Below are positions 1-11,880 of a stretch of 11,880 nucleotides of DNA, piece after piece. The stretch's first letter is position 1. The number at the start of each line of letters is the position of its first letter. Under the pieces are notes generated by a model, which was given only the letters and a program-made list of their open reading frames with translations, had not been told where the DNA came from and did not search any database. Origin of the DNA: Trichormus sp. ATA11-4-KO1 (GTDB lineage: Bacteria; Cyanobacteriota; Cyanobacteriia; Cyanobacteriales; Nostocaceae); assembly GCA_019358915.1 (NCBI GenBank), contig JAHHIM010000069.1, positions 1-11,880 on the forward strand, in the 5' to 3' direction. Position numbers and translations under genes: made by a program.

Positions 1-124
1 GTCCATTTTCTTCTTCCAAATGGACAATGGCTTTATTCTTTTCTTAACGAAGTTATAAGTATTTCAGTCTGCAACCTGTCCATTTTCTTCTTCCAAACCT
101 GTCCAAAATCTTCTTCAAGTCACA
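1..124 (-). mobile_element. End of a Tn7/Mu/IS21-like DDE transposon; the element body lies left of the window
   Basis: The minus strand from 124 reads TGTGACTTGAAGAAGATTTTGGACAGGTTTGGAAGAAGAAAATGGACAGG. There are three copies of TGTCCAwwwTCTTCTTCmAA (1-20, 77-97, 100-118); 1-20 is identical to 78-97 and the two terminal copies are 23 bp apart. The TGT terminus falls at the point where ORF 120-461 stops abruptly. Confidence 0.65.
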
Positions 125-461
125 CTATTAAATAATTCACATGGCGGTGAGTATATCCAAACCTATCCCGGCAATACTCCTCAAATGTGCGATGTGTGGA
201 ACGGTACAGTCTGCGATCGCGTAACTCAGATAGCGCTTTCCCCGCTTCATAGAACGCCTTCTCTACTTTTCGTTCCAGGTGCAAGCGATCACCCTGCTCT
301 TGCTCGGTTAGTTCTGGAACTTCAACAGCAGACACATCAATGGTTACTGAGGCTGGATCTTCTTGAAGGGAGATATCCTCATTTGTGGAGTTAGCTGCTA
401 AAGTTGAATTGGTAGATGCGGCAGAGGCGGATTTATTGCGCTTGTGGGGTTGTTTGTTCAT
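120..461 (-). pseudogene. N-terminal part of a conserved cyanobacterial plasmid-type hypothetical protein, truncated by the transposon end
   Basis: Motif LERKVEKAFYEAGKALSELRDRRLYRSTHRTFEEYCRDRFG resembles a common cyanobacterial plasmid family whose members I recall being longer. GAGGTGG RBS lies upstream of the ATG. The stop TGA (122-120) is supplied by the transposon end. Confidence 0.65.
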
Positions 462-554
462 ACGTCCACCTCTTTTGGTTCAGTGGCGTTTACTCAGAGT
501 AGGCTGCAAAGGTATGCGGAAACTGTAGGTAGTTGCAATCGCATAACAAGAAAG

Positions 555-827
555 ATGAATAGAAAAAGCAAAGCTTTATACCTAAGACTACCTACTCAAA
601 CAGTTGTACATCAAACAATGCTTGGTAATATCCCAGGCCGTAAAATTGAAAACGACTGGAGATTTTTGAAAGTGGCTATTGACGACTGGCTACGTTCAAA
701 AAGTGGTCGGGCTGTTCTACTTCAACAAGCAGGCGCTTTAATAGATGATCATACTCTCTCAGATTTGAGAGCAAAAATTTACCAGGATAGGGAGCGTTCT
801 GAAGTCGATGGGGAGTCTGTCGATTAA
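555..827 (+). CDS. Excisionase-like HTH (HTH_17-type) protein, putative antitoxin; possibly 5'-truncated
   Basis: YLRLPTQTV...GNIPGRKIENDWRFLKVAIDDWL fits the wing/HTH_17 pattern. The stop overlaps the PIN start (TAATG at 825-829). The usual first helix (LTxEEAA) is missing. ATG 555 is preferred over 444, which overlaps the opposite gene. Confidence 0.65.
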   Translation: MNRKSKALYLRLPTQTVVHQTMLGNIPGRKIENDWRFLKVAIDDWLRSKSGRAVLLQQAGALIDDHTLSDLRAKIYQDRERSEVDGESVD

Positions 828-1105
828 TGTATTTGCTTGATACCGACACCCTCACTCATCTTTATGCTGGACAGCCAAATGTAATTGAGCGATTAAGGTC
901 TGTAGATGATCCAGACGTTGGTATTACCATTATTACGAAAGGTGAAGTTTTACGTGGACGGATTGACTACCTTCTCAAAGCTCAGACGGGTGCAGATTTA
1001 CTTAAAGCACAGTCGCTTTTGTTTCGTAGCGAAGAACTGCTCAATCAACTTTTAATCGTCCCAGTTAGTCAGGCAGCATCCGAACAGTTTGAACGACTGC
1101 GTATC
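827..1105 (+). pseudogene. VapC-like PIN-domain toxin, 3'-truncated (the ORF reads through foreign AT-rich and IS DNA to 1276)
   Basis: MYLLDTDTL (first PIN Asp) and ITIITKGEVLRG (conserved Glu) are present. After FERLR the sequence becomes unrelated, and the C-terminal D-x-x-I-A and T-x-N/D motifs are absent. Confidence 0.8.
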
Positions 1106-1163
1106 ATCATTATTTTCAGTGATTTTATGATTAGTTATCCAATTATTTTGGTAGATAATTTCC

Positions 1164-1468
1164 GGTTCTACCGATCCCCTTATGAAAAAAAAGATATTTT
1201 AACTGAAAAAAATGGCTATAAATTAACAAAAATATATAGCCATAACACAAGCATGATAAAGGTTTATGGGTTTTAAAATATACTAAACTTGTGAGAGAAT
1301 ACAAGTAAATTAGCCAGAAATTAAATTTTAGGTACTAGCTATGAAGTTCTCCGTAGAGCAAATTCTGAAGATTAGGATATGGTTTCCGCAATTTTGCAAA
1401 TTTTAGATTACGCTGCTTATTATCTTGGCACTTTAGTATTAAATCTCCATAAGGGGATCGGTAGAACC
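1164..1468 (+). mobile_element. 305-bp internally deleted mini-ISL3 (MITE-like)
   Basis: Perfect 21-bp terminal IRs GGTTCTACCGATCCCCTTATG (1164-1184, and reverse complement at 1448-1468). It holds the 5' UTR and the first 9 codons (MKFSVEQIL, ATG 1341) of the ISL3 transposase, joined to ~100 bp of presumed right end. Confidence 0.85.
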
Positions 1469-1939
1469 AGATATTTCATCTATACCTAGACGTTTTATTT
1501 CACTTAAGTCAATTCTTATCTCTGATTCTAAATAATCTAGCATTGATTGAATTTCTGATTCACTTAAATCATTTTTCTCTGCCACACTACGAATATTACT
1601 GTCTAACACTTGTTTCACTATTTCTGCCGCAAATCTTTTAGTATATCCTCGTTGTTTATCGACAAAATCTAAATTCTCACTAAATAGTTTTTGACAATTT
1701 TTACATCTAAATTGACGACGGTCAATTCTTAATATTACTTGCTGATTACTCCAAGGCAAGTCCTTAATATTACGCCAATGATGTTGATGTATACTATGAC
1801 TAGTTTTACCACATCTTGGACATTTAGAAGATTTGGATTCAGCTTGTATTTCTATGATTAATCCTAAGCCTTCAATCTCTTGGCAATTTAATACTTTTAC
1901 CCCTGGTAAATTCAGAATTTGCTCTACGGAGAACTTCAT
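1439..1939 (-). pseudogene. ISL3 transposase N-terminal fragment (zinc finger, HTH, first catalytic Asp)
   Basis: CPRCG...H...RQFRCKNC zinc finger, then YTKRF, then LGIDEIS. The last residues GSTDPLMEI are translated IR and element sequence. Confidence 0.9.
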
Positions 1940-2116
1940 AGCTAGTACCTAAAATTTAATTTCTGGCTAATTTACTTGTATTCTCTCACAAGTTTAGTAT
2001 ATTTTAAAACCCATAAACCTTTATCATGCTTGTGTTATGGCTATATATTTTTGTTAATTTATAGCCATTTTTTTCAGTTAAAATATCTTTTTTTTCATAA
2101 GGGGATCGGTAGAACC
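1469..2116 (-). mobile_element. Truncated ISL3-family IS (left end plus transposase 5' portion)
   Basis: IRL at 2096-2116. Bases 1911-2116 are the reverse complement of 1164-1369. The element is cut at 1469 by the IRR of the mini-element. Confidence 0.9.
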
Positions 2117-2385
2117 GAATCTCCTCACTGTCCGATAACTACCCCCCATGCCTGCCCAACGGGATATTCCCAACATCGTTACTCGTCCGTTCATCGCTAA
2201 CATGGCCACGATAATCTGGCTCAACTGTCGCATCGTCGTCACTTTTATTTCTGGTAGTAGGCATTGCAACAGTGTTAGGATGTCGAACATGGGCTGTTTG
2301 TGGCTTTCGAGTTGTTGTTTTGGAAGACTATAACTCTACTACATCAGCCCTCTCTCTTCATACTCTTTTTTTGGCTAAGGTATTG
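2117..2385 (-). mobile_element. Left end and first ~58 codons of an IS4/IS701-like DDE transposase element, cut by ISL3
   Basis: The minus strand from 2385 begins CAATACCTTAGCCAAAA, an IS-type IR. The ORF from 2290, MFDILTLLQCLLP...GRVTMLGISRW...GGSYRTVRRF, resembles the N-terminus of Nostoc IS4-like transposases and runs into the ISL3 IR at 2116. Confidence 0.7.
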
Positions 2386-2634
2386 AGTTAATTAGAAACA
2401 ATTCTTGAGGTGGGTGTCCCTGTTCTTAATGCCGCCACTAAATCTTCTGCTTCCCGAAGATGTCAACTGTACGGCTAATGATGCGGAACTGCCAGTATTG
2501 TCCGTGGGTATGAAGATTATTAGGATGTTGTCGTTGATACATATAACTTCATCAATTTTGATTGATGATATTTGGTAGCATTCTATGGCCACAATTGGCA
2601 CAGACTTAGGCAGTTCAGTCAAAAGTACACGACT

Positions 2635-4227
2635 ATGGATACAAGACCTTACGAGCTATATATTTCACTAGACCATTTTAAAAGTCTTTGGCAGTGTGAA
2701 ACTAATTGGCAGAATGAACTATCGTTACGAGCCACACTTGTGGCGCTTGAACTTTCTTTTTTACTAATCCATGAAACTGCTCAAGATACACGTTCAACAG
2801 TTCGTAAGAAAGAAAGAATTAGTAGATTATTTTCTGGCTGTTGTCAGCAAATAGAGTTGCTGGCAGAGGTATTTGATAGCAAAGTACCTTCTATAAATAT
2901 TTGGTCTAATGAGCAATCAACTAAAACCAATTTTAAAATACTCATTGATTTAGATGAAACAATATTCAAAAAGCTTAAACAATGGAGTTGTTTTTATACA
3001 AGCATTTTAGAAGAGCTTTCATTTAACTTGGGAATTGAACATTACATTAATCAGTTTCAATTTCCAAATATTCTTTATAAAGAAAAACCGATTATCCCTT
3101 ATGATAAATGGATTAAGCCTGATACTATCGCTACTATTTTTCACACCAGAAGTTTTAACCAAGAAGATAAATTATTTGCCACAGTACATCAAGTTACAGA
3201 GTGTTGGTTATGTGTTGCATTGAATTTACTAAAAAGCAGCCAATTGGCAACGCAAGAAGGTAATTTGCACATAGCAACTAATAAGATAAGTAAAGTCTGT
3301 TCTATCATAGATTATCTTGCACAACACATTTTAATTCTAGAAACAATGGTTCTGGCAGACTACCATCCATTACGTGTCAATTTAAGGGATGCCAGTGGTG
3401 CCCAATCAAAGCAGACATTCGATATAGTCAATTTAGCCAAAGCTTTGTTTTTACCTATCACACAGTATTTAAAAGAACATAATTGTTCTTTGATTGATAT
3501 ATATGATACTCCAAATAAGCACATTGATTTATACCAGTACATTGAAGTATTATCATCTTTAGAAACAAGATTAGCTAACTTCTTTTTTTGTCATTATAAA
3601 TTAGCCACACGAATACTTGGTTCAGAAAGCTTAGGCTCACTTGGATTTGAGGTACAGGCTTTGATTAAACGTTTTGTAGAACCAATATATCCAGATTTAG
3701 ATAAAGTTCGTTATCAATATGTTGTTATTACTAATTTCAGGTATGGGCAATACGCAGGTAACTTAATCACTTCTTTAGAAACTATAGACTTAGTTAAAAC
3801 AATTGATGAAGTAGTTAAAGTTGCGGGTTACGTAATTGAGGACACAATCAATAAATACATTAAATCAATTCGTGAACATGATATTGACAGGTGGCTTAGT
3901 CTCTTTGAATTAGATGGTTCTATTGAAGATCCATCTGGTAGTAGAGCATTTAAAGGTCTAAGTGGATTAAAAGTGTATTTTCGAGGTTTTATTAAAATTT
4001 TTGCTTCAGATATTGAAATTAAAAGTAACAACATTTTAATACTCCCAAAGCAAGGAAAAGCCGAATTTAATTGGGAAATTTATACAACACATAAGAATGT
4101 ATCAATTAATTTTTCCGGTTTAGATAAAATTCAATTTTCACAAAACGGAAAGATTAAGAGTATGCAGGTTTTTTATGATCCTAATGTAATATCCCAACAG
4201 TTACTAGCTGCTTTTAGAGAACAATAA
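2635..4227 (+). CDS. Tryptophan 2,3-dioxygenase-like heme protein with an N-terminal degenerate TDO-like repeat and a C-terminal SnoaL/NTF2-like domain (~530 aa; alternative TTG start at 2572)
   Basis: TDO motifs occur in the correct order: DKLFATVHQVTECW (His 3187-3189), LETMVLADYHPLRVNLRDASGAQSKQ (3337-3414), FFFCHYKLATRILG (His 3592-3594), PIYPDLDKVR. The region ~3830-4200, INKYIKSIREHDIDRWLSLFELDGSIEDPSGSRAFKGLSGLKVYF...FSQNGKIKSMQVFYD, fits the SnoaL-like pattern. Confidence 0.8.
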   Translation: MDTRPYELYISLDHFKSLWQCETNWQNELSLRATLVALELSFLLIHETAQDTRSTVRKKERISRLFSGCCQQIELLAEVFDSKVPSINIWSNEQSTKTNFKILIDLDETIFKKLKQWSCFYTSILEELSFNLGIEHYINQFQFPNILYKEKPIIPYDKWIKPDTIATIFHTRSFNQEDKLFATVHQVTECWLCVALNLLKSSQLATQEGNLHIATNKISKVCSIIDYLAQHILILETMVLADYHPLRVNLRDASGAQSKQTFDIVNLAKALFLPITQYLKEHNCSLIDIYDTPNKHIDLYQYIEVLSSLETRLANFFFCHYKLATRILGSESLGSLGFEVQALIKRFVEPIYPDLDKVRYQYVVITNFRYGQYAGNLITSLETIDLVKTIDEVVKVAGYVIEDTINKYIKSIREHDIDRWLSLFELDGSIEDPSGSRAFKGLSGLKVYFRGFIKIFASDIEIKSNNILILPKQGKAEFNWEIYTTHKNVSINFSGLDKIQFSQNGKIKSMQVFYDPNVISQQLLAAFREQ

Positions 4228-4301
4228 TATATTGCCTTGATTGCGGAAATCTGTTTTATATTGCCATGAACAACCATGAAGCTAATTTTGATTGACATGA
4301 T

Positions 4302-4329
4302 GTGGCCGACAAGGCGGCCACCCTTTTAG
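4302..4329 (+). terminator. GC-rich hairpin between the convergent genes; possible intrinsic terminator or REP-like element
   Basis: GTGGCCG-ACAAGG-CGGCCAC forms a perfect 7-bp stem, followed by CCTTTTAG. Confidence 0.45.
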
Positions 4330-4390
4330 CGACTAACTTGGCAATATTATCGATAAAGTCACAAAATCACCATTAAATATCTAGACACTT

Positions 4391-6145
4391 TTAGAAAAGA
4401 TTACATAGGAGATTTGAGCGAACTTTTTGATGGATAGGAATATTAATGATGAACTCTGTTCCTTTTTTAGATGAAATACATTCCAATGAACCACCATGTT
4501 TTTGAGTAATAATTTCGTAACTAATTGCTAAACCTAAACCAGTTCCTTTACCTATAGGTTTAGTAGTGAAGAAAGGCTCAAATAGCCGCTTTTGCACTTC
4601 AGGGGGTATTCCTTTACCACTATCAATAATTTGTACAATCAATTGCCCCATCTGGGATATTTCAGTGCGGATAAAGATACTACTAGGAGATTGTTTTATT
4701 TCCTGAATACTTCGCCCTATCTCTCCTTCTTCTATTGCATCTATCGCATTACTTAAAAGGTTCATAAATACCTGATTTAGTTGTCCAGCATAACACTCTA
4801 TTAATGGGAGATTGCCATATTCTTTAATAATTTTTATTTCAGGATGATCTGGTTTAGCTTTAAGACGATTTTGCAAAATCATCAGGGTACTTTCAATTCC
4901 TTCATGAATATCAACTGCTTTATATTCCGCCTCATCCATGCGTGAGAAAATTCGCAAAGAAGTTACAATCTGCCTAATACGCTCTGCCCCAATTTTTATT
5001 GATGAGAGTAGTTTTGGTAAATCTTCTATAAGAAAATCAAGGTCTATGGCTTCAGCTTGTTCTTGAATTTCAGGTATAGGATGAAGATAATTTTTTTGAT
5101 AAAGATTGAGCAAGCTAAGTAGTTCTTGTATATAGTCGTGAGCGTGCGTTAAATTACCATAGATAAAATTAACTGGATTATTGATTTCATGAGCAATTCC
5201 TGCGACCAGTTGACCAAGAGACGACATTTTTTCACTCTGAATTAGTTGCGACTGAGTAGACTGTAATTCTTTTAATGTTTTCTCTAATGCCTGAGCTTGT
5301 TGCCGTAGTTGTGCCTCTGATTTTTGTAAAGCTACCTCAGCTTGTTTACGCTCGGTAATATCACGCACAAGTGCCAGTCCATGTGGCATACCATTATATG
5401 TACAACGCGTTCCTGTTACCTCAACATCAATTAACTTTCCATCCTTGCAGATGTTAACTGCCTGGCAATAAAAGTATCCTGTTGTCTTCAGAGTTTCGAT
5501 GTACTTTTCAAACAAATGTAGAGATTTTGGATGGATATAAGCAGTTGGAGAAAGCTCCTTTAATTCCTCCAAAGAATACCCCAACATCCGACAAGTTGCT
5601 GGATTTACTTCAACCAGTTTTCCTGTTTCTAAATCATCAATAAAAATCCCATCATTTACTGCTTCAAAAATACTGTGGTATTGAGCCTGTTGTTGATGCA
5701 ACGTTTCTTCTATTTGTTTTTGTTCTGTGATATCACTACAAACAATTAGCCCTCCTCTCAAATTCCCCTCTGCATCTTTAATTGGACTCCCATTAATCTT
5801 TAACCATACGCATTCTGGTGCTTGAACATTACAAACAAATATTTTCATATCTTTGCAAGTCTCACCCCGAATTGCCTTCGATAGAGGTAGTTCATTTGTA
5901 GCAAAAGGCGTTACCCGATCAGGCATAAGCCATGTATATTGTTGTGCCCATTCTTCCTGTCGGGTATTTATTGAACCATCACCAAACATTTGTACTGCCG
6001 CCGAATTAAATACCAGAATTTTTCCTTGCTCGTCGGCAACAATTACCCCATCATTCATGGAGTTTAAAATTAAATGCGAAAGGTCATCTTTTTGACCTAC
6101 ATTTGAAATTTGACTAGTACATTTATCTTGCTGCTGGGGCATCAT
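4391..6145 (-). CDS. Cytoplasmic PAS-PAS sensor histidine kinase (HisKA + HATPase_c)
   Basis: Two PAS domains end in SDITE and RDITE. A coiled coil follows, then H-box LGQLVAGIAHEINNP (His319, 5189-5191), N-box QVFMNLLSNAIDA, G1 DSGKGI, F-box LFEPFFTTK and G2 GTGLGL. No transmembrane segment or receiver domain is seen. Confidence 0.95.
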   Translation of the reverse strand: MMPQQQDKCTSQISNVGQKDDLSHLILNSMNDGVIVADEQGKILVFNSAAVQMFGDGSINTRQEEWAQQYTWLMPDRVTPFATNELPLSKAIRGETCKDMKIFVCNVQAPECVWLKINGSPIKDAEGNLRGGLIVCSDITEQKQIEETLHQQQAQYHSIFEAVNDGIFIDDLETGKLVEVNPATCRMLGYSLEELKELSPTAYIHPKSLHLFEKYIETLKTTGYFYCQAVNICKDGKLIDVEVTGTRCTYNGMPHGLALVRDITERKQAEVALQKSEAQLRQQAQALEKTLKELQSTQSQLIQSEKMSSLGQLVAGIAHEINNPVNFIYGNLTHAHDYIQELLSLLNLYQKNYLHPIPEIQEQAEAIDLDFLIEDLPKLLSSIKIGAERIRQIVTSLRIFSRMDEAEYKAVDIHEGIESTLMILQNRLKAKPDHPEIKIIKEYGNLPLIECYAGQLNQVFMNLLSNAIDAIEEGEIGRSIQEIKQSPSSIFIRTEISQMGQLIVQIIDSGKGIPPEVQKRLFEPFFTTKPIGKGTGLGLAISYEIITQKHGGSLECISSKKGTEFIINIPIHQKVRSNLLCNLF

Positions 6146-6371
6146 CTTACCTGATGGAATTATAAAGCCTTCAGTATTAAGATTCCCATGAACTACCCCT
6201 GACTAACTTTGTTTGAGCCAGAGGTTTGCTAAACCTTTGAAAAATCTCTGTAATGCTAGGACAACGGGTTACTCCACCTGAAATCAAAAATCACCGCATT
6301 ATTTTTGAGGGCTACTATCCAGGCGTTGATCGGTACACAGAAAGTTGGAAAACTTGCAAAAGATAAAACCT

Positions 6372-6790
6372 CTAAGAATTGCGTCTTTCCCAAGCTTCTA
6401 ATGGTTGACAGACATCACTTGCATTCAAGTCTACCTGAGATATATTCTCTAACCCTACTCTTCGCTCTTGAGCAGTAACACCAACTTGATAACTCACCCA
6501 AAGTTCTTTTTCAATATCTGAAAGTTTTTCAATCTTAAAATCCGTGGTTTTGGGAACGTTGTTATTATCCACAAGGAAACTGCTAATTTTGTAGAATTGT
6601 TCCTCTTGGGGATTGCCATTCGACAAACATCCTCTTGACTTTACGAAAACATGAGCTACTGTCGATGTTTCCACAAAAGAGATTTTTTCTTTAATTTGAA
6701 TATCTGTTGCTGGACCCCACAAATACATTGGTTTGCTGAATCCTACTGTTGGAGGTTCTTTGGTTTCGTCACACCCCTGATTAACCTTAT
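6372..6790 (-). pseudogene. C-terminal fragment of an unknown protein, 5' end removed at the IS701 boundary
   Basis: The frame of ORF 6372-6728 stays open upstream (KVNQGCDETKEPPTVGFSKP) right to the IS end at 6791. No family recognised. Confidence 0.45.
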
Positions 6791-7896
6791 CCCTCTTCTG
6801 TCACTTTCCGAAATAAGCAATTAGTAAAGAAGCTAAATCATCCAGAAGCATAACAGGGTTTAAATTGATTCATTGCGGCAATTAAATGATTAAATCCAAG
6901 TAACAAATGTGAATTAGGGAAAATACTAAACCAGGGATAAATTAACCAAAATAGTCAAAGTGGTTGGATAATGAGACGCAGATTATTTAAAGTATTTTTC
7001 CATCCGGATTCATGGTTCCATTGTGGATGATTAGAAAAATCCACATTACTATTTTCTTGTGCTTCAGTCTCAAATTGACGAGATTGATTGCAGCCTAAGA
7101 AGACTGAAGAATTTAAACTAATCATCGTATAAACGCTAAAAATAATCTCCCACCATCTCTCAATATGTTGGAAATTAGTGAACCGATAATCTGTCCATCC
7201 CAGTTCCTGCTTACACTGTCGAAAACCATATTCTACCCAGGTTCTTAATCCATACAGGTCACCCAAAGTCTTCTTCAGATTTCCTTGAAGATTTGTCATT
7301 ATGAAAGAAGTAGAATTCTCTGGCATGGTTTCTGGGTCAGTAGTTAGTTCCCAGTAAGTTATGGTTCTTTTTTCACCATAAATTATTTCTCGGATATATC
7401 TGGTCTCTGATTTTTGATTACTAAATTTCCCACACTTCCTAAATATTGTCTAGCTACATAATCAGTCTTTTTACCTTTTTTTCTATCTCCGGTTTCATCT
7501 ATTACTACTGTAATCGCCTGACCATTCAATGCTTGCTTGAGTTTATTTAATCTTCGTTGTTTCAATTCATCTACTGACCAATCTGAATTAGCTAGAAAAT
7601 GATGTAATGACTGGGCTGATTTTATACTTACAACCTTCGCTATCTCTGCTAATGACTTCCTTTTTATCGTTGATATGATTCCCAAGTGTAAATATTTAAA
7701 GCACTCATAATTTCTTACTTCCTTAAATAGGTCTTTATACTCTGCACAATATTCATCTATGATGGCAACTGTTGGGTGAGCATCTCTTGCTAAATGTTTG
7801 AGGATTTGTAACTCTACATCCATTGCCCTACTTACCTTTCAGGGTTTTATTTTTTTATTCTTTTATTCAGAATACCCGGAGAGTGACAGAAGAGGG
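6791..7896 (-). mobile_element. IS701-family element with an internal deletion (1106 bp)
   Basis: Terminal IRs CCCTCTTCTGTCACTTTCCG (6791-6810) and CGGAGAGTGACAGAAGAGGG (7877-7896) match at 19/20. The flanks are TTAT and TTAA. Confidence 0.9.
6838..7823 (-). pseudogene. IS701-family transposase pseudogene
   Basis: Motifs QSLHHFL, IDETGDRKKG, VARQYLG and LYGLRTWVEYGFRQCKQELGW. A frameshifting deletion at ~7425 fuses YLGSVG directly to FSNQKSETRYIREIIYG. After an in-frame TGA at 6955-6957 the frame continues (LFWLIYPW...CYASG*) to 6838. Confidence 0.9.
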
Positions 7897-7999
7897 TTAA
7901 ATCAAAAAGAGCGTGAGGAGGAAGAAGCAGCCAGGAGTGCGGCGGCGTTGGTAGCAGCTGATGAAGTAGATTCAGCAAAGGCGATCGCGCAAGAATTAA

Positions 8000-8173
8000 C
8001 CCTGTTTTGTCAATCTGGGAGAAGCCCACCTCGAGAAACCTTTCGGAGCTTTACTTTTCAATTTTTGGCTATAAATTTTAGTTTCTGTTAGAAAATAAAG
8101 CCTCAAGCCTTGATGAAATCAAAGTCTCAGAGTTTCGCTTCGATTATTGTTTTCCGCAAGTGATAAAACAGGG
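8000..8173. mobile_element. 174-bp IS701-like MITE or deletion derivative
   Basis: Terminal IRs CCCTGTTTTGTCA (8000-8012) and TGATAAAACAGGG (8161-8173) match at 12/13. The right end matches the IS701 IR at 6791 at 15/20. The left flank is TTAA. The minus strand reads ...SPRLTKQG* into that flank, like a transposase C-terminus. Confidence 0.7.
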
Positions 8174-8180
8174 CTATAGG

Positions 8181-11100
8181 TTACACAGTCACAAACGAAT
8201 TGGCAGTCAAGGTAGTGGTGTTTACCCCAGTCACAATTGCCAGAGTTTCATCACCAAATCGAATAGTGTTGCCTTCCAGGGATATCTGACCAAATGCCAG
8301 ACCGTTCACTAGTCCGATGAAGTCGGTGTTAACGCGAAAGTCTGTGATGGTATCCGTACCCTGCCCAGTTGCCAGGACGAAGGTATCGCGGTTATTACCG
8401 CCATTGAGAATATCGTCGCCGATTCCTCCCCAGAGGAAGTCATTGCCATTACCGCCATTGAGAAGGTCGTTGCCTTCCTGACCAAAGAGGGAGTCATTGC
8501 CATTACCGCCATTGAGAAGGTCGTTGCCGATTCCTCCTCTGAGGATGTCCTTGCCGTTGCCTCCAGAAATGGTGTCATTTCCGGCACCTCCAAAGATTTG
8601 GTCATCGCCATTGCCACCGGAGAGGGTGTCATCCCCCAAGCCACCAGAGAGAGTGTCATCTCCATTTCGGCCGGATAATCTGTCGTTATCTGCGCTACCG
8701 ACGATGCGGTCGTCGTTTCTTCTAGGTTTGGTGCCATCGATGGCGATCGCCGCCAGAATGGGGTCATGGTCACTGCCGCGATCAGGCAAGTCAGGAAACT
8801 CAGCATTGACATGAACCGCGTCAAATTCAGCTCCGGCTAGGAGGTTACCTGTGACGAAGATGTGGTCGAGGGGCGTTAGGTTGCCATTGGAGAACTGGAA
8901 ACTATAGCGTTCTAGTTCAGGCAATGTGTCGGTTAAGTTGAATAGCACTTGCTGGCCACCGTTCACGGTACCTTCCGCAAACGCATCCCATTCTTCATAG
9001 TCAAACCCGTTCCAGTCACCAGCCACAACAACCTTCGCATCTGGATTCCCAGCCAAAATACTATCCACAAAGGCATTGATTTCGGCTGCTTGTTCACTGC
9101 GAGCATCGGAACCACCGCGAATCACAGGCTGGATGTTACCGAAGTTTTCAATTCCGCCTGCGTTGTTGTGGACGCTGACCACCGTAACAGTTTCGCCATT
9201 GAAGACGAAGTCAGCCACCAGAGGCAGACGACTGCTTTCAAAGACGTTGTTTCCTGGGATACCATCTTGTTGGGTCGCTGGATCGCTGATGGGACGCAGG
9301 CTACCTTCAACCAGGTCTACTCGCGCTGGATTGTAAAGGAAGGCTGTACGGATGTTTCCGCCTGGTTCTCCACCATTGGTATCATCCGCAATAAAGGGGT
9401 TATCGATGAATTCATAGGTTGGCCCGCCATTGGCGGCGATCGCATCCACTAATCGTTGCAGTGTCACATCCGCCGCAAATACATCCGTGGCTCCACTTTC
9501 ATCTGCCGCCCCGTCATTGTCCTGAATCTCTTGCAGGGCAACTATATCAGGCGTATTTAGGTTATTGATAATCTGTTTAGCGATGGTATCGAATCGGCCA
9601 TCGGCGATATCCGAATCGCCCCCAACACTACCACCATCATTGGGGTCAAGGTTCAGCACGTTGTAGGCAGCAATCAACAGGCGATCGTCAGCACGTTGCA
9701 GATTGGTTACTTCAGGCTCTATTTCATTGCGTGTCACCGTAATCGGCTCTGTAGGCAGCAGTTCGTAAACGGTTCCCGCGTAGGAGAGAATGCCAGTTAC
9801 ATCCCCTAGGGAGGAGCCTTGAGGAATAATGGTATTGAAATCGTCGCCCAGATCAGTTAAAGCTCTAGCAAAATCAACCTCAATGCGCTCTGGATTGACA
9901 TCGGCAGTGAAAATATCGGTTGCGCCAACCCCAATGGTGACTCCATTGCGATCGTTGAGGCTATTGGACGACGCTCCCCCGTCAACCACCACAATTGCCG
10001 AGTCATCGTTGAAGGAAAAGCCAGGGCCGCCCGGAGGCGCAGACGACTGCACCACCAACGCATCATTGAGCGTCACTAGCATCCCTTCTAGAGATTCATA
10101 AAAGTCAATGCCGTCTTGTTCGGGGTCAAAGTTGGTATTGCCAACTTCCGGCAGGTTGAGGTTAATGGGGCCACCTGCTGCCACAAACTCCCCAGAGGTA
10201 GGAATTCCTTGACTTAAATCAACCCCAAACTCATCGGGGCTAACGACAAATTCGTTGGGTACGGTTCGACCACCTTGTCCCAGGACAACAGGTGCAGGTA
10301 GGTCAGCAGTGTCATTGAGTACAGTAACCTGGGGATTGGCAATTTGGGTTAATCCCAGTCCACCAGTGACTAATTCTTCAACCACACCAATGACTTCGAC
10401 TTCATTGCCAATGATGAAACTGGCTGCATCGGCACTTTCGACAAAGATGGCATCCGAGGTAGCATCATTACCGTCGCCCACAGCATCCTGTACATAGAAT
10501 CCGTTGGTAGCAATCGCGGTGATGACTCCGGTGGTTCTGACGGTTTGGCTGACCAAGGGAGACACATGACCCGCACCCTGAATCTCAGGAATTGAGGCAT
10601 CAATCGGATCACCCAGCACGGGATTTGCAGGTATCCCTGGAGTGTCATCAATCCCGAATGTGAATTGACCAATGACAAAATCTCCGGTGATATCAGGATC
10701 GCGGAACACTAAACCAGGCACAAAGTTGCCATCAGGTCCAACCTGGGTATCGCTATAAACCAGGTCGCCGCTACCAACCGTTTCAATTAAAGCAACGCTA
10801 TCCACAATGGAGTCCCACGGTGTGATATCCAGAATGCCATCGTCATTAGTATCTAAGTCTTGACCATCAGTACCTGTAAAGTTGCTGACTAACAGATGGG
10901 TCACATTGTCACTGTTTTCAAAATTCAGCAAGCCACCCGGTGAACCAGACGGCCCAACCAAGTCGAGGGTGGCCACAAAGGGATTTGTGTCTTCGCCCGC
11001 AGCAAACAGACCGTCTGCCTGAATTGCTTGACCATCAAGTTCGACAAAGGCTTCAGTTACGCCGCTACCGCCTTCGGCGCTATCGCCAATCACGATATAG

Positions 11101-11213
11101 GTGAGATTATCCAGCGAAGTTCCAGGAGTACCTCCCAGCTCAAAAAACTCACCCACATCCACACCGGGTTGATCGATACGGATTTCGTTGATCATGATTT
11201 TTTCGGTAGTCAT
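8181..11213 (-). CDS. ExeM/NucH-like extracellular endonuclease: lamin-tail-like domain, OB-fold, EEP (DNase I-like) domain and RTX repeats (~1010 aa)
   Basis: AAGGAGAG RBS precedes ATG 11213. N-terminal INEIRID...EFFEL; SIPEIQG...TTGVITAIATNGFYVQD...SDAIFV; ESLEGMLV; NPERI. EEP motifs YNVLNL, ALQEIQD, AGDWN, LDHIFV and SDHDPI. No N-terminal signal peptide is seen. Confidence 0.88.
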   Translation of the reverse strand: MTTEKIMINEIRIDQPGVDVGEFFELGGTPGTSLDNLTYIVIGDSAEGGSGVTEAFVELDGQAIQADGLFAAGEDTNPFVATLDLVGPSGSPGGLLNFENSDNVTHLLVSNFTGTDGQDLDTNDDGILDITPWDSIVDSVALIETVGSGDLVYSDTQVGPDGNFVPGLVFRDPDITGDFVIGQFTFGIDDTPGIPANPVLGDPIDASIPEIQGAGHVSPLVSQTVRTTGVITAIATNGFYVQDAVGDGNDATSDAIFVESADAASFIIGNEVEVIGVVEELVTGGLGLTQIANPQVTVLNDTADLPAPVVLGQGGRTVPNEFVVSPDEFGVDLSQGIPTSGEFVAAGGPINLNLPEVGNTNFDPEQDGIDFYESLEGMLVTLNDALVVQSSAPPGGPGFSFNDDSAIVVVDGGASSNSLNDRNGVTIGVGATDIFTADVNPERIEVDFARALTDLGDDFNTIIPQGSSLGDVTGILSYAGTVYELLPTEPITVTRNEIEPEVTNLQRADDRLLIAAYNVLNLDPNDGGSVGGDSDIADGRFDTIAKQIINNLNTPDIVALQEIQDNDGAADESGATDVFAADVTLQRLVDAIAANGGPTYEFIDNPFIADDTNGGEPGGNIRTAFLYNPARVDLVEGSLRPISDPATQQDGIPGNNVFESSRLPLVADFVFNGETVTVVSVHNNAGGIENFGNIQPVIRGGSDARSEQAAEINAFVDSILAGNPDAKVVVAGDWNGFDYEEWDAFAEGTVNGGQQVLFNLTDTLPELERYSFQFSNGNLTPLDHIFVTGNLLAGAEFDAVHVNAEFPDLPDRGSDHDPILAAIAIDGTKPRRNDDRIVGSADNDRLSGRNGDDTLSGGLGDDTLSGGNGDDQIFGGAGNDTISGGNGKDILRGGIGNDLLNGGNGNDSLFGQEGNDLLNGGNGNDFLWGGIGDDILNGGNNRDTFVLATGQGTDTITDFRVNTDFIGLVNGLAFGQISLEGNTIRFGDETLAIVTGVNTTTLTANSFVTV
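8376..8699 (-). repeat. 12 tandem RTX (hemolysin-type Ca2+-binding) nonapeptide repeats, 27-bp period
   Basis: GSADNDRLS GRNGDDTLS GGLGDDTLS GGNGDDQIF GGAGNDTIS GGNGKDILR GGIGNDLLN GGNGNDSLF GQEGNDLLN GGNGNDFLW GGIGDDILN GGNNRDTFV. Confidence 0.95.
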
Positions 11214-11543
11214 TATGCTCTCCTTCAAGTCAGTGAACATGACACACACCTTTGTTGCAAGGACTCTAAAATCTCTGGCAGCAAAGCTAAGGGTATACCC
11301 CCATCAGCATGAGTATGTGAATCTATTGGCACTTAGTTTAAAGTAAGTACGGCAGGTAAAACAGTCCAAACAAAAATATCACTTGTATCTGAAGCTTGGC
11401 TTAAGAAGAATTTGAATTTAGGTTATGATTTGGGCTTTGTTGCATGAAAGAAAAAAAGAGATACTTTTCCTGGGTTGGAGCAGTAATTAATCTTCAACCT
11501 TGTAGCTATCTGGCTTGCCCAAGTGAATCATGCGGTTAAGTGG

Positions 11544-11754
11544 ATGCCTAAGCCAGGAAGTCACCCCCCTGACTCGGCTACAAAACCGTGCATGAAACGT
11601 TAACTTCACACGGCTCCTCGATGATTTGGTGCTTGACAAACACACCTATAAATTCCAAGTTAAAAGAGATTACAGTTGAGATAATCCTCATCTATTTCTG
11701 GAACTGTAACAGCAACTTTATCGGCTGCCGTTTTAGCATCATGGCAATGTCCAT
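11544..11754 (-). mobile_element. 3' remnant of a group II intron (end of the RT/HNH ORF, domain V, domain VI)
   Basis: DV (11616-11583) is the 34-nt GAGCCGTGTGAAGTTAACGTTTCATGCACGGTTT with the AGC triad. DVI is GCC-GAGTCAGGGGG-GTGA-CTTCCTGGCTT-A-GGC-AT with a bulged A at 11549. The exact 3' splice site is uncertain by a few nt. Confidence 0.9.
11660..11752 (-). pseudogene. Last 30 codons of a group II intron-encoded protein (HNH endonuclease tail)
   Basis: GHCHDAKTAADKVAVTVPEIDEDYLNCNLF* matches the H-x-H-C-H-D-x-K-T end of cyanobacterial intron RT-HNH proteins. It lies just upstream of DV and is not in the ORF track. Confidence 0.8.
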
Positions 11755-11880
11755 CAGGACTTACGCAACTGGCACAGGCGATCGCTAAATTAAAGTACAT
11801 TTGTATTACATAAGTGACGGAACTGGCACAGGGCGATACCTATTTTGGTTGATAGTACAAAGGGATGAATAAAAACGGAT
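11755..11880 (+). mobile_element. Terminal IR of an IS4-like element or MITE extending beyond the window
   Basis: CAGGACTTACGCA at 11755-11767 is a terminus I recall from cyanobacterial IS4-like elements and MITEs. It begins exactly where the intron ORF breaks off (expected CAT His codon reads GAT). Confidence 0.6.

What the first reader, a model, noticed from the sequence alone, without database searches (positions are those of the whole stretch)
2635..4227. TDO-like heme oxygenase fused to a SnoaL/NTF2-like domain: a candidate one-gene tryptophan-modifying pathway
Seen: an intact AT-rich ORF keeps the TDO active-site residues at canonical spacing (F-x3-H-Q-x2-E-x-W; Y-x3-R-x7-G-x-Q-S; proximal H-x5-R-x2-G; YPDLxxVR) and carries a ~125-aa SnoaL-like C-terminal domain. 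Known (recalled from Xanthomonas TDO): these correspond to Phe51/His55, Tyr113/Arg117, the SGFQS loop and His240. TDO-superfamily members such as MarE, TioF/Ecm11 and PrnB tailor Trp in natural-product pathways, and SnoaL/NTF2 folds act as cyclases, isomerases, hydrolases or ligand binders. Inference: the fusion may oxidise Trp or an analogue and then cyclise or rearrange the unstable product, giving an indole- or kynurenine-derived pigment, signal or defence molecule. No kynB/kynU lies nearby, which argues against routine catabolism. I know of no characterised protein with this architecture.
Basis: partly seen in the sequence, partly recalled or inferred. Interest (0 to 1): 0.82.

Follow-up and report, generated by a model that had tools for sequence, protein, structure and literature searches.

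The report
Self-paired tryptophan oxygenase, plant HSPRO relative
This rare bacterial gene encodes a tryptophan-oxidising heme enzyme that carries a broken copy of itself to cap its own active site, plus an isomerase-like tail, and it is an apparently intact relative of the unexplained plant stress protein HSPRO.

Summary
In detail: 2635-4227 is an intact 530-aa gene (dN/dS about 0.2) with a TDO-fold heme domain and a C-terminal SnoaL/ketosteroid-isomerase (KSI) domain. They are a degenerate second TDO half (HHalign 97%) that keeps the Tyr-x-x-Tyr arm which, in tetrameric TDO, comes from the neighbouring subunit. The enzyme is therefore most likely a single-chain pseudo-dimer. Residues 1-385 align end to end with land-plant HSPRO/Hs1pro-1 (HHalign 99.95%). 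There the heme-ligand His is Tyr in 115 of 116 sequences, while green-algal relatives keep it and several are fused to a kynureninase-like domain. The family is scattered across several prokaryotic phyla, rare in this order (2 of 401 genomes) and not linked to kynU. Best mechanism (inferred): O2-dependent ring opening of tryptophan to N-formylkynurenine, then enolisation and cyclisation or elimination by the KSI-like Tyr/Asp/Asp site. Monooxygenation, plain TDO activity and a sensor role remain open. No description was found in the open-access library. Verdict: a new variant of the heme aromatic oxygenase superfamily.

The parts
2635..4227 (+). Intact gene, 530 aa: degenerate TDO half + catalytic TDO-fold domain + SnoaL/KSI-like domain
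   Evidence: dN/dS 0.20-0.25 against 5 close homologues
2635..3039 (+). Residues 1-135 (Hs1pro-1_N): degenerate copy of the N-terminal half of a TDO subunit; Leu35 stands at the distal-His position; no heme-ligand half
   Evidence: HHalign 97.1%, E 5.8e-11 to stand-alone TDO-like proteins; 74.9%, E 2.6e-5 to its own catalytic domain at a 150-aa offset; reversed controls 1.2% or less
2647..2664 (+). Capping arm P5-Y6-x-x-Y9-I10, equivalent to TDO Tyr42/Tyr45/Leu46 (human) of the neighbouring subunit
   Evidence: Y6 64/65, Y9 62/65, I10 57/65; model residue 1 aligns from about residue 120 of IDO1; PMC5071832 passage
3082..3789 (+). Catalytic TDO-superfamily (HDAO) domain, residues about 150-385
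   Evidence: VIA Z 18.5 MarE (rmsd 4.0, 229 aligned), Z 17.8 TDO 2nox (rmsd 2.6, 209 aligned)
3175..3207 (+). F181...H185-Q-x2-E189-x-W191 (TDO Phe51/His55 helix)
   Evidence: F 64/65, H 65/65
3361..3408 (+). Y243/R247 (substrate carboxylate site) and D252-A-S-G-A-Q-S258 loop
   Evidence: Y 61/65, R 64/65; alignment to TDO
3592..3594 (+). His320, predicted proximal heme ligand; Tyr in land-plant HSPRO
   Evidence: 65/65 in the fusion family, 18/18 in eukaryotic relatives, Tyr in 115/116 plants
3634..3648 (+). JK loop G334-S-L-G-F338, in register with TDO GTGGS; matches neither TDO nor MarE
3817..4209 (+). SnoaL/NTF2 domain with Y408, D432, D497 aligned to KSI Y14, D38, D99
   Evidence: triad kept in 40 of 65
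4391..6145 (-). Convergent PAS-PAS histidine kinase gene; linked in the window, L001, L003 and L005, not in L002 or L004; a functional link is unproven

Best explanation
A single-chain, pseudo-dimeric tryptophan oxygenase with a built-in acid/base tailoring domain. An ancestral TDO-like gene was duplicated in tandem. Copy 1 (aa 1-135) shrank to its N-terminal arm and dimer-interface helices and lost its heme site; its Y6/Y9/I10 arm closes the indole pocket of copy 2 in cis, as the neighbouring subunit does in TDO (homology shown; placement from the model and conservation). Copy 2 binds heme through His320 and holds L-Trp or a near analogue through His185, Tyr243/Arg247 and Ser335, then inserts O2 across C2-C3 to give N-formylkynurenine (inferred from conserved residues). 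The KSI-like domain then enolises the new aryl ketone with Asp432 as base and Tyr408/Asp497 as oxyanion hole (roles recalled from KSI). That would drive either Camps ring closure onto the formamide, giving a 3-substituted 4-quinolone, or loss of ammonia to an enone (inferred, least certain step). The product would be a specialised metabolite or signal, not a catabolic intermediate. Odds by step: architecture and HSPRO homology about 0.9; heme oxygenase on a Trp-type substrate about 0.75; whole two-step scheme about 0.45; the quinolone specifically about 0.2.
For: Internal repeat with controls. The first arm is Tyr-Tyr in 62 of 65 members, the catalytic copy's own arm in only 2 of 65, and that second arm is deleted in some members. 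In the 1-385 model (pLDDT 94) the IDO-fold chains IDO1, SO4414, IDO2, PrnB 9dfg and SfmD align from model residue 1, whereas TDO chains align from 152-154. The full seven-residue TDO site is kept in 60 of 65. Human TDO with its loop changed to SLGGS still gave about 95% N-formylkynurenine, and MarE is mainly a dioxygenase without ascorbate (PMC12312684). Eukaryotic relatives are fused to a PLP domain with kynureninase-like motifs (KYNU_C E 1.9e-5; kynureninase 1qz9 E 0.027; PLP residues in 13 of 22 rows). KSI triad in 40 of 65; SnoaL domain under purifying selection, dN/dS 0.17-0.29. No link to kynU. Oxidative indole cleavage followed by intramolecular aldol closure to a 4-quinolone has been proposed for ZigE (PMC13307353 passages).
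Against: No biochemistry exists. The KSI triad is incomplete in 25 of 65 members. Algal and plant relatives lack the SnoaL domain, so it is dispensable for the wider family. No conserved pathway genes flank the gene in 38 loci. The JK loop and the Phe-to-Ala change depart from TDO, so substrate and product may differ. The kynureninase match is weak (E 0.027) and those proteins have Lys in place of Arg247. I could not read model coordinates: the arm placement rests on alignment ranges. Expression in this strain is unknown, and IS debris lies about 350 bp upstream.
Confidence: 0.45

Rival explanations
1. A self-capped but otherwise plain TDO: it makes N-formylkynurenine only, and the SnoaL domain is a ligand-binding or oligomerisation appendage with no part in the chemistry.
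For: All TDO substrate residues are kept. Eukaryotic relatives lack SnoaL and some pair with a kynureninase-like domain. The triad is incomplete in 25 of 65.
Against: 15 of 37 carrier genomes, including all 5 cyanobacteria, show no kynU match at E 1e-20 (some are incomplete MAGs), and 21 of the 22 that have kynU also carry a separate TDO. TIGR03036 scores 76 bits against a cut-off of 390.7. The fusion is kept across phyla.
Confidence: 0.2
2. A MarE-like monooxygenase: one oxygen goes in through an indole epoxide, and the SnoaL domain opens or cyclises it to an oxindole or pyrroloindoline.
For: MarE is the top structural match, tied with TDO (Z 18.5 against 17.8). D252-A-S-G resembles MarE DATG. 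Epoxide hydrolases/cyclases SalBIII, MonB, Lsd19 and limonene epoxide hydrolases score Z about 17 on the SnoaL domain. Loop sequence shifts mono- versus dioxygenation (PMC12312684).
Against: By spacing from His320 the loop is G-S-L-G-F, which keeps a hydroxyl at the Thr position (Ser 45, Thr 7 of 65) and lacks MarE's loop Arg. In TDO the epoxide stays at the heme (recalled), so a separate domain would struggle to reach it.
Confidence: 0.17
3. A heme/tryptophan sensor or signal modulator that feeds neighbouring sensor kinases, in the manner of H-NOX or NosP; plant HSPRO would have kept this role.
For: A sensor gene (PAS kinase, STAS, GGDEF-EAL, GAF kinase) lies within 500 bp in 14 of 39 loci against 7 of 222 control ORFs; 5 of 26 after collapsing lineages. 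A PAS-HisKA_2 gene follows directly on the same strand in 8 Crocinitomicaceae-type loci whose other flanks differ.
Against: The sensor profiles were seeded from these same neighbours, which inflates the count. None of the 7 Streptomyces loci has a sensor gene. A full catalytic site is conserved. Gene orientation is mostly convergent outside the Crocinitomicaceae group.
Confidence: 0.13
4. An HDAO acting on a non-tryptophan aromatic (Tyr derivative or other indole), like SfmD or TyrH.
For: SfmD appears among structural (Z 10.4) and Atlas (0.84) neighbours; Phe-to-Ala enlarges the pocket.
Against: His55, Phe51, Tyr113 and Arg117 equivalents and the Tyr-Tyr arm are TDO/MarE features; TDO and MarE score 7-8 Z units higher.
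Confidence: 0.05

Closest known systems
Tryptophan 2,3-dioxygenase (TDO/KynA; 2nox, 2nw7, human TDO)
   Same: Fold (Z 17.8, rmsd 2.6 over 209 residues), distal His, carboxylate Tyr/Arg, proximal His, Tyr-x-x-Tyr capping arm.
   Different: The arm comes from a fused degenerate copy in the same chain; loops are DASGAQS and GSLGF rather than PASGFQS and GTGGS; C-terminal SnoaL domain; far below the TIGR03036 cut-off; not with kynU/kynB.
MarE (2-oxindole-forming HDAO)
   Same: Top structural match (Z 18.5), compact core, Asp-Ala-x-Gly loop.
   Different: MarE is a single-copy oligomer with an SLGGR loop whose Arg pairs with Asp124 (PMC11904535); here the loop register differs and there is no Arg; no maremycin-type cluster.
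IDO1/IDO2, PrnB, SfmD (HDAOs with an N-terminal cap domain)
   Same: Active site capped in cis; they align to the model from residue 1 (Z 10.4-13.8).
   Different: Only about 190-207 residues align, at 10-14% identity.
Plant HSPRO1/2, Hs1pro-1 (PF07231 + PF07014)
   Same: Collinear over residues 4-360 (HHalign 99.95%, 346 columns); 29% identity over residues 6-240 to a moss-type HSPRO; arm tyrosines and distal His largely kept.
   Different: Plants have Tyr for His320 (115/116), Lys for Arg247 (114/116), degenerate loops and no SnoaL domain. Plants group with algal relatives, not cyanobacteria.
Ketosteroid isomerase / SnoaL_2 epoxide hydrolases and cyclases (KSI, SalBIII, MonB, TsrD)
   Same: Fold (Z 15-18) and the KSI Tyr14/Asp38/Asp99 positions.
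   Different: 15-20% identity; fused to a heme oxygenase; substrate unknown.

Membership tests
HDAO / TDO superfamily | Four-helix heme core with lid helix | tested here: met
   VIA Z 18.5 MarE, 17.8 TDO, 13.8 IDO1; Foldseek top ranks are all MarE/TDO
HDAO / TDO superfamily | Proximal His at the heme-ligand position | tested here: met
   His320 aligned; 65 of 65
HDAO / TDO superfamily | Binds heme and oxygenates an aromatic amino acid | not testable with these tools
   needs purified protein
Canonical TDO (KynA equivalog) | TIGR03036 over cut-off | tested here: not met
   76.1 bits against 390.7
Canonical TDO (KynA equivalog) | GTGG(S) JK loop and SGFQS loop | tested here: not met
   GSLGF and SGAQS; a GTGG start appears in 2 of 65 among the listed patterns
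Canonical TDO (KynA equivalog) | Linked to kynU/kynB | tested here: not met
   None in own genome. In 21 of 22 kynU-bearing carrier genomes the fusion is on another contig or at least 160 kb away; in one it was not located
Canonical TDO (KynA equivalog) | Homotetramer with the arm supplied in trans | tested here: inconclusive
   Sequence and model favour capping in cis; oligomer state not tested
MarE subgroup | DATG and SLGGR loops with an Asp-Arg pair | tested here: not met
   Asp252 in 42 of 65, but the loop in register is GSLG(F/Y/V) and lacks the Arg in nearly all
HSPRO / Hs1pro-1 family | PF07231 and PF07014 over cut-off, collinear | tested here: met
   43.6 against 25 and 37 against 29.3 bits; HHalign 99.95%
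HSPRO / Hs1pro-1 family | Land-plant clade signature (Tyr for the heme His, Lys for Arg, no SnoaL) | tested here: not met
   a plants + cyanobacteria clade is rejected, p-AU 0.00025
KSI-type SnoaL/NTF2 enzymes | NTF2 fold | tested here: met
   Z 18.1, rmsd 2.2, 123 aligned; Atlas 0.96
KSI-type SnoaL/NTF2 enzymes | Tyr14/Asp38/Asp99 triad | tested here: met
   Y408/D432/D497; 40 of 65 in the family
KSI-type SnoaL/NTF2 enzymes | Isomerase, cyclase or hydrolase activity | not testable with these tools
   needs an assay

The most novel reading that the evidence does not exclude
A one-gene tryptophan-to-4-quinolone synthase (oxidative ring opening plus Camps closure) that makes a diffusible signal read by neighbouring sensor kinases. 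It would be the catalytically intact form of a self-capped TDO lineage that gives green algae an overlooked TDO-kynureninase route and survives in land plants as HSPRO, a Tyr-substituted pseudoenzyme or alternative heme protein that senses tryptophan or its oxidation products.
Probability: 0.15. Interest if true: 0.9.

Novelty: new variant of a known kind. Interest (0 to 1): 0.72.

Why it matters
HSPRO/Hs1pro-1 genes recur in plant defence and stress studies. One paper read here still describes Hs1pro-1 as a leucine-rich membrane receptor (PMC6479909), another only as a regulator of basal resistance (PMC10080060). This gene gives them a concrete fold, an ancestry and a residue-level hypothesis: a self-capped TDO whose heme His became Tyr. 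Heme and tryptophan binding by HSPRO can now be tested directly, with intact bacterial and algal controls. The kynurenine pathway is held to be lost from most green plants (PMC7455551), yet Chlorella, Micractinium and Nannochloris carry an intact TDO-type domain fused to a kynureninase-like domain. The protein is also a natural example of a TDO turned single-chain by duplication, and a candidate new indole-tailoring chemistry. Databases already hint at parts of this: JGI labels one plant HSPRO and several algal relatives 'tryptophan 2,3-dioxygenase', and the domain combination is in precomputed Pfam annotations. That limits the surprise.

Tried and rejected
MarE-like SLGGR loop: first noted, then rejected, because spacing from His320 puts GSLGF on GTGGS. 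Plastid origin of plant HSPRO from this cyanobacterial clade: rejected (p-AU 0.00025); a clade of plants, algae and cyanobacteria was not rejected (p 0.055), and long branches may join plants and algae. A conserved biosynthetic cluster: none found; apart from sensor kinases, clusters shared by 3 or more loci were mostly synteny among Crocinitomicaceae (104 neighbours of 528 ORFs were scanned with Pfam). A natural split form: the Lusitaniella copy is broken by an insertion with 35-nt inverted repeats. Defence system: no PADLOC match. Complex prediction of a Crocinitomicaceae member with its downstream PAS kinase gave no verdict (score 0.00). No RNA holder was listed. Promoter scan was at chance level, 9 against 9.8. 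Foldseek on the full model listed only NTF2-fold entries, nearly all KSI, so residues 1-385 were folded alone. Three look-ups of earlier findings returned nothing. Paper searches that found no description of this architecture or of HSPRO as a TDO: 0 papers; listings only. The library is open-access only, and no supplements were read.

Full report
1. Observation. The window is the whole of contig C69 (11,880 bp) of a 5.97-Mb genome that is 99.9% complete; close homologues come from Nostocales cyanobacteria. ATG 2635 to TAA 4227 gives an uninterrupted 530-aa protein, and homologues start at the same Met. Pfam finds Trp_dioxygenase (154-260, E 7.9e-13) and SnoaL_2 (407-509, E 9e-6, just under cut-off). 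The AlphaFold model (pLDDT 88) matches KSI at Z 18.1, MarE at 17.4 and TDO at 16.8. dN/dS against five close homologues is 0.20-0.25 overall and at most 0.57 in any domain, so the gene is maintained.

2. A family, not a one-off. 25 of 28 homologues carry both TDO and SnoaL domains, and 20 of 28 carry Hs1pro-1_N. The HMMER search of 50% clusters gave 134 hits at E 1e-10. I scanned 76 of the 150 listed, chosen for length and coverage, and 49 have SnoaL_2. 38 loci from named genomes come from Nostocales, Lusitaniella, myxobacteria, Herpetosiphonaceae, Bacteroidota, Streptomyces and archaea. It is patchy: 2 of 401 genomes of this order, counting this one. The gene has 31.5% GC against 41.7%, IS debris on both sides, and two copies in one relative, one near a plasmid Mob gene. 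That points to horizontal spread.

3. The missed domain is a broken TDO. I aligned 65 full-length SnoaL-bearing members (my selection, many from unnamed metagenomes). The profile of residues 1-135 matches a profile of 25 small hits (24 TDO-like; one turned out to be a SnoaL protein and was dropped for later counts) at 97.1%, E 5.8e-11. It matches the protein's own catalytic domain at 74.9%, E 2.6e-5, at an exact 150-residue offset. Reversed and SnoaL controls scored 1.2% or less. The offset pairs Y6 with Y156, Y9 with W159, L35 with H185 and E39 with E189, so copy 1 lacks the distal His and ends before the heme-ligand half. In TDO and MarE the indole pocket is closed by Tyr/Tyr(Val)/Leu from the neighbouring subunit's N-terminal arm (PMC5071832 passages; PMC11904535 passages). 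Here arm 1 is Tyr-Tyr in 62 of 65 members; arm 2 is Tyr-Tyr in 2 of 65 and is missing in some. Stand-alone proteins keep Tyr at the two arm positions in 23 and 22 of 24. In the model of residues 1-385 (pLDDT 94), TDO chains align from residue 152-154. IDO1, SO4414, IDO2, PrnB (9dfg) and SfmD align from residue 1, IDO1 from its residue 120 (Z 13.8, rmsd 2.7, 189 aligned), next to its active-site Tyr126 (PMC6930675 passage). I infer a single-chain pseudo-dimer capped in cis. Only ranges, not coordinates, were available.

4. Catalytic domain. F181, H185, Y243, R247 and H320 are kept in 64, 65, 61, 64 and 65 of 65. It is not a canonical TDO: TIGR03036 gives 76 bits against 390.7, the SGFQS Phe is Ala, and the GTGGS loop reads GSLGF by register from His320. 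I first took this for MarE's SLGGR and then rejected it. Loop sequence tunes the product, but a human TDO SLGGS variant still gave about 95% N-formylkynurenine, and MarE is mainly a dioxygenase without ascorbate (PMC12312684, parts 1-2 of 3 read). Dioxygenation is the default expectation.

5. SnoaL domain. Y408, D432 and D497 align with KSI Y14, D38 and D99; the triad is kept in 40 of 65 and incomplete in 25. KSI enolises ketones with these residues (recalled). N-formylkynurenine is an ortho-formamido aryl ketone, so enolisation could drive Camps closure to a 4-quinolone or loss of ammonia. An analogous cleavage-then-aldol route is proposed for ZigE (PMC13307353 passages). Epoxide hydrolases score within about 1 Z unit of KSI, so the fold does not decide. 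This step is inference.

6. Context. This genome has no kynU over cut-off, no PF04199 match and no other TDO. Of 37 carrier genomes, 22 have kynU. In 21 of these the fusion is on another contig or at least 160 kb away (fragmented assemblies limit this); in one it was not located. 21 of the 22 have a separate TDO, next to kynU in 7 of 7 Streptomyces. So the gene is not the housekeeping route. No pathway genes are conserved around it. Sensor genes lie within 500 bp in 14 of 39 loci against 7 of 222 control ORFs, or 5 of 26 lineages. The profiles were seeded from those neighbours, so this is only a lead.

7. Link to plants and algae. Residues 1-385 align with land-plant HSPRO over 346 columns at 99.95%; BLASTP to a moss-type member gives 29% over residues 6-240. 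Of 120 plant hits I dropped 4 partial ones. In the 116 left, Y6 (115), Y9 (111) and the distal His (98) persist, but His320 is Tyr in 115 and Arg247 is Lys in 114. A sister group keeps His320 in 18 of 18. It is eukaryotic: genes are in pieces with GT/AG-type ends in 7 of 11 loci examined, and named members are Chlorella variabilis, Micractinium, Nannochloris, Trebouxia and Nannochloropsis. 13 of 22 rows examined carry a C-terminal PLP domain with Asp/His/Lys/Trp/Arg intact, weakly like kynureninase. On 47 rows chosen from the 114 of a first quick tree, plants and algae form one group (100/98) apart from the SnoaL family. Plants with cyanobacteria is rejected (p-AU 0.00025); plants, algae and cyanobacteria together is not (p 0.055). 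Long branches may affect this.

8. Known and unknown. It works like TDO/MarE and belongs to the HDAO superfamily by fold and heme ligand. It fails the tests for canonical TDO, the MarE subgroup and the land-plant HSPRO clade. Monomeric capped HDAOs exist (IDO, PrnB: PMC5350241 and PMC11791213 passages), but here the cap is a recognisable TDO half. Searches for HSPRO with tryptophan dioxygenase and for tryptophan dioxygenase with SnoaL returned 0 papers; broader listings showed nothing on it. Subscription journals and supplements were not seen. HSPRO papers read in passages call it a leucine-rich membrane receptor or a basal-resistance regulator. PMC7455551 (passages) holds the kynurenine pathway lost in most green plants. 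Automatic annotation already names some relatives TDO.

9. Verdict. Real, conserved and uncharacterised: a new variant of a known superfamily. The architecture and the HSPRO link are well supported; the two-step chemistry is a testable inference. Interest 0.72.

Noticed in passing
window 1163-2117: ISL3 relics: a perfect 207-nt inverted repeat (1163-1369 and 1911-2117), 21-28-nt element ends at 1163 and 1448-1468, and a truncated ISL3 transposase at 1439-1939 (-). The first copy interrupts the PIN gene.
   Followed up: partly
window 444-1276: HTH_17 gene overlapping a PIN-domain gene, like a toxin-antitoxin pair; the PIN 3' end runs into the IS relic.
   Followed up: no
window 2078-2290, 6955-7326, 7383-7823: DDE transposase fragments on both sides of the oxygenase-kinase pair.
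   Followed up: no
window 8181-11249 (-): 1022-aa nuclease-like protein with RTX calcium-binding repeats; GC 50-53% against 42% for the genome.
   Followed up: no
window 120-461 (-): Unassigned ORF with DNA look-alikes on contigs C38, C28 and C32 (67-87% identity); may be a plasmid-type gene.
   Followed up: no
L007 11026-12214: The Lusitaniella coriacea copy is split by a 1.19-kb insertion with 35-nt terminal inverted repeats.
   Followed up: yes
L001, L005 (junction at window 4230): Nostocales LEGE 11386 has two copies (95% and 90% identity). Both differ from the window by extra DNA just past the stop codon, and one lies near a Mob_Pre plasmid gene.
   Followed up: partly
P0312, P0313, P0303, P0088; L043-L085: Green-algal and other eukaryotic relatives keep the heme His and are fused to a kynureninase-like PLP domain: a possible overlooked kynurenine route in green algae.
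   Followed up: partly
L015, L016, L018, L020, L021, L022, L024, L030 (about 11600-12810): A PAS_3-HisKA_2 kinase gene directly downstream on the same strand in 8 loci whose other flanks vary.
   Followed up: partly
P0074, P0168, P0049, P0167: Further fusions: condensation/PapA-like domains (P0074, P0168); an MFS transporter and a radical SAM domain joined upstream (P0049, P0167; possibly gene-calling artefacts).
   Followed up: no
L004 1921-8738, L006 8828-9835, L025/L028, L036: Single cases of biosynthetic neighbours: PKS genes (Nostoc C117), a terpene synthase (Sorangium), a SnoaL gene plus zinc dehydrogenase, an aldo-keto reductase plus EamA (Streptomyces).
   Followed up: no
ESM Atlas: Clusters of 429-449-aa mostly actinomycete TDO-like proteins score 0.95 to residues 1-385; they may be more self-capped members.
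   Followed up: no
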